Assembly (NCBI GenBank): GCA_001780725.1
Contig: MFIM01000001.1
Location: 19,642 to 83,641 of the forward strand
Origin: Candidatus Giovannonibacteria bacterium RIFCSPLOWO2_02_FULL_45_28
Lineage (GTDB): Bacteria; Patescibacteriota; Minisyncoccia; UBA11713; 2-01-FULL-45-33
Reading direction: 5' to 3'
Length of the DNA stretch: 64,000 nt
Shown: positions 1-64,000 of the stretch, piece by piece
Layout of the letters: each line of letters opens with the position of its first letter
Numbering within the stretch: the stretch's first letter is position 1
Position numbers and translations under genes: made by a program
The notes under the pieces: generated by a model
The model's database searches: none
What the model saw: the letters and a program-made list of their open reading frames with translations, nothing else
Told to the model about the DNA's origin: nothing

Positions 1-372
1 GTGGCTGTTGCCGCTATTGCGACGAAAAATTTTAAATCTTGCGGGATGCCGAAAAAATAAGGAATTAATGGCAACGCTCCCGCCGAAACAAAAGCCAAAC
101 CAGTTGCAAGACCATGCCGCGAAGGATTGTCAAGCCGACTTTCGTTAATACCAACATTCAGTTCCGCTTCTTTTGTTGAGCGCAAAGACAAATAATTGGA
201 AAGGCCCATAGAAATTCCGTCGGCGACAAGATTTGCCAACCCCAAAACTATTACTACAAAAGCCGGAAGCCCCGCTCCGGCAGCCCCTGAAATAACCGCG
301 AAAGAAGTGATAATGCCGTCGTTCGCTCCCAAAACCAAATCACCAACGTAGAATCTTTTTTCCTGCATACTT
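1..372 (-). CDS. VIT1/CCC1-family (DUF125) iron/manganese transporter, 5'-complete but truncated at window edge
   Basis: Reverse-strand translation from ATG at ~372 reads MQEKRFYVGDLVLGANDGIITSFAVISGAAGAGLPAFVVIVLGLANLVADGISMGLSNYLS..., typical of the VIT family N-terminus; runs off the window start. Confidence 0.5.
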
Positions 373-395
373 TTTTTTGCTAATATATTAACTAT

Positions 396-911
396 ATGCT
401 TTTTACGACACATTCGCTAGTAGGCGCGGCTTTGGGAAGCGCAACAGGCAATCCATACGCCGGTTTTTTGGGCGGATTTTTGAGCCACCATTTGATGGAC
501 GCCTTGCCGCATTTTGATCAAGGATCTTTCCGCGTCCGAGAAAGGCGCGCGCTTTACCTCGGGGACATTAATTTTGAAGAGAACACTATCGGCACTTTCG
601 GCGCGCGCGACTGGGCGATGCTTTTTATTGATTGGCTCGTGTCTTTAATTTTATTTGCGATTATTTTTATCTCCTCGCCGCCGGAGCAATGGGGCTTAAT
701 TATAATCGGCGCGCTTGGCGGCATATTGCCCGATGTTGTTGATTCTTCGCCGCTTTGGTCAATAAAATTGCGAGAAAAAATCCCGTCCATGAGCAAATAC
801 AACGACTTTCACGGATTTTTTCACTGGACCGTCCCTGCAAAAAAATGGCCGCTCGGCATGCTCACTCAAATCCTCCTCATCGCCGCCTCGCTTTGGTATC
901 TAGTTTTTTAA
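396..911 (+). CDS. membrane-bound metal-dependent hydrolase-like protein (YdjM/DUF457-like)
   Basis: 171 aa, several TM segments, His/Asp-rich N-terminus (HSLVGAALG...HHLMDALPHFDQ). Confidence 0.4.
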   Translation: MLFTTHSLVGAALGSATGNPYAGFLGGFLSHHLMDALPHFDQGSFRVRERRALYLGDINFEENTIGTFGARDWAMLFIDWLVSLILFAIIFISSPPEQWGLIIIGALGGILPDVVDSSPLWSIKLREKIPSMSKYNDFHGFFHWTVPAKKWPLGMLTQILLIAASLWYLVF

Positions 912-1273
912 AATAAACATTCCGACATTCTCAAGAATATCGGAATGTTGTTAAAAGAAAAAGCCGCCTTGCGGCAGCTCGAAAACCAATCGTGTTTATT
1001 CCTTCCTAACCCAATAGATATTGCAATCTTCCTGTAAGACAACACCTAGGCATGGCGCCTTTTCCCACTTACCAGAAGTTGAATCGTAAACATCACCCGC
1101 CTAGATAGTTTCGCCCGCCTGAAGACGTCCGCCAAAAACTACCTGACTTGGATTCATCGGATGGATATGCTGTTCCAACATAATCTTACCTCCTTCGTGT
1201 TTGGTTCTGAAAACATGCCAACATGCCCGTAAATATGTTGCAAGCCATCCAAATTTAAGTAAACTCAAGATGA

Positions 1274-1351
1274 GGCCCTATCGTCTAGCCTGGTCTAGGA
1301 CACCACGCTTTCAATGTGGGAACACGGGTTCGAATCCCGTTGGGGCCACCA
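1274..1351 (+). tRNA. tRNA-Glu (anticodon UUC), CCA encoded
   Basis: GGCCCTATCGTCTAGCCTGGTCTAGGACACCACGCTTTCAATGTGGGAACACGGGTTCGAATCCCGTTGGGGCCACCA; 7-bp acceptor with one G-U; anticodon loop CTTTCAA; T-arm GGGTTCGAATCCC. Confidence 0.85.
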
Positions 1352-2849
1352 AACGAGTTTTTTCATCACGATTTTCAGAATTCCTTTTGTAAACTAAGGG
1401 AATTTCTGCGGTTTGAAACTTTGGGTAAGTATAGACCACGTTCTGCGGAAACAATATGTTTCTCAAAACCCGCAAATCAGCGACCCCCAAATCTTTCCAT
1501 GAGGTGGGCAGGGTTTTAAGGATGTTGAAAGCAAATTCAACGGCGTTTGTTATATTGATATCTTGAAATTCTGGGTTTGTTTGCTCTAGTTCTAGATTTG
1601 TAATTTGGCTTTTTATTTTTTCTTTTTCTGTAAAAAACTCATCATCAGTAAGCAAGTCTTTCACTTTCAAATTTAACAATCTTTCTTGATACATTTTTAA
1701 TTCAACAATCCTTTTTTCTATCTGTTTGTCATTTTTGATTAAATTTTCAGCCTCTTGATTGAAAGCAAATACAATAGCTTTTTCTAAAGCATCAAATTCA
1801 TCTTCATTAGGAGTTAGCTCTGACAAAAATTCTGTAAATTCTTTTTCAAATTGAATTTTATCTAACACTTTCCTTTTAGAACATTCTTTTTTAAAACAAC
1901 CATAATACTGATAATATTTATGCCTTCCTTTGGTTCTGCCACCGCTTATACTTCCTCCGCACTCACACCTGACCCCCCTTAGGGGGAAGTCGGGGTGATC
2001 TCTATTTCTAGGCATTTTTTTAGATTTGCCAGTCAAAACATCCTGTGCTTTTTGGAACAATGCTTCTGAAATCAATGGCTCGTGGTTGCCTTTTGTAGAA
2101 ACTCCCCACTCCGGCATTTCTATCCGGCCATAATAAATATGGTTTCTAAGAATCTCTCTAACCCTCTGCGGATAGATGTATTTATTATGTTTAGTTTTTA
2201 GGCTCTTAATTTTTTTCGTTAATTCACGAATACTGTATTTCCCAGTTGCATATTCTTCAAAAAGTTTTCTTATGAGCTCTGATTTCTCTGGATGAGGGAT
2301 GATGCTTTTCTTAACCCCCGCCTTATCCTTAATATTCATGTAACCAAGCGGAGCTCCCCATGCCCAATATCCGTTTTCCAAACGAGTTTTCATGCCCCCA
2401 GTAGTTCTTTCTGCGCGAACATTGTTGTCAAATTCAGCCATTCCAGAAAAAATCGCTTCCATTAATTTGCCAACAGGATCATCTGTTATGTTTTCTGTGG
2501 CGGATTGTATAGTAACGCCGTACCTTAAAAAGACTGCTTTTAATGTATAGTAAACTCCTGTGTTTCGGGAAAGTCTATCCACTTTATAAACTATTAGCTT
2601 TCCGATTTTGCCTTGCTTTACTCTACAACAATCTATCATTTTTCTTAATTCAGTACGATTTGCGGTTTTAGCAGATTCTCCCTCTTCTCTAAATATCTTT
2701 AAAACTTGGAGCTGGCTTTTATCAGCAAAAGCCTTACAAATTTTTTCTTGGCTTTCTAAACTAAAACCCTCAACCTGCTCTTTTGAGGAAACCCTGGTGT
2801 AAATAATACATGTTGGGATTTTGTTTTTAATATTTTTGTATCTTTTCAT
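1311..2849 (-). CDS. large serine recombinase (integrase) with resolvase catalytic domain, recombinase domain and C-terminal zinc ribbon
   Basis: N-terminus IIYTRVSSKEQ...KVDRLSRN (catalytic Ser motif); CECGGSISGG...YYQYYGC zinc ribbon; 512 aa. The last ~13 codons of the ORF overlap the tRNA-Glu 3' end, so the true stop is probably earlier or the overlap is a read-through artefact. Confidence 0.85.
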   Translation of the reverse strand: MKRYKNIKNKIPTCIIYTRVSSKEQVEGFSLESQEKICKAFADKSQLQVLKIFREEGESAKTANRTELRKMIDCCRVKQGKIGKLIVYKVDRLSRNTGVYYTLKAVFLRYGVTIQSATENITDDPVGKLMEAIFSGMAEFDNNVRAERTTGGMKTRLENGYWAWGAPLGYMNIKDKAGVKKSIIPHPEKSELIRKLFEEYATGKYSIRELTKKIKSLKTKHNKYIYPQRVREILRNHIYYGRIEMPEWGVSTKGNHEPLISEALFQKAQDVLTGKSKKMPRNRDHPDFPLRGVRCECGGSISGGRTKGRHKYYQYYGCFKKECSKRKVLDKIQFEKEFTEFLSELTPNEDEFDALEKAIVFAFNQEAENLIKNDKQIEKRIVELKMYQERLLNLKVKDLLTDDEFFTEKEKIKSQITNLELEQTNPEFQDINITNAVEFAFNILKTLPTSWKDLGVADLRVLRNILFPQNVVYTYPKFQTAEIPLVYKRNSENRDEKTRLVAPTGFEPVFPH

Positions 2850-2975
2850 TTGATTAAACTAATTAAACCTCTTAATCTGATAATCGCAAAATAAGAGTTT
2901 GGCTCTTAAAACGCGGATGTTGTTTTAAATGGTGTAAAACCACACTCAACCCTGCGGGGGCGGGGGAACGGCGCT

Positions 2976-3161
2976 TTAATCTTCATTTTCTTGGTCTAAT
3001 GTGCTTTCTAAGCGTTTAGAGTGTTGTTTTAAAAAGAGCCGAACCAAAAAGCTGGCGAGTTCAGCGAGTCGTTTGGCTTTTCGGTCTATTTCCTCATCTG
3101 TCCAGCTAGAATGCTGGGCTTTGAGGATTTTAAATAATTTTGGAGAATAGTCCTCTTGCAT
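2976..3161 (-). CDS. small hypothetical protein adjacent to recombinase (possible directionality factor)
   Basis: 61-aa ORF, charged and helical; no recognisable motifs. Confidence 0.15.
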   Translation of the reverse strand: MQEDYSPKLFKILKAQHSSWTDEEIDRKAKRLAELASFLVRLFLKQHSKRLESTLDQENED

Positions 3162-3658
3162 GAGCTTGGAGCCCGTGCTTTAAGCGCAAGTTTTTTCAAC
3201 AAAAAAAAGCTAACGCCACAAAAGCAATCAGGCGATTAAATTATTAATCGCATAATTACTTTTAGGCATTAGCTAGGCATTGCCTTTTGTGCCCATACAG
3301 CACCATTGCTTCTGGCTCTTTCTAAGCAATCCGGAAACTATACATTATGGGTCACCCAATGCGGAGAACTCGCTGAGTATTACCTCTTTACAAAAAGTAT
3401 TCATATGCAACTGGCCAAGGTTCAACTGTTGATATACTAGCACTATTTGTTCCCAAACACAAGCCGCCCTTATCCACAGAGAAAAAGAGTTGGGGCAAAA
3501 CTTTGTTTAAAAACAATAAAACATAAAAACTGGGGTAAAACCCATGAACCTAAAAAGTTGATTAAAATCAAAACAAGCCACAATTTTTCTTAATATCAAG
3601 ATTGATTCAATCAATTAATCAAAACTAGTTAAAAAACCAATAAACCAAACAAGGGGTT

Positions 3659-3686
3659 TGATTTTTTAACAAACTAAGGTATAATC
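3659..3686 (+). promoter_or_regulatory. sigma70-like promoter (TTGATT - 16/17 nt - TATAAT)
   Basis: ggggTTGATTttttaacaaactaaggTATAATcatg directly upstream of the structured leader. Confidence 0.4.
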
Positions 3687-3692
3687 ATGATA

Positions 3693-3888
3693 TAAAATCA
3701 TTAGAAGAGGTCTAAACACTGCTCGAAACGGTGCATGGCTCAAAAACCTGTGGCGGATACCAAACCCATCGTTTGGGAGCACCGTCACAGGTCATAGCTC
3801 GAAAGAGCTGTGGGTAGCGCAAGCTATCGCCCAGCGGTGGGTTTTGTGTTACCGAATTTTATCAGTAATTTATAAAACACAATTTTTT
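3693..3888 (+). ncRNA. structured leader or small RNA with GNRA tetraloops and a predicted pseudoknot (riboswitch-like; class not identified)
   Basis: Hairpins AGCUC-GAAA-GAGCU, UAGC-GCAA-GCUA, CCAAAC-CCAUC-GUUUGG, CCCA-GCGG-UGGG; helix CCUGUG/CACAGG enclosing GCACCGU that pairs with upstream ACGGUGC (pseudoknot); lies between the promoter and ATG 3889. Confidence 0.3.
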
Positions 3889-4260
3889 ATGGGCGCCAAC
3901 AAATCAGTCGGTAAAAATAAAACATATATTATTGGGGTGGCGGTAGCACTAATAATAGTCATTCTTGTTGGTTTTTGGTTTTTTTCTAATAGGCGAGAAA
4001 CATACAAGGGGGTTTATTACCCTGTGGGCAGCATATTTGGCAAACAAGAATATGTTTTTAGCCCGGAATTTGAAATTTTAGCAAATTGTTTCGCGTGGGC
4101 ATTGAGCATAAACAAAAAGAGGGTAGAACAAAATTTAACATCAAACATCGGTTTCCGTGATAAGGCAGATTGCGGACTAAATTGCAATTTTGAAAAAGTA
4201 TCGATGTCTTCAGAAGGGGCATCAAAAGCTTGCGACGAAACTTACGAAGTGCCACTTTAG
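3889..4260 (+). CDS. small membrane protein (N-terminal TM helix), hypothetical
   Basis: ATG at 3889 chosen within ORF 3844-4260; MGANKSVGKNKTYIIGVAVALIIVILVGFWFF. Confidence 0.35.
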   Translation: MGANKSVGKNKTYIIGVAVALIIVILVGFWFFSNRRETYKGVYYPVGSIFGKQEYVFSPEFEILANCFAWALSINKKRVEQNLTSNIGFRDKADCGLNCNFEKVSMSSEGASKACDETYEVPL

Positions 4261-4309
4261 AGTGCTACGCTTGAAAATTTCTCTGAAATGTGCGATTCTA
4301 GATTTAATT

Positions 4310-4882
4310 ATGAAAGAATTAGATGATATTTTGCAGAAATTAGCAGCCATGTTGGCTTCTATAAAAAGACTGCTTCCTGATAAGAAAACATTTTATCTCA
4401 TTTTGCTGGCACTATTTGGATCCTTTTATGTACCATGGTACATGGCCAATTTAGAAAGTAGAAATACTTTTGTACAAAATTTTTCAGTACTTGGGCAAAC
4501 TAGAATTTATCTTTCGGAAAGGCTCCATTTTAATATTATAGGCAAACAAGATCCAAAAGTTATTTCTGATTCATTGGAAGATTATAGAAAATCGGTCAAT
4601 GTATGGAATTACGAAAATCTATCAAACCCGATATTTATAGAATATTATTATGACCATGATATGAGATTGAAATTCGAAAATGAATTACTGCCAGAACTAA
4701 CAAGTTTGAACGATTCATTATATGAACTAAGAAAAAGTGGTACAACCACCGAAAACATCCCTGAAAAGATTCGTAAAATTAAGGACGTATTTTATAATCT
4801 CAATGATCAAATGATAAAATGTGCCACTTTTTATAAATTGTTATTTAGACACTGTAACAAGCCGTCTCAAAAGGGGTTTTAG
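4310..4882 (+). CDS. hypothetical protein (one TM segment), AT-rich island
   Basis: Internal ATG of ORF 4190-4882 chosen (MKELDDILQKL...); strongly AT-rich codon usage. Confidence 0.3.
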   Translation: MKELDDILQKLAAMLASIKRLLPDKKTFYLILLALFGSFYVPWYMANLESRNTFVQNFSVLGQTRIYLSERLHFNIIGKQDPKVISDSLEDYRKSVNVWNYENLSNPIFIEYYYDHDMRLKFENELLPELTSLNDSLYELRKSGTTTENIPEKIRKIKDVFYNLNDQMIKCATFYKLLFRHCNKPSQKGF

Positions 4883-4909
4883 CTTCAGAAAATTATAACC
4901 AACACCAAC

Positions 4910-5368
4910 ATGAGATCGAATAACGAAATTCAAAAAAATTCAGACAACTTATATATAGCTTTAATTAAATACGGCAAAGAAAAACTAACAGAGGGAGTTA
5001 ATTATAAAGAGGCGCAAGAACACCTTACAAAAATAGGATTTGATTTCAAAAACCCTCAAATAAGCCACTTATTCCGAGACGCATTTCTACATATTTTTGG
5101 AACAGAGCAGGAAAAAGTTAATGGATTTTACCCTGGCGTAGAACACAAAAAGTTTCTTGGCGTAGAGGCCTATTTTAATCTTCTTGACCACGAAGAGCTT
5201 CAGCACGCTCGCCAATCCTCTGCTGAAGCTAAAAAGTTGGCAATAACAGCTATTTGGATATCAGCTGGTTTGGCGTTTTTTTCAATATTGCTTTCAATAA
5301 TTCAAATTTGGCATACATCGGAAATTGAAATTACAGAGACACAATTTAACCAGCTCAAATTAAAATAA
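4910..5368 (+). CDS. hypothetical protein with C-terminal TM helix
   Basis: 152-aa ORF; C-terminal hydrophobic stretch ITAIWISAGLAFFSILLSIIQIW. Confidence 0.35.
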   Translation: MRSNNEIQKNSDNLYIALIKYGKEKLTEGVNYKEAQEHLTKIGFDFKNPQISHLFRDAFLHIFGTEQEKVNGFYPGVEHKKFLGVEAYFNLLDHEELQHARQSSAEAKKLAITAIWISAGLAFFSILLSIIQIWHTSEIEITETQFNQLKLK

Positions 5369-5369
5369 C

Positions 5370-5768
5370 ATGGTAGTTAGATATCCAGAAAAAGCAATAG
5401 AATTTTCTCCGAGCAGAACAGAAAAACAAGCGATAGAAATTGTTATGGAGTATGAAAGGAAAAATGGCAGAAAACCCGAAGAAGTCAGCAACAAAAAATG
5501 CGGTTACGACATTAAATCGGGGGACAGATTTATAGAGGTCAAGGGGCAAAAAGCCAAACAGCCCGATGTTATAGGACTCTACAAAACAACACTAAGCAAA
5601 CTCGGAGATAATATTTTACATTATTTCATTTATCTGGTTTATGATATTAAAAGTAATCCAAAGCTAAAAATACTACCGCCTGAAAAAATATTTGGAAATA
5701 TTGAAATGGAACAGCAATTTATTATACGAGGGAAGATTTTTAAAAACATACCAATAGAACAGAGCTAG
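5370..5768 (+). CDS. small PD-(D/E)xK nuclease-fold protein (DUF3883-like)
   Basis: GYDIKSGDRFIEVKG fits a D...(D/E)xK motif; 132 aa. Confidence 0.35.
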   Translation: MVVRYPEKAIEFSPSRTEKQAIEIVMEYERKNGRKPEEVSNKKCGYDIKSGDRFIEVKGQKAKQPDVIGLYKTTLSKLGDNILHYFIYLVYDIKSNPKLKILPPEKIFGNIEMEQQFIIRGKIFKNIPIEQS

Positions 5769-5842
5769 CCTGCGCCAGCAAGTATAAATATAGTATTTGA
5801 ATAACCTTAGGGGATATTGATTACGCTTGAATTTGAGCTGTT

Positions 5843-5939
5843 TTGCCTATTTTTATCCCATTCGTTAAGCTTAACTACAAGGTCAATTATTGGTTTTGAA
5901 TCCCGACCTGTTAGCTCCAAAAGTGAATTAACTAAAAAA
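5843..5939. repeat. left copy of ~90-bp direct repeat bracketing the R-M cassette
   Basis: ttgcctatttttatcccattcgttaagcttaactacaaggtcaattattggttttgaatcccgacctgttagctccaaaag... recurs at 8019-8106 with 3-4 mismatches. Confidence 0.85.
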
Positions 5940-6048
5940 ATTTGCCCAAAGCAAAAGGTGTTTCTGTGACACTTTTTTCATATTGCATCATGCTAACTAT
6001 AGTATGTAGAACCAAAGTTAGCAAGTACATATACTACAGTTATCAACC

Positions 6049-6264
6049 ATGAAACGTGAAATTTTAAATAAATTTGGTAATAAAGTCCGCGAGGAGCGGG
6101 CTAAATTAGGTTTATCACAGGAAGAATTGGCCGTACGCGCTGGAGTTCACCGAACTTATATAGGCATGATAGAACGAGCAGAAAAGAACATAACGCTTGA
6201 GAATATTCAGAAAATCTGTAAAGCACTGAACTTAAAAATTGGAGAATTTTTTGTTGATTTCTAA
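6049..6264 (+). CDS. controller (C) protein of an R-M system, XRE-family HTH
   Basis: 71 aa; LSQEELAVRAGVHRTYIGMIERAEKNITL is an HTH_XRE signature; sits immediately upstream of the putative REase; partial palindromic operator ACTATAGTATGTA ... TACATATACTACAGT upstream. Confidence 0.7.
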   Translation: MKREILNKFGNKVREERAKLGLSQEELAVRAGVHRTYIGMIERAEKNITLENIQKICKALNLKIGEFFVDF

Positions 6265-6269
6265 AAACC

Positions 6270-7076
6270 ATGTCAAAAAGCTGGAAAGAAAAAGTTAAAG
6301 AGTACTGCGAAAAATACAGCATCCCTGTTTTGTATTTGGCAGAAACTTTATACGAGCCAAAAGTTGTACCAATGATTAGGGGTAAGGCTTTTGAATTTTC
6401 TGTAATGATAGCCCTACAAGAAATTTTGTCCAAAGATGAGTGGTTAGTTGATAAGCCGATGATGAATGCACAGATTGGCTTTCACGATATTGATGTGCGC
6501 GTACTTCACAAACCAACAAACAAAATTGTTAGGGTCGAGTGTAAACTTGCCAAAAAAGGTGGGTATAGATTATTTGCTGATGGACATAGTGAAATAAGAG
6601 TTAAATGTATGCGAAGTCGCACATTGGGTCCAGCGAAAGTAAAAGAATTAGCTCCAAAATTTGGTGTCACAGAAAAAGTTTTGGCGATTCACAATGACCA
6701 ATATCTACCAGCAGATTTCGATATAGTCATCTCATCAATCGGCAATGCATTTTATACAACCGATAAAAAGACTGGTCTTTTTGAGTGGAAACCGCCACAA
6801 AAAGGGGAAGAATTTTTACAGAAAATTGGAGCCTCCGAGAAAGAGGGTTCTAAGGACTTTGCTTTCAGGACACTATTTGTTGCAAGAACCTCCGATCTTC
6901 AAATTGGCAACAATGGCGTCACTTGTACTCGTGCGAAATGTAAAAACAAAAAAGCCTGTGGTTTTATTCCCAACTATCCGGTGATCAATTTCGATAAAAA
7001 GATCAACTCTCCAAAGAATGGCTGGGTCTCGATTGAGAAATCTCTAGATCTATTTAAAAATTTTGTGCGTAAATGA
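6270..7076 (+). CDS. putative Type II restriction endonuclease
   Basis: 268 aa in C-R / convergent-M arrangement; candidate PD-(D/E)xK signature HDIDVRV...VRVECKLAKK. Confidence 0.45.
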   Translation: MSKSWKEKVKEYCEKYSIPVLYLAETLYEPKVVPMIRGKAFEFSVMIALQEILSKDEWLVDKPMMNAQIGFHDIDVRVLHKPTNKIVRVECKLAKKGGYRLFADGHSEIRVKCMRSRTLGPAKVKELAPKFGVTEKVLAIHNDQYLPADFDIVISSIGNAFYTTDKKTGLFEWKPPQKGEEFLQKIGASEKEGSKDFAFRTLFVARTSDLQIGNNGVTCTRAKCKNKKACGFIPNYPVINFDKKINSPKNGWVSIEKSLDLFKNFVRK

Positions 7077-7922
7077 TTGTGTTCGGAAAAGAGGAATCTG
7101 TTTTTCGGAATTATAGTTTACAATAAAAAGCTCGTGACCCTTATAACGAGTGCCTTTTGTGTCTGTGCCATTCTTCTGATCATCCGTACGATTTATTGTA
7201 TAATTCCATTCTTTTTCGTGCATTGCATGCACCCACTCATATAATTCTCTCACTTCCGGACTATCATCATAAGTGAGTAAAAATTTGAATCTATTTTTGT
7301 GTTTTTTGAGAATTTTGCTCAAGCGAAAATGATCATCTTGTGCGAAAGAATGGACATAAAACTTTTCCTGATCCGCATTAAAATACGGTGGGTCTATGAA
7401 CAGAAAAGAGTTGTCGGGAGCTTCTTCTATAACCCTTTCGAAGTCAAAAGAGGTTAATTTTACTTCCTGCAGTTTGACCGATGTTCTCAAGATATTTCTA
7501 GGCCAATTTTCGGGTCTCATGCTATATTTTTCTCCGTATCCCCAATAACAATTCTGCATGTTCATAATTCCAGAATAGGAAGTGCGATTTATATAAAACC
7601 ATCTGATGGCGCAATCCAGTTTGGTTTTAGGTTTATATTCATTCTTGTAATACCCGTGCCTTTCTTTTGTAGCCCGCTCATCCTTCAACCTTTTAATCAT
7701 CTGATCCGGATGGTCACGAATAATCGCTAGACAATTTATAAGATCTTTATCAATATCATTGAGCCAATTTTTACTTGCTTTATCCTTAGCAAAGAAGACA
7801 GAAGCACCGCCAGCGAATGGCTCAATGTAGTAAGTGTGCTGGGGAATATGTTCGTTTATGAGTTTGCGAGCATAAAATTTTCCTCCAGCGTATCGAAATG
7901 GTGAATTGATTTCTTGATTCAT
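7050..7922 (-). CDS. Dam-family (alpha class) N6-adenine DNA methyltransferase
   Basis: Motif I FAGGASVFF near N-terminus and motif IV DPPY (FIDPPYFNADQEKFY) near C-terminus; 290 aa. Confidence 0.85.
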   Translation of the reverse strand: MNQEINSPFRYAGGKFYARKLINEHIPQHTYYIEPFAGGASVFFAKDKASKNWLNDIDKDLINCLAIIRDHPDQMIKRLKDERATKERHGYYKNEYKPKTKLDCAIRWFYINRTSYSGIMNMQNCYWGYGEKYSMRPENWPRNILRTSVKLQEVKLTSFDFERVIEEAPDNSFLFIDPPYFNADQEKFYVHSFAQDDHFRLSKILKKHKNRFKFLLTYDDSPEVRELYEWVHAMHEKEWNYTINRTDDQKNGTDTKGTRYKGHELFIVNYNSEKQIPLFRTQSFTHKIFK

Positions 7923-8018
7923 ACTATTTTGCTAACTTTAGTATACTGGATTATGGAATTTAAACAATACATAAATAATAACATTTTTAATCTAAAATAG
8001 GCGACGAGATTGTAAAAT

Positions 8019-8106
8019 TTGCCTATTTTTGTCCCATTCGTTAAGCTTAACTACAAAGTCAATTATTGGTTTTGAATCCCGACCTGTTAGCTCCAAAAAT
8101 GAATTT
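8019..8106. repeat. right copy of ~90-bp direct repeat bracketing the R-M cassette
   Basis: Near-identical to 5843-5939. Confidence 0.85.
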
Positions 8107-8718
8107 GCCAAATATAGATTTTAAGGTTTTTTCAGGAGCTAAAAAAGCAGCCTACAAACCCAACGAGAAGATCTTGAGGAAAGAGTGAATAACATCGAAG
8201 CTCGCCTTGGATCGAATAAGTAGCTCCGCTTGAAAATTTTGTAGTGAGCTGCCAATTCAGCAAATAGCAAAAAATTCTCCAAAAACTGCACCAAAACGTC
8301 TTACGGGGATATTATTTCCGTCCCTTGCGGGTAAGTCACCATTAAGGTGCAGATGGTAAGATGGTAGATCCGAGGCTCATGATTTGCCATACAGATTGCC
8401 ATTAGCAATCTCGTAGAGGACAACGCCAGAGCAAAAAACCCTTCACTACTACTTAATATAATCTTACCATTTTAATAAAACGCGTTTGATGCAGTTTTCG
8501 GAGAACTTATATTTTAATATTATTGATAACACAATTTATTGTCAAACACCTTTGTGGATAAGTAAAGAAATGAGATTATTTGGAAAACGGTTTAAAAACA
8601 TTCTTGTAATTTAGTGCAAAAAATGAGAATCTTTAATCAATTAAAGGATTTTAAACAACGCAAGAAATAAACGGCGTATTAAAAGAATTAGTTGGTCGGT
8701 AATTAAAATTTTTCCATC

Positions 8719-9834
8719 ATGCGCATCTTAGCCATTGAAACATCCTGCGATGAAACGGCGATTGCTATATTAGAAGTTAGAAGTGGAAAATTTGAAGTTA
8801 GAAGCAATGTTGTTTTGTCGCAGATAAAAACTCATAAGCCGTTTGGAGGAGTGGTGCCGAATTTGGCGATGAGGGAGCATCGGAAAAATCTGCCGATTAT
8901 TTTAAAACGGGTGCTGAAAGAAGCCAAGCTTCCACTTGGAAGCTTGGCTTCTAAGTTGGACGCAATCGCAGTAACATACGGCCCCGGGTTGGAGCCGGCG
9001 CTCTGGGAAGGAATTAATTTCGCGAAGGATTTGGCGAAAAAATGGCGGGTGCCGCTGGTTGGAGTAAATCACTTAGAAGGACATATTTACGCGAGTTGGC
9101 TCGGTGGCGAGCCGCCAAAATTCCCCATTCTCGCCCTCATCGTCTCCGGAGGGCACACAGAGCTTGTTTTAATGAAAAAACATCTTAACTACAAAATTTT
9201 GGGAGAAACGCGCGACGACGCCGCTGGTGAGGCGTTTGACAAAGTTGCGCGGATGCTCGGATTAGGTTACCCGGGCGGTCCTCAAATTGCGCGTCTCGCG
9301 CAATTTGCGCAGAAACGCGCAGAACAAACGCAGAAAGACGCCGAAAAATTTCTGCGCAATTCAGCATCAAGTCCGCGTGTGTCTGCGCGGGAGCTTCGGC
9401 TCCCGAGGCCAATGATCAATTCAAAAGATTTAAACTTTTCTTTTTCCGGCCTCAAAACCGCCGTTCTTTACTATCTTCGCGACCATCCTTACGTGAACAA
9501 GGCGGAGGTGGCTTATGAATTTCAACAAGCCACGGTTGATGTTTTAGTCAAAAAAACCGCCGATGCATTACGGCTCTATGGCGGCGGTCTCCGCCGTATG
9601 GCGATTAAATCTCTAGTAGTCGGCGGCGGCGTGGCAGCGAATCAAGCCTTACGCCGTACGTTGGACGCTTTAATCAAAAACTCATTCCCCAAAATCTCAC
9701 CTCACATCTCCCCTCTCTGGCTTACGGGCGACAACGCAGCGATGATTGCAGTCGCTGGGTATTTTAAAACAAGAGCTCGAAAATTCTCAAAACCCGAAAC
9801 CCTAAAAGCCAAAGGCAATTTGAAGTTGGGTTAA
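8719..9834 (+). CDS. tsaD: tRNA N6-adenosine threonylcarbamoyltransferase TsaD (Kae1/YgjD family)
   Basis: MRILAIETSCDETAIAILE..., GGVAANQALR; contains in-frame mini-repeat EVRSGKFEVRS. Confidence 0.9.
   Translation: MRILAIETSCDETAIAILEVRSGKFEVRSNVVLSQIKTHKPFGGVVPNLAMREHRKNLPIILKRVLKEAKLPLGSLASKLDAIAVTYGPGLEPALWEGINFAKDLAKKWRVPLVGVNHLEGHIYASWLGGEPPKFPILALIVSGGHTELVLMKKHLNYKILGETRDDAAGEAFDKVARMLGLGYPGGPQIARLAQFAQKRAEQTQKDAEKFLRNSASSPRVSARELRLPRPMINSKDLNFSFSGLKTAVLYYLRDHPYVNKAEVAYEFQQATVDVLVKKTADALRLYGGGLRRMAIKSLVVGGGVAANQALRRTLDALIKNSFPKISPHISPLWLTGDNAAMIAVAGYFKTRARKFSKPETLKAKGNLKLG
8772..8805. repeat. GAAGTTAGAAGT-type mini-repeat inserted in frame in tsaD
   Basis: tagaagttagaagtggaaaatttgaagttagaagc encodes LEVRSGKFEVRS; related copies in ileS (25911-25943), tpiA (63065-63108) and the DHH gene (59887-59925) in either orientation. 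Confidence 0.6.
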
Positions 9835-9854
9835 AAAAATGCGAAAATTGCCGT

Positions 9855-11963
9855 ATGCCGTCCGAATTTGACAAGCCATACGACCCGAAAGAACATGAGG
9901 ATAAAATTTATAAGCTCTGGGAAGAGAGCGGATTTTTTAATCCCGATAAGCTCCCTGGTGGGCGGGGTAAAACATTTTCTATAACATTAGCCCCTCCAAA
10001 TGTTACCGGATCGCTTCATGTGGGACACGCTCTTGAGCACGCAACATCTGATGTTTTGATAAGATTTAAAAGAATGCAGGGCTATAAAACTCTTTGGCTT
10101 CCGGGAACCGATCACGCGGGAATCGCGACTCAAAATGTTGTGGAAAAAGAGCTCAAAAAGCAAGGTATTTCTCGCCATGACTTGGGACGCGAAAAATTTT
10201 TGGAGAAAGTCTGGGAATGGAAAAAAAAATACGGAAATATAATTTTGGATCAGATGAAAAAAATCGGGGCTTCTTGTGATTGGACAAGGACGCGGTTTAC
10301 TATGGATCCAGAATATCAAGAAGCCGTAAAAGAAGCTTTTTTGCATTATTACAAAAAGGGCTGGATATACCAAGGCGAGCGCGTTGTTAATTGGTGCATA
10401 AAAGATCAAACATCTTTATCCGACTTGGAATTGGAATATCAAGAAGAAAAAGGCAAATTGTGGTTCATTAAATATCCGCTAAAAAATTCCAAGGAATTTA
10501 TCATCATCGCGACGACCCGCCCCGAAACAATGCTAGGAGACACGGCGGTCGCCGTAAACCCAAAAGACAAACGCTATAAAAATTTAGTCGGCAAAAAAGT
10601 TTTGCTGCCGATACAAAACCGCGAAATCCCGATAATTTCGGATCGGAGGATAGAAATGAACTTTGGAACCGGTGCCGTTAAAGTAACTCCCGCGCATGAT
10701 ATGCTAGACGAACAAATCGGCGCTGACAACAAACTTCCTGCTCTGCAAGTAATTAATGAGATTGGCAAGATGACTTCCGCGGCCGGCCAAAAATTTGAGG
10801 GAATGAAGATGCTTGAGGCCAGAGAAGCGGTATTGAAAGAACTCGAGTCGCAAAATTTAATAGAAAAAATAGATGACTATCCGCACAACATAGCCAAATG
10901 TTACCGTTGCGAAACACACATTGAGCCGCTTCGCTCAAAGCAGTGGTTTTTAAAAATGGAGGAACTCGCCAAACTGGCGATAAAAGCAGTCAAATCCGGA
11001 AAAATAAAATTTCATCCAAAGCGCTGGGAAAAAATTTATTTTGATTGGCTGAAAAATATTAAAGATTGGTGCGTATCACGCCAAATTTGGTGGGGGCACA
11101 AAATACCGTTGGACGGCGTGGACGATGTTTTAGACACATGGTTTTCTTCCGCGCTTTGGCCCTTTGTTACATTGGGTTGGCCCGCCTCCGCTAAAACTTT
11201 GGCGGGTAAATCTAAAAAAAACGATTTAGAAACATTTTATCCGACAGATATTCTTACAAACGACCGCGGAATAATTAATTTATGGGACGCCAGAATGATT
11301 TTTTCCGGCTTAGAATTTATAGGCGCTCCCCCTTTTAAAGATCTTTTGATACATGCGACCATTTTGACAAAAGACGGAAAGCGCATGTCAAAATCTCTCG
11401 GAACAGGCATTGACCCTGTGGATTTGATAACTAAATACGGCGCCGATGCCACGCGCTTCGGGTTAATTTGGCAAGCCATGGGCGGGCAAGACATTCATTG
11501 GTCGGAGGAGCATGTTGTTGCGGGGCGTAAATTTTGCAATAAGATATGGAATGCGGCTAGGTTTGTGTTGCAACAAACTCCGCCCGGGAAGAAGTCCGAC
11601 TTCGGGACCCCAAAGAAGTCGGACTTCGAGGAGGGTGGGAATTCAAAACTCGGTTTTGATTATGCAAGCTCCGCGGATAAAAAAATCCTTGCCCAACTCA
11701 AAAAAACCAAAAAAGACATCGGCCGCCTCATTGATAAATACGAATTCGGCCAGGCCTTGCATACACTTTACAATTTTGTCTGGCACGATTTTTGTGATAT
11801 TTATCTGGAAGAATCAAAGAAAAATTTAAATGCCGAGGTTTTAGCTTCTGTCCTCGCAGAATCGCTCAAAATGCTCCATCCTTTTATGCCTTTTATTAGC
11901 GAAACAATCTGGGGGCATATTAACAATAAAAATATTTTAATGATTGAATCATGGGCATCCTGA
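9855..11963 (+). CDS. valS: valyl-tRNA synthetase, short form lacking the C-terminal coiled-coil domain
   Basis: PPNVTGSLHVGHALEH (HIGH), WLPGTDHAGIATQ, KMSKSLGT; 702 aa; ends right after the HPFMPFISETIWG helix. Confidence 0.85.
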   Translation: MPSEFDKPYDPKEHEDKIYKLWEESGFFNPDKLPGGRGKTFSITLAPPNVTGSLHVGHALEHATSDVLIRFKRMQGYKTLWLPGTDHAGIATQNVVEKELKKQGISRHDLGREKFLEKVWEWKKKYGNIILDQMKKIGASCDWTRTRFTMDPEYQEAVKEAFLHYYKKGWIYQGERVVNWCIKDQTSLSDLELEYQEEKGKLWFIKYPLKNSKEFIIIATTRPETMLGDTAVAVNPKDKRYKNLVGKKVLLPIQNREIPIISDRRIEMNFGTGAVKVTPAHDMLDEQIGADNKLPALQVINEIGKMTSAAGQKFEGMKMLEAREAVLKELESQNLIEKIDDYPHNIAKCYRCETHIEPLRSKQWFLKMEELAKLAIKAVKSGKIKFHPKRWEKIYFDWLKNIKDWCVSRQIWWGHKIPLDGVDDVLDTWFSSALWPFVTLGWPASAKTLAGKSKKNDLETFYPTDILTNDRGIINLWDARMIFSGLEFIGAPPFKDLLIHATILTKDGKRMSKSLGTGIDPVDLITKYGADATRFGLIWQAMGGQDIHWSEEHVVAGRKFCNKIWNAARFVLQQTPPGKKSDFGTPKKSDFEEGGNSKLGFDYASSADKKILAQLKKTKKDIGRLIDKYEFGQALHTLYNFVWHDFCDIYLEESKKNLNAEVLASVLAESLKMLHPFMPFISETIWGHINNKNILMIESWAS
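11591..11629. repeat. two 13-bp palindromes GAAGTC(C/G)GACTTC inserted in frame in valS
   Basis: gaagtccgacttc ... gaagtcggacttc encode KKSDFGTPKKSDFEE; the same element pair occurs in ileS at 26287-26320. Confidence 0.7.
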
Positions 11964-12670
11964 CATATATTTTTGTTACAATGTTTCTTGCATTTCTGCC
12001 GCCAATTTTGTGGCTTTGGTTTTGGCTCCGGGAAGACGCGCATCCGGAACCAAGGCGCGAAATTCTTGCGGTTTTTCTGGCTGGTATGGGCGCAGTTATC
12101 TTAGCGGTTGTTTTGGAAAGCAACTTTTTTGCCGCAAACCGTTTTTTACGGGGCGTGTTCGGTTACGGCCCATTTTACCTGCAGCTGTTTAATATCGTAG
12201 GGTTCGCCTTTCTTGAAGAAATTGTTAAAACCTCCGCCGCCTTTTTTACGGCTCTCCGCAGCAAATACTTTGATGAGCCAGTTGACGCCATGATTTATCT
12301 AATAACAGCCGCTTTGGGATTTGCCGCGCTGGAGAACGCACTTTTTATTGGCGAAAGCCTGAAAGCCGGTTTGGCGCAGTCCATCGCGGTAAGCGCTTTT
12401 AGATTTGTTAACGCGGTTCTGTTGCACGTTTCCGCCGCCGCCATTATTGGGGCTGGGCTTGCTTTTTCATTTTTTCATAAGGAGCGGAGGCACAAAGAGC
12501 TGGTTTTGGGATTGTTTTTCGCGGTTTTATTGCACTCTCTTTATAACTTTTTTATAATAGAAAATATAGGCGGAGATGCGGCAAACCAAGTAGTAATAAC
12601 AATGCTTGTTGTAGCAGGAGCCGCCGTTGCGCTAGTTTTATTTGAGCGGGCAAAACGTGTTATAATTTGA
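11951..12670 (+). CDS. PrsW-family intramembrane protease-like membrane protein
   Basis: Multi-TM; FAFLEEIVK and ALENALF motifs resemble PrsW EExxK / FxxxE. Confidence 0.5.
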   Translation: MGILTYIFVTMFLAFLPPILWLWFWLREDAHPEPRREILAVFLAGMGAVILAVVLESNFFAANRFLRGVFGYGPFYLQLFNIVGFAFLEEIVKTSAAFFTALRSKYFDEPVDAMIYLITAALGFAALENALFIGESLKAGLAQSIAVSAFRFVNAVLLHVSAAAIIGAGLAFSFFHKERRHKELVLGLFFAVLLHSLYNFFIIENIGGDAANQVVITMLVVAGAAVALVLFERAKRVII

Positions 12671-12679
12671 TTAATAAGC

Positions 12680-13129
12680 ATGGCAGAACGCAGATCATTT
12701 TTTGAGAGGCTCACGGGGGGTGTTCATGTGGATAATTTAGATGAGCCGAGCGGCCAGGACGCCAAGAAGCCGACCAAGCACGACCTTCCTCAAGACGAGG
12801 AAGGGCAGCTTACGATTGATGTTTGGCAAACGCCGGATGAAATAGTCGTGCAGGCTATCGTGGGCGGGGTTAAACCGGAAGATTTGGATGTCTCTGTTAC
12901 CCACGATATGGTGACTCTTCGCGGCAAGCGCGAAAAACAAAGGGAAGTCTCCGGAAACGACTACTTTTATCAGGAACTTTACTGGGGGGCGTTTTCCCGC
13001 TCAATTCTGCTACCGCAGGAGGTTGACGCAGACGAGGCGCAGGCAACTATCAAAAACGGCCTTCTTACAATTCATCTTCCGAAACTAGACAAAGCCCGCG
13101 TTGCGAAACTCAAAGTGAAGAACGAGTAA
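12680..13129 (+). CDS. Hsp20 / alpha-crystallin family small heat-shock protein
   Basis: QLTIDVWQTPDEIVVQAIVGGVKPEDLDVSV...LTIHLPK. Confidence 0.85.
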   Translation: MAERRSFFERLTGGVHVDNLDEPSGQDAKKPTKHDLPQDEEGQLTIDVWQTPDEIVVQAIVGGVKPEDLDVSVTHDMVTLRGKREKQREVSGNDYFYQELYWGAFSRSILLPQEVDADEAQATIKNGLLTIHLPKLDKARVAKLKVKNE

Positions 13130-13336
13130 AAATATTATTTTCGCAGTATTCTTGAATTAGTCCGAACGCATTTCGCCCTGAGCTTGTCGAGGGGCGAGGA
13201 ATTCCCCGCGCGAATTCGGAGCGGCCTCGCCGCAAGATTTAACAATTTCCAATTTTTCTTTGCTTTGCTCGTCCGTAGCTTTATGCGAAGGGGGGCGGCA
13301 GATTCTTAAAAATCCAAACTTAAAACAAAATTCGCG

Positions 13337-13747
13337 TTACCGCCTAAGTTGATGCCAGAGATAGATAGAACATATGATAAAGAAAGTTGGGACTAAAAAA
13401 AGAAAGCCCCAAAAAACCGGAGATGCAAATACGCTTTCGATGAAAGATCTACACGGCCATATCGATGCCGGGTCACAAGGAGTAATGATCGCTTTAATAA
13501 TTTGATAAATAAAAACAGTTGTCGTAGGTATTATTCCAAAAGTATATAACCATACCCCAACTAATTTTAACCTCATTAATAGTATTGAACCTAAAATTAT
13601 CAACGGTAGCGACACCCAAACGATAAATGTATAGTAGTCTGGCGCATCATGCAAAAGTAAGTTAGCGGCAATTATTAATGCCGCTGATAACAAACTTGAA
13701 ATCCATAATACAATTTTTAATGCCTTAGATAAACTTTGCTTTTCCAT
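13337..13747 (-). CDS. hypothetical multi-TM membrane protein
   Basis: 136 aa, 4 hydrophobic segments. Confidence 0.3.
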   Translation of the reverse strand: MEKQSLSKALKIVLWISSLLSAALIIAANLLLHDAPDYYTFIVWVSLPLIILGSILLMRLKLVGVWLYTFGIIPTTTVFIYQIIKAIITPCDPASIWPCRSFIESVFASPVFWGFLFLVPTFFIICSIYLWHQLRR

Positions 13748-13815
13748 ATGATTAAATTTTTTTCTTTCCGTTAAAATATGGTTCCCTCCAGAGGCGGGCA
13801 GGCGAGCCGATGTTT

Positions 13816-14127
13816 TTATTTGCCGCTTTTGATGCCGACTTTTTTCTCAAGAAGCAATATGCGCGCCAGCGCGTCTTCAAATTCGTCGCGATAAACAAAA
13901 TGCCTGCGGATTTCAGCTATGTCTTGTTCAATAACGCCGAGCCGTGCGTTCACATGGCTGGTTTCTGCTTCTAACCCGCTAAGCCGTTTATCAACAATCC
14001 CCAATCGCTTATCAACCTCTTCAAATTGTTTATCCACATTAACCTTTTTTGTCATCTTAGCCATCACATCATCAAAGCCGCGTTTTACCATTCTGGCCAA
14101 AACTTCATTCGTCGTATTTTTAGGCAT
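13816..14127 (-). CDS. hypothetical coiled-coil protein
   Basis: 103 aa, heptad-like VDKRLGIVDKRLSGLEAE. Confidence 0.3.
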   Translation of the reverse strand: MPKNTTNEVLARMVKRGFDDVMAKMTKKVNVDKQFEEVDKRLGIVDKRLSGLEAETSHVNARLGVIEQDIAEIRRHFVYRDEFEDALARILLLEKKVGIKSGK

Positions 14128-14220
14128 GTCTTAAGCTTATATTGTTAAATATTAATTGGTCAAGTTGCGATCTTTTTTAGTTTAATAAAACAGACTGACG
14201 TTTTTATAATATCATCTTTT

Positions 14221-14292
14221 CGCCCTCGGAGGGAATCGAACCCCCATATGCGCCTTAGAAGAGCGCCGTTCTATCCATTGAACTACGAGGGC
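14221..14292 (-). tRNA. tRNA-Arg (anticodon UCU), CCA not encoded
   Basis: Reverse complement GCCCTCGTAGTTCAATGGATAGAACGGCGCTCTTCTAAGGCGCATATGGGGGTTCGATTCCCTCCGAGGGCG; anticodon loop CTTCTAA. Confidence 0.85.
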
Positions 14293-14434
14293 CAGTTATA
14301 CAATCACTCTAATATATCTTTTTTTTAGCACATTTTCAATGGTATTGAGCGAAGGCAAAGAGGCGAAATCATCTGATGCCGAAAGGCTATCCGAGCCCCG
14401 AAACCAAGTTTTGGGGCTCGTTTTTTTACGAGAT

Positions 14435-14731
14435 TTATTTAAATGGGTCGCGAGTAAAAATGAAGGCCGGATTTTCCAAAAAGGCTTTTTCGGCACGGAC
14501 CTGCTCGCCGATCTTTTTTAGGTTGTTTTTTTTGAGCGAAACCGCTTTATTCTCCGCCGCGTTTGCGGATCTTTTATCCAAGACAAAATTTTTGTAGAGC
14601 CACAAATCGCCCAAAAGTAAAAGTGAAATTAAAATGGCGGAAAAAACCAGCTCCGCTGTCCATACAATTTCAATAGTCAGCGATTTATTGAATTTTAATT
14701 TGGCTAAAAATTTTCTGACAGCGTTCATCAT
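14435..14731 (-). CDS. small membrane protein in pilus operon (PilP-like or hypothetical)
   Basis: 98 aa with TM helix; last gene of pilMNO cluster. Confidence 0.3.
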   Translation of the reverse strand: MMNAVRKFLAKLKFNKSLTIEIVWTAELVFSAILISLLLLGDLWLYKNFVLDKRSANAAENKAVSLKKNNLKKIGEQVRAEKAFLENPAFIFTRDPFK

Positions 14732-15234
14732 AAGTCAAAATTAAAAATAAGATAATTTATTCTTGTTGTCTTCGGCGCAACATTGACGCTTTCGGCAATG
14801 CCCGAATAGGGTATTTTATCCAGCAAAGCAATGAAATTGACTACGGAACCGAAATCTCCCGAAAGCTCAAACGACAGCGCCGCTTCCTCGCCTTTGGCGG
14901 CGGGGATTTTTGCTGATTTGGCGCTAAACCCAACGCCGGATTTTTTTGACATTCCCTCAAGCAACTTTAAGAAATCCACAAATTTGCTCTCATTTAAAAA
15001 GGCGCTTTCCAAAAGGTTAATTTCTTTTTCATAATCTTTGACGCCTGATTCCGCCACAGAGAATTCGCGCTCGCTTTTTTCTAAAAACGCCATTTTTGCT
15101 TCAGCTTCGGCGACAACGGCGCTAACCTCGCTGATTTTTTGATACAGCATCCAAATCAAAACCCCAAGCGCCGCCAGCGACAAAACAGCAAAACTTAACA
15201 CAAAAATCGGCTTTTTATTACTTAGCGGGCTCAT
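14728..15234 (-). CDS. pilO: type IV pilus assembly protein PilO-like
   Basis: N-terminal TM plus coiled coil, operon position after PilN. Confidence 0.5.
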   Translation of the reverse strand: MSPLSNKKPIFVLSFAVLSLAALGVLIWMLYQKISEVSAVVAEAEAKMAFLEKSEREFSVAESGVKDYEKEINLLESAFLNESKFVDFLKLLEGMSKKSGVGFSAKSAKIPAAKGEEAALSFELSGDFGSVVNFIALLDKIPYSGIAESVNVAPKTTRINYLIFNFDL

Positions 15235-15784
15235 ATTTATAGGCTTCTGGCTTAATTTTAATATTTAAAGTGAAGAGTGTTTTTGTTTCTTTGAGAAGGT
15301 TAGCGACCGGCGAATCAACTGATGCAAATTCGCTGACACTTTCTAATTTGTCTATGTATTTCAAAAGCTCATCGCGCCTTTCCGCTTCTCCCTGAACAGA
15401 CATGGTATAGAAGCCGTTTGCATCTTTACTAACATTGATGGACACCAGCCGAACAGCATCGGGAGCATTTTCCGCGAGTTTTCTAAAAAGAGGAGCAAGC
15501 TCGCCTCTCCTGGACTCGTTTTTTTCAAAAACAGAAACCCTTGCGTTGATCCCGCCGATTTTTTCTTCCAGATTTTTAAATTCTTTTCTTGCAAACACCT
15601 CCTCCGCAGCTTGAAGGCGCCTTAGTACGTCATCTTTGGAAAATACAAGAATAAAATAAGACGGCAGCATAAACACCAAACCGACCATTAGCGCAACAGC
15701 CAGATTTACGGCAAAACCTATCAAAATTCTTAGAATTTTTTCGCGGCGGAACTCTTTTTTATAATTTTTTGCGACAAAGCTCAT
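15218..15784 (-). CDS. pilN: type IV pilus assembly protein PilN-like
   Basis: Short cytoplasmic N-terminus, TM helix, periplasmic coiled coil; follows PilM. Confidence 0.55.
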   Translation of the reverse strand: MSFVAKNYKKEFRREKILRILIGFAVNLAVALMVGLVFMLPSYFILVFSKDDVLRRLQAAEEVFARKEFKNLEEKIGGINARVSVFEKNESRRGELAPLFRKLAENAPDAVRLVSINVSKDANGFYTMSVQGEAERRDELLKYIDKLESVSEFASVDSPVANLLKETKTLFTLNIKIKPEAYKYEPAK

Positions 15785-16866
15785 ATATTTTTTTCCTTAT
15801 CCAAAGCAGCCAGCGATAATCCAATAGAAGCAACGAAACGAATGGCGTCTTGCCGCTCAAGGTCCGGCAAGTAGTTTTTTGGGAATGAAACATTCGCCCA
15901 CGGATCGGCAAGCTGTACCGGGATGTTTAATTCTTGCTGCAGATAAGCCGCCAGCCCCAACAAATTAGCGTCCCCGCCGGAAAGGAAAAGTTTTGCTGGC
16001 GCCTCTTTGCTTTCCGAATGGGTTTGCCAATACTTTATGTATTTTCCCACCTCTTCTCTTATGGCCGTTATCACTGGCACAATGGCCTGAAAGACGGGCA
16101 GCGAATCCTGGTTTTGCCCGCCTTGACTCGGCGAGGCAGGTAAAAACCCGCTTTTTAGTTTCAATTCACGCGCCTTTTTAAGATCAACATTTAAAGTTTT
16201 GGAGATTGCTTCGTCAAGCGTTTCGCCACCGATGGGCGCCGTTGAAGCAAATCTTAAAACGCCGTTTTCTATGATAGAAAAACTGATGCGGGTTTTGCCC
16301 CAGTCCATTACAATAGTCGTCGCAGCAAAATTTTTAGGTATCAGCGATCTGACCGCGGCTACCAGCTCCGATTCAACGAGTACCGGCAGCGCCCCGGCTG
16401 AATAAAAAACCTCCGAATAAGAATCTACCAGCATTTTGGGAAATGCGCTGATTACCGTATCAAAGTGGTTTTTTTCTTTGCGCGCCAACGTATAGTCAAA
16501 AACAACTTCGCTTGGCGGGAGAGGAATATGTTCTTCCAATTGCAGCTCCAGCGCTTGGCGTATTTCCGTTTCCGCTTTTATGCCGGTCAGCTGGACATTT
16601 TCCAAAAATCCTTTTTCTTCCGGTAGGGAAACAGCTACGAACTTTATGTTTTTTTTAGCGAAAAGCTCCTTCAAAAGCGCCGCAAGCACTTCTTTTTTTT
16701 TGATTTCCCCGCGCTCAATGACGCCCGTGGCGATTTCTCCTTCCCCGAAGTCGTCTACCACAACGCCACTCCTTACCTCTTTCAAGCGCAAATATTTGTA
16801 AGATTTATCAGAAAGTTCAAAAGCGTAAATCGGGAGCCGCAGAAAACTTGGTATTGGTATAAGCAT
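15781..16866 (-). CDS. pilM: type IV pilus assembly ATPase-fold protein PilM
   Basis: Actin-like fold; 361 aa; operon context. Confidence 0.8.
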   Translation of the reverse strand: MLIPIPSFLRLPIYAFELSDKSYKYLRLKEVRSGVVVDDFGEGEIATGVIERGEIKKKEVLAALLKELFAKKNIKFVAVSLPEEKGFLENVQLTGIKAETEIRQALELQLEEHIPLPPSEVVFDYTLARKEKNHFDTVISAFPKMLVDSYSEVFYSAGALPVLVESELVAAVRSLIPKNFAATTIVMDWGKTRISFSIIENGVLRFASTAPIGGETLDEAISKTLNVDLKKARELKLKSGFLPASPSQGGQNQDSLPVFQAIVPVITAIREEVGKYIKYWQTHSESKEAPAKLFLSGGDANLLGLAAYLQQELNIPVQLADPWANVSFPKNYLPDLERQDAIRFVASIGLSLAALDKEKNI

Positions 16867-16873
16867 ATCTTAA

Positions 16874-18745
16874 TTATGGCACGACTTCTCCCCACCCCTC
16901 AATATTCCACCCGCCCGACGGACCGGAAGAAAAGTTGGCGTTGGCAAGGCCCTGATCATAAGTGATGGTGGCGCCGTTGTCCAGCGATAATTTGTAAGCC
17001 GTAAGCTCTGTTACCCCGACGCCGTTATGCAAATTTGCCATAGAATCGCCCGCGTAAAATATCGCGCCAGCGGCATTGTTGTGAAGATCTATGGCGGCAT
17101 TGTGGTGCGTGCACGGCGAGGTTTGCTCTCCGCCGTTGCACCCCGCGAGAGTAGTAAGCATTAAAATATAACTTCCCGCCGTCCCGGATCCTTGAAAAAT
17201 GGCATTATTGCTTATATGCATCCAGCCGTCAAAAATTACGACACAGCTATTGGTGCCGAAAGACGGGTCACATTTTATTGTCGCGCCGCTGGAGCTGTTC
17301 ATATCCAAGTTGCCGGTAAAATAGAGCGTGCCAGTTACAGTCAAAGTCTGTTTTTTAGTCAAAGTAAGATTGCCGTTGATTTTTTTAGGGCCCAAAGTGA
17401 GCGTGCCGTTGTCTAGAATAGCGCATCCAAGAACGCCGTTGTCCCCGCAATCGCCGGTAATTTCTCCTCCTAAACCTGCGTCATTTTTCCAGCTTTGTAT
17501 ATTGGAATCTGAAATCGGCATGTTTTGCGGTGGCGGATCAGACGAGCCGGGGAAAGCAGTTCCCGGCGTCAAAGGATCGGGGCAAGTTGGGTTTGACGGG
17601 TTATTTAAAAAAGCAAGCGAGCTTGAATCAATCGTCTGGTAATACGCGTCTCCGCATATTTTGCTGTTTGTAATTGTGTTTGCTTTGGCGGTGCCGTAAA
17701 CCACAATGCCGTCTATTGAACTCGCGCCAGTTCCAAGATAAGTTTTAAAATTTAAGTCTCCGGAAACATCGGTCCACGGATCATCATCCCAATCTTTGCT
17801 GTATTTCGGCGAACCGCTGCCGTAGCCGGCCCCGCTATCTTTGCACCAAACGTAATATTTATTCGCGTCTCTACCGGTATCTAAAACAATCCAGTATGTT
17901 AGGCCGCTTGTTAAATTCGCCGGCGATGAAAAAGTTGCTTCAACCCAGCCATACGAAACCCCAACAAGACCGGAGGATAGCGCGGCACTTGCTAAAGCCG
18001 ACTGCGCCGGCGATCCGCTACTATCGGAAGTTATGCGGATTGTCGCATCTCCGGGACTGCCGACCTTTTTTATATACAAACCCACCTTAGCCAAAGGCTT
18101 GCTCTCCGATGGAGTAAAACTTTGTGCAAAATCAATCTGCGGATTGGCTTGTCCTGCAATTTGGTCTTGATTGCAAACAACAGAGCGCGCGGCCGCATCT
18201 TCCGTAATACTCGTAGAGACAATAAAATCTCCAGTAACGGTTGACCCGCTTTGTCCAGTTGCCGAGCCGTTGGAATAAACGTTTCCTGGCACTCCGCCCC
18301 CGCCCTCTACCCGGCTGTTTTGGTCCATAACAATACCGCCCTCACCGACTTGGGCGCCGTAATGAAATTCAACGCCTGTTAGATTTGAAAACGACGCACT
18401 TAATGCGCGGTTTATGCCCAAATAATCTCCCGCTGATTTTATTTTTTTTGTTGAGCCGCTTGTGGTGACGGCCACATTCGCGGTCGCGCCATTTAGTAAA
18501 ATAACAAACGAAGAAGTTAAATTTTTACCTCGCTTTAATCGGTAAGTCGCGTCGTCTATGCCAGCTTCCGCCGCAAAAAAAGAATAGCGCGACCGGGTGT
18601 TTTCCGTAGCAACTTTAGCTTCTTTGAGCGCCACCGACGAGGCTCCGAAAACCGCCGAGAGCATAATAAAAAGCATCAAAATTACTGCAATCAAAGCCGC
18701 CTGTCCGCGTTTTTGAAAATTAAAGGTTGGAAATTGGAAATTCAT
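16874..18745 (-). CDS. large pilus-associated protein with N-terminal TM/pilin-like segment (PilX/PilY-like minor pilin or tip protein)
   Basis: 623 aa; N-terminus QKRGQAALIAVILMLFIMLSAVFGASS; Gly/Ser/Thr-rich beta-rich body. Confidence 0.4.
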   Translation of the reverse strand: MNFQFPTFNFQKRGQAALIAVILMLFIMLSAVFGASSVALKEAKVATENTRSRYSFFAAEAGIDDATYRLKRGKNLTSSFVILLNGATANVAVTTSGSTKKIKSAGDYLGINRALSASFSNLTGVEFHYGAQVGEGGIVMDQNSRVEGGGGVPGNVYSNGSATGQSGSTVTGDFIVSTSITEDAAARSVVCNQDQIAGQANPQIDFAQSFTPSESKPLAKVGLYIKKVGSPGDATIRITSDSSGSPAQSALASAALSSGLVGVSYGWVEATFSSPANLTSGLTYWIVLDTGRDANKYYVWCKDSGAGYGSGSPKYSKDWDDDPWTDVSGDLNFKTYLGTGASSIDGIVVYGTAKANTITNSKICGDAYYQTIDSSSLAFLNNPSNPTCPDPLTPGTAFPGSSDPPPQNMPISDSNIQSWKNDAGLGGEITGDCGDNGVLGCAILDNGTLTLGPKKINGNLTLTKKQTLTVTGTLYFTGNLDMNSSSGATIKCDPSFGTNSCVVIFDGWMHISNNAIFQGSGTAGSYILMLTTLAGCNGGEQTSPCTHHNAAIDLHNNAAGAIFYAGDSMANLHNGVGVTELTAYKLSLDNGATITYDQGLANANFSSGPSGGWNIEGWGEVVP

Positions 18746-18746
18746 A

Positions 18747-19295
18747 TTAATAAGCCCCTCTCATTACGGCACTCCCGTAAAAATTTTTTGTTTTTTGAAA
18801 TTTACCGCTGCCTGCCTCAAGCGTAAATTCAACCCTTATCATTTTTGAATTGTCTGTTGAAGTGGCGTAGAAAATCAAATTTGTTACGGATACGTCAGAG
18901 GATGTCAGGTTTTCCGCCGGTCCGCCTTTTTGTATTTGGAGAACTACGTCGGAAAGAGAAAATTTTTCCGTAGAGCCGCCGATATTAATTTGCAAGACGC
19001 CGGGGTTTGTTCCAAAAACACTGATGCCTGCGTCAAAACTTTCGGCCGCGCGGACGTCGCGGATTATGGTTTCCAAAGCGACGTCGCCGTTTAACGCCAG
19101 CCTTCTTTCAACTCTTGTCTTTGCGAAAGCCTGATAGATAGAAAGTATTGAGCCCACAACCAGCACCGCAACGACAGCCAGTATGCTGACATAAACCACT
19201 ATTTCTAATAGCGTGTAGCCTCTCATTAATTCGCAAAAATATCGGATAAATAAGTGCTTAGCGTGATAGCGGAATACACTCCCCGCTCTTGCCAT
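18747..19295 (-). CDS. prepilin-type (pseudopilin) protein
   Basis: MRGYTLLEIVVYVSILAVVAV class III signal peptide. Confidence 0.6.
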   Translation of the reverse strand: MARAGSVFRYHAKHLFIRYFCELMRGYTLLEIVVYVSILAVVAVLVVGSILSIYQAFAKTRVERRLALNGDVALETIIRDVRAAESFDAGISVFGTNPGVLQINIGGSTEKFSLSDVVLQIQKGGPAENLTSSDVSVTNLIFYATSTDNSKMIRVEFTLEAGSGKFQKTKNFYGSAVMRGAY

Positions 19296-19714
19296 GAAAC
19301 GCTGACGCTGAATTTTTTGGTATTTGCGTCCGGCGATCCCGCAGGAGGGTCTATAACATCGTCAGAGCCGTCGCGGTTCACCGCCCCAACAACAAAAGAG
19401 CGCGCAAATATGCCACCGATCAGCCCGGGATCGGAAATGCTTACGCTCCACGCGGAATCCGCCGCATTAAAAGAAAGATAGTAAGTTGTTGCCGTATTTA
19501 AATTTGCTAGATGGCCGGACCAGCTTTCGTCTCTCAAAAAGCGCAAAGCCTCCAAGCCTTCTTCGGCCAGAAAATTCGCGCGGATTTGGTTTGAAGCGCG
19601 CGTTTCAAGCTTGTTTGACATTAAAAATACGGACGACAGCGCAAAAACCGTTGCCCCGATAATAGAAACGGCGATCACGATTTCAAGCAGTCCGAACCCC
19701 GCCTTTTTATACAT
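19226..19714 (-). CDS. prepilin-type (pseudopilin) protein
   Basis: KAGFGLLEIVIAVSIIGATVF N-terminal motif. Confidence 0.6.
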   Translation of the reverse strand: MYKKAGFGLLEIVIAVSIIGATVFALSSVFLMSNKLETRASNQIRANFLAEEGLEALRFLRDESWSGHLANLNTATTYYLSFNAADSAWSVSISDPGLIGGIFARSFVVGAVNRDGSDDVIDPPAGSPDANTKKFSVSVSWQERGVYSAITLSTYLSDIFAN

Positions 19715-19732
19715 TAACTTTATTTTAACATA

Positions 19733-20179
19733 TTACTGCACATTTCCTGTTGAGAATATTGTGATAACGCGGGTTTTGGAAGTATTCCTTTTTGAACGAA
19801 GAGTTACGGTACCGGAGGTCGTGGTTGTGCCGCCGAGTATGGAAAATACGGTATCAACCGCGCCGCCGGTTAAACTGATTGCGCTGATTTCAACTGGCGC
19901 CGGCAAAATATAAACTTCGTTTGCAGAATTTGAAGAGCTATAAACGGATCCTTTAAATAAAACGACTTTTGCGGTTTCAAAATGGACTCCGTAAGTTGTT
20001 TTATCTTGAGAGCCGATTGCTCTTGATCTGGCGTCTTTTAAAATGCCTACGATTGTTTCTCCGGCGGCCTGCAAATCGTTTGATTCGCGGAATACCGCAA
20101 AAGCAGAAAAGAGAATTGCCGCAATGGCAATAACGATGGAAACGCTTACTACCGCTTCAAGCAATGTGAATCCTTTCAT
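19733..20179 (-). CDS. type IV pilin
   Basis: MKGFTLLEAVVSVSIVIAIAAILFSAF (G|FTLLE prepilin cleavage motif). Confidence 0.7.
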   Translation of the reverse strand: MKGFTLLEAVVSVSIVIAIAAILFSAFAVFRESNDLQAAGETIVGILKDARSRAIGSQDKTTYGVHFETAKVVLFKGSVYSSSNSANEVYILPAPVEISAISLTGGAVDTVFSILGGTTTTSGTVTLRSKRNTSKTRVITIFSTGNVQ

Positions 20180-20183
20180 ATAT

Positions 20184-21473
20184 TTAAAATGCGCCGACTA
20201 AATTATACATTGGCGAGATCATGGAAACGGCGAAAAATCCCACTACAACCCCCATAAGAATCATTAGCGCCGGCTCAATAACCGTTGAAAGATCCTTGGT
20301 CGCCTGCGACACTTCGCTTTCGTAAAAAGAAGCGAGGCGCAGAAGCATTTGCGAAAGTTCGCCGGTTTCCTCGCCGATCCCTATCATTTCGCCAACAAGC
20401 GACGGATAAAGCTCTCCGGATGAAAGGAATGCCTTGGAAATCGTTTCGCCTCGCTGAATTTTTGCGCGCGCATCGTCCAAAATATTTTGATAAAGATGGT
20501 TTTGCAAAACTTCTTTTGTGATAGAAATCGCTTCCAAAATATCAACCCCCGAAGATATCAGCGAGCTTAAAGTCCTGCAGGTCCGGGCGGAGTTGAATTT
20601 TTGATTAATTCCTTTTATGACAGGCAGGTGCGTAAACAGCCAATCAAGCTGCGTTTTTCCCATTTTTGATTTTGCCCAGCGATATGCTCCGTAGCCTGCA
20701 ACCGCTGCTCCTGCAAGCAAAATCAGCCCGCTTTGGAGAATTGATTGGCTTACAAAAATAATCAATCTGGTTGAAAGCGGAAGCTGTACTTTTAATTCTT
20801 CAAAGGTGGTAATAAGCGTCGGAACGACGTAAATCAACATCAAAATTCCTATGCCGACCATGGCGATCATAACGATTACGGGATAAACCATGGCTCCGCG
20901 CACCTTTCTCCTAAGTGCATAGTCTTTTTTCAATTGCAGCGCTATTAGTTTTAATGATTCTTCCAATTTGCCGGATTTTTCTCCGGCACGAACCATCTCC
21001 TGGTAAAATTTTGGGAAAACGGTTTTATGCTCCCCTATGGCGTCTGCAAAACTTCGGCCATTTTTGATTGCATCTGTTATTGCCAGAATTACGGTTTTAA
21101 ATTTGTCATTTTGGGTCTGCCTTGCCATCACTTCCAGCGCCTTTGACAGGCTCACGCCTGCCCCTATCATAACCGCGATGTTGCGCGTAAAATTCAGTTT
21201 TTCTTCAAGAGAAACTCTTTTAAGAAACGATGGAATATAGTCGTTTATTTTTTTGCTCCGCCAGCCGACAGACTTGTCCGCGCCGGTTTCCGAGATAAAA
21301 ATCGGCAGCACCCCTTCCGCACGCAACGCGCGCGCAAGATCATACTTGTCTTTCGCCTCGCGGTTGCCGTCCATGTCATTTCCGCTCTTATCTCTGGCCT
21401 TATAGTGATACAGAGGCATGAAAGTATTGATCAAGCCCTGTAACAGCATGCCTGGTTTGTTTGCCGGTGTCAC
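20184..21473 (-). CDS. pilC: type IV pilus platform protein PilC (GspF family)
   Basis: 429 aa, two GspF repeats with TM segments; overlaps the glyRS 3' end, so the true start is probably an internal Met. Confidence 0.85.
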   Translation of the reverse strand: MTPANKPGMLLQGLINTFMPLYHYKARDKSGNDMDGNREAKDKYDLARALRAEGVLPIFISETGADKSVGWRSKKINDYIPSFLKRVSLEEKLNFTRNIAVMIGAGVSLSKALEVMARQTQNDKFKTVILAITDAIKNGRSFADAIGEHKTVFPKFYQEMVRAGEKSGKLEESLKLIALQLKKDYALRRKVRGAMVYPVIVMIAMVGIGILMLIYVVPTLITTFEELKVQLPLSTRLIIFVSQSILQSGLILLAGAAVAGYGAYRWAKSKMGKTQLDWLFTHLPVIKGINQKFNSARTCRTLSSLISSGVDILEAISITKEVLQNHLYQNILDDARAKIQRGETISKAFLSSGELYPSLVGEMIGIGEETGELSQMLLRLASFYESEVSQATKDLSTVIEPALMILMGVVVGFFAVSMISPMYNLVGAF

Positions 21474-22695
21474 GGTCGCGGATGGTTACAGTATCGTCTT
21501 CCAGAGTTTGGTAGTCAATTGTCACGCACCAAGGCGTACCGATTTCGTCTTGCCTCCTGTAACGCTTGCCAATATTGCCGATGTCGTCAAAAACAGTTGA
21601 GTACGGATTATTGGTTGTGGAATTTTTAGGTTGGCAAAGACCGTTGTAAACTTCATTTGCTTTCGCCATAATTTTTTCTTTATTGGAAACCAAAGGAAAC
21701 ACGGCGACTTTGACCGGCGCCACGGCCGGTTTAAGCGCCAAATAAACTCTCTTTTCTCCGCCAAGCTTGTCTTCGCGGTAAGCCGACAAAAGCACAGCCA
21801 AAATGGTTCTCTCCAGCCCGAAAGTCGGCTCAATTACATGCGGAATAAATTTTTCCCCGGAGGCGGGGTCGGTATACCTCAAATCAACCCCAGAATGCTC
21901 CATGTGGCGCAGGAGGTCGTAATCTCCGCGATAAGCCAGGCCATAGAGTTCTTTTTTTCCAAAAGGCCAGTCAAATTCAAAATCAATCGTGCGTTTTGAA
22001 TAATGCGCGCGATCTCCTTCGGGTACCTCAAGTTCATGCACTTTTCCTTTGTCTATGCCGATTTTTTCTATCCACATCCGGATTTCTTTGCGCCATTTTT
22101 CAAAATATTTTTTCCATTCTGATTCTCTGACAAAATATTCAAACTCCATCAAATCAAACTCGCGGATGCGGAAAAGAAAATCCCTTGGCGCGATTTCGTT
22201 CCTAAAAGCTCTGCCGATCTGAGCGATGCCGAAAGGCAAGTTCGGCCGCATAGTATCCAAAATGTTTTTAAAATTAACGAACATCCCCTGTGCAATTTCC
22301 GGCCGTAAATATACATCTCCGGATTTAAACATAAGATTAAATTGTTTTGGCTCGGAAAGCGCACCGCCGCACTCTGGGCATTTTTTCCCGGAAATTTCAT
22401 CCTGCCGAAATCTTTTTTTGCATTTTTTGCATTCAACCAATGGGTCGGCGAATCCTTCCAGATGCCCGCTTGCCTCCCAAACTTTTTCCGGCATCAAAAC
22501 GCTGGAAGCCAGCCCGTACATTTCATGGTGCGCGCGCACAAAATGATTCCACCATAATTCTTTTATATTGTAAGCAAGTTCCGCGCCCAACGGCCCCAAG
22601 CTCCAAGTGCCGGCAAGCCCTCCGTAAATCTCCGAGCCCGGAAACACAAATCCGCGCCGCTTTGCCAAGCTTACGATTGTTTCCAGGCTTACCAT
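21400..22695 (-). CDS. glyQS: glycyl-tRNA synthetase (class II, alpha2 type)
   Basis: GLAYRGDYDLLRHMEHSGVDL...FIPHVIEPTFGLERTILAVL. Confidence 0.85.
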   Translation of the reverse strand: MVSLETIVSLAKRRGFVFPGSEIYGGLAGTWSLGPLGAELAYNIKELWWNHFVRAHHEMYGLASSVLMPEKVWEASGHLEGFADPLVECKKCKKRFRQDEISGKKCPECGGALSEPKQFNLMFKSGDVYLRPEIAQGMFVNFKNILDTMRPNLPFGIAQIGRAFRNEIAPRDFLFRIREFDLMEFEYFVRESEWKKYFEKWRKEIRMWIEKIGIDKGKVHELEVPEGDRAHYSKRTIDFEFDWPFGKKELYGLAYRGDYDLLRHMEHSGVDLRYTDPASGEKFIPHVIEPTFGLERTILAVLLSAYREDKLGGEKRVYLALKPAVAPVKVAVFPLVSNKEKIMAKANEVYNGLCQPKNSTTNNPYSTVFDDIGNIGKRYRRQDEIGTPWCVTIDYQTLEDDTVTIRDRDTGKQTRHAVTGLDQYFHASVSL

Positions 22696-22704
22696 ATTTT
22701 GAGA

Positions 22705-24573
22705 TTATCGCACAACTTTTTTCTGATTAAAAGTGACGCTCGGATCATCCGGCAAATCGGTAGATATAGGGTCATCACGCGCAGAAAGCGTCTGGTTTGT
22801 AAAAGTGTCGCGGCCCGAAACTTCAGCCGCATTAATAATTGTCGGAGAAGATCCGATTTGATTTTGTGAAGGAATAAGTCCGACCTGAAAAGCGGCCTCC
22901 AGAGCCGGCCGCAAAAAACCGGTGCCGGCGGGCACCCTGCCGGCGCGCCAGACAATTTCACCGCTGACCTTTTCAAACGAAATGTTCGCGTCAGCCGGTT
23001 GAATCACGTTTTTAAAACTCATATACGGAGGGAGGGTAGATTTAACGACGACGCCATCCAAATCGTTCACCATGTTAGCCAAAGACAAAATGATTGTGTA
23101 GGTTGTTTCCTCGCCCACTTTCGGCGGCAGGGGGCCGGCATTTTGAATAACGGAATTATTATAAAGCGCCCGCGAAACCACTTGTAATTTTGATGATACT
23201 TTCATTTCATAATTGCCGGATCCGGAAACATCAACCCCCTCAAATCCCTGTACAACCACGCCCGGATTAAAAATTGCGCCGATCCGAACGCTTGGCCGCG
23301 CAGCATCAGTAGCAAGAACCAAATTGCTCTTAATTTTAAACGAAAAAGTAACGCGTTCTTCTTGATTTGGAAGCAACACCGCAAACGGCTTATGGGTGGA
23401 AGAGTTCCACACAACGCTTTTAGACGACTCTCGGAAAGCGCCGCTGTCAACTCGCAAAGAAGCAAAGTCCACCGCGTTTCCATTAATTGACGCCTCCAAA
23501 GATGCGTTTTTAATTTCTTGAGGTAAATTATTTCTTAGGGCAATATCAAAAGAAATTGTATCGCCCGGAAAAGCCGCATATTCATTTGATCCGTTTGCCA
23601 AAATATTTACAGACAAAAACGGCGCGCGCAAAATTATGGTTTGGGAAGATTCGTCATAAGCTAAAAATGAGTTTTTCGCCGGATCAAAAATACCTATTGC
23701 TGCTTTGAAAATCTTTGATTCCAAATCTGCGCCATGAACCTTGCCTTTTAATTTTATCTTCCCGGATTCGGCCGGCGGGAGATTCCCCAAGCTCCAAATA
23801 TTTTTGTTTTGCGGCAAGGGCGAAGGGCTTGCGGAAACGAACTCAAAGCCGTCCGGAAAATTCATTTGCGAATAGAGATTTGCAAGGGCCTGATCGGCTT
23901 GCGAGACGTAATTAACCTCAAACTCCACTTCTTGTCCTATTCGCAAATCAGACGGCAGATTAAAAGAAACAGTCACCGGAGAAAGAGCTACGGAAAACTC
24001 AAAAGACGCGTCTACCGCAAAAATCGCGCTTGCCCCAGCCGGCCTGTACTCCAAAACAGCAGAAACTTTTTTGGTCGTTCCTCTGCCGCCAAAAACATAA
24101 GCGTCGAAATTTTCCGCAATGCTCTCTCCGGCGCGCACGCCTCCCAAGGATCTGCGTTCACGAAAAATTCCTTCAGGGCGCGGCCCAACAACCGGCGAAG
24201 CGTCATTCGGGAAATTAAAAACCAAAACAGCGTCTTCCAGCATTCCATTGCTTTGATTGGCGATTTTAACCCGCCAGCTTATGCGGTCTCCGCTTTTTAT
24301 TTCGCTGATGCCTTCTATTTTTACGTCAACCGCCCGCGACCTAAAAACCGTAGGCGAGCCGAAAACAAAAAAAACGATGCCGATAACAAATAAAATTAGC
24401 CCCGCCGCAACCGCCCATAAAAACCAGCGGCTCTCTTTAGCCGTTCTCTGTGTTTCCTGCCAAAAAACTGACCCAGCCCTTTTGGTCCTTGTAAGCTCTG
24501 GCGGAACCATTCTTTCTCCAAATGTTTCTTTTTCCTTATAGAGCCGTTTTTTTAGTTCTTCAAGTGAGGCCAT
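22705..24573 (-). CDS. large membrane-anchored hypothetical protein (probable surface protein)
   Basis: 622 aa; N-terminal TM FLWAVAAGLILFVIGIVFFVF then long beta-rich extracellular region. Confidence 0.35.
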   Translation of the reverse strand: MASLEELKKRLYKEKETFGERMVPPELTRTKRAGSVFWQETQRTAKESRWFLWAVAAGLILFVIGIVFFVFGSPTVFRSRAVDVKIEGISEIKSGDRISWRVKIANQSNGMLEDAVLVFNFPNDASPVVGPRPEGIFRERRSLGGVRAGESIAENFDAYVFGGRGTTKKVSAVLEYRPAGASAIFAVDASFEFSVALSPVTVSFNLPSDLRIGQEVEFEVNYVSQADQALANLYSQMNFPDGFEFVSASPSPLPQNKNIWSLGNLPPAESGKIKLKGKVHGADLESKIFKAAIGIFDPAKNSFLAYDESSQTIILRAPFLSVNILANGSNEYAAFPGDTISFDIALRNNLPQEIKNASLEASINGNAVDFASLRVDSGAFRESSKSVVWNSSTHKPFAVLLPNQEERVTFSFKIKSNLVLATDAARPSVRIGAIFNPGVVVQGFEGVDVSGSGNYEMKVSSKLQVVSRALYNNSVIQNAGPLPPKVGEETTYTIILSLANMVNDLDGVVVKSTLPPYMSFKNVIQPADANISFEKVSGEIVWRAGRVPAGTGFLRPALEAAFQVGLIPSQNQIGSSPTIINAAEVSGRDTFTNQTLSARDDPISTDLPDDPSVTFNQKKVVR

Positions 24574-25073
24574 AATGTTAGTATAGCTTCATTGTGATGT
24601 TCGGGCAAAGAATCGCCGTAGCCTTCGTGCGCGAAAAATTCGCGCAAGAATTGCAGCGCTCGCTCTTCGTCAGTACCAGCCAAAGGCTGGCCAGCATCGG
24701 GCTGGAAAAAATCAATCGCCATTGAGAATAATTCTTCGTCTTTCGCGCCGGGCAAAACCACTAAATCAATCGTTTTTAGAATTCTTCCGGCTGTGGAAAT
24801 CCTATTCGCATCTAAAAACCAGTTGCCGAACCCTGAAATTACCTCCGCATCCGTCATCGTCGGCATTCGTTCGCCGTTTTTAACAAATTGAAGTCGTGTG
24901 TGGTTCAAAATATCCAAATGCGCGTTGAGTTTTGAAGCCGTTTTCCGCGCGCCCTTTGCCAGCGCATCCATTTTCCCAAAATCTTTTGTCAGCGCCCTCA
25001 CCAAAAAATCCGCCTCCCCGTACGGCGTTTTTTTCATAATCAATCCTTCGGTTTTGAAATACGCGCTCGGCAT
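24552..25073 (-). CDS. recO: RecO-like DNA repair protein (short)
   Basis: N-terminus TEGLIMKKTPYGEADFLVRALTKDFGKMDALAKGARK matches the RecO OB-fold consensus; only 173 aa. Confidence 0.5.
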   Translation of the reverse strand: MPSAYFKTEGLIMKKTPYGEADFLVRALTKDFGKMDALAKGARKTASKLNAHLDILNHTRLQFVKNGERMPTMTDAEVISGFGNWFLDANRISTAGRILKTIDLVVLPGAKDEELFSMAIDFFQPDAGQPLAGTDEERALQFLREFFAHEGYGDSLPEHHNEAILTLWPHLKN

Positions 25074-25078
25074 ACTTA

Positions 25079-28000
25079 TTAGAAATAAATTCGAAATCTA
25101 TCACCAGAAAGCTTTTGAATATCGCTTATATTTGTCTCTTTTTTAATCCTTGCGCTATATTTTTCGAGAACATCCAAAATCTCAGCAGGAGAAGCTTCTA
25201 TTTTGGCTGGCATTTTTTGTTTAGGCGTTAGTCCCGCTTCTTTTCTTGCGGCCTGAATTTCGCGGATAAGGTCGCGGAGAATGCCTTCTTCGCGAAGTTC
25301 GGGAGTAATGGTTAAATCAAATTCCACCAACTTATCAGCCAAATTTTGCGAAAAAACAACATTTTTTACATTTATTTCCTCTTTTGCTAATGCCAAATAA
25401 TCAGCCCCCAAATTTTTCCACTGGAATTTATCACTTGCACGCATGGAATTAAGCGGTTGTCTTATTTTTAGATTTTGTTTATGCCTTTCTTCAAGCGCTG
25501 CCGCAACTAAATTTCTGGTTTCGTCCATATTTTCCAGTAATTTTACGTTTTTATTTTTGCTCTTTGCATTTTGTTTTGGCCAATCCTCCAAATGAACACT
25601 TTTGTTAGACGCCGAGCTTCTAACACTTTGATAAATCTTCTCCGCTGTAAACGGGGCGAAAGGTGCCAGGAGTTTTGAAACTTCGCCAAGCAAATACGCC
25701 AAAACCGTGCCTGTTTCCTTGGCTTCTTTAGAATTTTCTTTCATCACACCGCGAATCCTTCTGATGTACCAATGCGAAATATCATCAACCACAAAATTTT
25801 CCAGCTCGCGCGCCGCGCCAACGATGTCGTAAGCGTCCAGTTTTTTTGTGACAGAGTTGGTTACTTCGGAGAACTTTGCCAAAACCCATTTATTTATTAA
25901 CAATTTCTCACTTCCGATTTCTAACTTCCCACTTCTAACTTTGTACATTTTCCAAAACTGTAAGACATTCCACAAAATCATAAAAAATCTCCGCGAGGCG
26001 TCTTTGATGTCTTCTTCCTTAAAAAGCTTGGAATCCCACGGCTGGTTTATCGTAAAAAAATACCATCTAGTCGCGTCAGCTCCGTACTTTTCTATGAGCA
26101 TCATTGGATCCACCACATTTCCCAAAGATTTGGACATTTTTTTGCCGTTTTTGTCCAAAACATGCCCAAGCGATATTACATTTCTATAAGGAGCGCTTTT
26201 TCCCAAAAGCGTGCCGACAGCCAGGAGATTATAAAACCACCCGCGCGTCTGATCCACCGCTTCGGTAATGTAGTCGGCAGGATAGTGGAAGTCCGACTTC
26301 CTTTCGGAAGTCGGACTTCCAAGAAACGACCAATGCGCGCTCGCAAACGGCATCGCTCCCGAGTCAAACCAAACGTCAACAACCTCCGAAACTCTCCGCA
26401 TTTCGCCTCCGCAACCACATCGGAGTCTTATTTCATCAATAAAAGGTTTATGCAAATCCAGAACAAGATTTTCGTCGCGCGGAATCTGAGAAAAAATCAG
26501 CTCTTCAAATTCGGCCGTCACTAAAAAATCTTTTCCGCGGCGCAATTTTTCTTCCATGGATTCCTCGTTGTTTTTTCCTTCCGCCGCCGTCCAAAGCATC
26601 CAAATAGGATATTCGTGGCTTATTATCAAGATAGTTTTGTTTTGATAGCGCAATTCCATTTCAGAAATCGCAGAGAAAATGCGGTTTTTTAACTGAGTTA
26701 AGGTTTCCCCTTCCGGCGGAGCCTTAGTAAATTTTTCAATCGGATTTTTATAAAAAGCGTGGTAGCGCGCCGGATCTCCTTCGGAAAAAATGCCGGTGTT
26801 GATTTCGGAAAGTCTTGGGTCAAGCTTGATGTTTAATAAAGAAACCCCCGACACTTCTCCAATTATTTCCGCCGTTTCTTTGGTCCTTAAAAACGGCGAT
26901 GCGAAAATTAAATCGGGCTTCCCGCCAGAGACGGGTCCGCCTATGGCGGATATTTTTTTCTTCAAAAGCCTAGCGCTTTTTTCCACCTGTTTTCTGCCAT
27001 TTGCTGTAAGATGATAGTGGTTTTTTGCAAGATTGCTGTTGGTGATATTTTTTACATTTGTTTCCGCCTCCCCGTGCCTCATAAAAATATATCTGTTGCC
27101 GGACGCAGTCGAGCGTTTTTTCAGCTCCTCCACTGAACCGATGGCCTCCCATTTTTTGCATTTTTCGCATTTCCAAACCGGCAACGGAGTACCCCAAAAC
27201 CGCTCGCGTGAAAACGCCCAGTTCTTTTTTTCTTTGAGCCATTCGCCCATCCGGCCGTTCTTGATGTGTTCCGGATACCAATTTATTTTTTGATTATTTT
27301 CTAAAAGCTCGGGCCGCACCGCGTTCACATCCACCCACCACGCCTTGCGAGCAAGATACATCAGGGGCGTTTTGCACCTCCAACAAAAAGGATAGTCGTG
27401 TTCGTAACTTTCGGTTTTAAATAAAAATCCTCGCGATTTTAGGTCATCAATAATTTGTTGGTTCGCATTTTTCCCGCCGGAGGCGGGTCCGCCTTTGGCG
27501 GAAAACCACTCGCCGTCCCAAGGATTTCCCGGTGTTTGCATCAGCCCGCGCTCGCTGGTTGTGGCAAGTACCGGCAAATCGTATTTTTTGGAGAGCTGAA
27601 AATCGTCATCTCCAAAAGCCGGCGCGATATGCACAATTCCAGTCCCCTCCTCGGTTGAAACAAAATCTCCGGCAACTACTTTGTACGGAGCGTTGTGCGA
27701 ATAAAGCGGCTCATATTTTAAATCAACCAGCTCACTACCCTTAATTTTTTTTAAAATTTTACAGTCTCCGCCGACAACGCTCGCTCTTGATTCGGCCAGT
27801 ATTAATTTTTCACCTCCCACCTCCAACACCACATATCCAATTTTTTGATTCACCGCTAAAGCAACATTTCCGGGCAAAGTCCAGGGAGTAGTCGTCCAGA
27901 CGAGGAAATAAGTTTTTTCTGGAATTTTTCCGCCAGAGGCGGACCCGCCTTTGGCGGAAAATTTCACATAAACCGATTCCTCTTTTACTTTTTCGTATCC

Positions 28001-28612
28001 CTGCGCAAGTTCGTGCGAAGAGAGTGCGGTGCCGCACCTCGCGCACCATGGGACAACTTTATAGTCTTCGTATAAATATTTTTTCTTGGCGAATTCTTTG
28101 ATAACCCACCAAAGAGATTCAATATAAGAATTTTCATAGGTAATATAGGGATGTGCCATATCTATCCAAAAACCCATCCGCGCCGTCAACTTCTCCCATA
28201 GCTCTTTATATTTCCAAACCGACTCTCGGCATTTTTTATTGAACGCGGCGACACCGTATTTTTCTATGTCTTTTTTGTTTTTAAGCCCCAGAGTTTTTTC
28301 TACCTCAACTTCAACCGGAAGCCCGTGAGTATCCCACCCCGCGCGGCGCGGCGCGTAATATCCCCTCATTGTTTTGTATCTTAAAACAACATCCTTGAAA
28401 GCGCGGCTCTCAACATGATGCACACCCGGAACACCGTTAGCCGTCGGCGGTCCCTCAAAAAAGACAAAGTGGTTTTGTTTACCCCTCGAAGCTTTAGCGA
28501 AGTAGGGCTTCCTTTGGTTTACCGACTTCTCAAAAGCCTTATTTTTTTTCCAAAATTCCAAAATTTCTTTCTCATCAAACATATGAAAATAGTAGCAAAA
28601 AAAGCCGCTCAT
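25079..28612 (-). CDS. ileS: isoleucyl-tRNA synthetase carrying extra insertions: a histidine-phosphatase-like domain, three palindromic mini-elements and two GAAGTC palindromes
   Basis: PPTANGVPGVHHVESRAFKDV, GWDTHGLPVE, KMSKSLGN; 1177 aa; insertion ...YIFMRHGEAETNVKN...ISHEYPI between the CEKCKKWE zinc region and DLHKPFIDEI. Confidence 0.9.
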   Translation of the reverse strand: MSGFFCYYFHMFDEKEILEFWKKNKAFEKSVNQRKPYFAKASRGKQNHFVFFEGPPTANGVPGVHHVESRAFKDVVLRYKTMRGYYAPRRAGWDTHGLPVEVEVEKTLGLKNKKDIEKYGVAAFNKKCRESVWKYKELWEKLTARMGFWIDMAHPYITYENSYIESLWWVIKEFAKKKYLYEDYKVVPWCARCGTALSSHELAQGYEKVKEESVYVKFSAKGGSASGGKIPEKTYFLVWTTTPWTLPGNVALAVNQKIGYVVLEVGGEKLILAESRASVVGGDCKILKKIKGSELVDLKYEPLYSHNAPYKVVAGDFVSTEEGTGIVHIAPAFGDDDFQLSKKYDLPVLATTSERGLMQTPGNPWDGEWFSAKGGPASGGKNANQQIIDDLKSRGFLFKTESYEHDYPFCWRCKTPLMYLARKAWWVDVNAVRPELLENNQKINWYPEHIKNGRMGEWLKEKKNWAFSRERFWGTPLPVWKCEKCKKWEAIGSVEELKKRSTASGNRYIFMRHGEAETNVKNITNSNLAKNHYHLTANGRKQVEKSARLLKKKISAIGGPVSGGKPDLIFASPFLRTKETAEIIGEVSGVSLLNIKLDPRLSEINTGIFSEGDPARYHAFYKNPIEKFTKAPPEGETLTQLKNRIFSAISEMELRYQNKTILIISHEYPIWMLWTAAEGKNNEESMEEKLRRGKDFLVTAEFEELIFSQIPRDENLVLDLHKPFIDEIRLRCGCGGEMRRVSEVVDVWFDSGAMPFASAHWSFLGSPTSERKSDFHYPADYITEAVDQTRGWFYNLLAVGTLLGKSAPYRNVISLGHVLDKNGKKMSKSLGNVVDPMMLIEKYGADATRWYFFTINQPWDSKLFKEEDIKDASRRFFMILWNVLQFWKMYKVRSGKLEIGSEKLLINKWVLAKFSEVTNSVTKKLDAYDIVGAARELENFVVDDISHWYIRRIRGVMKENSKEAKETGTVLAYLLGEVSKLLAPFAPFTAEKIYQSVRSSASNKSVHLEDWPKQNAKSKNKNVKLLENMDETRNLVAAALEERHKQNLKIRQPLNSMRASDKFQWKNLGADYLALAKEEINVKNVVFSQNLADKLVEFDLTITPELREEGILRDLIREIQAARKEAGLTPKQKMPAKIEASPAEILDVLEKYSARIKKETNISDIQKLSGDRFRIYF
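26919..26950. repeat. palindromic mini-element copy A in ileS
   Basis: ttcccgccagagacgggtccgcctatggcgga; in frame, encodes SAIGGPVSGGKP. Confidence 0.75.
27469..27507. repeat. palindromic mini-element copy B in ileS
   Basis: ttttcccgccggaggcgggtccgcctttggcggaaaa; encodes FSAKGGPASGGKN. Confidence 0.75.
27926..27962. repeat. palindromic mini-element copy C in ileS
   Basis: tttttccgccagaggcggacccgcctttggcggaaaa; two hairpins CCGCC-AGA-GGCGG and CCGCC-TTT-GGCGG; encodes FSAKGGSASGGKI. Confidence 0.75.
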
Positions 28613-28624
28613 GAGAACGGCTCA

Positions 28625-29365
28625 TTACTTGTATACATGGGCGTTGATCCCTATTGCACGCAAAATCGGAGATCGTTCATTGAAAGGTATAGATTTTGTG
28701 ACTTGATCCAAAAAATGGAACACGCTTCCGGCACCGCCTTCTTTAACTAGAAATGCGATATCCTCGTCTGTATATACACCGGGGAAAATTTTGTTTAATT
28801 TCTTCCAAAATCCATCCACATTAATCTCACCCATCTTCACACCAGCCTGTTTCATGCCAACTTCGTGGCAAGCGGCCCTATCGCCATTGGAAAACCGCAT
28901 TGTGACTTTATCACCCAACCCCAAAACCTCCGAAATGTACGCCGAGCCGATCTCGTTGCCTTGCTCTACGGTCATTGTGCTTTTTTGTGAAAACCACAAG
29001 TCGGAAAGGCGCTTCGCGCGCTCGTTTCCATTAAACCACCCCTCACGATAAGGATTTTCTGCCACGTCTTGTGGGTCCAACGGAACATCGGCTGGAATGC
29101 CAGCTTTCTCCCATCTCTTTAATAATTTCTTCGCGATTTTTGCCCGCCGAATAATTTCGTTGCCGAATTGTACCGCCTCATCCAGCGACATGCATCTTGA
29201 TGTTTCAAAAAATCCATCGGGCTTATCCAATGAAATTTTAATGTGTTGGCTGGGCTCTCCGAAACTGCCGGCATAATGAGCTATACAAATGTCGCCGTCT
29301 GGATTTTTATAAACAGTCATGTGGTGGCATCTGTATTTTTTCTCAAGATACTTGTTCATTTTCAC
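28625..29365 (-). CDS. hypothetical protein
   Basis: 246-aa ORF, no recognised motifs. Confidence 0.3.
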   Translation of the reverse strand: MKMNKYLEKKYRCHHMTVYKNPDGDICIAHYAGSFGEPSQHIKISLDKPDGFFETSRCMSLDEAVQFGNEIIRRAKIAKKLLKRWEKAGIPADVPLDPQDVAENPYREGWFNGNERAKRLSDLWFSQKSTMTVEQGNEIGSAYISEVLGLGDKVTMRFSNGDRAACHEVGMKQAGVKMGEINVDGFWKKLNKIFPGVYTDEDIAFLVKEGGAGSVFHFLDQVTKSIPFNERSPILRAIGINAHVYK

Positions 29366-29475
29366 CCCCTAAATTTAAATACCTAGTGTAAGTTTAACAA
29401 AAACAACCTTGCGTGTCAAGAAAACAAAAACCCGCCTATCGGTAGGCGGGGCCATTTTTTAAAAACAGCTCTATT

Positions 29476-29961
29476 TCATTTCCATCTAAGAACAACTTGG
29501 GCGACAACCAAAAGTAAGAATGCGATCCAAGTGCGGCCATCCGGCAAATGATTATAATAAATCCAGTTCATTATTGTAAAAGAAATGGGCGCGGCGCCCC
29601 AAACCAAAAATTGCGGGAAAAACAGATCCTGTCCGTGCCTTAATCCTTCGCTTAAATAAGCCCAGTTGAAAAGCATTCCTCCCAACATAAAAACAAAGAG
29701 TGTTGCAAAAATTCCGAAGCCGACAACATAACCGCCAAGCGACTCAAACTTCCAAAACTGAATCCATTCAAGACGAGCCGGAGCAAGTTTTAAAACGGGA
29801 TAGAAAAGCGATTTTGTTGCGCTCCAATCCATTAATTTAAAAAGTCCGTAATACATCACAACATTACCGCAAACTAAAATGAAAAAATTCAAAGCAGTTT
29901 TCAGCACTTCATGTTCTTGCTTTCTGATTCTAAAACTACCATCCAAAAAACAAAAAAACAA
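29476..29961 (-). CDS. hypothetical multi-TM membrane protein
   Basis: 161 aa, 4 TM segments. Confidence 0.3.
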   Translation of the reverse strand: MFFCFLDGSFRIRKQEHEVLKTALNFFILVCGNVVMYYGLFKLMDWSATKSLFYPVLKLAPARLEWIQFWKFESLGGYVVGFGIFATLFVFMLGGMLFNWAYLSEGLRHGQDLFFPQFLVWGAAPISFTIMNWIYYNHLPDGRTWIAFLLLVVAQVVLRWK

Positions 29962-30216
29962 CCGATTACCGCTTTTTGAATTTCAATTTAAGCTGGCGCC
30001 GGCATTCTTTTCCGTGCTCGGCAATGCCTATAATATTTCTCTTGCAACTTTTGCATTTTATACAACAGGGCTTCGTTACGCACTTGACGCGCCTGCTTTT
30101 GTGGTGGGGGCATTTACATTCTTCCGGCTCATGAATTCTCCGCATTTTTAATTCCGCTCAATATCTACAAAAATTTTATCACATTCGCCACAATTCGCAA
30201 ACAAAAAAACAACCGC

Positions 30217-31899
30217 TCACATCTTCTCCGGAGCAGCAATGCCCATCAAGTTGAGCGTATGGCGTATAGCATAAAGCGTGTGGTGAATCAGAAAAAGACG
30301 GACCTCGGTAAGTTCCGGATTTTTTGAATCCACTACGCGGTGTTTTTCGTAAAAATCAGTGAAGGTTTTTGCAAGCTCATAAGCATAGCGCGGCAAGCGG
30401 TGGACTTGATAGTCGTTTGCGATGTCTTCAATGATGTCCGGCAGCTGCAGAATTTTTTTGATGAGAGAGAGTTCTTCGGGTTTGGAAAGTAACTGCAAAT
30501 TAACCTCACCCCCCTTCCACCTCTCCTTCGTAATGAGAGGGGGGGAATGGGAAAGAGCATCTTTTCCTTTTTCTGATTTCGGATTTCGGATTTCGGATTT
30601 CCGCAAGATGCTGTAGCATCTTGCGGCGGCGTACTGAACATAATAAACAGGATTCTTCTTGCTTCTTTCCTTCGCCAAATCCAAATCAAAATCCATATGC
30701 GTATCCGGCGAACGCTCCAAAAAAAACCACCGCGCGGCATCTAGCCCAACCTCTTTTAACAAATCGTCCAAAGTTACAAATTCCCCGGCGCGTTTGGACA
30801 TGCGCACCTCTTTGCCGCCGCTAGTAAGACGCACCAGCTGCATAATAATGATTTTTAGCCTATTCTGGTCTACACCAAAAAACCCAATCTTTTCTGCAAC
30901 TTGTTTGATTTCTGCGTGATGGTCCGCGCCAACAACAGTAACAGCGACATCGAATTTGCGTTTCAAAAGCTTGTTTAGATGATATGCCAAGTCCGACAAA
31001 AGATAAGTTGGTTCGCCGTTTGATTTGACAACCACGCGCTCATCCCACCACAATGCGCCCTCTTTCTCTTTCGCCGCGCCATTCTTGACTAAAAACTCCA
31101 AAACTTTTTTTAACTCGCCCCTTTTCCGCAAGTTATTTTCTTCCGAAAACCAAACATCAAATTTTATTCCCGCTTTCTTGAGAGATTTTTTAATTTCGCC
31201 GAGTAAAATCCCAACAGCCCGTTTTGCAGACTTGCCTTTTAGTTTCTTTATGTAATCGCCTTTGTAATATTCTTCTTTTGCCGAAATTTTACCCTCTGCC
31301 GCCAAAATAGATTCACCCAAAAGTTTTATTTGATTGCCAGCGTCATTGATATAGTATTCGCGAGTAACTTTGTGTCCAGCCGCTTTTAAAATATTCGCCA
31401 GCGCATCGCCGTAAAACCCGCCGCGTCCGTTGGCCATTGTCAGAGGGCCGGTCGGGTTTGCAGAAACAAATTCTAGGTTGACCCGCCGCGCTGCTTGGGA
31501 AAACTTTGCCCTCCTCAACATCAGATGTTGAAAGCCACAAACATCGGATGTTTTCCCGGGCAATGTTGAGGAGAGCAACGCGGCAAAAAGCGCCTCTTTT
31601 TTTATACAAAAATTTAAAAATCCGGGACCGGCGATTTCAATTTGCTCGACAAATTTCAAGACATCCGACGTCTTCTCGGACTTAGACGTCGGACGTCTAA
31701 GTAGCATTTGTTTAAAGTCTTCCGCGACCTCGCGCGAATTTTTCTTTTCGCTCTTCGCCACCACCAAAGCAACGTTGGACGAATAGTCCCCGTGTTCCGG
31801 GTTCTCCGGCCGCTCAACAGAAAAAACCGCGCCGACGGCTTGTCCGCCTCGGGAGGACACAACTTTTTCAATTTCTTTCCGTATTAAACTACGAAACAT
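30217..31899 (-). CDS. argS: arginyl-tRNA synthetase with degenerate HIGH motif and in-frame repeat insertions
   Basis: N-terminal PENPEHGDYSSNVAL; FVSANPTGPLTMANGRGG where canonical ArgRS has PTGPLHVGH; MSKR in the KMSKS position; DALR-type C-terminus. Confidence 0.8.
   Translation of the reverse strand: MFRSLIRKEIEKVVSSRGGQAVGAVFSVERPENPEHGDYSSNVALVVAKSEKKNSREVAEDFKQMLLRRPTSKSEKTSDVLKFVEQIEIAGPGFLNFCIKKEALFAALLSSTLPGKTSDVCGFQHLMLRRAKFSQAARRVNLEFVSANPTGPLTMANGRGGFYGDALANILKAAGHKVTREYYINDAGNQIKLLGESILAAEGKISAKEEYYKGDYIKKLKGKSAKRAVGILLGEIKKSLKKAGIKFDVWFSEENNLRKRGELKKVLEFLVKNGAAKEKEGALWWDERVVVKSNGEPTYLLSDLAYHLNKLLKRKFDVAVTVVGADHHAEIKQVAEKIGFFGVDQNRLKIIIMQLVRLTSGGKEVRMSKRAGEFVTLDDLLKEVGLDAARWFFLERSPDTHMDFDLDLAKERSKKNPVYYVQYAAARCYSILRKSEIRNPKSEKGKDALSHSPPLITKERWKGGEVNLQLLSKPEELSLIKKILQLPDIIEDIANDYQVHRLPRYAYELAKTFTDFYEKHRVVDSKNPELTEVRLFLIHHTLYAIRHTLNLMGIAAPEKM
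30575..30624. repeat. (GATTTCG)x4 tandem repeat plus 10-bp-arm palindrome inside argS coding sequence
   Basis: gatttcggatttcggatttcggatttcc followed by gcaagatgctgtagcatcttgc; encodes RKSEIRNPKSEKGKDALSH in frame. Confidence 0.75.
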
Positions 31900-31966
31900 A
31901 CTCTCACTTTATCCCAAAAACCGCACAAAAAAAAGGCCTTTGCTGGTTGGCAAATTGGCCTCTATA

Positions 31967-32224
31967 TTACTGATTTAAACGGGTTATGCTTTTGATGTCC
32001 TCCCACATGATTCGTACGGTCTTTTCGTCTTGTCTGCAATATACGCGCTGCACATCCAAGTCTGTTTGAGTTACCGTTCCTTTTGGGCACTCCAAAACCT
32101 GACCGGTTTTTAAAGTTATAGTTGTCGGCGTCCGATCGTGTGTTTCGCCGCATCCCAGTAAAATAAACAGCGCCGAAACTATAAAAAACGGTGAGAGTAA
32201 TTTTGCGCCTGCTAGTTTATTCAT
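31967..32224 (-). CDS. small putative lipoprotein
   Basis: Signal peptide with lipobox LLGC (MNKLAGAKLLSPFFIVSALFILLGCGE). Confidence 0.35.
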   Translation of the reverse strand: MNKLAGAKLLSPFFIVSALFILLGCGETHDRTPTTITLKTGQVLECPKGTVTQTDLDVQRVYCRQDEKTVRIMWEDIKSITRLNQ

Positions 32225-32273
32225 ATGCCATGTCCTCCGTCTGCTAAAAACCTAGCAAGTCTTGCGCCGCTCG

Positions 32274-33437
32274 TCAATTGCTCCTTATCACATCCATCAC
32301 GGCGTCGTAAGATGCATCAATTACTATCGGGTCTTTCACAAAAACTTTTTTGGCGGCATCAGGATCTTTCCATGCCGCGCCCGTTAGAGTGCAGACAATT
32401 TTGCAGCCGTCCCAAATATAAATGTCGCGCGGGATTCTCTTGATTTCTTTTATTACTCCGGCAACCGAAATTGCCGAAGACGGCTCGCAGGAAACCGGCT
32501 CCAATTCGGAAATTAACGCGTAAGCCGCCATTATTTCCTCGTCATCAGCCATATCAATTTTACCGCTTGATTCATCCCTCGCGGCTTTTGCCTCTTCCCA
32601 TTTTGCCGGATTTCCTATGCAAATTGCGCTGGCGATAGTTTTAGGATTTTCCACCGCTCTTCCTAAAACAATCGGGGCCGCGCCGACGGCCTGGTAGCCA
32701 ATCATGTGCGGGCATCTTTTGGAGCGGCCTTTTATGTAATACTCTTTATAGCCACGCCAATAAGCCGTGATGTTCCCTCCGTTCCCAACAGGAATGAAGT
32801 GATATCTTGGCGCCTCGCCCAGTTCATCCACTATTTCAAAAGCGGCGGTTTTCTGGCCTTCCGTCCTGTGTGGATTAATGGAATTGACCAGTTCTTTGTC
32901 TTTCTCTCTCAATACAACCTCTCTTACAATTTCAAGCGCCTTATCAAAATTACCTTTAATTTGTATAACTTTTGCTCCGTGACGATATGATTGGGTTAAT
33001 TTTCCCGGCGCAACATTGCCTTCCGGCAAAACAACTAAACACCTCATCCCGGCCGCTTGCGCGTACACGGCAGCAGATGCGGCCGTATTTCCGGTTGATG
33101 CGCAAATAACAACCTTTTTGCCTCTGGCGGCAGCCATGGTGATTGCGGCAGTCATACCGCGATCTTTAAAAGATCCGCTCCCGCGATTTTCTCCCTCCAG
33201 CTTCCAATAAACTTCGGAGTGAAAGTAGGGAAAAAGATCGCGAAGATAATTTTCAAAATTTTTCGCGCGCCAAAGACAGGTATTGCCCTCAAACAAAGTG
33301 ATAATTTTCTCTTTGCCCATCCACTGAATTGCAGGCGGCATCCATTCCCAATATTTATGCAGGATGCCTTTATATGGTTGCGGCAGAAATTTGTGTTTTA
33401 TCATTTCAAACTCCTCAATCCCGCCAATAGCGGACAA
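32274..33437 (-). CDS. thrC: threonine synthase (PLP-dependent, fold type II)
   Basis: GSFKDRGMTAAI (Lys-PLP motif), ...ASTGNTAASAA. Confidence 0.7.
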   Translation of the reverse strand: MSAIGGIEEFEMIKHKFLPQPYKGILHKYWEWMPPAIQWMGKEKIITLFEGNTCLWRAKNFENYLRDLFPYFHSEVYWKLEGENRGSGSFKDRGMTAAITMAAARGKKVVICASTGNTAASAAVYAQAAGMRCLVVLPEGNVAPGKLTQSYRHGAKVIQIKGNFDKALEIVREVVLREKDKELVNSINPHRTEGQKTAAFEIVDELGEAPRYHFIPVGNGGNITAYWRGYKEYYIKGRSKRCPHMIGYQAVGAAPIVLGRAVENPKTIASAICIGNPAKWEEAKAARDESSGKIDMADDEEIMAAYALISELEPVSCEPSSAISVAGVIKEIKRIPRDIYIWDGCKIVCTLTGAAWKDPDAAKKVFVKDPIVIDASYDAVMDVIRSN

Positions 33438-33471
33438 GTCTGCCCAAACTCTAGCACCGAAGAAAATAATT

Positions 33472-33807
33472 TGGAAGTGGTGGGAGTTGAACCCACGTCA
33501 GAAGAACTCGTAATCTGCGTTTGACAAGCTTAGATTTTGCCCCTGTTTACTTGCGTTGATGCAGAGCTTTTATCAACACCGCCCCGCTTATAACACCCGC
33601 GATCTCTTAGCGAGAATCAGAGACGGATGGCTTACGCTAATGCGAAAGCAAGTCCAGTGCCGCCACCAGGTTCTAGACCAAGCGCGACACGAACTTTAGA
33701 AAATAAGTTTGCACTTATTGGTTGTGCGGATGATTAAAGAGGTTAACCGTACATCCTCTGCCTGAGCGCATGATTATTTGTTCTTCCTCGAATCCAATTT
33801 CACCCCC
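33472..33807 (-). ncRNA. ssrA: tmRNA (SsrA)
   Basis: 5' GGGGGTGAAATTGGATTCGAGG...; 3' ...GACGTGGGTTCAACTCCCACCACTTCCA; acceptor GGGGGUG/CACUUCC with G3-U70; internal ORF ending ...GCTTTCGCATTAGCGTAA (AFALA-stop); adjacent to smpB. Confidence 0.85.
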
Positions 33808-34117
33808 ACACTAACTTATTTCATGAAGCCAGAGATTTCGCAATCCTCATTTTTAATTGCCTTAGTGCGGTTGCTCGCAGTTTAAGGTTGTGTTCTCTGT
33901 GTCTGGCTTCTCGGTCATTGTTATATGCTTCATATTATACCAATTTAAGTGGCCTTTTATATTTTGTTGATGTAACTTTTCCAGCATTATGTTCTGAAAA
34001 ACGCTTTTTAAGATCGTTGGTTGACCCTATATATAACTCTCCATTTTTGTCTTTGAGTATATACATGTAGAACATAATGTGTGAAATAAGTTAGTGTGGG
34101 GGTAAACCCCCTACATT

Positions 34118-34582
34118 TCAAAGTTCTTTTAATGTTCGCTCTATTTTTCTCTTGTCTTCACGCTCTTTAATTCTTTCACGCCTATCGTGTTTTTTGAGTC
34201 TCCGCGCGACAGCAATTTCAAGTTTTATTCTCGCGCCTTTAGTATACACCCGAAGAGGAAGGATTGTCAAGCCTTTGGTTGTGGCCTTGCCGATCAAATA
34301 ATTGATCTCTTTTTTGTGGAGCAAAAGCCTCCGCTCACGCGCCTGCTCATAATCTTTCGGGGTGTTTTTCGGTTGGTATGGCGCGATAGTCGCGCCAACC
34401 AAATAAAAATCTCCGCGCTTGGGAAAAACATAGGAGCCCTCAAGGCTCATTTTATGGTTTCTTACGGCTTTTACCTCAAACCCAAAAAGCTCAAGCCCCG
34501 CTTCAAGGGTTTCAAGTATTTCAAACTCAAATCTCGCTTTTCTGTTTTCCGCGAACAATGCCATATATTTTAAGTATTGCAT
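34118..34582 (-). CDS. smpB: SsrA-binding protein SmpB
   Basis: RFEFEILETLEAGLELFGFEVKAVRN...LLLHKKEINYL. Confidence 0.9.
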   Translation of the reverse strand: MQYLKYMALFAENRKARFEFEILETLEAGLELFGFEVKAVRNHKMSLEGSYVFPKRGDFYLVGATIAPYQPKNTPKDYEQARERRLLLHKKEINYLIGKATTKGLTILPLRVYTKGARIKLEIAVARRLKKHDRRERIKEREDKRKIERTLKEL

Positions 34583-34611
34583 AAAAGCATTTTCCTTAGT
34601 ACCATAAACTT

Positions 34612-35118
34612 ATCCAAAGACTAAGACTAAACAATCAAATAACGGCGCGGGAAGTAAGGGTTATAGACCAAAACGGCCAGAATCTGGGCGTTTTGTCTGT
34701 TGAGGAGGCATTGCGACGCGCGCGCGAGGCGGGGATGGACCTTATTGAAATCTCGCCCACCGCAAATCCGCCGGTTGCCAAAATAATGGAGCGGGGGAAA
34801 TATTTTTACGAGCAGGAAAAAAAGAGAAGACAAGCGGCCAAGAAACAAAAGGATGTTGAGATAAAAAGCGTGAGAATCGGCATCGGCACCTCCGTTCACG
34901 ATCTTGAAATCCGCGCAAAACAAGCCGATGAATTCTTAAAAGAGGGCAACAAAATCAAAGTAGATTTGTTTTTGAGGGGACGAGAAAAATATCTGGACAA
35001 AAAATTTCTGCAGGACAGAATTGAGCGCTTTCTTGCGATTGTCTCGCAGGGCTTTGAGAAAGAAGATATTAAAAAGGGACCGAGAGGATTGAGCTTGACT
35101 ATAACACCGAAAAAATAG
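34612..35118 (+). CDS. infC: translation initiation factor IF-3 with probable non-AUG (AUC/AUA/AUU-type) start
   Basis: Frame is open from 34600 and encodes ...NNQITAREVRVIDQNGQNLGVLSVEEAL, the conserved IF3 N-domain, upstream of the TTG at 34693 reported by the ORF track; no in-frame ATG upstream; exact start uncertain. Confidence 0.75.
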   Translation: MQRLRLNNQITAREVRVIDQNGQNLGVLSVEEALRRAREAGMDLIEISPTANPPVAKIMERGKYFYEQEKKRRQAAKKQKDVEIKSVRIGIGTSVHDLEIRAKQADEFLKEGNKIKVDLFLRGREKYLDKKFLQDRIERFLAIVSQGFEKEDIKKGPRGLSLTITPKK

Positions 35119-35138
35119 TAATATAATACAAATAAGAT

Positions 35139-35342
35139 TTGCAGATTAGTATTATGCCCAAGACAAATAAATCAATTCTAAAAAGGTTTAAGCTCACAAA
35201 AACCGGAAAAATTCTTCGCGGCGGCTCCGGCATCAACCACTTTCAAGCCAAAAAGAGCCGCGGGGAACAGTTGGCCAAAAAACGCCTCTCAAACATGGAC
35301 AAAATACGAAAACGCATGATTATTTCTTATTTAAAACACTAA
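35139..35342 (+). CDS. rpmI: 50S ribosomal protein L35
   Basis: MPKTNKSILKRFKLTKTGKILRG. Confidence 0.85.
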   Translation: MQISIMPKTNKSILKRFKLTKTGKILRGGSGINHFQAKKSRGEQLAKKRLSNMDKIRKRMIISYLKH

Positions 35343-35343
35343 T

Positions 35344-35691
35344 ATGCCAAGAGTAAAAAGAGGAAAAATCGCATTAAAAAGGCGCCATAAAGTGCTTGGG
35401 CAAACCAAAGGCTTCAGATGGCAAAGAAAATCAAAGGAGCGTGCGGCAAAGGAGGCGCTTCTGCACGCCGGCCGCCACGCATTCGGCGACCGCAGAAAAA
35501 AGAAAAGGAACTTCCGCGCGCTTTGGAACATCAAAATCAACGCCGCCGCGCGAGAAAATGGCATGTCTTACAGCAAACTGATTTACCAGCTCAAAAAATC
35601 CGACATCTTGCTCAACCGCAAAATGCTCGCCGAACTGGCCGAAAAACATCCGGAGGTTTTTAAGGCTATCATTAAAGAAGCTAGCGCCTGA
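35344..35691 (+). CDS. rplT: 50S ribosomal protein L20
   Basis: MPRVKRGKIALKRRHKVLGQTKGF... Confidence 0.9.
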   Translation: MPRVKRGKIALKRRHKVLGQTKGFRWQRKSKERAAKEALLHAGRHAFGDRRKKKRNFRALWNIKINAAARENGMSYSKLIYQLKKSDILLNRKMLAELAEKHPEVFKAIIKEASA

Positions 35692-36445
35692 AAAAGATTG
35701 AGATGAAAAAGAGGGCGCCGGCGAAGAGGACGAATGCCGGGCCGGGAGGAAACCCGTAAAATCGTGAAATTAAAATTCCCAAAATAGCGCCCAAAACTCC
35801 CAATACGGCGGAGAGCGTGATGTATTGATTCATACTGCGCGCAATATTTCTGGAAGTTGCGGCCGGAATAATAATAAGCGAACCCATGAGAAGAGCGCCG
35901 ACGAATTTAATTCCCACCGCAACTGTTAGGGCAAAAATTAAAAGAAACGCAAGCTCAAGAAGGTGCGGCCGAAATCCGGCCGAAGATGCCAAATCCGGAG
36001 AAATCAAAGAAAGCGTGAATCGCTTGGAAAACATTAAAAGCAGCGCCACGATAATTAAGGATCCCATAACAGCCAGCCAAAAATCCAACTGGCTTATTTT
36101 AGTAATATCTCCGAATAAAGCATCCAAAATTTCCTCCTCCGGAGTAATTAAGGCTCCCACAGCCAACGCCAGAGTGAAAAATACGCCCACCAAAGTATCC
36201 ACCGGCAATTTTGTTTTGTGTTCAACAGCCCAAATACCCAAAGTTCCCAAAATCAAAAATATCCCAGCGCCCAAAAACAAATTGAAATTCAATAAAATCC
36301 CCAACGCTATTCCCGGGAGCGCGACATGCGAAAGCGCGTCCCCAACCAAAGCCATTCTGCGCAGTAGCGCAAAAGACCCCAACATTCCTCCGGCCGCGGC
36401 GATCAAAGAACCGGCTATAAAAATTTGTAATTCAGGCGTGAACAT
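35681..36445 (-). CDS. ABC-3 family metal (Zn/Mn-type) ABC transporter permease
   Basis: GMLGSFALLRRMALVGDALSHVALPGIALG. Confidence 0.75.
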   Translation of the reverse strand: MFTPELQIFIAGSLIAAAGGMLGSFALLRRMALVGDALSHVALPGIALGILLNFNLFLGAGIFLILGTLGIWAVEHKTKLPVDTLVGVFFTLALAVGALITPEEEILDALFGDITKISQLDFWLAVMGSLIIVALLLMFSKRFTLSLISPDLASSAGFRPHLLELAFLLIFALTVAVGIKFVGALLMGSLIIIPAATSRNIARSMNQYITLSAVLGVLGAILGILISRFYGFPPGPAFVLFAGALFFISIFFRR

Positions 36446-37139
36446 GATGATAAAATTTCCTGTCTCCGCCGTATAATTTGGCGAGCTCCGCGGGCGTCAA
36501 AACTTCGTTTGGTATGCCGAAGCAAATCTGCTCGCGATTTAAACAAAGCACTTTGTTGGCATAGCGGTAAACGACGGTAAGATCGTGCGAAATAAGAATC
36601 AAAGCAAGATTATGTTCGTCTTGAAGTTTATGCAGAAGCTCGTACACCGTCCTTTGCCCGGCAACGTCAACGCTCGCCGTTGGCTCGTCAAACAAAAGCA
36701 AATCCGGATGCCCGCTGACAGCCCAAGCAATAAGAACTCTTTGAAGCTCGCCCGCAGAAAGCTCTCCAATCCTTTTGTTTAAAAAGATCGGCGTCAAATC
36801 AACCGCCTTAAGCGCCTCTTCCGGCGAATGCCCAGCCTGCCAGCGCCCGGAAGGCGCGGCGCTGCTTCTTAAAACTAAGAATTCTTTGACAGTAATCGGC
36901 AAATCCCTTTCCAAATCAATTTTTTGCGGAACATACCCAATCCTTGTGCCATCAGATATTTTAATGTCGCCCTCGTAACCAACCGCTCCCAAAATCGCCC
37001 GAAATAATGTTGTTTTACCCGAACCGTTCGGGCCGATCACAGCAAGCGTCTCGCCCCGTTCCAAAGAAAAAGAAATGTTGTCCAAAACAACCTGTTTTTC
37101 ATACGCCGCCTTCAAATTTTTTACTTCCAAAATTGGCAT
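36432..37139 (-). CDS. metal ABC transporter ATP-binding protein
   Basis: GPNGSGKTTLF (Walker A), LSAGELQRV (signature), LLLFDEPTASVD (Walker B). Confidence 0.85.
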   Translation of the reverse strand: MPILEVKNLKAAYEKQVVLDNISFSLERGETLAVIGPNGSGKTTLFRAILGAVGYEGDIKISDGTRIGYVPQKIDLERDLPITVKEFLVLRSSAAPSGRWQAGHSPEEALKAVDLTPIFLNKRIGELSAGELQRVLIAWAVSGHPDLLLFDEPTASVDVAGQRTVYELLHKLQDEHNLALILISHDLTVVYRYANKVLCLNREQICFGIPNEVLTPAELAKLYGGDRKFYHHVHA

Positions 37140-37192
37140 TGATTATAAGTTGTATTATATGTTAAATTGAGCAAAGAGAAAAGGCACGAAAA

Positions 37193-37648
37193 GTGAAAAA
37201 GGCTTCTTGGGTTGGGATTTTGAGCATCACCACGGTGTCTTTACTTGCCGGAGCAATGGTGTTTTTTTCCATATTAAAAACCGACGAAGAAAACCGCGAA
37301 TACGTTTTTTGGGCGGATTTTAAAGATATAAGCCGCGCTTCTTCATATATAATCTGCGGCCGTGAAGAACCAACGCCGCTCACAACTAAAGTCTACACAA
37401 ATCTCAAAGAATTGTGGAGAATAACCATTATTAATCGCAATCACAAAGACACAGCAAGATCCGTCGTTCAATTCGTTGACTTAGAAAAAGGCGTTTTAGT
37501 AAATTCATTTGTCCGATTGGGCAACGAATGGAAACGGTCTCGCGATATAACCGTTGAAGAGTGGAAAAATTTTACAAACACACATCCGATTTCGCCGGAA
37601 GAAGAAACTTTTATAAACATGTGCCTCGCGTCAAAACAGTTCATTTGA
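37193..37648 (+). CDS. hypothetical secreted/membrane-anchored protein
   Basis: 151 aa, N-terminal hydrophobic segment. Confidence 0.3.
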   Translation: MKKASWVGILSITTVSLLAGAMVFFSILKTDEENREYVFWADFKDISRASSYIICGREEPTPLTTKVYTNLKELWRITIINRNHKDTARSVVQFVDLEKGVLVNSFVRLGNEWKRSRDITVEEWKNFTNTHPISPEEETFINMCLASKQFI

Positions 37649-37684
37649 AATCGGCGCCGTCCAAAAAAACGCTCAACGCGTTTT

Positions 37685-39478
37685 TTATTTTCCTTTCAAC
37701 AACCCGAGCATCTTCTCCAATGGCCAAGCGTTAATTATGTCATCGCAAGTTGCCCATCCCCTTCGGGCTTGAGATATGCCGATTTCCAAAAATTTAAAGT
37801 GAGATGCCGAATGAGCATCGGAATCAATTGACATCTTTACCCCAGCCTCAACGCATTTTCTTACGTATTCGTCTTTAATGTCTAAACGATCAGGATAAGC
37901 GTCAATTTCCAAAACCGTCCCCGTGCGCTTGGCGGCTTTGATAATTTCATCAATATCAACCTCAATCGGCTCACGGCGGTTTATAATCCTGCCGGTCAGA
38001 TGAAAAATAATATCCACATTCGGATTTTCCATTGCTTTTATAATTCTTCTTGTCTGCTCTGCGCGCGGAAGCTTGAAGTGGCTGTGCACCGCCGCTCCCA
38101 CAACATCCAATTTTTTTAAAACTTCGTCTTGAATGTCCAATGATCCGTTTTTTCCGATATTTACTTCGGCGCCTTTGAGAACTTTCAACTTACAATTTTT
38201 AATTTTCAATTTATGATTAATTTTATCTATTTCGGCAATTTGTTTTAATAATTTTTTCTCATCCGCCCCGCCCGTCATAGCCAGACTGCGCGTATGATCG
38301 GTTATCGCAATGTATTCCAACCCAAGTTTTTCAGCCTCTTTTGCCATCGCCTCAATAGAGTCCTCGCCGTCGGTCCAGTTGGTCTGCGTTTGAAGGTCCC
38401 CTTTTAAATCCTTGTAGCCGATGAGTTTGGGTAAACGATTCTGGCGCGCCAATTCAATCTCGCCGGCATTTTCCCTCATCTCCGGTTCTATGTAATGCAG
38501 TCCCAATTTTTTATAGATTTCTTCTTCCGTTTTACCAGCTATCATCTTTTCTTTCGGCGTATTTCTGCGTTCCATTCTGCGTTGTTCTGCGCTATGAAAG
38601 AGTCCGTATTCGTTCAGCTTCCATCCCCTTTTTATCGCCATCTCGCGGAGCGCGATATTGTGATCCTTTGAACCTGTAAAATAATTCAGCGCTGCCCCGT
38701 ACGATTCTTTTGGAACCACGCGCAAATCGGCATCCAAACCGTTTTTAAGCTTTACCATCGTTTTGGTTTTGCCTTTTGCGTAGACGTGCGCAATAAACGG
38801 CAAACCCACGAACTTGTCCATCACTTTCTCCGGCCCGCCCTGACTCGGCGAGGTGGGTTTTTTGGAGGTCGCTAAAATATCAATGTCGCCGATTGTTTCT
38901 TTGCGCCTGCGCGTAGATCCTGCGACTATCGCATCTTCAACTTCCGGGAAAGATTTGATCATTCGCTCCAGATTTCTGATTTCGGGCAAAACAAAGCCGA
39001 GCACTTGCCGTCCGCCGGATTTTTTCAAAAATTCAATCCCGCGCAAAATTTTTTCTTCGGATTTTTGGCCGAATCTCGCGAGCCTGCGTATTTTTCCGGC
39101 CTTGGCAGCCGCTTCCAAATCTTTTAAATTTTTAATCTTTAGTTTTTGGTACAAAACCTTAATCATCTTCGGCCCCACGCCTTCCACAGCCGTGAGCTCC
39201 GAGATATTCACAGGAATTTTTTTCTTTAATCTTTCGTATTCGGCAAATTTTTTTCCGCGTAGCATCGTTTCCAGATGGTGAGCAATACCTTGCCCCACTC
39301 CAGATATTTTCATAAGGCCGCCTGCGCCGCCGCTCTTATAAATTTCCATTATTTCCTTATCCAAAGCCTCCACCCCAAGCGCGGCTTTTTCATAGGCGCG
39401 CGGCTTAAATAAAACCCCCTCCATCTCATAAAGCTCCGCCATTTCACGCAAGATTTTCGCAATTTCCTGATTGGTCAT
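37685..39478 (-). CDS. family X DNA polymerase (Pol beta-like core plus C-terminal PHP domain)
   Basis: N-terminal HhH MTNQEIAKILREMAELYEMEGV.FKPRAYEKAA; C-terminal PHP motifs (ITDHT..., HSHF). Confidence 0.85.
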   Translation of the reverse strand: MTNQEIAKILREMAELYEMEGVLFKPRAYEKAALGVEALDKEIMEIYKSGGAGGLMKISGVGQGIAHHLETMLRGKKFAEYERLKKKIPVNISELTAVEGVGPKMIKVLYQKLKIKNLKDLEAAAKAGKIRRLARFGQKSEEKILRGIEFLKKSGGRQVLGFVLPEIRNLERMIKSFPEVEDAIVAGSTRRRKETIGDIDILATSKKPTSPSQGGPEKVMDKFVGLPFIAHVYAKGKTKTMVKLKNGLDADLRVVPKESYGAALNYFTGSKDHNIALREMAIKRGWKLNEYGLFHSAEQRRMERRNTPKEKMIAGKTEEEIYKKLGLHYIEPEMRENAGEIELARQNRLPKLIGYKDLKGDLQTQTNWTDGEDSIEAMAKEAEKLGLEYIAITDHTRSLAMTGGADEKKLLKQIAEIDKINHKLKIKNCKLKVLKGAEVNIGKNGSLDIQDEVLKKLDVVGAAVHSHFKLPRAEQTRRIIKAMENPNVDIIFHLTGRIINRREPIEVDIDEIIKAAKRTGTVLEIDAYPDRLDIKDEYVRKCVEAGVKMSIDSDAHSASHFKFLEIGISQARRGWATCDDIINAWPLEKMLGLLKGK

Positions 39479-39515
39479 ACTTGTATTTTAACACTTTTCT
39501 GCCCAGCTTAGCTGG

Positions 39516-39536
39516 ATTATCCACCCGTTATCCACA
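39516..39536. promoter_or_regulatory. tandem DnaA boxes (TTATCCACC, TTATCCACA) in polX upstream region; third box at 39751-39759
   Basis: ggATTATCCACCcgTTATCCACAacta, and cacTTATCCACAgcc at 39751. Confidence 0.45.
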
Positions 39537-40022
39537 ACTACGAATTGGCGAAGGTTTTTATTTGCTAAAATAACATTGGGAGGACAAGATGTGGCTGCTC
39601 AAAAACAGCCGGGGCGCCAAAGAGATCCGGCAGGTCCGCAGTCACGGGACCCATAGGACCCCGGCACGCGGGGTAAAACGGGAAAGAAGCTTAAGCTCTC
39701 CGCTATGCGGAGTCCAAACTTTCCTCGGCCTACGGACAACCCCCTCCCACTTATCCACAGCCTCTCATTGCAGGGGCTGTTTATTTTTGAGACAATGAAA
39801 GTAGGTTAAAATTTGCCTGATTTATTTCATGGCTGGCGCAGGCAAGCGTGCGTACCCACTGGATGTTCCGTCCGCCAATAGGCAGACTACGAATCCACTG
39901 ACTCTCTTGAGTCGCAATGTACGCACACCCGCTCGCACCAAACAATTTGATCTCTCAAAAAATCATAAAACATCTATAAATAACCCTTGGACAGCGAGCC
40001 AGGGGTTCGTTTTTTTTGCGTT

Positions 40023-40679
40023 TTATTGTTTCGTCGCCGGACTTTTTGGAATCGGCGTAAAAGGCGGCAAGGCTACAGGTCGCGTGCCGTCAAGATAAGG
40101 ATAAAGGCCGAGTAAAATAAAAAATACAACAAAATTGATAATTCCGGCAATGATAAAGAGCGGTCTAAAACCAAATATGTCGGCTAACACTCCCCCGATT
40201 GCTCCTCCGATAGCGCTGGAAATGGTCAGCCCGCCAACGCTAAACAGACTCCATTCAAAACCTTCAGCGCCTTTATCCACATGGCGGGCGAAAAGCGAAT
40301 AATAAGCGGACATCAACGCGGCGTCTCCAAAACCGACAAAGGCTTCAAGAAAATAAAGGTGCCACGCCTCGGAAACGGCAAGAAGCGCGAAAGGATAAAT
40401 AACGGCAACCAAAGCGCCGGCCATCAAAGTATAAAAATCATCGCGTTCTCCTCTGTGTTTATCCAAAAATCTGGCCAAAGGAATTTGTAAAACGGATTTC
40501 GCTACGGCGTAAAGCGCCAAAGCAAACCCCACGGTTTTCAAAGTCGCTCCCGGAATAAAACCGGTAATAAACACCGCAAAAATCGGCGCAAAAAGCCCGC
40601 CGGATACCACAACAAAAAACAAATAAATCAGCAAAATCTGCACAGCTCGGTTAACGGTAATATTTATATGTATGCGCAT
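40023..40679 (-). CDS. MFS-type transporter-like membrane protein (6 TM, short)
   Basis: 218 aa, 6 hydrophobic helices. Confidence 0.45.
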   Translation of the reverse strand: MRIHINITVNRAVQILLIYLFFVVVSGGLFAPIFAVFITGFIPGATLKTVGFALALYAVAKSVLQIPLARFLDKHRGERDDFYTLMAGALVAVIYPFALLAVSEAWHLYFLEAFVGFGDAALMSAYYSLFARHVDKGAEGFEWSLFSVGGLTISSAIGGAIGGVLADIFGFRPLFIIAGIINFVVFFILLGLYPYLDGTRPVALPPFTPIPKSPATKQ

Positions 40680-40702
40680 AAATAAATTTTATTATATTAA
40701 AG

Positions 40703-40918
40703 CTATTCTGTGTCTTCCCATTCTGCCGGTGAAATACCGGCTTGGCGCAAAATTTCAGAAAGCAAATGCTTGGAAATATCTCCGCGATGAGGATTTGGAA
40801 TGTGCACTTTCAAATCATCCTTCGTCATAAACAAATGGCGGCCACCAGAATAAGGGCCACCGAATCCAAGCTCACGAAATTTCTGCACTAATTTTCTCCA
40901 CGAAACATTCTTAGGCAT
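40703..40918 (-). CDS. hicA: HicA-family (YcfA-like) mRNA interferase toxin
   Basis: KLVQKFRELGF...GGRHLFMTKDDLKVHIPNPHRGDISKHLLSEILRQAGI. Confidence 0.65.
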   Translation of the reverse strand: MPKNVSWRKLVQKFRELGFGGPYSGGRHLFMTKDDLKVHIPNPHRGDISKHLLSEILRQAGISPAEWEDTE

Positions 40919-41156
40919 GTCTTACAAGCTCGCGTCTATCCACCTTAATTTCAAAACCCTGCACTCTCTCGCGGTCCCTGATTTTCAAAAGCAGCCAATC
41001 TTCAAGAACCCCCCTAAGCTCCTTTCTGCAGTCTTCCAAATTTCTTGCACTCGCCCAGACGCCGCGAACGCTCGGGATTTCACCAAAATAACTCCCGTTT
41101 TTAAGAAACTTGTATTTTGCTTCTTTGAGTTTTCTTTCTACGTATTCGTTTAACAT
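40911..41156 (-). CDS. hicB: HicB-family antitoxin (UPF0150)
   Basis: YFGEIPSVRGVWASARNLEDCRKELRGVLEDWL; overlaps hicA by 8 nt. Confidence 0.6.
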   Translation of the reverse strand: MLNEYVERKLKEAKYKFLKNGSYFGEIPSVRGVWASARNLEDCRKELRGVLEDWLLLKIRDRERVQGFEIKVDRRELVRHA

Positions 41157-41272
41157 AGAACTATATTAGCATATTAATTGTTTTCTGCAAATACTCTGAA
41201 AAGTGACTTTTGTGATCTTCGGTTTCGTATTCGCTGTGGGTTTGTGTTGCTTCCCATTGTTTTTTGCTGTGA

Positions 41273-42903
41273 TCAAAACAATGAACTTTGTGCTGGCGCT
41301 TTCGGAATTGTTTCTTCTGCTTTAACGTTTTCAATACTTTTTAATAATTCCGGCCCGCCTCTATTTGCGTCTAGCAAGGCGGGTAGTTTTTTGAAATCAT
41401 TTTCCAATTCTTTTAAAACTTGGGTTGAGCGGAGGGCGGCGGCGGGGTGATACAAAGGATAAATAATTTTGGATTTAATAATTACCCCCTTCCCGTGGCC
41501 AAGCGAAATCTTTGCCGACGGTAAAAAATAGTTCATTGAAAACCTCCCCAAAGTCGCGATAATTTTGGGGTCAATAATTTGAATTTGTTTTTTCAAATAA
41601 GGTTTGTACGCCTCAATCTCCTCCGGCAAAGGATCGCGATTTTCCGGAGGACGGCGCTTTACAATATTTGTGATATACACGCTCTCTCTTGGCCATTTGA
41701 TACCCGCCAAAAGTTTATCCAGAAGTTTTCCCGCCTGCCCGACAAAAGGACGCGAGAGCTTGTCCTCATGAAACCCCGGCGCCTCACCGATAAATATTAT
41801 CTCCGCGTCCGGCCTCCCCTCCCCAAAAACCAAATTCGCCGTCCCAAGAAGCGGCAAACTCTTATCCGCCTCCATTTCTTTTTTTAATTTTTCTAATTCT
41901 TCTGCTTTACTCATTTTATTTAAAATTTTTTGCTTGATTTCAAAAGCGTTACAATGTTTCAAAATTCCTAAGTAAGACTGCAAGTTTTTGGCGTTAACTT
42001 TCTTTAATATTCTCCTTTTTGTCTTCGTTCTTAAAACTCTGTGGTATGGTAAAACAACGTAGCCCAAAAAGTCAACCCCTTGCCGTAATTTTTTAAGTAT
42101 AACTTTGTTGGGATGCAGATTCAACTTTAGTCTTTCCCGCAAAAACTCCGCGACTTCAGGCAGAAGCACCTTGAGATAATTTTCGTTTTGGTGCAGTATT
42201 ATAAAGTCGTCAGTGTATCTGAAATAATGCTTAACATTTAATTTATGTTTAACAAACTGGTCAAACTCGTTCAAATAGATATTAGCGAAAAGCTGGGAGG
42301 TAAGATTACCGATCGGAAGACCACATTTACTCTCTCTCTCTCTCTCGGTGTTTTGAGCTGAAAACTGTCAATAATTTCCTCGCAAAGCCACATGGCTTTT
42401 CTGTCTTTAATTCTTCGCGCCAAAATGTTTTTCAGTATTCGTTGGTCAACCGAATCAAAGAACTTTCTTATGTCGCATTTCAACGCAAAACATGGGCCGG
42501 AGTAATTATGGCTTACTTTTCTTGCGGCTTTTTCCAGCGCCGCTACACCTTTATGCGTTCCCTTGCCGATTCTGCAGGAAAAAGAATTGGCAATAAAGGT
42601 CGGCTCAAAAATGAGGTTAAGAACCTTAAAAACCGCGTGATGCAAGACCCTGTCGCGAACAGCGGCTTTGTGAATATGCCTTATCTTAGGGTCGTGAATA
42701 TAGAAAGAGGTGTAAGAATTATGTTTGTAAGTCATTTCCGCAAGCTGGCGATGGAGTTCAAAAAGATTGTCTTCCAGATTAAATTCAAATTCTTGAACGT
42801 CGGCATTATCCTTTTTCCCTAGTTTAAATTTTTTCCACGCTGAAAATAAATTATTTAAATCAATAATTTGTTCGAATATATGTTTATCGCTTCTCTCACT
42901 CAT
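41273..42903 (-). CDS. DGR-type reverse transcriptase fused to a C-terminal family-4 uracil-DNA glycosylase domain; reading frame broken at a (CT)n microsatellite near 42330-42346
   Basis: ORF 42903-42271: FEQIIDLNNLFSAWKKF, NSFSCRIGKGTHKGV, CDIRKFFDSVD (RT motifs 1-3). Next frame: GLPIGNLTSQLFANIYLNEFDQF, YFRYTDDFIIL (YxDD), VDFLGYVV. Then GEGRPDAEIIFIGEAPG...VYITNIVKRRPPENR...YHPAAALR (UDG family-4 motifs). Confidence 0.8.
42330..42346. repeat. (CT)7-8 dinucleotide microsatellite at the RT frameshift site
   Basis: ttta ctctctctctctctc ggtg; read as RERERE in the upstream RT frame. Confidence 0.8.
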
Positions 42904-43215
42904 AAGTTATGCGAGTTATATAAATTCTTTCACGAATGTTTAAAAACTTTTCCGAAACAAGAAAAATACTCTCTTGGACTAAAAATCGAAAACACCATTT
43001 TAGAAATTTTCGAGTATTCTCTTTCTGCCATGTATCTGCCTAAATACAAAAAGGGCGAAAAAATTAAAATGGCGAGCGATAAGGTGGACTTTTTGAAATA
43101 TCTCATTCGTTTAGCTTACGAAACCGGGTCTTTAAATGCTAAAAAGTATTTTGTGTTGGAAGAAAAAGTTTTAGAGCTAGGTAAAATAATGGGCGGCTGG
43201 TTAAAATCAGTTTAA
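42868..43215 (+). CDS. avd: Avd-like four-helix-bundle DGR accessory protein (23S rRNA IVS protein family)
   Basis: KTFPKQEKYSLGLKIENTILEIFEYSLSA...DFLKYLIRLAYETGSLNAKKYFVLEEKVLELGKIMGGWLKS; opposite strand to RT and TR. Confidence 0.65.
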   Translation: MFEYMFIASLTHKLCELYKFFHECLKTFPKQEKYSLGLKIENTILEIFEYSLSAMYLPKYKKGEKIKMASDKVDFLKYLIRLAYETGSLNAKKYFVLEEKVLELGKIMGGWLKSV

Positions 43216-43259
43216 TGCTTTTTCGCTCAAAAGGAGCGTTTATTGCGCCCCTTTTGCAT

Positions 43260-43381
43260 GAAACTACCAGAGGACGACCAGCAATGTTGTCGTTGCGGTT
43301 GTCAGACGAGTTGTAGTTGACATTGGCCAAGCCGCCGTACTTGCGATTGCCGCCGTAAAGACGGTCGGAGTCCTCAAAATT
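43260..43381 (-). repeat. DGR template repeat (TR)
   Basis: ~122 bp aligned with VR; all 17 mismatches fall where TR has A on the minus strand; TR reading frame gives ...SDRLYGGNRKYGGLANVNYNSSDNRNDNIAGRPLV with AAY (Asn) codons. Confidence 0.85.
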
Positions 43382-43618
43382 GCTCTGGGCCATCCAAATC
43401 ACCGGAAAGATAAATTTTTTAAATTATTTTTCCTGAAATCCGCGCCTGCGGATAATTTTTCAGGCGGCAGCGCCGATGCTACATCGGCGCACCCGCCACA
43501 GCCCAAAGCAAGGAGTTTCTTTTTTTCTGATTTCGCAGAGAGCAAGTGCGAGAATAAACCGTGATCTATTCTTCATTAGCCTTGCTCAAAACAATCTTAC
43601 AAAAATTTATTCAAAAAG

Positions 43619-43650
43619 AAAAGGGCTTCGAAAAATTCAGAAGCCCTTCC
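43619..43650 (-). promoter_or_regulatory. GC-rich hairpin 30-60 nt downstream of VR (DGR target-recognition stem-loop and/or intrinsic terminator)
   Basis: aagggcttc-gaaaaattca-gaagccctt, followed on the minus strand by a T-rich tract. Confidence 0.45.
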
Positions 43651-43677
43651 GAGTTCCAGGAACAATTTGACCAAGCT

Positions 43678-44547
43678 CTAGAAACTCACCAGAGGACGAC
43701 CAGCAATGCCGTCGTAGCGGTCGTCAGACGAGACGCAGCCGACACCGGCCAAGCCGCCGTACCTGCGATAGCCGCCGTAAAGACGGTCGGAGCCCCCAAA
43801 AGGATCACGGAACCACTCCCACATATTGAACCGGCCGCGGTTCGGATCATAAACATTGCCAATGAAGTTGAATTCACCGGCGCGCTCCAGACAAGTTTGA
43901 GCCCGTGTTACTCGCAGTGCCGAAGCCATGTAAGCAAGGACCACATCATCCCACTCTTTAGGTGTTATCGCAAAACGCGAACCACAAGGCGTGTTGTCGT
44001 ACTTACCGATAACTCTTAAGTCGCGGCGTAGCTTTTCAATTATTGGCGCCCATGGGTCGTTCGGAAACACCTGGCTTCCGTCGGTGTAGTCAACTCCGAC
44101 AGAAAAATCTGCAAGACACCAACGACGCTTTAAAGTTACGGCATCGGCGCTTATCTTACCTTCGCGGATTTTCTCGTAAAGCCAGCTTTCCTGTTTTGTG
44201 TAATTCTTCAAAGACCAATCCTTTGCGAGGACAAGATCAATGAAGTAAACCGGATGCATATTGTACTTGGCGGCGTTTTCTAAAAACTCCGGAGTCCAAA
44301 CGCCTGGGACGGGATCAACTTGAAGCCGCCCGAAAAACTTCTTGAGCTTTCGGCGAGCTTGCGCGACAACTTCATCTGCCCAAGCTGGCCCCTTCACAAC
44401 CGCCTCAAGCGGATTTTTTCCTTGAAGTGTGAGAGCGATGCGCTCAACCCAAAGTTCTCCATCCGGCCCAGACCACTTTTCCAACATATCCCTCTGCAAG
44501 CCAAGCAGCTTGCTCGGCAAGCAACCGACCACGTCTAATTTGGCCAT
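43678..44547 (-). CDS. DGR target protein with C-terminal C-type lectin / FGE-sulfatase-like variable domain
   Basis: 289 aa; C-terminus ...NMWEWFRDPFGGSDRLYGGYRRYGGLAGVGCVSSDDRYDGIAGRPLVSF encoded by the VR. Confidence 0.8.
   Translation of the reverse strand: MAKLDVVGCLPSKLLGLQRDMLEKWSGPDGELWVERIALTLQGKNPLEAVVKGPAWADEVVAQARRKLKKFFGRLQVDPVPGVWTPEFLENAAKYNMHPVYFIDLVLAKDWSLKNYTKQESWLYEKIREGKISADAVTLKRRWCLADFSVGVDYTDGSQVFPNDPWAPIIEKLRRDLRVIGKYDNTPCGSRFAITPKEWDDVVLAYMASALRVTRAQTCLERAGEFNFIGNVYDPNRGRFNMWEWFRDPFGGSDRLYGGYRRYGGLAGVGCVSSDDRYDGIAGRPLVSF
43681..43803 (-). repeat. DGR variable repeat (VR) at the 3' end of the target gene
   Basis: Counterpart of TR; conserved GC-rich 3' end ...GCTGGTCGTCCTCTGGT(G)AGTTTC (IMH-like) abuts the stop codon. 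Confidence 0.85.
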
Positions 44548-44648
44548 GGTCAGCCTCCTTTCTTTTTGTTAAATAACCCGCCTTGCCTGGATCAAAGGCC
44601 CCAGGTTCGCCTTTTAAGGTTTCTGGCTTAATTATACTCCCGAAGTAC

Positions 44649-45371
44649 CTATTTGTCAATAGTGATTTTTGACCGCAGATACTCTCTGTTTTTAATTATA
44701 TGAATCAGCGTCGGCAGGCTGGAGAGGACGATAATGGCTAAAATTATCGGGATTAAATATTTATCAATGCCTGGAATTGTGGCGCCCAAAAAATATCCAA
44801 GCCATGTCATACCAAGCGCCCAAAGAAAAGCCCCGACAACATTATAAAAAAAGAATGTCCTGTAATGCATCTGCCCGACCCCGGCCAAAATCGGCGCGAA
44901 TGTGCGGACAACCGGCAAAAAACGGGCGAGCACAAGAGTTTTTGCGCCGTATTTTTCATAAAAAACCTTGGCGCGTTCAAGGTGGTCTTTGTGGAATAAA
45001 AGAGAATCTTCGCGGCTGAAAATCGCCGGCCCAACTTTTCTGCCAAAAGCATATCCAAAATTGTCCCCCAAAATCGCGGCGACAAAAACCAGAAAAGCCA
45101 AAATCCAAATGTTCAAAAAACCCTGCGACGCCAAAAAACCCGCCGTAAACAGCAAAGAGTCTCCGGGCAGGAAAAAACCGATGAAAAGCCCCGATTCAGC
45201 AAAAATTATGCCGAAAAGGCCCAAATATCCGACGGTCTGTATAAGTAAAATTAGGTCAAAGCCGATTAAAGAGTCCATGAGTTTAAGTTTAACAAAAAAT
45301 AGAGTAAAATAAACACCATGAGCACTCAACTGCACACAAAAACAATCGCCGAAGTCATTGAGATTGTGCAT
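44649..45371 (-). CDS. DedA/VTT-domain membrane protein
   Basis: GYLGLFGIIFAESGLFIGFFLPGDSLLFTAGFLASQG. Confidence 0.8.
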   Translation of the reverse strand: MHNLNDFGDCFCVQLSAHGVYFTLFFVKLKLMDSLIGFDLILLIQTVGYLGLFGIIFAESGLFIGFFLPGDSLLFTAGFLASQGFLNIWILAFLVFVAAILGDNFGYAFGRKVGPAIFSREDSLLFHKDHLERAKVFYEKYGAKTLVLARFLPVVRTFAPILAGVGQMHYRTFFFYNVVGAFLWALGMTWLGYFLGATIPGIDKYLIPIILAIIVLSSLPTLIHIIKNREYLRSKITIDK

Positions 45372-47990
45372 ACAAGCGAACGGGGCCTCACCGATGAAGA
45401 AGCTGGCCGCCGCCTTAGGGAATTCGGGCGCAACAAATTGCCGGAAGCAAAAATTGACGGCCTAATATTGATTTTTTTTCGGCAATTTAGAAGTCCGCTT
45501 ATTTACATTCTGCTCGCGGCAAGTCTTACGGTTTTTGCAATGGGAGAGACGGTTGACGGCTTGGTTATACTGGCTGTGCTGTTTTTTAACGCGGTTGTAG
45601 GAACAATCCAGGAAGGCAAAGCGCAAAACACATTGCGCGCGCTTAAAAAATTCGTTGAAACGAAAGCAACTGTTCTGCGCGGCGAAAAAGAGCTGATCGT
45701 TCCGGATACCGAAGTCGTTCCCGGAGACATTATTATTTTACAGGAAGGAGAAAAGGTGCCAGCCGACGCGCGCATCACGCTCTCTCACAATCTCAAGGTT
45801 GACGAAGCAGCGCTTACGGGAGAATCCGAACCAGTGCATAAAACAGCAGACATCATCAAAACGGCCGATCTCCCAACTTCTGAACAAAAAAATATAGTTT
45901 TTAAGGGCACGCACATAGTTGCCGGCAACGGAAAAGCAATTGTAACCGCAACGGGCATTGATACGGTCATCGGCAAAATTGCAAAAGCCATTGCGACAAT
46001 AGATACGGAAATACCGCTTAAAGCAAACATAAGACACCTTTCCAAGCTCATAATTATAACCGTTTCCGGCATCAGCGGATCGCTGTTTTTCTTGGGTCTC
46101 GCTTTTGAAAAATCCGCCAGAGAAATGTTCGCAACGGTGGTTTCACTCTCCGTCTCCATTATCCCGGAGGGTCTGCCGATTGTAATAACGCTTGTGCTTG
46201 CAAGCGGAGTTTGGAGAATGTCAAAACGCAACGCTTTGGTAAAAAAACTACAAGCCGTGGAAGCGCTTGGGCAAGTGCGAGTCATAGCGGTTGATAAAAC
46301 AGGTACAATCACGCAAAACGAGATAGTTATTCAAAAAGTATTTGTCGGTAATAAATTGTTTGATGTGTGCGGCGCCGGCTATGAGCCAAAAGGAGAAATC
46401 AGGCTCGGCGGAGACTTGATTGAATCGGCAAACCATCCCGAATTGCTCCGTGCCGGAAAAATCGCGGCGCTTTGCGCCAACGCCAGAGTAATGTTTTCAG
46501 AAACTGAAAAACAATGGAAAATCGCAGGCGACCCAACGGAAGCAGCCATGCTTGTATTTGCTCAAAAGATCGGTTTTCATAAAGATAATTTGGAAAGAGA
46601 AATGCCGTTGGTTGCGGAAATCCCGTTTGATTACAAACTCAAATACCACGCAACCATTCACAAAGATATTTTGACCGTTGTCGGCGCACCGGAGGTTATT
46701 TTAAATCTTTCCATGCTGACGGAAAGCGACAAGCGCGAATTGGAATCAATTTTCCTGCGGCTTTCAGCCGAGGGGTTGAGAGTAATCGCTTTAGCCGAAA
46801 GCCGCAGTGCGCTCGCCTCGCTGAAGCTCTGGCGAAGCGGGCCAGAAATTCTCAAGCCGGAAAATATAAAAGAGCTCTCTTTCGTGGGATTTTTCGGCAT
46901 GAAAGACGCTTTGCGCCCTGAAGTTAAAGAGGCGCTGCAAAAAGCCGAATCGGCCGGCATAAAAGTGGTAATGATAACGGGAGACCATAAAATTACAGCG
47001 GAGGCGGTGGCAAAAGAAGCCGGAATTTACAAAATTGGCGATTCCATTCTTACAGGACAAGAAATTGACGCGATGCCGGACGACGCACTTAAAGAAAAAA
47101 TTGCCAATGTGTCGGTTTTTGCCAGGGTAACGCCGGAACACAAATTAAGAATTGTTAGGGCGTATAAGGCAAAGGGGGAAATTATTGCAATGACGGGAGA
47201 CGGCGTCAACGACGCGCCGTCTCTTGTAGCCGCCGACCTCGGAGTGGCGATGGGAAAAATCGGAACAGAGGTTGCAAAAGAGGCGGCTGATATCGTACTG
47301 CTTGATGATAACTTCGGAAGCATAATTTCTGCCGTAGAAGAGGGCCGAAGCATTTACAAAACCATAAAAAAGATAATTCTTTATCTTTTTTCAACAAGCG
47401 CCGGGGAAACCCTCACGATCGCCGGAGCTCTTTTTTTGGGCTACCCTCTTCCTATTTTGCCGGCGCAGATTATTTGGTTAAATTTTGTCACAGACGGCTT
47501 CCTCGACATGGCGCTAGCGATGGAACCGAAAGAGGTGGGTTTGCTAAAAAGTAATTTTGAAAAACCAAAAAAATATTTAGTAGACTCGCTAATGGCGCGG
47601 CGCATGTTTTTCATGGCGGTGCCGATGATGATCGGGGCGCTATTTTTGTTTAAAAACTATTTTGAAACCGATATAGTCAAAGCGTGGACAATCTCTCTTA
47701 CGGCGCTTGCCGTATTTCAATGGTTCAATGTGTGGAACTGCCGCTCCGAAGAAAAATCTATTTTTCAAATGAATCCGTTCTCCAATAAATTTCTGATAGC
47801 CGCCACGGCCTTAATTGTTTCACTTCAACTCGCGGCGGTTTATAATCCTGTAATGCAAAAAATATTGCGCACGACGGCTCTTGGGCTTTCCGAGTGGGTA
47901 ATGATAGTATCGGTCGCGTTTTCTATTGTGGCGGTTGAGGAAATAAGAAAATTCTTTTATAGAAAAAGCGCGGCTAATCAGAAAATTTGA
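45318..47990 (+). CDS. cation-transporting P-type ATPase (P2-type, Ca2+/Mg2+-like)
   Basis: DKTGTITQN phosphorylation motif, TGDGVNDAPSL hinge, ~10 TM segments, 890 aa. Confidence 0.9.
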   Translation: MSTQLHTKTIAEVIEIVHTSERGLTDEEAGRRLREFGRNKLPEAKIDGLILIFFRQFRSPLIYILLAASLTVFAMGETVDGLVILAVLFFNAVVGTIQEGKAQNTLRALKKFVETKATVLRGEKELIVPDTEVVPGDIIILQEGEKVPADARITLSHNLKVDEAALTGESEPVHKTADIIKTADLPTSEQKNIVFKGTHIVAGNGKAIVTATGIDTVIGKIAKAIATIDTEIPLKANIRHLSKLIIITVSGISGSLFFLGLAFEKSAREMFATVVSLSVSIIPEGLPIVITLVLASGVWRMSKRNALVKKLQAVEALGQVRVIAVDKTGTITQNEIVIQKVFVGNKLFDVCGAGYEPKGEIRLGGDLIESANHPELLRAGKIAALCANARVMFSETEKQWKIAGDPTEAAMLVFAQKIGFHKDNLEREMPLVAEIPFDYKLKYHATIHKDILTVVGAPEVILNLSMLTESDKRELESIFLRLSAEGLRVIALAESRSALASLKLWRSGPEILKPENIKELSFVGFFGMKDALRPEVKEALQKAESAGIKVVMITGDHKITAEAVAKEAGIYKIGDSILTGQEIDAMPDDALKEKIANVSVFARVTPEHKLRIVRAYKAKGEIIAMTGDGVNDAPSLVAADLGVAMGKIGTEVAKEAADIVLLDDNFGSIISAVEEGRSIYKTIKKIILYLFSTSAGETLTIAGALFLGYPLPILPAQIIWLNFVTDGFLDMALAMEPKEVGLLKSNFEKPKKYLVDSLMARRMFFMAVPMMIGALFLFKNYFETDIVKAWTISLTALAVFQWFNVWNCRSEEKSIFQMNPFSNKFLIAATALIVSLQLAAVYNPVMQKILRTTALGLSEWVMIVSVAFSIVAVEEIRKFFYRKSAANQKI

Positions 47991-49114
47991 TAAACCAGCT
48001 CATAGATAATGCTTGCGGCGAAAATTAAAATCAAAAATGTTTGATGAATCGGCCCGAACGGCAAAAACCTTGCTGTTCCAGAGCCGGTTTTCCGCAGTTT
48101 CCTCAAAATAAAAATCACAAAAAAACTGTCCAGCGCGATAAAAATGCCGCCAACCACCGAAATAAGTTTTACAAAGTCCTCCAAGCCGGACATAAAGAGC
48201 AGAACCGGGACCAATGCGCCCAAAAACCAGGAAAATATCCTTGGCATATTGAGGTCAAATTCGTAGATAGCTTTGAGGTCGTAAGCCAAAACCAAAAAAG
48301 AAGTAAGGACGGCCAAAAAACCCATTACCGCCCCCAAAATCACAATTTTCACGCCCAAAACGCCGCGCAGGCTGGAGATGGCGTCTTCGGAAATCGCGCC
48401 ATTTACCGCCATAAGCACCGCGACTATAAAAATAACGTACAAGACAAGCGGGACGAGGGTACCCCAAGCAATCACCGATTTTAACTTCGGCTCATCTTCT
48501 TTTTTCTTAAACACTTCCTTGGCATCCGGTATAACGGAGAGTCCGGCTAAAGCGAAAACAAAAATTCCGAACGCGAAAAAAGGATCTCCTCCGCCGGTCG
48601 GCAAATTAGAAAAACTGCCGTTTGAGAGCGACGCCAAAGAAATCAGCAAAATTGCCGCAATCAATGGTATGGTTAAAATTAAATTCAAAAGCCCGATAGT
48701 TTCTATGTTTTCAAAAAATAAAATCGCTACAGATACCGCAAAAAATACTAAAGTCCAAAAAAACGGCGTGCGGCCGAAAATCGTAGAAAGAAAAATTCCG
48801 CCCAGCACTCCGTAAATCAAAAGCGTTGCGTTAAAAAAAATAATCTGCGTTATTTTATTGAAATTGCCCGCGAGCTTTCCCAAATGCAGTTTGGCGTAGC
48901 CCGGCAATCTGTGCCTGCCTTCAGTATTTAAAACCACTTCTCCGTAGGCAAAATGAATGGAAAGAACTGCAAAAAAAGCGAGCGCCATACCGAAAATTGA
49001 CGCCCAAATTCCAGAGACCGAAACCGCGTAAGGCAAAGCAAACATGCCGGAGCCGATAATCATCCCGCCAAATACTCCGAGAGCTTTCCAAAACGGAGAT
49101 TTAAACATCTTCAT
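47978..49114 (-). CDS. amino-acid permease-like membrane transporter (11-12 TM)
   Basis: GVFGGMIIGSGMFALPYAVSVSG resembles the Trp/Tyr permease family N-terminus. Confidence 0.45.
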   Translation of the reverse strand: MKMFKSPFWKALGVFGGMIIGSGMFALPYAVSVSGIWASIFGMALAFFAVLSIHFAYGEVVLNTEGRHRLPGYAKLHLGKLAGNFNKITQIIFFNATLLIYGVLGGIFLSTIFGRTPFFWTLVFFAVSVAILFFENIETIGLLNLILTIPLIAAILLISLASLSNGSFSNLPTGGGDPFFAFGIFVFALAGLSVIPDAKEVFKKKEDEPKLKSVIAWGTLVPLVLYVIFIVAVLMAVNGAISEDAISSLRGVLGVKIVILGAVMGFLAVLTSFLVLAYDLKAIYEFDLNMPRIFSWFLGALVPVLLFMSGLEDFVKLISVVGGIFIALDSFFVIFILRKLRKTGSGTARFLPFGPIHQTFLILIFAASIIYELVYQIF

Positions 49115-49556
49115 GGTTCGCGCCGGACTTGCCTTTGTGAATATATATTTCTACAAACCGCAGCGCCCAAAGCACAAAAAGCACCAAAACAGTCGCGTAG
49201 ATAGCCAACGCATAAAAACCAAAACCAACAGCCATACCAACAGCCGCTGTCGCCCAAAGGCCAGCTGCTGTAGTGAGCCCTTCAAGACGGTCTCCTTTCA
49301 GCAAAATTAGCCCTCCGCCTATAAACCCAATACCAACCACAACCTGCGAGGCAATCCGCGAAGGATCAAAATAAGGCGCCCCCAAAGAACTTTCCACAGA
49401 CATAATAGTAAATAAAGCCGCACCAACGGCTACCAGCATGTAAGTGCGCAACCCTGCGGGCTTGCCGCGATATTCCCTCTCAAAACCAACAAGCATCCCC
49501 AAAAAGGCAGCCAAGGTTAGTTGATAAATCATTTGTATTGTTTCAGGGTTTAACAT
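49101..49556 (-). CDS. mgtC: MgtC/SapB family membrane protein
   Basis: QLTLAAFLGMLVGFEREYRGKPAGLRTYMLVAVGAALFT. Confidence 0.8.
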   Translation of the reverse strand: MLNPETIQMIYQLTLAAFLGMLVGFEREYRGKPAGLRTYMLVAVGAALFTIMSVESSLGAPYFDPSRIASQVVVGIGFIGGGLILLKGDRLEGLTTAAGLWATAAVGMAVGFGFYALAIYATVLVLFVLWALRFVEIYIHKGKSGANHEDV

Positions 49557-49564
49557 AAATAAAA

Positions 49565-50152
49565 TTATGCTTTAACAACTTTTCCTTTTTTAACCATTTC
49601 CAAAACTTTTTCTACCAAGCGTTTCGGGTCGGAGTCGTAAACGATATTACCCGGGCCGCGTTGTGATTTTTCAATAATGTCTCTGATAACTTCTGTAGAG
49701 CCGCCGGAACCCTCCAAAACGCCGATTGGCTTTCCGTCTTCAAGCGCGATGGTAAACTCGTTGATGGTCCCCCAGCGGCCACAGCCGAATATCACGGCAT
49801 CGGCCGAACGGGTTAGAAGCAAATTTCTTCCGGAATATCCAAAGCCGGTGTAAACAATAATATCCATATAATCCATCGGCAGTTTATAAGTCTCAATATG
49901 TTCTTTTTCCGAACCGGCTGGAGAAAGGCCGATGGTAAAACCGTCAGCTTCTTTCGCGCCGATCGCCGCCCAAAAAGGAAAACCTGTTGTGGCGCCGTTT
50001 ACCAAAACAGCGTTATTTTTTGCCACCCAGTGCCCCAATTCTTTTGCCTTATCCAGCGCGTCCGGCGCGCAATGCCCCGTATCCGCCGCCCCGGACACGC
50101 AGATTTTATACTTCAAATGTATATGCTTTCCGTCCATTCTCACATTATACAC
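49565..50152 (-). CDS. LOG/TIGR00725-family Rossmann-fold nucleotide-binding protein
   Basis: ICVSGAADTGHCAPDALDKAKELGHWVAKNNAVLVNGATTG... Confidence 0.55.
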   Translation of the reverse strand: MYNVRMDGKHIHLKYKICVSGAADTGHCAPDALDKAKELGHWVAKNNAVLVNGATTGFPFWAAIGAKEADGFTIGLSPAGSEKEHIETYKLPMDYMDIIVYTGFGYSGRNLLLTRSADAVIFGCGRWGTINEFTIALEDGKPIGVLEGSGGSTEVIRDIIEKSQRGPGNIVYDSDPKRLVEKVLEMVKKGKVVKA

Positions 50153-50242
50153 AATTTCTTAAAAACTTTCATCCTTAACTTATACCCATTACAATGTCTC
50201 AAAACCCCGAGATAAGATTGTAAATTTTTATTGCTCACTTTT

Positions 50243-50410
50243 TTAAATATTCTCTTTTTGAAATTCTAATTTAAGCTCGTTTTTCAGAAACAACGCAATT
50301 ATCGGCAAAAGTTCCTTGAGATAACTCTCGTTTTGGTGCAAGATAATAAAGTCGTCCGTGTATCTAAAATAATGCTTAACTTTTAATTTGTGTTTAATAA
50401 ACTGGTCAAG
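50243..50410 (-). pseudogene. remnant of a second DGR-type reverse transcriptase (motif 5 region only)
   Basis: Reverse strand encodes DQFIKHKLKVKHYFRYTDDFIILHQNESYLKELLPIIALFLKNELKLEFQKENI-stop; about 85% nucleotide identity to 42160-42265 of the RT gene; no upstream RT motifs. Confidence 0.7.
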
Positions 50411-50482
50411 AACTATCCAAAATGACCAACGGCGGGACCGGTTGTATTAGCCATCTCAAGTCTATAAAATTTCAGCAAAATT

Positions 50483-50516
50483 AAAAAGGGGGCAGTAAAA
50501 TTACCAACCCCCTTTC
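50483..50516 (-). terminator. intrinsic terminator downstream of ORF 50552-50851
   Basis: Minus strand AAAGGGGG-ttggtaattttactg-CCCCCTTT followed by TTTAATTTT. Confidence 0.45.
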
Positions 50517-50551
50517 AAAAGTTTAAAATAAAAAAGAAACAAGATTAAAAA

Positions 50552-50851
50552 TCAGGAAACTACCTCGCGGGCGCGCAAGCAGTCGCGGGCGCGGGACGGA
50601 CCGTAGCAATTCACGTTCATCCCACTGCAGTAGCTGAACCAGTAGACGCCCGGCACGCGGCCAACGGAGCCGCGCGAACCGGAGCAAAGAGTGATATTCT
50701 GAATGTCCAGATGCTTGCCGGTCTCGTCATGATACTTGAGCTCGTATATCGCGCGCTCTGTAAACGTGATGCCGGGAATCTTCATCCCGCCGAGGTCGTT
50801 GGCGGAACGATTTTTGAGTTCCTTATCCGCTTCGACCCTTTCGCGAACCAA
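50552..50851 (-). CDS. hypothetical protein
   Basis: 99-aa ORF; no recognisable motifs. Confidence 0.3.
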   Translation of the reverse strand: MVRERVEADKELKNRSANDLGGMKIPGITFTERAIYELKYHDETGKHLDIQNITLCSGSRGSVGRVPGVYWFSYCSGMNVNCYGPSRARDCLRAREVVS

Positions 50852-50879
50852 AATGGCGTAGGCCGAAATGATTAAACTT

Positions 50880-51104
50880 TTATAGCAATTTAATAAACTC
50901 GTCTACGGATATTTCCAAATCATTAATAATTCCTTTTAGGATTTTTCTTTTTAAATCTCGGCCGGAATGAACTGGAACAGTAACTCGCCTGCCGTCTAGA
51001 TGCTTAAACTGCGCGTGACTGCCAACTTGGTGGTGCTTAAAAAATCCAAGTTTCTCTAAAACCCGGATAAGTTCTTTGGTTTTAATAATAGGAAGTTTGG
51101 GCAC
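50880..51104 (-). CDS. hicA: HicA-family toxin (second copy)
   Basis: KELIRVLEKLGFFKHHQVGSHAQFKHLDGRRVTVPVHSGRDLKRKILKGIINDLEIS. Confidence 0.65.
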   Translation of the reverse strand: MPKLPIIKTKELIRVLEKLGFFKHHQVGSHAQFKHLDGRRVTVPVHSGRDLKRKILKGIINDLEISVDEFIKLL

Positions 51105-51109
51105 AAAAC

Positions 51110-51361
51110 CTAGGCACGACTTATAGCTAATTCTTTTGCTGAAAATGATTGAATCATCTCCAGCGCCTCCTCTTCTTGTGGAATTAACTCATTATCTTTA
51201 GCCAAACCCTGGATATGGCATTTAATAGCCTCTTTTAAATTCTGTTTAACTTCTTCTAAAGATTCTCCGTAAACATGAACACCTCTTAAAAGAGGGGCAA
51301 ATCCGTGGTATCCCCCATTTTCCTCTGGCTCAACTATAATTCTAAAAGAATACAGCTCCAT
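51110..51361 (-). CDS. hicB: HicB-family antitoxin (second copy)
   Basis: YSFRIIVEPEENGGYHGFAPLLRGVHVYGESLEEVKQNLKEAIKCHIQGL. Confidence 0.6.
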   Translation of the reverse strand: MELYSFRIIVEPEENGGYHGFAPLLRGVHVYGESLEEVKQNLKEAIKCHIQGLAKDNELIPQEEEALEMIQSFSAKELAISRA

Positions 51362-51419
51362 AATATATCCATTTTAGCATAGCCAATATATAAATCAATG
51401 CATAAAATAATATACTAAA

Positions 51420-51488
51420 TCTCCGCACTCTAGCCGTATTTTGGGGCGCGCGCATCAATCCCCAAATAGTCGCGTAGTTTTTGGACGA
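51420..51488. repeat. direct repeat (copy 1) flanking the vapBC cassette
   Basis: ctctagccgtattttggggcgcgcgcatcaatccccaaatagtcgcgtagtttttggacgag matches 52182-52250 (3 mismatches); that copy is the 3' end of the beta-CASP gene. Confidence 0.8.
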
Positions 51489-51508
51489 GGGCCCAAAACA
51501 GCGCGGCT

Positions 51509-51904
51509 TCAAAACAAGTCGGGAATACCAACCTTTTTGTAAAACTTATCAAACGATAAAATGCAATCCAGCCGATAACTTTTTACCAAAGCGGCATTAA
51601 AACGATCTATCCACGATACGCCTCTTTCTTTTCGTGTTAAAAAAATCTTATCGGCTTGCTCGATGGTCGCTTTATCCATTGGGAGTTCAATAAAGTTTTT
51701 CTGCCGCAATGATGTTAGTAATGCCCTTGCAGCGTTTTGTGATACTTTGTAAGAGAGCACCGTTACCGCTTCAGAAACAGTAAATGGAGTAATAAAAATG
51801 GTGGCATCTTTTAATTCCGCCACTTTTACTAATGCCTTTTGATGGTTGGAGTCATCTTCTTTGGCAAGCGCAACCAGAAAATCAGCGTCAACAAGCGCTC
51901 TCAT
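51509..51904 (-). CDS. vapC: PIN-domain toxin VapC
   Basis: MRALVDADFLVALAKEDDSNHQKA...; conserved acidic residues D6, E?, D95-like. Confidence 0.8.
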   Translation of the reverse strand: MRALVDADFLVALAKEDDSNHQKALVKVAELKDATIFITPFTVSEAVTVLSYKVSQNAARALLTSLRQKNFIELPMDKATIEQADKIFLTRKERGVSWIDRFNAALVKSYRLDCILSFDKFYKKVGIPDLF

Positions 51905-51907
51905 AAA

Positions 51908-52108
51908 TTACGCGTACAAATAATTATCTAATTTAGAAGATAGGTTTTTTGGTCCTCCGTGAAGCTTTAATCGTGCGATGCCTTTCAGTTCATCAAGGTG
52001 TTTTGTGACCCATAATTTCTTAACTAAAAACCAGCGCAATTCTTTCTCTGCTTGCTCTTTTTCGCCAAGCAATTCTTTGTACTCTTTTTCAAGTAATAGT
52101 TGTGTCAT
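51908..52108 (-). CDS. VapB-like antitoxin (small helical protein upstream of vapC)
   Basis: 66 aa, 4-nt gap to vapC. Confidence 0.4.
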   Translation of the reverse strand: MTQLLLEKEYKELLGEKEQAEKELRWFLVKKLWVTKHLDELKGIARLKLHGGPKNLSSKLDNYLYA

Positions 52109-52175
52109 AATGTAATATTATCAAGCTGCGAGACGAAAGTCAAACCGCTGTATAATGTAACCGCAAAAACTCGCC

Positions 52176-53516
52176 TCAAATCTCTACACTCTCGCCGTAT
52201 TTTGGGGCGCGCGCATCAATCCCCAGATAGTCGCGGAGTTTTTGGACGAGAGCCAATGATGATTTCGGTTCGCCGTGGGTTGTGTAAATTTTTTTAAGAG
52301 TGTCGGATTTTTCGCGGACAAACTCCAAAAGCATCGCGTAGTCTGGATGCGCGGAATATCCATAGATGGTTTCTTTGCGGCAGCGAACCGGAATTTTTTC
52401 TCCGAAAATTGTAACTTCGTCCGCTCCATCCTGAATCCTTCTCCCCAAAGAAGCCGGCGACTGGTAGCCGATAAATAAAATTGTGCTTTTTGGGTCCTGC
52501 AAGTGCCTGCGTTCGTGATGCAAAATCCTCCCGCCGGTAGACATTCCGCTCCCAGCAATAATAATCTTGGGCGGCGGCGCGTCATTTATTTTTTTGGATT
52601 CTTCGGTCGTCAAAGCCACGTGAACTTGCGGGAAATTTAAAAAAGAAAAAGACCTTTTATCAACATAGGCCTTGTTGAGATAAGAATAATATTTTTGATA
52701 AACTTCTGTTGCGCGGATGGCCAGCGGGCTATCCAAAAAAATCTGCACATTGGGAACCTGTTTTTTCCGCAGCATATCGGAAATTTCCCAAAGAAGTTCC
52801 TGCGTTTTTTCCAAAGAAAACGCAGGAATCATGAGCACGCCGCCCTGTACGACGCTTTGTTCTATCACCCTTTCCAATTTTAATTTTTTCTCTTCAACAT
52901 CTTCATGTTCGCGGTCGCCGTAAGTTGATTCCAGCACCAAAACCTCCGCCCCCGCGACTTTTTCAAAGCCGTTAAGCAACGGGTTAGCCGGGTTGCCCAA
53001 ATCTCCGGTGAATAATATTTTCTTTCCGCTCGCCTCAACCAAAACCATTGCTGATCCCAAAATGTGGCCGGCGTCATAAAACACAACCTTGAAATCCCCG
53101 ACATTAACGGATTCGTGGTAATTTTTGCCTTCCCAAACAGACATGACGCGGTCAACATCTTCTTCGGTATACGGGACTTTCTCGTTGTCGCGCTCGGCCT
53201 CTTTTGCCATAACGCTGACGCTGTCTTTCAACATAATCTCCGCTAAATCTTTGGTTGGATTAGTTGAATAAATTTTTCCCGAAAAACCCTCTTTTACAAG
53301 CTTAGGAATTCTACCGGTGTGATCCACGTGCGCATGGGTCACAAAAAGCGCCGACACGCTTTTTGGGTCAAACGGAAATGGATCATGGCTTCGTATGTCG
53401 CAAAACTTCGGACACTGAAAAAGGCCGCAATCAATAAGAATTTTGTCTTTCCCGTTCTCCAGCAAAAAACAGCTTCCGGTAACTTCCTGCGCCGCGCCGA
53501 AAAATGAGAGTTTCAT
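52176..53516 (-). CDS. metallo-beta-lactamase / beta-CASP ribonuclease (RNase J / CPSF-like)
   Basis: FLLENGKDKILIDCGL...VTHAHVDHTG (HxHxDH), 446 aa with beta-CASP region. Confidence 0.7.
   Translation of the reverse strand: MKLSFFGAAQEVTGSCFLLENGKDKILIDCGLFQCPKFCDIRSHDPFPFDPKSVSALFVTHAHVDHTGRIPKLVKEGFSGKIYSTNPTKDLAEIMLKDSVSVMAKEAERDNEKVPYTEEDVDRVMSVWEGKNYHESVNVGDFKVVFYDAGHILGSAMVLVEASGKKILFTGDLGNPANPLLNGFEKVAGAEVLVLESTYGDREHEDVEEKKLKLERVIEQSVVQGGVLMIPAFSLEKTQELLWEISDMLRKKQVPNVQIFLDSPLAIRATEVYQKYYSYLNKAYVDKRSFSFLNFPQVHVALTTEESKKINDAPPPKIIIAGSGMSTGGRILHHERRHLQDPKSTILFIGYQSPASLGRRIQDGADEVTIFGEKIPVRCRKETIYGYSAHPDYAMLLEFVREKSDTLKKIYTTHGEPKSSLALVQKLRDYLGIDARAPKYGESVEI
52182..52250. repeat. direct repeat (copy 2), part of beta-CASP gene 3' end
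   Basis: See 51420-51488. Confidence 0.8.
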
Positions 53517-53990
53517 TTATTTAATATTTAAAAGCGAATCGTCCACCATCTTTAATTCGTCCCAAATTCCCTCTATAAGATCGTAGTGCTTCGCGTCTTC
53601 CAAAGTAACCCAAGCAAAATCGGTAAAATCTTTTGAAATTTTGACTTGGCCATCTTTGTATTCCGCCCAATAAGAAAGCGTAACCACAGGGAAACCATCT
53701 GGACGGACAAACACCAGATCGCATAAATAGTTTGGTTTATGAATTTCAAGCCCCACCTCTTCTAAAACCTCTTTATTCAAAACCCAGTCAACCACGTTAT
53801 ACCACTGCTGATAGCTGGCTGTGGTCGGTAAAATCTTGTATTCATTAAGAACCAATTTGCCGCCCGGCACAGTCCAGCGGTTAGGAAAAGCTTTTTCGTG
53901 CGGCGCGCGCTTTACAATTAAAAACTTGCCGTCTTTTACAACAATCGCGGTAGCAACGACAAAATGAAGCCTTGGGTCAAGCTCTGCCAT
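53517..53990 (-). CDS. NUDIX hydrolase
   Basis: GGKLVLNE...EVLEEVGLEI Nudix box. Confidence 0.75.
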   Translation of the reverse strand: MAELDPRLHFVVATAIVVKDGKFLIVKRAPHEKAFPNRWTVPGGKLVLNEYKILPTTASYQQWYNVVDWVLNKEVLEEVGLEIHKPNYLCDLVFVRPDGFPVVTLSYWAEYKDGQVKISKDFTDFAWVTLEDAKHYDLIEGIWDELKMVDDSLLNIK

Positions 53991-53991
53991 A

Positions 53992-54690
53992 TCAAAACAT
54001 TATATCCTCCTCCGCGCGCTTATAATCGTGGATTTCGTCTTTGGAAAACCAATATGCCAGCTCGTGCGCGGCCTCTTCCGAGGTTTCGGAGGCATGTATG
54101 ATATTGTGCACCGCGCGTTTATCGGAATTAGCCAGCGCAGGCGAATCCACAGAATAATCTCCGCGAATAGTCCCCATCTCCGCCAGATTCGGCAAGGTGT
54201 TACCACAGAGTTTTCGCACCATATCAATAGCGTGCACACCCTCCACAACCATTTTGACTAAGGGGCCGGAAACCATGAAATCAACGATCCAGCCCCGCAC
54301 CATTTTCCCGATTTCGTCCGCGTCAGCGGTGCCCAGTGCCTGCACAGGATCAATGCCATATTTTTGATAAGTGCCCAATGACTTTTCTCCCAAACGATGT
54401 ACCCACGCCGGATCTTTCGGGTAATGCTTGTCAATCTGATCTTTTGTCACCCAAATCATTTTTAACGCGACAATCTTGAGCCCCCTTTGTTCAATGCGGC
54501 GGACAACCTCACCGGCAAGCCCGCGTTTAACGCCGTCGGGTTTTATTAAAACAAGCGTTCTTTCTTCTTTTGGTTTATGCGTCATGTTTTGACAATAACA
54601 AACGCTTTTGCTAATTTCAAGGGAGATTGACTGGGGCAGTATGAAAGAAAAAAGGAAAGTATTTATAATCCAATCTGTGCGTGGCGCCAC
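53992..54690 (-). CDS. ndk: nucleoside diphosphate kinase (with N- and C-terminal extensions; true start probably MTHKPKEER)
   Basis: EERTLVLIKPDGVKRGLAGEVVRRIEQRGLKIVALKMI. Confidence 0.85.
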   Translation of the reverse strand: MAPRTDWIINTFLFSFILPQSISLEISKSVCYCQNMTHKPKEERTLVLIKPDGVKRGLAGEVVRRIEQRGLKIVALKMIWVTKDQIDKHYPKDPAWVHRLGEKSLGTYQKYGIDPVQALGTADADEIGKMVRGWIVDFMVSGPLVKMVVEGVHAIDMVRKLCGNTLPNLAEMGTIRGDYSVDSPALANSDKRAVHNIIHASETSEEAAHELAYWFSKDEIHDYKRAEEDIMF

Positions 54691-55099
54691 GAAAGCTGAA
54701 AGGGAATTTGCTATTTCACACGCCGCGCGACTTGAAAACAGCAGTTACGAGGTTTACTTGCCAGCAAGAAATACGAACCAAAATGATCCGGTTGGTCTTA
54801 GAATCTGCACAGACAACCGCAAAGCCATTGCGAACGCAGACGAAATTCACATCATCTGGAAAAAGAACAATTTAAATTGGTTTCAAAAACTACTTTCTTG
54901 GTTTGTGGGAAAACTTCAAAAATGGGGCGGGTTGCAAAAATCAGAAGGCAGTTATTTTGACTTCGGAATGAGTTTTATGGCACAGCATTTTCTTCCGGAC
55001 AAAAAAATAATTCTGGTCAACCTCGATATGATAAAACCGACGGGGGGCAAAAGCTTTGAAAACGTGCTGCATGCGCTAACAAAAAGGAGCCGAAAATGA
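54608..55099 (+). CDS. nucleoside 2-deoxyribosyltransferase-like / DNPH1-like protein
   Basis: KVFIIQSVRGAT...SEGSYFDFGMSFMAQHFLPDKKIILVN resembles the NDT fold pattern. Confidence 0.45.
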   Translation: MLISREIDWGSMKEKRKVFIIQSVRGATKAEREFAISHAARLENSSYEVYLPARNTNQNDPVGLRICTDNRKAIANADEIHIIWKKNNLNWFQKLLSWFVGKLQKWGGLQKSEGSYFDFGMSFMAQHFLPDKKIILVNLDMIKPTGGKSFENVLHALTKRSRK

Positions 55100-55506
55100 C
55101 TAAAGTCTTCATCGCCTCGCGAATCGGAGCGAAAACCAAAAAACAGTTTGAGAAAAATTTAAACAGGATGAGAGCGTTCGCGAGATTTGCGCTGAAACGA
55201 GGATTTCATCCGATACCAACAGCGTTAACTTATTGCTCGTTTATGGATGATTTTAGTCCGGAAGAGCGCAAATTGGGCCAAGAGTTCGGGCGCGCTGATA
55301 TGTTAGAATGCCAGCAAGTCTGGGCTTTGGAAGACGGCGTTGCTTTTTCAGACGGCGTGCGAGGCGATATGAAAATGGCGCGAGAATCTGACATTCAAGT
55401 ACAAATCTGGAACGCCGACAATGTTGCAAATTATCTCAAAGAAAATGACCCTTATGGCTACAAGCTCTGGCTAAAAGGAAAACAGAAAGGAGGTGAAAAA
55501 ACATGA
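55096..55506 (+). CDS. DUF4406-like (nucleoside deoxyribosyltransferase superfamily) protein
   Basis: MTKVFIASRIGAK...MLECQQVWALEDGVAFSDGVRGDMKMARESDIQV. Confidence 0.45.
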   Translation: MTKVFIASRIGAKTKKQFEKNLNRMRAFARFALKRGFHPIPTALTYCSFMDDFSPEERKLGQEFGRADMLECQQVWALEDGVAFSDGVRGDMKMARESDIQVQIWNADNVANYLKENDPYGYKLWLKGKQKGGEKT

Positions 55507-55790
55507 GAGCCGCATTCGCATTAAGTGGCGCGAGTTTCAAACCCAATGCGGGGAAACTGCTTATTGTGGAGCATATTATGCTGGTTTGTTTGGCCTTTAG
55601 CATCAGCTTTTTGATCTCAATATCCGACACAGCAAATCTACAAACCATGTCTGTGTTTGAGAAATTCTTTGTTTTCCTAGCGGGAGCTTTCTTGAGCTAT
55701 ATACTGCTTGCGTTCTTAGTAACTCCGATAGGTTGGATTAGTCTGTTATATTGCTCTGAACAAAAAGGTGAACAAAAGTCGGCGAAATAA
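55503..55790 (+). CDS. small membrane protein (3 TM)
   Basis: 95 aa, hydrophobic. Confidence 0.3.
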   Translation: MRAAFALSGASFKPNAGKLLIVEHIMLVCLAFSISFLISISDTANLQTMSVFEKFFVFLAGAFLSYILLAFLVTPIGWISLLYCSEQKGEQKSAK

Positions 55791-55875
55791 GCCGGCTTTT
55801 TTGTTTACTAAAATTATAGAGCGATCGTTTTATTATCTTAGTAACTCAATAATAGACCCGCAAACACAAGACACA

Positions 55876-56454
55876 CTAAGTTAACTCCACAACAGTCCCA
55901 GTTTTACTAACCTCTAAAACATGAATATAGTTCAGCAAACGCCTGTATCGCAAGTCTTCCAAAAAAGCTTCGGGGATTTTGCTCTTGCCAACCCAAACGC
56001 TCTTTTGCAATATTCGAAAATCTAGTTGCCGCAATGCGTCTCGAAGCCAAGCGCGCTTCCATTTTTCTTTTTCCGGAACGTCAAATATTATGATTTTCAA
56101 TTTGTTATCTTTTTCTGGTTCATAATGCAACCCACCTCTTTCTTTAAGGATTCTGAGTTTATCAATACCAGTAAGCGTAATTTTCCACAGAGTCTCATTG
56201 TGAATTATTCTTTTTTCCACAAGCCCGTGCCTTTTCAAATGATTTAATAGAGAATAAAACTGTTGTTTTGCAATATTTTTTTTCAGTTCTTTTTTCGTCG
56301 AAATGCTACCGGAATATAATGTTTGTTTGGCGTTTTTGTACGACCTATGATAATTCGGTAAAATTTTGTCTAAAATTTCTGCGGTTGCCGAAATGCCTCC
56401 AATGAGAACAGTTAAAATCTCTTTTGTTTTTGCTGACCTTCTCATTATTTCCAA
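55876..56454 (-). CDS. winged-helix DNA-binding domain fused to a Cas2/VapD-like domain (PaaX-like architecture)
   Basis: C-terminal KLKIIIFDVPEKEKWKRAWLRDALRQLDFRILQKSVWVG fits the Cas2 pattern (Y/F-D-I/V ... R ... L..G.R.Q.SVF); N-terminal QFYSLLNHLKRHGLVEK wHTH-like. Confidence 0.4.
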   Translation of the reverse strand: MEIMRRSAKTKEILTVLIGGISATAEILDKILPNYHRSYKNAKQTLYSGSISTKKELKKNIAKQQFYSLLNHLKRHGLVEKRIIHNETLWKITLTGIDKLRILKERGGLHYEPEKDNKLKIIIFDVPEKEKWKRAWLRDALRQLDFRILQKSVWVGKSKIPEAFLEDLRYRRLLNYIHVLEVSKTGTVVELT

Positions 56455-56496
56455 CCTACTAAAATTGTGGAGCGGTCGTCAAGTTATCTTAGTAAA

Positions 56497-57399
56497 TTAC
56501 TTCCAAATCAAACTGCCGTTGCGGATTTCTAGAGTTATTGTGCCGTCCAAATCTGTGCGAAAAATTTGGGCGCCTGCGGAGGCAAGGCGCGAAAGAACTT
56601 CCTGCGCCGGATGTCCATAGCGATTGCGCGCGCCGGAAGAGATTATTGCGTATTCTGGCTTTGTCACACGCAAGAAAAAATCGTTGCTGGAAGTTTTGGA
56701 GCCGTGGTGGCCGGTTTTTAAAACATCAACATCTCCGACTCTCCCCTCCTCCACCAAACGCTTTTCCAAATTTTTCTCGGCATCCGACATAAAAAGAATT
56801 TTTTTGTCTTCAAAATCCAATTCACCAACCAAAGCCGAATCGTGCACATTTTTTAGCGTCATCCCAACAAAAGATTCTTCCGGGTAAATGAATTTCAAAA
56901 CCGCCCCGTTCGCAAAATTTAAATTAATCGGATGGTCAACTGTGACCTTTTTCAATTTTTTCTCCGCAACCAAGCTTTCAAAAATTTTTGCCTCCGCCGT
57001 ATGATAATCAACACCGCTTTCAATAATCATCCCAATATTATACCGCCCCAGAACCTCAATCAGTCCCGAGACGTGGTCGGCGTGCGGATGAGTAAGCACA
57101 ACAACGTCAATAAATCTGTCAAAAAAAGACATCCGGCTCCCTAAATTTGGCAAAATTCTATTAGGCGGACCCCCATCAATTAAAATTTGTGTTCCGTCTT
57201 TTGATTCCACAAAAATTGAATCGCCTTGCCAAACGTCAAAAAAAGAAACTTCCAGATCCGGTTTTTGAACGTAATCAAAAACTCTGTACCCAACCAAAAA
57301 AAACAAAGCGAGAAGCAAAAACGCAGCTCCGCCAAATATTTTTCTTTGGTGGATTTTATAAAATTTATATATTGAACTTTGAGAAAAATTCCACGACAT
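56497..57399 (-). CDS. comEC: ComEC C-terminal metallo-beta-lactamase domain protein (separate ORF)
   Basis: DVWQGDSIFVESKDGTQILIDGG...VVVLTHPHADHVSGL; N-terminal TM. Confidence 0.7.
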   Translation of the reverse strand: MSWNFSQSSIYKFYKIHQRKIFGGAAFLLLALFFLVGYRVFDYVQKPDLEVSFFDVWQGDSIFVESKDGTQILIDGGPPNRILPNLGSRMSFFDRFIDVVVLTHPHADHVSGLIEVLGRYNIGMIIESGVDYHTAEAKIFESLVAEKKLKKVTVDHPINLNFANGAVLKFIYPEESFVGMTLKNVHDSALVGELDFEDKKILFMSDAEKNLEKRLVEEGRVGDVDVLKTGHHGSKTSSNDFFLRVTKPEYAIISSGARNRYGHPAQEVLSRLASAGAQIFRTDLDGTITLEIRNGSLIWK

Positions 57400-58792
57400 A
57401 AATTTGATAAGAAATTATAACGAAACTTGCGGCAGATATCATGATTCCAAGCGCCGGAGATACAAACGCCGCAATGCCGCCCAAAAAACTAAAAAGCATT
57501 ACCGCCGGGACGGCGGTCACAACCAAAATATTCGCCGGCAGAGCAAAAACCGAAACAGAATTTCCCCAAAAAATCAGAAACGGTAAAACGAAAATTTGCG
57601 CCGCGGCTGAAGCCGCCGCCGCCTCACGCATCCCCCAAAATTTTGGCAAAAACCAAAAAAACTTCTGGAAGAGCGAGGCAAGTAAAATCAGCCCCAAGGT
57701 TGCCGCAAAAGAGAGCTGAAAACCCCGATCAAACCTCAAATACATCGGATTTATAAAAACCATGAGAGCCGCAGCGAGCACAAGCGAAAGTAGGGGCGCG
57801 CGCAGCCGCCCCGTCCTTAACGCCAAAAGTCCGACAACCGCCATAATCGCCGCTCGCACAGCAGCCGGCTCCGCACCGGTCATTAAAGTAAAAAAGATAA
57901 TACCCACAATAGACAGGGTCCATGCAAACGTGTACGGCAAAATAAAACCAAAAAACGCTAGAAGAAATGTGCCGACAATTGTGATGTTGTAGCCGGAAAG
58001 CACCAAAATATGAATTGTGCTCGTTTTTCTGAAAGCATCCAATAAATCTTGCGGCAAAACGCCTCCTGCTCCCAAAAGCATGCCGTTGGCCAAAGATGCG
58101 TGCGGCTCCGGCAAAATAAGTTTGAGATTTTGCTCGAATTTTTCCCTTACACGAAAAAGAGAAACCAAAATTTTGTTCTTCGTCGGTACCAGAATACCTC
58201 TCCCCCAAAAAAGAGACAGTGTCTCTTTCTTTTCCCCCTCCCCTTCGTAAGGGGAGGGTGTTGGGAGGTGGGGTATCTCCTTAATTTCCGGGAAAAGCAT
58301 TTGCGAATAAATCAGGTCCTTTGCCAAATATTTTTTTACATCAAAATCGCCGTAATTTTCCGGCTCTAATATCTCGCCAGCCACTTCCAGCCTCTCTCCG
58401 TATCTGTACTGCGGATAAATTCGACTCACAACTAAAAGCCGCCCGAATTCTGTTTCCAAAACTATGCGCGACGAGTTTTGCTTTATTTCGCTTGAGATAA
58501 CAGTACCGCGCAAAACAATCGCCTCGCCATAGCGGTTGTGAAGTTGGTCATCTACAACCTTGTTTTCAAAAACCGAAAAACGGAACAGGCCGATGAGAAA
58601 AAAGATAAGAAAAAATAATACGGAGAAAAACCGGTGAGGTGTCAATCTTGCTCTAAAAAACAAAGCAACTAAAAATCCGGTGGCGACACCCAATCCTCCC
58701 AATATCCACTTTTCCGGCACATTAAAAAACGAGCGGATACCGACTCCCGCCAAAAATGCGACCAAAAAATATGGTGTATATTTTATTGCCAC
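57365..58792 (-). CDS. comEC: ComEC/Rec2 competence channel, membrane (DUF4131 plus Competence domain) part
   Basis: Multi-TM; TIHILVLSGYNITIVG competence-domain motif; overlaps the downstream MBL-domain ORF by 35 nt. Confidence 0.7.
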   Translation of the reverse strand: MAIKYTPYFLVAFLAGVGIRSFFNVPEKWILGGLGVATGFLVALFFRARLTPHRFFSVLFFLIFFLIGLFRFSVFENKVVDDQLHNRYGEAIVLRGTVISSEIKQNSSRIVLETEFGRLLVVSRIYPQYRYGERLEVAGEILEPENYGDFDVKKYLAKDLIYSQMLFPEIKEIPHLPTPSPYEGEGEKKETLSLFWGRGILVPTKNKILVSLFRVREKFEQNLKLILPEPHASLANGMLLGAGGVLPQDLLDAFRKTSTIHILVLSGYNITIVGTFLLAFFGFILPYTFAWTLSIVGIIFFTLMTGAEPAAVRAAIMAVVGLLALRTGRLRAPLLSLVLAAALMVFINPMYLRFDRGFQLSFAATLGLILLASLFQKFFWFLPKFWGMREAAAASAAAQIFVLPFLIFWGNSVSVFALPANILVVTAVPAVMLFSFLGGIAAFVSPALGIMISAASFVIISYQIYVVEFFSKFNI

Positions 58793-59235
58793 AGCCGGCC
58801 TTGGTCGGAGTCCAGCGCGGCGTTCACCAATCTGTCAGCGGCGCGATTGTTCTCTCTCCGAACATGGCTGAACGTTACCTTAGCAAAATCCATCTTAAGA
58901 TTCCATACCGCAATAAAAAGCGGGAACATTCTTTCTTCCTCAATTTTGTATTTTCCATTAAGCTGGCTGGCGACAAACTCCGAATCCATCCGCATTTCCA
59001 CCTCCATTTTTTTTGTTTTTTCTTTTCCGAAAAGCGCTTTTATCTTTTTTAGCGCAAAAATCACCGCTTCGTATTCAGCTTCATTGTTTGTTTTTGTGCC
59101 GATCTTCTCTCCGTATTCTTTAATCATCCGCTCTCCCGCATCGCAAATAACCACCCCGATCCCCGCCGGCCCCGGATTTCCACGAGATCCCCCGTCCGTA
59201 TAGACAATTAATTTTTCTAATTTTTCTTTAGACAT
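58783..59235 (-). CDS. rnhA: ribonuclease HI
   Basis: IVYTDGGSRGNPGPAGIGVV...NNEAEYEAVIFAL...NNRAADRLVN. Confidence 0.85.
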   Translation of the reverse strand: MSKEKLEKLIVYTDGGSRGNPGPAGIGVVICDAGERMIKEYGEKIGTKTNNEAEYEAVIFALKKIKALFGKEKTKKMEVEMRMDSEFVASQLNGKYKIEEERMFPLFIAVWNLKMDFAKVTFSHVRRENNRAADRLVNAALDSDQGRLWQ

Positions 59236-60235
59236 GTTTATTTAAATAATCTGCTATATTCAATGCCTCGCGCAAGGCGTCGTTTTTTTTTGTAAAAGCC
59301 GCGCTCCCCGCGACAGAATGCCCTCCTCCGCCGTATTTTTTTTCTAAATATTGACCGATGCGCGGATGCCTTGGCGGATTCCATGGGTTTTGGCCGACGC
59401 TTAAAACATGTTTATTGCCACGTTTCAAAATTCTTACGGAATATTTAGATTGCGGATAGAAATAATAAGAAGCGAATCTTGCGCCGGCCAAGCGCTTGTT
59501 CATTCCGTAAAGAATGGTCACCTTCCCGCGTAAAACCAAATGCTTTTTAATTTCCGGCATAGATTTTTTAAAATCCCGTTTGTGTTTCAAAAATCTGATT
59601 CGGACGGGTTTTAATTTATCAATAAAAATCATTGATTTTTCACTTAACGCTTTAATCAGCAACTTCGCGTAAGACAGCGATGGTTTTTTATCAACAAATG
59701 ATTTTGCGATTCTCAATGCGGCCTGTTGAAAACCCATAGCTTCCCGCGCATTTTTAAACCTGGCCCTATCAATTATATCAGCCCATTTCGCCAATTCTTT
59801 TATGTGTTTCGGCGCTTTTATCTCGAAGTTTTTTGTAAAATGGCGAAAAATGAGTCCCGTGCATGACGGACTTTTTGTATCTAAAATTTTGAAGTTTGAA
59901 GTCAGAAGTTTGATGTCAGATGCTTTGAAATCTTTTTCCCACCTTTTATCAATAAAAGTCGTCGGGTGGTGATCAAACCAGATTTTTGCTCTTGGGTGAT
60001 AAGTGATATCAACAACAGCGCTTGGGCTTTTCATCTTTAATTTTCTCCACCATTTTTTATTTACAGGGTGAGTAAGCGGAATAAATTTTCCGTAACTATC
60101 GCCCCGCAATTTCAGAAAATGCGAAAGCGTCGCGGCGGACGCCGCCCCATCAAAACAATTCCCGTGAAAATAGATGTCGTATTTCATCTCAAATACCCGA
60201 CTTGTTTCAGCCAATAATCGTTTTCCCATTCCCAA
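59228..60235 (-). CDS. DHH-family phosphoesterase-like protein
   Basis: FHGNCFDGAASAA...WFDHHPTT; contains in-frame LLTSNFKIL mini-repeat. Confidence 0.45.
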   Translation of the reverse strand: MGMGKRLLAETSRVFEMKYDIYFHGNCFDGAASAATLSHFLKLRGDSYGKFIPLTHPVNKKWWRKLKMKSPSAVVDITYHPRAKIWFDHHPTTFIDKRWEKDFKASDIKLLTSNFKILDTKSPSCTGLIFRHFTKNFEIKAPKHIKELAKWADIIDRARFKNAREAMGFQQAALRIAKSFVDKKPSLSYAKLLIKALSEKSMIFIDKLKPVRIRFLKHKRDFKKSMPEIKKHLVLRGKVTILYGMNKRLAGARFASYYFYPQSKYSVRILKRGNKHVLSVGQNPWNPPRHPRIGQYLEKKYGGGGHSVAGSAAFTKKNDALREALNIADYLNKHV

Positions 60236-60996
60236 AGGATTTTGGCTGCCAAAAAAGCTTTGATGTCCTTAAAATAATACGGAAACTCGCGCATCTCAAC
60301 TATTCCCTCCATTGGCCCCCAATAATGATCTTCGTGCGAAGAGCCGCAGTTTCCGACACCTGTTCGCGCTTCAGGTTTCGGATTCCGGATTTTATTGCGC
60401 CCCCCTTTTTCGCGCAAGCTCGCGCCGCAACGCAAGCATTTTCTTTGCTGGTCCACTCTCAAAATCCAGCGCGTAGCCACCTCTCCGGGCAATTTCAGCG
60501 CGCGCTTCAAATCCAATTCCTGCAAAGCCAAAACGTAAGCTGCGGTCTGCAAATTATATTCCGGATAAAACCCGGTTGAAGTTTTTATATCCAAAACGCC
60601 GAATTTTCCGCCGATGGTAGCCAGAGCGTCAACGGTGCCGGCATAACGGTGAAGATCGGACCAAACCCTGCTTTCCACGTATTCCGGATGGAAAAAAATC
60701 TGATTTTTTTCCTGGAATTCCTTAAAGGCAGACGCGGCCGGCTCAATTTCTTTGGGAACCGCGATTGCCTCCCCAACCGCCAGCTTCTGGATAGTTTCAT
60801 GCACCAGCGTCCCCTCCTCCGCAGATTTTGTTTTTATATCGTCCGCGGCGGCGTAAGACCCGACTTCTTTAAAAAAAAATTCCAGGGCCGGTTTTGCTTT
60901 AATTGACAAAATCTGCGTTACTCTCGGGTACCATCCGCCGTTTATCTCATACCCGCAAACCGACTTAAAATGTTCAGCATCTTTAAACCAAGCCAT
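60184..60996 (-). CDS. RecB-family PD-(D/E)xK nuclease with 4-Cys cluster (Cas4-like exonuclease)
   Basis: GTVDALATIGGKFGVLDIKTS...QTAAYVLAL (D...D/ExK plus QxxxY); Cys14 plus C-terminal CLRCGAS...GNC. Confidence 0.5.
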   Translation of the reverse strand: MAWFKDAEHFKSVCGYEINGGWYPRVTQILSIKAKPALEFFFKEVGSYAAADDIKTKSAEEGTLVHETIQKLAVGEAIAVPKEIEPAASAFKEFQEKNQIFFHPEYVESRVWSDLHRYAGTVDALATIGGKFGVLDIKTSTGFYPEYNLQTAAYVLALQELDLKRALKLPGEVATRWILRVDQQRKCLRCGASLREKGGRNKIRNPKPEARTGVGNCGSSHEDHYWGPMEGIVEMREFPYYFKDIKAFLAAKILWEWENDYWLKQVGYLR

Positions 60997-61052
60997 GATA
61001 AATGGAGTATATCATTGAGCCATTACAAAAACAAAAAGGCCTTGGTTGGCCT

Positions 61053-61328
61053 TTATAAGCTTACTACTTTTTTACCGTCAGGATGAATGTGTTCAACATC
61101 TTTAGTTCTTAAACCCGATTTCGGCTCGCTGTGACGCATGGCTGGGCAAAACTCACACATCCAATGAAAAATTACGTTGGCAAAATACCAAACATGTGGA
61201 GGACATTTGTATTGCGGCTGATGTACACAGCGAGATATTTCTTTGTAATATACCTTCATCTTCGCTTTATTTTTTTGAGCCATAAAGCCTCCTTTTGTTA
61301 TGTTCTCCTTCTTGTTATAAGTTAGCAT
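61053..61328 (-). CDS. small Cys/His-rich hypothetical protein
   Basis: CVHQPQYKCPPH...CEFCPAMRH; start uncertain. Confidence 0.25.
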   Translation of the reverse strand: MLTYNKKENITKGGFMAQKNKAKMKVYYKEISRCVHQPQYKCPPHVWYFANVIFHWMCEFCPAMRHSEPKSGLRTKDVEHIHPDGKKVVSL

Positions 61329-61372
61329 ACAACCAAAACCGTATCAACGGTACGCGAAACATCGACTGCGCG

Positions 61373-62494
61373 TTATTTTTTCTTCAACGCCTCCCGCCAG
61401 AGGCGAGGCTCGCCACTGAGGGCGGCGATCCCCGGAAGGGTGCCCTTCGCGAGAAATTCCAACATTGCGCCGCCGCCGGTGGAGATAAAATCAAAGTTTT
61501 TCTCCAGTTTGAATTTGCGAATTGCCGCAACAGTATCTCCGCCGCCAACCACCTTAAAAGCTTTTGATTTTCCCAGCTCTTCTGCCAGAGCTTTTGTGCC
61601 GTATGTAAATCCTTTTTCGCAAACGCCGAGCGTGCCGTTCCACAAAACAAATTTCGCTTTTTTTGCCAAATCCGCCAACGTTTTAATGGTTTGCGGCCCG
61701 GCGTCGTAAATCAAATCCCCGTGCTCAATATTGCTAGTTGGAATCAAAGAAACAATTTTCTTTTTTTTACCGCGGAGCAAAACAGCGTCTTCCGGCAACA
61801 AAACCCTACGATTCGTAAGAACATACCGGGATATTTGCACGTCTTCCACGGGCGAACTGCCGACACGGTATCCTTTGTTGGACAAAAACGTATTGCCGAG
61901 CGCGCCACCCACAAAAATAGCGTCTGCGCTAGTCAAAAACCGCGAAATCAGAGGCTCTTTCGTCTCAAATTTTTTTCCGCCCAAAATAAACAGAAACGGG
62001 TGATCGGGTTTAAAAAATTTGGACAGATTTTCCGTCTCTTTTTCAAACAAAAAACCGGCTTCATGCGGCAAAAGCTCAGGCAGAAGAACAATAGAAGCGT
62101 GTTTTCTGTGCGATGCGGAAAAAGCGTCGTTGACATAATAGTCGCCCCAAGCCGCGAGAGTTTTAGCGAAACTCAAATCACAAGCTTTCTCGCCAGGATT
62201 TAAACGGATGTTGTCAAAGAGAACAACGCGCTCGGCAAACTCAAGAGGTTTTGGCGGCAGCTTGCCTTGCACGAAACCCACCCGCAATCCCAGCAACCCC
62301 TCCAACAAGCTTCTCGCCTCGTTGAGATGCGGCGCATTACCGTTTTCCTCCAAATGCGCAATTAAAAAAACTTGCGCGCCCTTCTTCAGCCAATACACAA
62401 TTGTCGGCAAAGAAGCGCGGACGCGAAAATCATCCGCAATTTTGCCGTTTTTGAGCGGAACATTAAAATCCACCCTTAAAAGGACTTTCTTCAT
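61373..62494 (-). CDS. pgk: phosphoglycerate kinase
   Basis: MKKVLLRVDFNVP...; C-terminal tail SGEPRLWREALKKK beyond the usual end. Confidence 0.9.
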   Translation of the reverse strand: MKKVLLRVDFNVPLKNGKIADDFRVRASLPTIVYWLKKGAQVFLIAHLEENGNAPHLNEARSLLEGLLGLRVGFVQGKLPPKPLEFAERVVLFDNIRLNPGEKACDLSFAKTLAAWGDYYVNDAFSASHRKHASIVLLPELLPHEAGFLFEKETENLSKFFKPDHPFLFILGGKKFETKEPLISRFLTSADAIFVGGALGNTFLSNKGYRVGSSPVEDVQISRYVLTNRRVLLPEDAVLLRGKKKKIVSLIPTSNIEHGDLIYDAGPQTIKTLADLAKKAKFVLWNGTLGVCEKGFTYGTKALAEELGKSKAFKVVGGGDTVAAIRKFKLEKNFDFISTGGGAMLEFLAKGTLPGIAALSGEPRLWREALKKK

Positions 62495-63249
62495 GTCGCG
62501 CCAACTTCTTCTACTATCTTTACAAAACTTTTAGCATTTAAGCTAGCCCCGCCAACCAAAAGCCCGTCCACCATCCCCCTGCCCACAAATTCCGCCGCGT
62601 TCTCCGCGGTCACAGAGCCGCCATAGAGAATCGGCACTTTTGAAGCAATTTTTTTTCCGAACATTTTGTAAAGCTCGCGGCGCAGAAGAATAGACATCTC
62701 ATAAACGTCTTTCGGCGTGTCTGCCTTACCGGTGCCGATAGCCCAAACCGGCTCATAGGCAATAATCAAATTTTTAATCAAAGATTTTTTAATTTTTCTT
62801 AAGCCTTCATGAAGTTCGTCACGGATTATTTTAGGAAACACGATTTCGCGCTCCTTTTCTTTTTCTCCGACGCACAACACCGCTTTCAGCCCACCCCCTA
62901 ACGCGGCGTTTAATTTTTTGTGCACAACTTCGTTGCTTTCTCCCAATGCCCGCCTTTCAGAATGCCCAACAATGACCAATTTTACGCCGGACGCTTTAAG
63001 CTGTAACGCAGAAATTTCTCCAGTGTAAGCCCCTCCCTTTTCCCAAAATGTATCTTGAGCGCCGAGTTTGAAGTTAGAAGTTGGAAGTTTGAAATTAGAA
63101 AGAAGCGGCAAATAAACAAAAGGCGGAGCAAGTACAATCTCAACATTCTTTGCTTTTCTAAGCCCGCGCCCCACAAAATGGGCCAGACGCGAAGCGTCTC
63201 GCTGGCTTCCCGGATTCATCTTCCAGTTTGCTATTATCAGCTTCTTCAT
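62491..63249 (-). CDS. tpiA: triosephosphate isomerase (with in-frame mini-repeat insertion)
   Basis: MKKLIIANWKMN, VIVGHSERR, IAYEPVWAIGTG; inserted LLSNFKLPTSNFKLG. Confidence 0.9.
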   Translation of the reverse strand: MKKLIIANWKMNPGSQRDASRLAHFVGRGLRKAKNVEIVLAPPFVYLPLLSNFKLPTSNFKLGAQDTFWEKGGAYTGEISALQLKASGVKLVIVGHSERRALGESNEVVHKKLNAALGGGLKAVLCVGEKEKEREIVFPKIIRDELHEGLRKIKKSLIKNLIIAYEPVWAIGTGKADTPKDVYEMSILLRRELYKMFGKKIASKVPILYGGSVTAENAAEFVGRGMVDGLLVGGASLNAKSFVKIVEEVGAT

Positions 63250-63977
63250 AATTTAAATAATTCTACCGCGTTTTTATAAAAAACATAATCCAAATCCCTT
63301 TTCGCGATACCCAAGCTCTTAGTAAAATTGACATATGTTTTCATAGAAGCCAGCGGCCAATCCGTCCCGTAAAGCAGCTTGCGCGGCGAGCTGTAAACAT
63401 AAAGCTCTTGAATCCGATTTTTCATAAGTGTTCCGTAAGCAGAATTTAAATCTGCATCTTCAACAACAAGTCCGGAAATATCCGCATACACATTATCATT
63501 TTTATACAATACCTCCGCGCAATCTACCAGCCACGGGTTCCCCATATGCGCAATGATTATTTTGAGACTCGGAAATTCGGTGGCAACCTCGTCTACATGC
63601 AACGGATGCGAATACTTAACTTTTGCCGCGGGCTCTCCTGGAATAGCCAAAGTATCACCTGTGTGAAAAATAACCGGCGCATCGTGTTTGAGACATAGCT
63701 TGTATATTGGATGGCATATTTTTTCGTACGGATAAAAATTTTGGTATCCCAAATGCAGTTTGATGCCCCCGATGAGCTTCTTGTTTAGTAATTCATCCAG
63801 CAAATCCAGGTCTTTTTCTGTGTAATGCAGCACATCCAAAGAACCTATGTTAATTAGGTTTTTTGCTTCGCGCGTCAGTTTTAGCTCATCGACCATTGAA
63901 AGATTAAAGTTGGTTTTTTTATAGTTAGCTATCACAAGAGCACGGTCAACATGATTAGCCTTCATCTCTTTAAGCAA
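63246..63977 (-). CDS. amidohydrolase-2 (TIM-barrel metal-dependent hydrolase) family protein
   Basis: IIAHMGNPW...LLYGTDWP. Confidence 0.55.
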   Translation of the reverse strand: MLKEMKANHVDRALVIANYKKTNFNLSMVDELKLTREAKNLINIGSLDVLHYTEKDLDLLDELLNKKLIGGIKLHLGYQNFYPYEKICHPIYKLCLKHDAPVIFHTGDTLAIPGEPAAKVKYSHPLHVDEVATEFPSLKIIIAHMGNPWLVDCAEVLYKNDNVYADISGLVVEDADLNSAYGTLMKNRIQELYVYSSPRKLLYGTDWPLASMKTYVNFTKSLGIAKRDLDYVFYKNAVELFKL

Positions 63978-64000
63978 TAATTTCAGAGAACCTTCAAAAG

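Follow-up and report, generated by a model that had tools for sequence, protein, structure and literature searches.

The stretch of DNA analysed here, 64,000 nucleotides from Candidatus Giovannonibacteria (referred to below as the window), carries a genuine chromosomal diversity-generating retroelement (DGR) of the CPR type, a kind of element in which error-prone reverse transcription alters the end of a binding protein. It is probably switched off by a frameshift in its reverse transcriptase (RT) gene, and its RT frame has become joined to a uracil-DNA glycosylase (UDG), most likely by read-through. The original prediction had described a complete DGR. The repeats, the accessory variability determinant (Avd) and the RT do identify a DGR, but the element is not complete because the RT is frameshifted.

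The TR/VR repeat pair

Two repeats of about 122 bp had been predicted and both were found in place, as direct repeats with an offset of 422 nt between the template repeat (TR) and VR. The features are as follows.

43687–43803, minus strand: VR1, the last 39 codons of target gene T1, differing from TR at 18 sites, each a TR adenine
43688–43706, minus strand: IMH-like end of VR on its 3′ side, 19 nt without adenine (TTGCTGGTCGTCCTCTGGT) that are the same in TR
43265–43381, minus strand: TR; 27 of its 28 adenines fall at first or second codon positions

Read on the coding (minus) strand, the core repeat (TR 43379–43266, VR 43801–43688; 114 nt) is 87% identical, and all 15 of its mismatches lie at TR adenines. 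In the extended repeat (43381–43265, 117 nt) there are 18 mismatches, again exclusively at adenines (13 A>G, three A>T and two A>C; hypergeometric P of 2e-14, given 28 adenines in 117 nt). The suggested check of tabulating the substitutions by TR base therefore returns adenine in every case, which is the pattern of a DGR. The predicted restriction to adenine stands, with a count of 18 differences rather than 17. The interval originally assigned to TR (43260–43381) also contains three non-adenine differences (43264, 43263 and 43260); these lie beyond the end of the repeat, so that the adenine-specific pattern is unbroken. Past this end the copies diverge (VR CTGGTGAGTTTC against TR CTGGT-AGTTTC): after TTGCTGGTCGTCCTCTGGT, VR continues with GAGTTTC and TR, which is 1 nt shorter, with AGTTTC, a pattern common to related loci.

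The TR frame contains eight AAY codons, in agreement with the prediction. VR, of which there is one copy within the window, lies as proposed at the end of the 289-residue open reading frame (ORF), although it stops 9 nt short of the stop codon rather than at it. TR is not a gene; the 87-residue ORF that runs across it is a by-product of the repeat.

The target gene and its flanking signals

The target gene and the signals around it are listed below.

44631–44659, minus strand: putative sigma-70-type promoter of T1 (TTGACA-17-TATAAT, 12/12), a consensus match only
43678–44547, minus strand: target gene T1, 289 aa, with an N-terminal helical part and a C-terminal FGE-type C-type-lectin (CLec) fold
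43618–43650, minus strand: stem-loop GGAAGGGCTTC...GAAGCCCTTTTC with a 10–11 bp stem, then a T-run
43463–43497, no strand assigned: GC-rich inverted repeat with 16-nt arms and a 3-nt loop, between the T1 terminator and TR
43229–43255, no strand assigned: stem-loop 10 nt past TR, where the convergent avd has its 3′ end, terminator-like on the plus strand

VR is thus located at the 3′ end of the target gene and within a CLec fold, which supports the CLec/FGE-type variable domain that had been proposed for the C-terminus. The T1 family is restricted to CPR and has no Pfam model; sequence searches with T1 against Pfam, NCBIfam and the PDB gave no match. Neither a signal peptide, whose absence had been predicted, nor a transmembrane segment was found in T1 (maximum hydropathy of 1.03), and its product is apparently cytoplasmic.

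The hairpin that had been noted after VR is real (43650–43618), but the T-run that follows it gives it the look of the T1 terminator. Judged by its sequence, it is probably the intrinsic terminator of this gene; by analogy, it may also have a role resembling that of the Bordetella post-IMH hairpin. A stem-loop just after TR is common among 60 related loci, and no Rfam family was found in the DGR region.

The Avd gene

The accessory gene lies on the plus strand.

42868–43215, plus strand: avd, antisense to TR and RT, 115 aa if started at TTG 42868, with ATG 42880 as the alternative start

The predicted Avd-family gene on the opposite strand is borne out by a match of its product to the Pfam bAvd model PF22296 (59.9 bits, 4e-16, cut-off 40); the score against NF033474 is 69.9, under the cut-off of 80 for that model. 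The 5′ end of avd overlaps the start of the RT gene by 24–36 nt. Its position on the opposite strand is the normal CPR architecture and no peculiarity, the antisense layout being usual in CPR DGRs (Wu et al., 2018; PMC5758913).

The reverse transcriptase and its frameshift

The RT gene is divided between two reading frames.

42271–42903, minus strand: RT 5′ part, an ORF of 210 aa with the N-terminus and motifs 1–3
42330–42346, minus strand: G(AG)8 dinucleotide repeat, one AG unit longer than the (AG)7 with which the sister species is in frame, RT frame +2
41915–42329, minus strand: RT 3′ part in the other frame, with motif 4 (GLPIGNLTSQLFANIY), the YTDD box and the thumb

The best PDB relative of the RT is 8ub7 (2.3e-39, 138 bits), which we take to be the Bordetella bRT, followed at a distance by group II RTs (1.6e-18) and a retron RT (2e-4). 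This agrees with the predicted closeness to the Bordetella-phage Brt, and motif 4 reads IGNLTSQ, in keeping with the [IL]GxxxSQ of DGR-clade RTs. All of the motifs quoted from motifs 1–7 in the original prediction are present, but they are spread over two frames. The 210-residue ORF is genuine RT sequence as far as the repeat; its final 23 codons are out-of-frame read-through to the TGA at 42271. The +2 frameshift sits between motifs 3 and 4 and leaves ORFs of 210 and 333 aa. Since the extra AG unit lies just ahead of motif 4, translation would end before the catalytic motifs are reached, and from this we infer that the element is presently off. Removal of one AG unit yields a 542-residue protein in which the junction, PRERESKCGLPIGN, is identical to that of the intact RT of the sister species (P0005). 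Apart from this single slip, the two halves contain no stops and no further lesions, which suggests that the frameshift is either recent or reversible.

Dinucleotide repeats are prone to miscalls, and the frameshift could in principle be a sequencing or assembly error in an intact RT gene. This is scarcely credible given that the G(AG)8 tract recurs in contigs from at least seven samples and several assemblers, the same tract being present in JGI, ENA (MEGAHIT), NCBI (RIFCSP as well as GW2011 genomes) and entries derived from the reads of many samples, while the same pipelines assemble the (AG)7 of the sister species correctly. The 210-residue ORF is found on 50 public contigs, all of them frameshifted, and no intact RT of this element was found among 5.8 billion clusters. 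Two ways around the frameshift were rejected. A split RT of two polypeptides would lack GLPIGNLTSQ, because the second ORF has no start codon ahead of motif 4. A second RT acting in trans finds no candidate in the window, where the only other RT sequence is a decayed fragment, nor beside the remote target described below.

VR stasis and turnover in the sister species

The same genome holds a second, remote target outside the window, which is paralogous to T1, has no RT or Avd adjoining it and carries its own VR (VR2). VR2 differs from TR at 12 adenine sites and two non-adenine sites; the 5′ edges of VR1 and VR2 also differ, and the present TR does not account for this difference. At the assembly level a single VR1 sequence is shared by 32 contigs and a single VR2 sequence by about 35, so that no VR heterogeneity in the population was seen at this level. 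The sole variants of VR1 and VR2 across approximately 70 contigs are mosaics of T1 and T2, comprising L007 and several short contigs, which are either assembly chimeras or products of gene conversion. The VR of L007 had been considered as a population-level allele at the present locus and was rejected, as it is the VR2 of the paralogous target (OGF50568.1 as opposed to OGF49334.1).

The sister species, in which the RT is in frame with (AG)7, has at least four VR alleles at the same locus. A comparison of two of its contigs, L098 and L010, over 7,876 nt gives 14 differing sites, none of them outside VR; TR is identical, and 23 of the 24 variable VR columns of this species correspond to TR adenines. 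Taken together, the invariance of VR1 and VR2 here and the variation in the relative with an in-frame RT indicate that the element is best read as a CPR DGR that has been switched off. A minor fraction of cells may nevertheless carry (AG)7 and be 'on', or VR may vary slightly below the consensus level.

The same comparison bears on whether some RT is made from the (AG)8 gene by recoding, either through RNA polymerase slippage with loss of one AG or through a +2 ribosomal slip, which would sustain a low level of DGR activity. By sequence logic, a +2 shift on a 2-nt repeat would re-pair the P-site tRNA perfectly and restore the RT frame, and the frame downstream of the tract is intact. We consider recoding very improbable, as the stasis of VR across approximately 70 contigs speaks against activity, and the tract has neither a stimulatory structure nor a slippery heptamer.

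The GA tract as a candidate switch

A further question is whether the tract that turns the element off could also turn it on. Of nine dinucleotide repeats of at least 12 nt in 630 kb of related loci, eight lie inside RT ORFs (binomial P of approximately 4e-6, with L010 and L014 counted once). They occupy two sites, one before motif 4 (tracts of 14, 16, 20 and 22 nt) and the other in the overlapping 5′ ends of RT and avd (16–36 nt), and GA repeats in RT genes are found in at least four separate clades of the RT tree. This recurrence in the RT genes of related DGRs suggests that the tract may be a switch and not an accident. The RT gene shares with the SSR contingency loci of Neisseria, Haemophilus and Campylobacter, such as phase-variable methyltransferases, a perfect coding-region repeat whose unit number sets the frame. 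It differs from them in that the repeat is a dinucleotide of just eight units and in that no switching was observed.

One reading, which we put forward tentatively, is that the (GA)n tract acts as a contingency locus at which slipped-strand mispairing toggles the RT, and with it the DGR; the window would then represent the 'off' phase and rare (AG)7 revertants would diversify VR. The difference of exactly one unit from the in-frame tract of the sister species, the lack of other lesions in the RT and the concentration of dinucleotide repeats in RT ORFs, at two sites and in at least four RT clades, are all consistent with such a switch. However, the tract is (AG)8 in all of the approximately 50 contigs of this species and (AG)7 in all 27–40 contigs of the sister, so that within-population polymorphism in repeat number was absent from the assemblies of both species and tract length varies between lineages only (14, 16, 20 and 22 nt). 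Further, no new VR1 or VR2 alleles were seen, and the repeats encode RERERE in insertion-tolerant loops, so that they might be neutral expansions. A broader proposal would have GA/CT repeats of the RT gene, whether ahead of motif 4 or where RT and avd overlap at their 5′ ends, evolve repeatedly and independently as a means of turning CPR DGRs on and off, with the present element in the 'off' and its sister in the 'on' phase; it is possible but similarly doubtful. We found no literature linking SSRs to DGR RTs.

The RT–UDG junction

The RT 3′ part continues without interruption into a further domain.

41273–41914, minus strand: family-4 uracil-DNA glycosylase, 213 aa, own ATG at 41914, continuing the frame of the RT 3′ part without an intervening stop

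The original prediction had assigned the whole interval to the RT, which proved incorrect for these last 213 codons. The UDG matches the family model TIGR00758 (166.5 bits, cut-off 125.3) and the solved enzymes Thermus UDGA 1UI0 and Sulfolobus tokodaii 4ZBX (E-values of 3e-43 and 2e-36), and it keeps the GEAPG, PFVG and HPAA motifs when aligned with both. It departs from these two enzymes in sharing a frame with an RT and in the replacement of all four [4Fe-4S] cysteine ligands: the cysteines of 4ZBX (two N-terminal, and those of VKCRPP and ACSPYL) align with D/S, R and Y, and the UDG domain is without any Cys.

The join is most likely a read-through fusion resulting from gene packing and not a dedicated part of a mutagenesis machine. 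The junction falls exactly on the native start codon of the UDG, a housekeeping gene of the cell, and the sister genome has a stand-alone UDG gene whose N-terminus is the junction sequence. L049 has the same VTT-[DGR]-UDG-MFS-PolX locus, and there RT and UDG overlap in different frames. RT and UDG came to lie side by side once, at one syntenic locus of Giovannonibacteria; the RTs of other CPR DGRs run into different downstream genes (holA and a transglutaminase gene). UDG was found within 4 kb of none of about 75 other CPR DGR loci, and a search of 1.84 billion representatives gave no RT+UDG protein. We infer that the fusion is neutral.

Intact RT–UDG fusions of 483–528 aa do occur in three other lineages at 64–65% identity, with a 3-nt indel at the junction through which the frame is kept. 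The bRT–Avd complex favours dUTP about tenfold over TTP, with a role of this preference at high dUTP left open (Handa, 2018; PMC6182149). These two observations make a functional link conceivable, and the UDG has retained its catalytic motifs. The RT would place dUMP opposite TR adenines and the tethered UDG would excise it, with repair giving A-to-N changes; alternatively, the UDG would process the cDNA for integration. Such a function is nonetheless very unlikely in view of the single origin of the adjacency, its absence from other CPR DGR loci, the position of the junction on a native start codon and the RTs that run into holA and the transglutaminase gene; in addition, the sister species varies its VR at adenines without a fusion. 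That a conserved fusion couples uracil excision to cDNA synthesis is a weaker addition to the switch proposal, and read-through remains the preferred origin of the join.

Comparison with known systems

The order VR..TR..(avd)..RT together with adenine-specific mismatches was found in at least 60 of 84 related CPR loci. This order is architecture B3, 'TR-(avd)-RT' (Wu et al., 2018; PMC5758913), and the DGRs of CPR/Patescibacteria fall in clade 2 (Roux et al., 2021; PMC8144416). The present element shares with CPR B3 DGRs the gene order and strands, with avd antisense, immediately upstream of the RT and overlapping its start; a VR about 420–500 nt upstream of TR; targets without a transmembrane segment or known domain; occasional non-adenine changes; and an origin in the same aquifer data sets. 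It differs from them in the SSR frameshift that breaks the RT and in the fusion of the RT frame to UDG.

The DGR of Bordetella phage BPP-1 (mtd-avd-TR-brt) has in common with it the adenine-specific transfer from TR to VR, a C-terminal VR in a CLec-fold protein, an Avd, an adenine-free IMH-like end and an RT with IGxxxSQ. In contrast to BPP-1, avd is here on the opposite strand between TR and RT, so that the sequence downstream of TR is antisense avd and not a dedicated spacer; the element is also chromosomal and not phage-borne, and its target is apparently cytoplasmic. The FGE-type CLec variable protein TvpA of Treponema denticola (2Y3C) is 15% identical to T1, but it is a lipoprotein whereas T1 has no export signal. 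For its accessory component, the Treponema DGR uses an architecture with HRDC (Wu et al., 2018; PMC5758913).

Proposed mechanism

The layout target/VR – TR – (avd, antisense) – RT suggests how the element would have worked. With an intact RT, an Avd–RT complex would copy the TR-bearing RNA and random bases would go in opposite the TR adenines. The cDNA would then substitute for VR, up to a boundary given by the adenine-free IMH-like end. In the cytoplasmic FGE-type C-type-lectin product, homing of this kind would alter about 17 codons that map to the ligand-binding face. The same TR would also have served the remote paralogous target, and VR1 and VR2 would be frozen records of past homing.

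Implications

DGRs of this type are usual in ultra-small groundwater bacteria, and those of CPR/Patescibacteria were reportedly treated by Paul and coworkers in 2017. CPR DGRs are already well catalogued, and the element itself is therefore ordinary. It is an old idea that adenine mutagenesis can draw on the incorporation of dUTP and the excision of uracil, and the intact RT–UDG fusion in related lineages offers a ready test of it, although the comparison of these sequences favours an accidental fusion. To our knowledge, little is known about the regulation of DGR activity. A single aquifer here provides a natural on/off comparison, between a frameshifted RT with two invariant VRs and an in-frame RT with several VR alleles, and the slippage-prone GA tract, which recurs among several CPR lineages in their RT genes, offers a concrete candidate for the switch. 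If this is true, a hypermutable repeat would gate a hypermutation machine.

Identification of the retroelement

Two direct repeats lie on the minus strand at 43379-43266 and 43801-43688, offset by 422 nt. The ungapped alignment of their 114-nt core contains 15 mismatches, all 15 at an adenine of the 43.3-kb copy, and when the alignment is extended to 43381-43265 the mismatches number 18, without exception at adenines (13 A>G, three A>T and two A>C). With 28 adenines in 117 nt, the chance of every mismatch falling on an adenine is about 2e-14. Since at all mismatches the adenine is restricted to the 43.3-kb copy, this copy is the template repeat (TR) and the other is the variable repeat (VR). 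Tabulated by TR base, the substitutions are thus confined to TR adenines as originally predicted, although the interval quoted in that prediction also holds three non-adenine differences (43264, 43263 and 43260) just beyond the repeat end. The VR forms the final 39 codons of a 289-residue ORF, in agreement with the approximately 40 codons proposed. In the VR frame, 27 of the 28 TR adenines occupy codon positions 1 or 2, and the TR has eight AAY codons. A 19-nt adenine-free stretch, TTGCTGGTCGTCCTCTGGT, is common to both repeats, after which the VR reads GAGTTTC and the TR AGTTTC; this 1-nt offset is seen again in related loci. No further VR copies were found within the window.

Features of the element
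43678-44547 (-), target gene T1 with its VR (VR1); upstream, a sigma-70 promoter (12/12 consensus match)
43650-43618, stem-loop of 10-11 bp and T-run, 3' of the target gene
42868-43215 (+), avd, above the Pfam bAvd threshold
42271-42903 (-), 5' ORF of the reverse transcriptase (RT), 210 aa, motifs 1-3, leaving frame after G(AG)8
42346-42330 (-), G(AG)8 tract, the frame-shifting repeat in the RT
41273-42274 (-), second ORF, RT from motif 4 onward
41273-41914 (-), family-4 uracil-DNA glycosylase (UDG), opening with its own ATG at 41914

The RT bears GLPIGNLTSQLFANIY and YTDD. Its best solved relative is the 328-residue RT of entries 8ub7-8ube (2.3e-39), which we take to be bRT of the Bordetella phage. 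Next come group II intron RTs at 1e-18, and the proposed Brt type is upheld. The predicted hairpin after the VR is present, but the T-run that follows it makes it look like a terminator of the target gene. Stem-loops at most 60 nt past both TR and VR are common in the group (MFE of -14.6 and -14.9 versus a background of -10.1; p~1e-8).

Identical proteins have been deposited from Candidatus Giovannonibacteria genomes from the Rifle aquifer. In 80 related loci from candidate phyla (CPR) genomes avd is nearly always antisense and directly upstream of the RT start, often overlapping it, and in at least 60 of them the VR is followed 400-500 nt on by a TR with near-pure adenine-specific mismatches. 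The element matches architecture B3, 'TR-(avd)-RT', which accounts for 90% of CPR diversity-generating retroelements (DGRs; Wu et al., 2018; PMC5758913), and clade 2, which is restricted to Patescibacteria and has targets without recognizable domains (Roux et al., 2021; PMC8144416). Given these traits, the Avd on the opposite strand, correctly described in the original prediction, and the apparently cytoplasmic target are normal in the CPR group. The element is a real DGR of a known CPR type and was rightly recognized as such.

Frameshift in the reverse transcriptase

The quoted RT motifs are all present, but they are split over two reading frames, which had gone unnoticed. Removal of one AG unit yields a 542-residue protein with the junction PRERESKCGLPIGN, identical to that of the intact 331-residue RT of a sister species (other Giovannonibacteria), in which the tract is (AG)7. 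An assembly error is ruled out by the identity of the tract across samples and assemblers: seven fetched contigs are 100% identical across the frameshift, and the 210-residue ORF is found on 50 contigs. Searching 5.8 billion clusters brought up no intact version of this RT. Because no start codon precedes motif 4 in the second ORF, a split enzyme of two polypeptides is not credible. The description of the DGR as complete does not survive: the RT is frameshifted at G(AG)8, the VRs are seemingly frozen and the RT frame is joined to a housekeeping UDG.

Two targets with invariant repeats

The 90% cluster of the target seemingly included a second VR allele at the window locus: relative to the window, contig L007 has 21 differences over 10,870 positions, 20 of which fall in the VR. 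The 'allele' is instead VR2 of a paralogous target, T2, and the DGR thus has two targets, each with an invariant VR (VR1 is unchanged on 32 contigs and VR2 on about 35). T2 (P0370; A3G55_01220) occurs in the same genomes as T1 (A3G55_01540), beyond the window at a distance of approximately 59-64 genes. It encodes 289 residues at L095/L096:8001-8870 (GCA_001778935.1 MFIR01000010.1), between APH kinase and 3-methyladenine DNA glycosylase genes, shares 85% DNA identity with T1 and lacks a neighbouring RT or Avd. VR2 differs from the TR at 12 adenine sites and two other sites, and ends in the same adenine-free, IMH-like stretch; non-adenine changes are frequent in CPR DGRs according to the literature. 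Mosaics of T1 and T2 are found in L007 and several short public contigs, including hybrid VRs (P0375 and P0376).

VR1 (TTCCGTGATCCT) and VR2 (TTTGAAGATGTT) differ at their 5' edges (43807-43810, 43776 and 43788) in positions for which the present TR (GCCCAGAGCAAT) cannot be the template. There VR2 agrees with the sister-species VR, and so appears to be ancestral. Next to mutated adenines, VR2 further carries G>C and G>T changes.

The sister species, with a single locus and an intact RT, is represented by four contig sets, each with a different VR (L010 and L097-L100; GCA_001001105.1 and Rifle metagenomes). Over 7,876 nt, L098 and L010 have 14 differences, every one within the VR. At least four VR alleles exist; of their 24 variable columns, 23 correspond to TR adenines. 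The TR and flanks are identical. The sister DGR is active: in the one aquifer, the element with an intact RT undergoes turnover, whereas the frameshifted element is static. The window VRs appear frozen.

Dinucleotide repeats in RT genes

The frameshift could be a reversible switch operated by the GA tract. We consider this unlikely, and retain it mainly because dinucleotide repeats recur in RT genes across clades. A total of nine such repeats of at least 12 nt occur across 630 kb of related loci. RT ORFs cover about 13% of this sequence and contain eight of the nine (P~4e-6); a single comparable repeat is found outside the RT/avd sites in the 630 kb of flanks. The first site, just before motif 4, measures 14 nt in the sister species, 16 in the window, 20 in L031 and 22 in L030, and RERERE also occurs there in P0006 and P0018. 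The second (16-36 nt), in L041, L074, L083 and L084, lies where the 5' ends of RT and avd overlap.

Perfect GA/CT repeats (16-36 nt) in unrelated CPR DGRs, always RERERE in the RT frame
L030:1233-1254
L031:4543-4562
L041:3940-3975
L074:3979-3994
L083:3964-3983
L084:3956-3977

On a rough RT tree, the RTs bearing repeats are spread over at least four clades. Against a switch, neither population shows repeat-length polymorphism at the assembly level. No paper tying DGRs to simple-sequence repeats or phase variation was found in the literature searched.

Other features of the window

Remains of a second, different DGR lie at 50100-50851 (-), directly upstream of an LDcluster4 gene, the position that the intact DGR occupies in the sister genome. 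No TR or avd partner for it was found within the window.

50552-50851 (-), orphan target C-terminal ORF, 99 aa, ending CLRAREVVS; tblastn 1e-27 to 1e-29 to the targets of L013, L023 and L021
50100-50446 (-), RT fragment, YFRYTDDFIILHQNESYL, like P0009/P0010, with an internal deletion of about 95 nt
3709-3828 (+), LOOT RNA (Rfam RF03000, 82 bits)
33471-33807 (-), tmRNA gene

A second, overlapping permuted-tmRNA call by ARAGORN (33061-33563) is without Rfam support. Two HicA/HicB toxin-antitoxin pairs and a PIN/VapC-like pair occupy 40703-41156 (-), 50880-51361 (-) and 51509-52108 (-); one HicA/HicB pair immediately follows the RT-UDG gene and the other adjoins the decayed DGR.

The RT-UDG junction

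A family-4 UDG makes up residues 121-333 of the second ORF (PF03167, 1.6e-32; TIGR00758, 166 bits against a cut-off of 125; S. tokodaii UDG, 3e-43). The catalytic motifs GEAPG, PFVG and HPAA are kept. Solved family-4 enzymes have four cysteine ligands of a [4Fe-4S] cluster, whereas the window UDG has none of the four (replaced by D/S, R and Y) and its domain contains no cysteine at all. The sister genome encodes this UDG, with the same N-terminus, as a stand-alone gene directly after a VTT-domain gene.

A conserved fusion would accord with the intact RT-UDG fusions of 483-528 residues in three other lineages (P0002-P0004; 64-65% identity) and with the same MFS gene downstream in one fused lineage, L008. 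However, in L049, another Giovannonibacteria genome whose DGR occupies the same VTT-[DGR]-UDG-MFS-PolX locus, RT and UDG overlap by 16 nt out of frame, which points to an accident of gene packing. Among about 75 CPR loci no others have a UDG within 4 kb, and no protein matching both halves was returned when 1.84 billion representatives were searched with the intact fusion as query. The RTs of other CPR DGRs are joined to whichever gene comes next; P0220, P0230 and P0248 are DGR-type RTs in frame with a DNA polymerase III delta subunit (two clusters) or a transglutaminase-like protein. On these grounds the RT-UDG fusion is read as a putative lineage-specific read-through product. The bRT-Avd complex favours dUTP about tenfold, and dU excision has been raised in discussion as a path to adenine mutagenesis (Handa et al., 2018; PMC6182149).

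The RT is mostly closest to the sister RT (73%). Its C-terminal tail (41915-41960) ends EIKQKILNK-M, resembling the fused L008 lineage (KVEQKILK-M) and unlike the sister (KLRVKVFERLGIM*), which suggests that the RT may be a mosaic produced by recombination that retained the fusion junction.

Follow-up and report, generated by a model that had tools for sequence, protein, structure and literature searches.

The window that we have analysed, i.e. the whole stretch of 64 kb, contains a DGR whose reverse transcriptase (RT) gene is broken in its reading frame and which is otherwise complete: it has a target gene with a variable repeat (VR), a template repeat (TR) and a divergent avd gene. The target gene (43678..44547, minus strand) encodes a protein of 289 aa that carries the VR (43688..43801, minus strand) at its C-terminus, i.e. 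at the 3' end of the gene; the protein has no Pfam or NCBIfam match, and is named a sulfatase-modifying factor enzyme domain protein by one source. The TR (43266..43379, minus strand) has been located by repeat comparison with the VR, the two being copies of a 114-nt repeat with 87% identity that are both closed by an identical, G+C-rich stretch of 21 nt. TR adenines account for all 13 core TR/VR mismatches in the window, and for 11 of the 12 in L004, a second copy of the locus that is described below. The avd gene (42868..43215, plus strand) is divergent from the RT gene and overlaps its start; the encoded protein matches PF22296 (bAvd) with 59.9 bits (cut-off 40) and NF033474 (DivGenRetAVD) with 69.9 bits, under the cut-off of 80.

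The RT is distributed over two frames of the minus strand. The N-terminal ORF (42271..42903) encodes 210 aa with motifs 1-3; its 190 residues of RT are followed by an out-of-frame tail, RVNVVFRSVILPPSFSLISI, and a stop. The C-terminal part (41915..42349), with motif 4 (GLPIGNLTSQLFANIY), YTDD and the thumb, lies in the adjacent frame (-1, equivalent to +2), which reads ESKCGLPIGNLTSQLFANIYLNEFDQF..YTDD.. and is open through to 41273. The same division is given by tblastn, where residues 1-190 match at 42903-42334 and residues 185-329 at 42349-41915. The point at which the frame breaks is a (GA)8G microsatellite (42330..42346, minus strand; C(TC)8 on the plus strand), located inside the RT coding sequence, at the loop between motifs 3 and 4: it is a perfect dinucleotide repeat of 17 nt (8.5 units), the only dinucleotide run of at least six units in the 64-kb window, where all others have at most five, and none of 100 dinucleotide-preserving shuffles has yielded a run of this kind. 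A previous, sequence-only reading of this DNA had described an RT that is broken at a (CT)7-8 repeat between motifs 3 and 4, with motifs 1-3 in the ORF at 42903-42271 and motif 4 onward in the adjacent frame; the ORF translations and the tblastn split uphold this assignment of the motifs, and the break and its location stand, while the number of units is to be corrected to 8.5.

The effect of tract length on the frame has been followed by in-silico editing. Deletion of one GA unit, or addition of two, gives a single ORF of 542 aa, while addition of one unit gives PRERERE and then a stop; (GA)7 and (GA)10 are in frame, (GA)8 and (GA)9 are out of frame. Of the two one-unit changes that had been expected to fuse the halves, the loss does so and the gain does not. 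All RT motifs are present in the repaired protein, both halves of which are intact save for the single frameshift. The one fused ORF is close to the length of about 550 aa that had been predicted for it, but it is not RT throughout: about 330 aa of the restored 542 aa are RT, which continues, with no stop codon in between, into a family-4 uracil-DNA glycosylase (UDG) domain. In the frame repaired by removal of one GA unit, to which the assignment to the DGR clade of RTs applies, PF00078 is matched at residues 73-282 (80.4 bits), the best match among solved structures is the Bordetella bRT (8ub7, E = 2.3e-39, residues 6-302), and thousands of homologues of the CPR DGR type have been found. In the alignment with 8ub7, the RERE residues that are coded by the tract are an insertion relative to bRT, so that the tract sits in a loop that tolerates changes of length.

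The UDG domain (41273..41914, minus strand) is located in the frame of the RT C-terminus, with an internal ATG of its own at 41914, and NCBI annotates it as a separate protein of 213 aa (P0132). It is matched by PF03167 at residues 359-495 of the 542-aa product (111.8 bits) and by TIGR00758 (163.7 bits, cut-off 125.3), and it contains the motifs FIGEAPG (GEAPG) and YHPAAALR (HPAA). Canonical family-4 UDGs have four cysteines that bind an Fe-S cluster; the 213-aa part has none. Intact RT-UDG fusions are found in relatives (P0150, P0155 and P0042), and in another Giovannonibacteria MAG the RT-UDG is split by a different lesion (P0152/P0154). With respect to the chemistry of adenine mutagenesis, for which the RT-UDG fusion is a separate lead, Handa et al. 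are said to have raised in 2018 a route of dUTP incorporation and de-uracilation as possible where dUTP is high.

The comparison of the locus across assemblies has revealed a single tract length. The window is identical over 6.6 kb to contigs of Candidatus Giovannonibacteria MAGs from the Rifle aquifer (GCA_001778755.1, JGI 3300025323). The exact truncated product of 210 aa (P0035) occurs in four GW2011 MAG records and as A3G55_01530, i.e. in at least five NCBI records, and the companion UDG product of 213 aa in four further RIFCSP/GWA2 MAG records. The blocks of P0035 come from NCBI, JGI, ENA and Logan, i.e. from different runs and assemblers, and wherever the locus was found assembled, its consensus tract is (GA)8 (83 collection blocks, at least eight NCBI MAGs); the five distinct places that were fetched (L001-L005) all have (GA)8G, and there is no polymorphism of tract length at the assembly level among the assembled contigs.

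The (GA)7 allele has been found once, at the level of reads. With the exception of this match (P0131), the collection of 15 billion proteins contains none of the exact products expected from (GA)7, (GA)10, (GA)4, (GA)9 or (GA)6. P0131 is a product of 500 aa from a read-level protein assembly (SRR3990167), which is identical to the window on either side of the tract and reads FQLKTPRERESKCGLPIGN, i.e. exactly (GA)7. The presence of the window-specific residues QLKT and VKHKLNVKH makes a chimera with the co-occurring orthologue unlikely; P0131 has a frame error at its C-terminus, other products of the same error-prone source (P0121 and P0122) are chimeric, and its (GA)7 could be one unit of PCR stutter. 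An exact DNA pattern with a variable gap across the tract has given no matches in metagenome contigs, though a JGI contig with the locus exists. The sequence-only reading, which had offered population heterogeneity as one explanation, had proposed a count of repeat units across independent reads or clones; the assemblies have (GA)8 in 83 of 83 blocks, and one read-level product from the same population has (GA)7.

Variation between copies of the locus is concentrated in the VR. Over the 6633 nt that were compared, L004 (SRR1658465) departs from the window by 20 substitutions only, every one of which falls within about 100 nt of the VR, against none in 6.5 kb of flank. Nearly all the VR substitutions of L004 are located at TR adenines; the few VR changes at non-adenine positions fit those that have been reported for CPR DGRs by Wu et al. 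(PMC5758913). The 90% cluster of the target protein contains these two VR haplotypes, a form that departs from the second by one residue, and P0144, a mosaic target protein with the same VR; the dominant haplotype is found on 32 contigs and is common to the 2011 and the later MAGs. By its VR haplotypes on identical flanks, the DGR is recently active.

The tract of L004 is also (GA)8, so that at least one retrohoming event lies between two VR haplotypes which both occur with the OFF allele; the tract is 1.35 kb away from the VR, and the linkage of the second haplotype with (GA)8 comes from short-read contigs. The pattern of L004 and the window may have arisen in three ways: mutagenesis may have taken place after the frameshift, which requires reversion or recoding; the frameshift may have arisen twice, which requires a very mutable tract; or the tract and the VR may have been uncoupled by recombination or by chimeric assembly, recombination between co-existing strains being plausible. 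The orthologous DGR with an intact RT (L006-L009) also has only two VR haplotypes among four places, so the broken element is not visibly less diversified.

An in-frame version, for which the sequence-only reading had suggested looking in other strains, occurs in the closest intact orthologue (P0001, 331 aa, 73% identity, Giovannonibacteria GW2011_GWC2_44). This protein reads PRERESKCGLPIGN, identical to the repaired window (full reading NPRERESKCGLPIGN), and the residues are coded by a pure (AG)7 in frame. A second orthologue (P0002, 71% identity) reads SPERERESTGIPIGN, where a pure (GA)8G is kept in frame through a compensating change downstream. Codon identity at the conserved residues of the window gene, P0001 and P0002 is only 0.55, and other homologues have unrelated loop sequences; for these two reasons, the persistence of the pure repeat is not explained by protein constraint.

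In order to place the tract in a wider context, we have surveyed 159 distinct, related CPR DGR-RT loci from two collections, with 48-73% identity, and have compared two zones of the gene, -80..+20 nt relative to the RT start and +480..+640 (the motif 3-4 loop), both of which are present in 150 loci; a tract was defined as G8-13 or a dinucleotide repeat of at least six units. The protein-seeded contig scans have reached relatives only and none of the same species, probably because the split match ranks low, and they are biased against frameshifted RTs. A tract is located at the first zone, the junction of avd and the RT start, in 101 of the 150 loci: the poly-G tracts range from G8 to G13 (mode G10), and the dinucleotides include (GT)12, (GA)8-11 and (TC/CT)17-18. 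As 142 of 143 related loci have avd upstream in divergent orientation, these 5' tracts lie in the short head-to-head junction of avd and RT. Seven loci have a tract in the motif 3-4 loop instead, i.e. (AG)7-11, (CT)14 or G9, and 42 have neither; both tracts occur together in none (Fisher P = 2.9e-4). The two RT zones, which sum to 39 kb, contain 108 tracts, compared with three in the other 694 kb, an enrichment of about 600-fold, and one and the same site is occupied by different motifs among the loci (G, GA, CT or GT).

Six further RTs with a loop tract, which were obtained from protein matches (L171-L174, L010 and L007), have (AG/GA)7-10 without a 5' tract, and the DNA of 12 other loop-tract RTs is in frame as it stands. 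By average-linkage clustering, loop tracts are spread over at least four RT subclades and are never accompanied there by a 5' tract; since 5' tracts are wholly absent from the subclade to which the window belongs, part of the mutual exclusion is phylogenetic. Tract length is equal in each of the seven same-species pairs of related loci that were compared, and the cluster members of ten repeat-bearing relatives contain no clear slippage variants, but only alternative N-termini and a differently broken RT-UDG. The G run of the 5' poly-G tracts lies on the RT-sense strand without exception (93 of 93 loci), and nearly every tract is homopurine/homopyrimidine; this bias of strand and composition is not predicted by a pure slippage switch, and hints at an extra coding, RNA-level or non-B-DNA role. 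An ATG on the avd strand is in frame through the 5' tract in only eight of the 21 loci of one subgroup; the 5' tracts may act via promoter spacing, or via the frame of Avd or RT. A selected, mutable switch predicts different motifs at one site, one tract per RT and the roughly 600-fold enrichment, and this is the pattern that is seen.

Taken with the structure of the locus, these observations incline us, by a modest degree, to regard the tract as a slipped-strand ON/OFF switch of the DGR RT that is now OFF. In the proposed mechanism, (GA)7 would be the ON length, with the tract in the part of the gene that codes for the surface loop from motif 3 to motif 4, where changes of length are tolerated. 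With (GA)8, translation would leave the frame, lose motif 4 and meet a stop 23 codons on, and the resulting fragment of 210 aa, which would not contain the catalytic YTDD, would leave DGR mutagenesis OFF. Slipped-strand mispairing at replication, by the loss of one unit or the gain of two, would restore the full RT-UDG; the population would be mostly OFF, and rare ON cells would re-diversify the target gene. That the switching can be reversed, that it happens often enough to be of consequence and that it has been selected is our inference. The phase-variable switch that the sequence-only reading had entertained is consistent with the read-level (GA)7, the in-frame (AG)7 of the orthologue, the VR haplotypes and the clade-wide repeats, while the (GA)8 of every assembled contig limits the claim of reversible switching.

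At the level of the clade, related DGRs have unstable repeats at the same two positions of their RT gene, which suggests a built-in on/off switch for targeted hypermutation, and the association of such repeats with CPR DGR RT genes appears to be clade-wide and previously undescribed. The design would consist of one unstable repeat per RT, located either at the avd/RT start junction or at the motif 3-4 loop. We tentatively raise the possibility that the unstable repeats are a selected, clade-wide control layer on the DGRs of CPR/Patescibacteria, i.e. a stochastic hypermutation switch in which one contingency locus gates another, with the window as an OFF allele and with an RT-UDG fusion that would fit the dUTP/de-uracilation route; the balance of our judgement lies slightly against this composite proposal.

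The main rival to the switch is a plain, recent inactivation, where a one-unit slippage insertion at a mutational hotspot would have produced a young pseudogene in the Rifle-aquifer population, the repeat having no regulatory role. We consider this somewhat unlikely. It agrees with the (GA)8 that is fixed in all assemblies, which come from several sampling campaigns, and with the predominance of a single VR haplotype (32 contigs), and decay of DGRs does occur in this genome, where a C-terminal remnant of an RT (50143..50409) adjoins LDcluster4 and MgtC genes and is syntenic with the intact DGR of a sister species; the 64-kb window contains only this decayed remnant and no second intact RT that could act in trans. 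The split of RT-UDG by another lesion in P0152/P0154 also points in this direction. Against a simple pseudogene stand the occurrence of a single lesion in an otherwise intact frame of 542 aa, its presence with both VR haplotypes on identical flanks, the in-frame allele P0131, and the pure tracts that are kept in diverged orthologues together with the enrichment of repeats at the two RT sites. Recent inactivation, another of the explanations that had been offered beforehand, is accordingly favoured by the fixed tract and the dominant haplotype, and disfavoured by the two haplotypes that carry the lesion, by the read-level (GA)7 and by the repeats of the clade.

According to a second explanation, (GA)8 is the working form, and a ribosomal +2/-1 shift on the AGA GAG repeat, or a 2-nt realignment of the RNA polymerase, would provide full-length RT at a low, constant level. 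The downstream frame is the one required (-1/+2), a slip of 2 nt within the repeat keeps the codon-anticodon or hybrid register, and a low constitutive level of RT would suit the few VR haplotypes. The tract and its surroundings (CCG AGA GAG AGA GAG AGA GTA), however, contain no X XXY YYZ heptamer, and no stimulatory RNA structure has been found downstream of the tract: the minimum free energy is -17.9 kcal/mol, compared with a shuffle mean of -20.2 kcal/mol (z = +0.77), and 162 of 200 shuffles fold as well. Dinucleotide repeats are not known to us as sites of efficient slippage, and in the orthologues, as in the 12 other loop-tract RTs, the DNA itself is already in frame. In favour of recoding we count the G-run of the herpesvirus TK, where a low level of frameshifting is known to compensate for an indel in the repeat (PMC5009743); on the whole, we judge recoding to be improbable by a wide margin.

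An error of assembly or sequencing, where the true sequence would be (GA)7 and the extra unit an artefact, might be suspected since errors are common in repeats and P0131, with its (GA)7, has been obtained at the read level; because the independent NCBI, JGI, ENA and Logan assemblies agree on (GA)8, with the identical 210-aa product in 83 blocks and (GA)8G in L001-L005, it is very unlikely indeed. A split enzyme, i.e. an active RT put together from two separately translated ORFs, would fit the overlap of the TGA stop and a TTG start as TTGA (42271-42274), which would permit translational coupling, but is ruled out because motif 4 (GLPIGNLTSQLFANIY) is out of frame in the first ORF and the second ORF starts past it, so that it is in frame in neither product.

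The statement that phase-variable control of a DGR RT had not been described agrees with our search of the literature: in the full texts searched, there is no description of repeat-mediated control of a DGR RT, and three large DGR surveys make no mention of homopolymers, RT frameshifts or uracil. In large surveys, many DGRs have been classed as active or inactive, with no mechanism given (Roux et al. 2021, PMC8144416). A switch based on the length of a repeat in RT (or in avd and RT) would, if true, explain in a simple and heritable way how DGR activity is regulated in CPR bacteria, which are very rich in DGRs: a small number of cells could go on diversifying, and the cost of constant self-mutagenesis could be held down. 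There are also consequences for annotation: RTs that are split at such tracts are now entered as hypothetical proteins or pseudogenes, and will be missed by DGR finders that require the RT to be intact. The switch idea is directly testable in existing metagenomes.

Lastly, we compare the locus with three known systems. It resembles the DGR of the Bordetella phage BPP-1 (bRT, Avd and TR/VR), to whose bRT the RT is nearest among solved structures, in having an Avd homologue, adenine-specific differences between TR and VR, and the VR at the C-terminus of the target; it differs from it in the divergent orientation of avd and the overlap of avd with the RT start, in the UDG domain that is joined to the RT, in the microsatellite at which the RT frame is broken, and in the occurrence of some VR changes at non-adenine positions. 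With sites of programmed frameshifting or transcriptional slippage it shares two overlapping frames for one protein, with a repeat at their junction; unlike such sites, it has no slippery heptamer, homopolymer or downstream structure, and its homologues are in frame at the DNA level. The SSR contingency loci of Neisseria, Haemophilus and Campylobacter are alike in having a non-triplet repeat inside the coding sequence, the length of which sets the frame, and related genes with different repeat motifs at one site; a parallel to the poly-G of many relatives, at a divergent gene junction, is the (TA)n tract that separates hifA from hifB in Haemophilus. They differ in that the consensus lengths here are constant across assemblies, with no high-frequency reversible switching observed, and in the nature of the controlled gene, which here is neither a surface antigen nor a restriction-modification gene, but the enzyme of a second system, one of targeted hypermutation.

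The target gene of the cassette occurs with a second VR haplotype, found in a different groundwater sample on contig L004 (L004:2094-2194 vs 43710-43810 of the window): the DNA of the two is otherwise identical across 6.6 kb, with the VR differing, and the 5' part of the L004 VR reads FEDVF, as in the sister species, while the window has FRDPF. A further variant of the target protein, P0144, encoded on a JGI contig of 2581 nt, carries the VR of the window together with a divergent central segment of 40 residues; this composition suggests a mosaic, formed either by recombination among related strains or as a chimeric contig.

A G8-G13 run is located in the short head-to-head avd/RT junction of approximately two thirds of the related CPR DGR loci (L011-L170), the RT-sense strand always being the G strand, and in other related loci the G run is replaced by a long dinucleotide tract (examples of junction tracts are L126:2454-2463, L041:2434-2457, L087:2440-2473 and L118:2440-2475); elsewhere in these loci such tracts are nearly missing, with three in 694 kb. 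In several cases, the 5' poly-G tract is the exact end of the contig (L032:1-10, L077:1-11 and L096:1-51), with C51 being seen at the end of one of the three; length heterogeneity may break assemblies at this point, or the poly-G may be a sequencing artefact. In the window, the GA-rich codons of the RT N-terminus MSERS (ATG AGT GAG AGA AGC; 42885-42903, minus strand) are located at the same position as the (GA)8-11 tract of some relatives, and may represent a decayed 5' repeat.

At 42271-42274 (minus strand), the truncated RT ORF ends in a TGA stop that overlaps, as TTGA, the TTG opening the downstream ORF; translational coupling would be compatible with this arrangement. From its own ATG at 41914, the UDG domain could also be produced regardless of the RT frame.

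A second DGR-type RT is represented at 50143-50409 (minus strand) by a decayed C-terminal fragment in two frames, which has about 57-69% identity to the focal RT. LDcluster4 and MgtC genes are located directly downstream of this remnant (49101-50152) and a beta-CASP gene upstream (52176-53516), the same order that flanks the intact DGR of the sister species (L007); the DGR cassette has accordingly undergone rearrangement in this genome. HicA/HicB-like pairs (UPF0150 and HicA toxin, minus strand) occur directly downstream of the RT-UDG gene (40703-41156), and between the beta-CASP gene and the remnant (50880-51361).

The fusion of the DGR RT with a family-4 uracil-DNA glycosylase is in frame, without a stop codon, at 41273-42349 (minus strand), its UDG part being cysteine-free (listed proteins: P0022, P0042, P0150, P0155 and P0153). 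Several assemblies of related Giovannonibacteria, independent of one another, contain intact RT-UDG fusions of 512-526 aa; at locus L126, the UDG is a separate, unfused gene that adjoins the RT. In another Giovannonibacteria MAG, the RT-UDG gene is split just past YCDD (P0152/P0154, KKT40663.1/KKT40664.1), by a lesion that differs from that of the window and looks like a deletion or frameshift, away from any repeat. bRT-Avd favours dUTP over TTP approximately 10-fold, and a de-uracilation route to adenine mutagenesis at high dUTP has been raised (Handa et al. 2018, PMC6182149).
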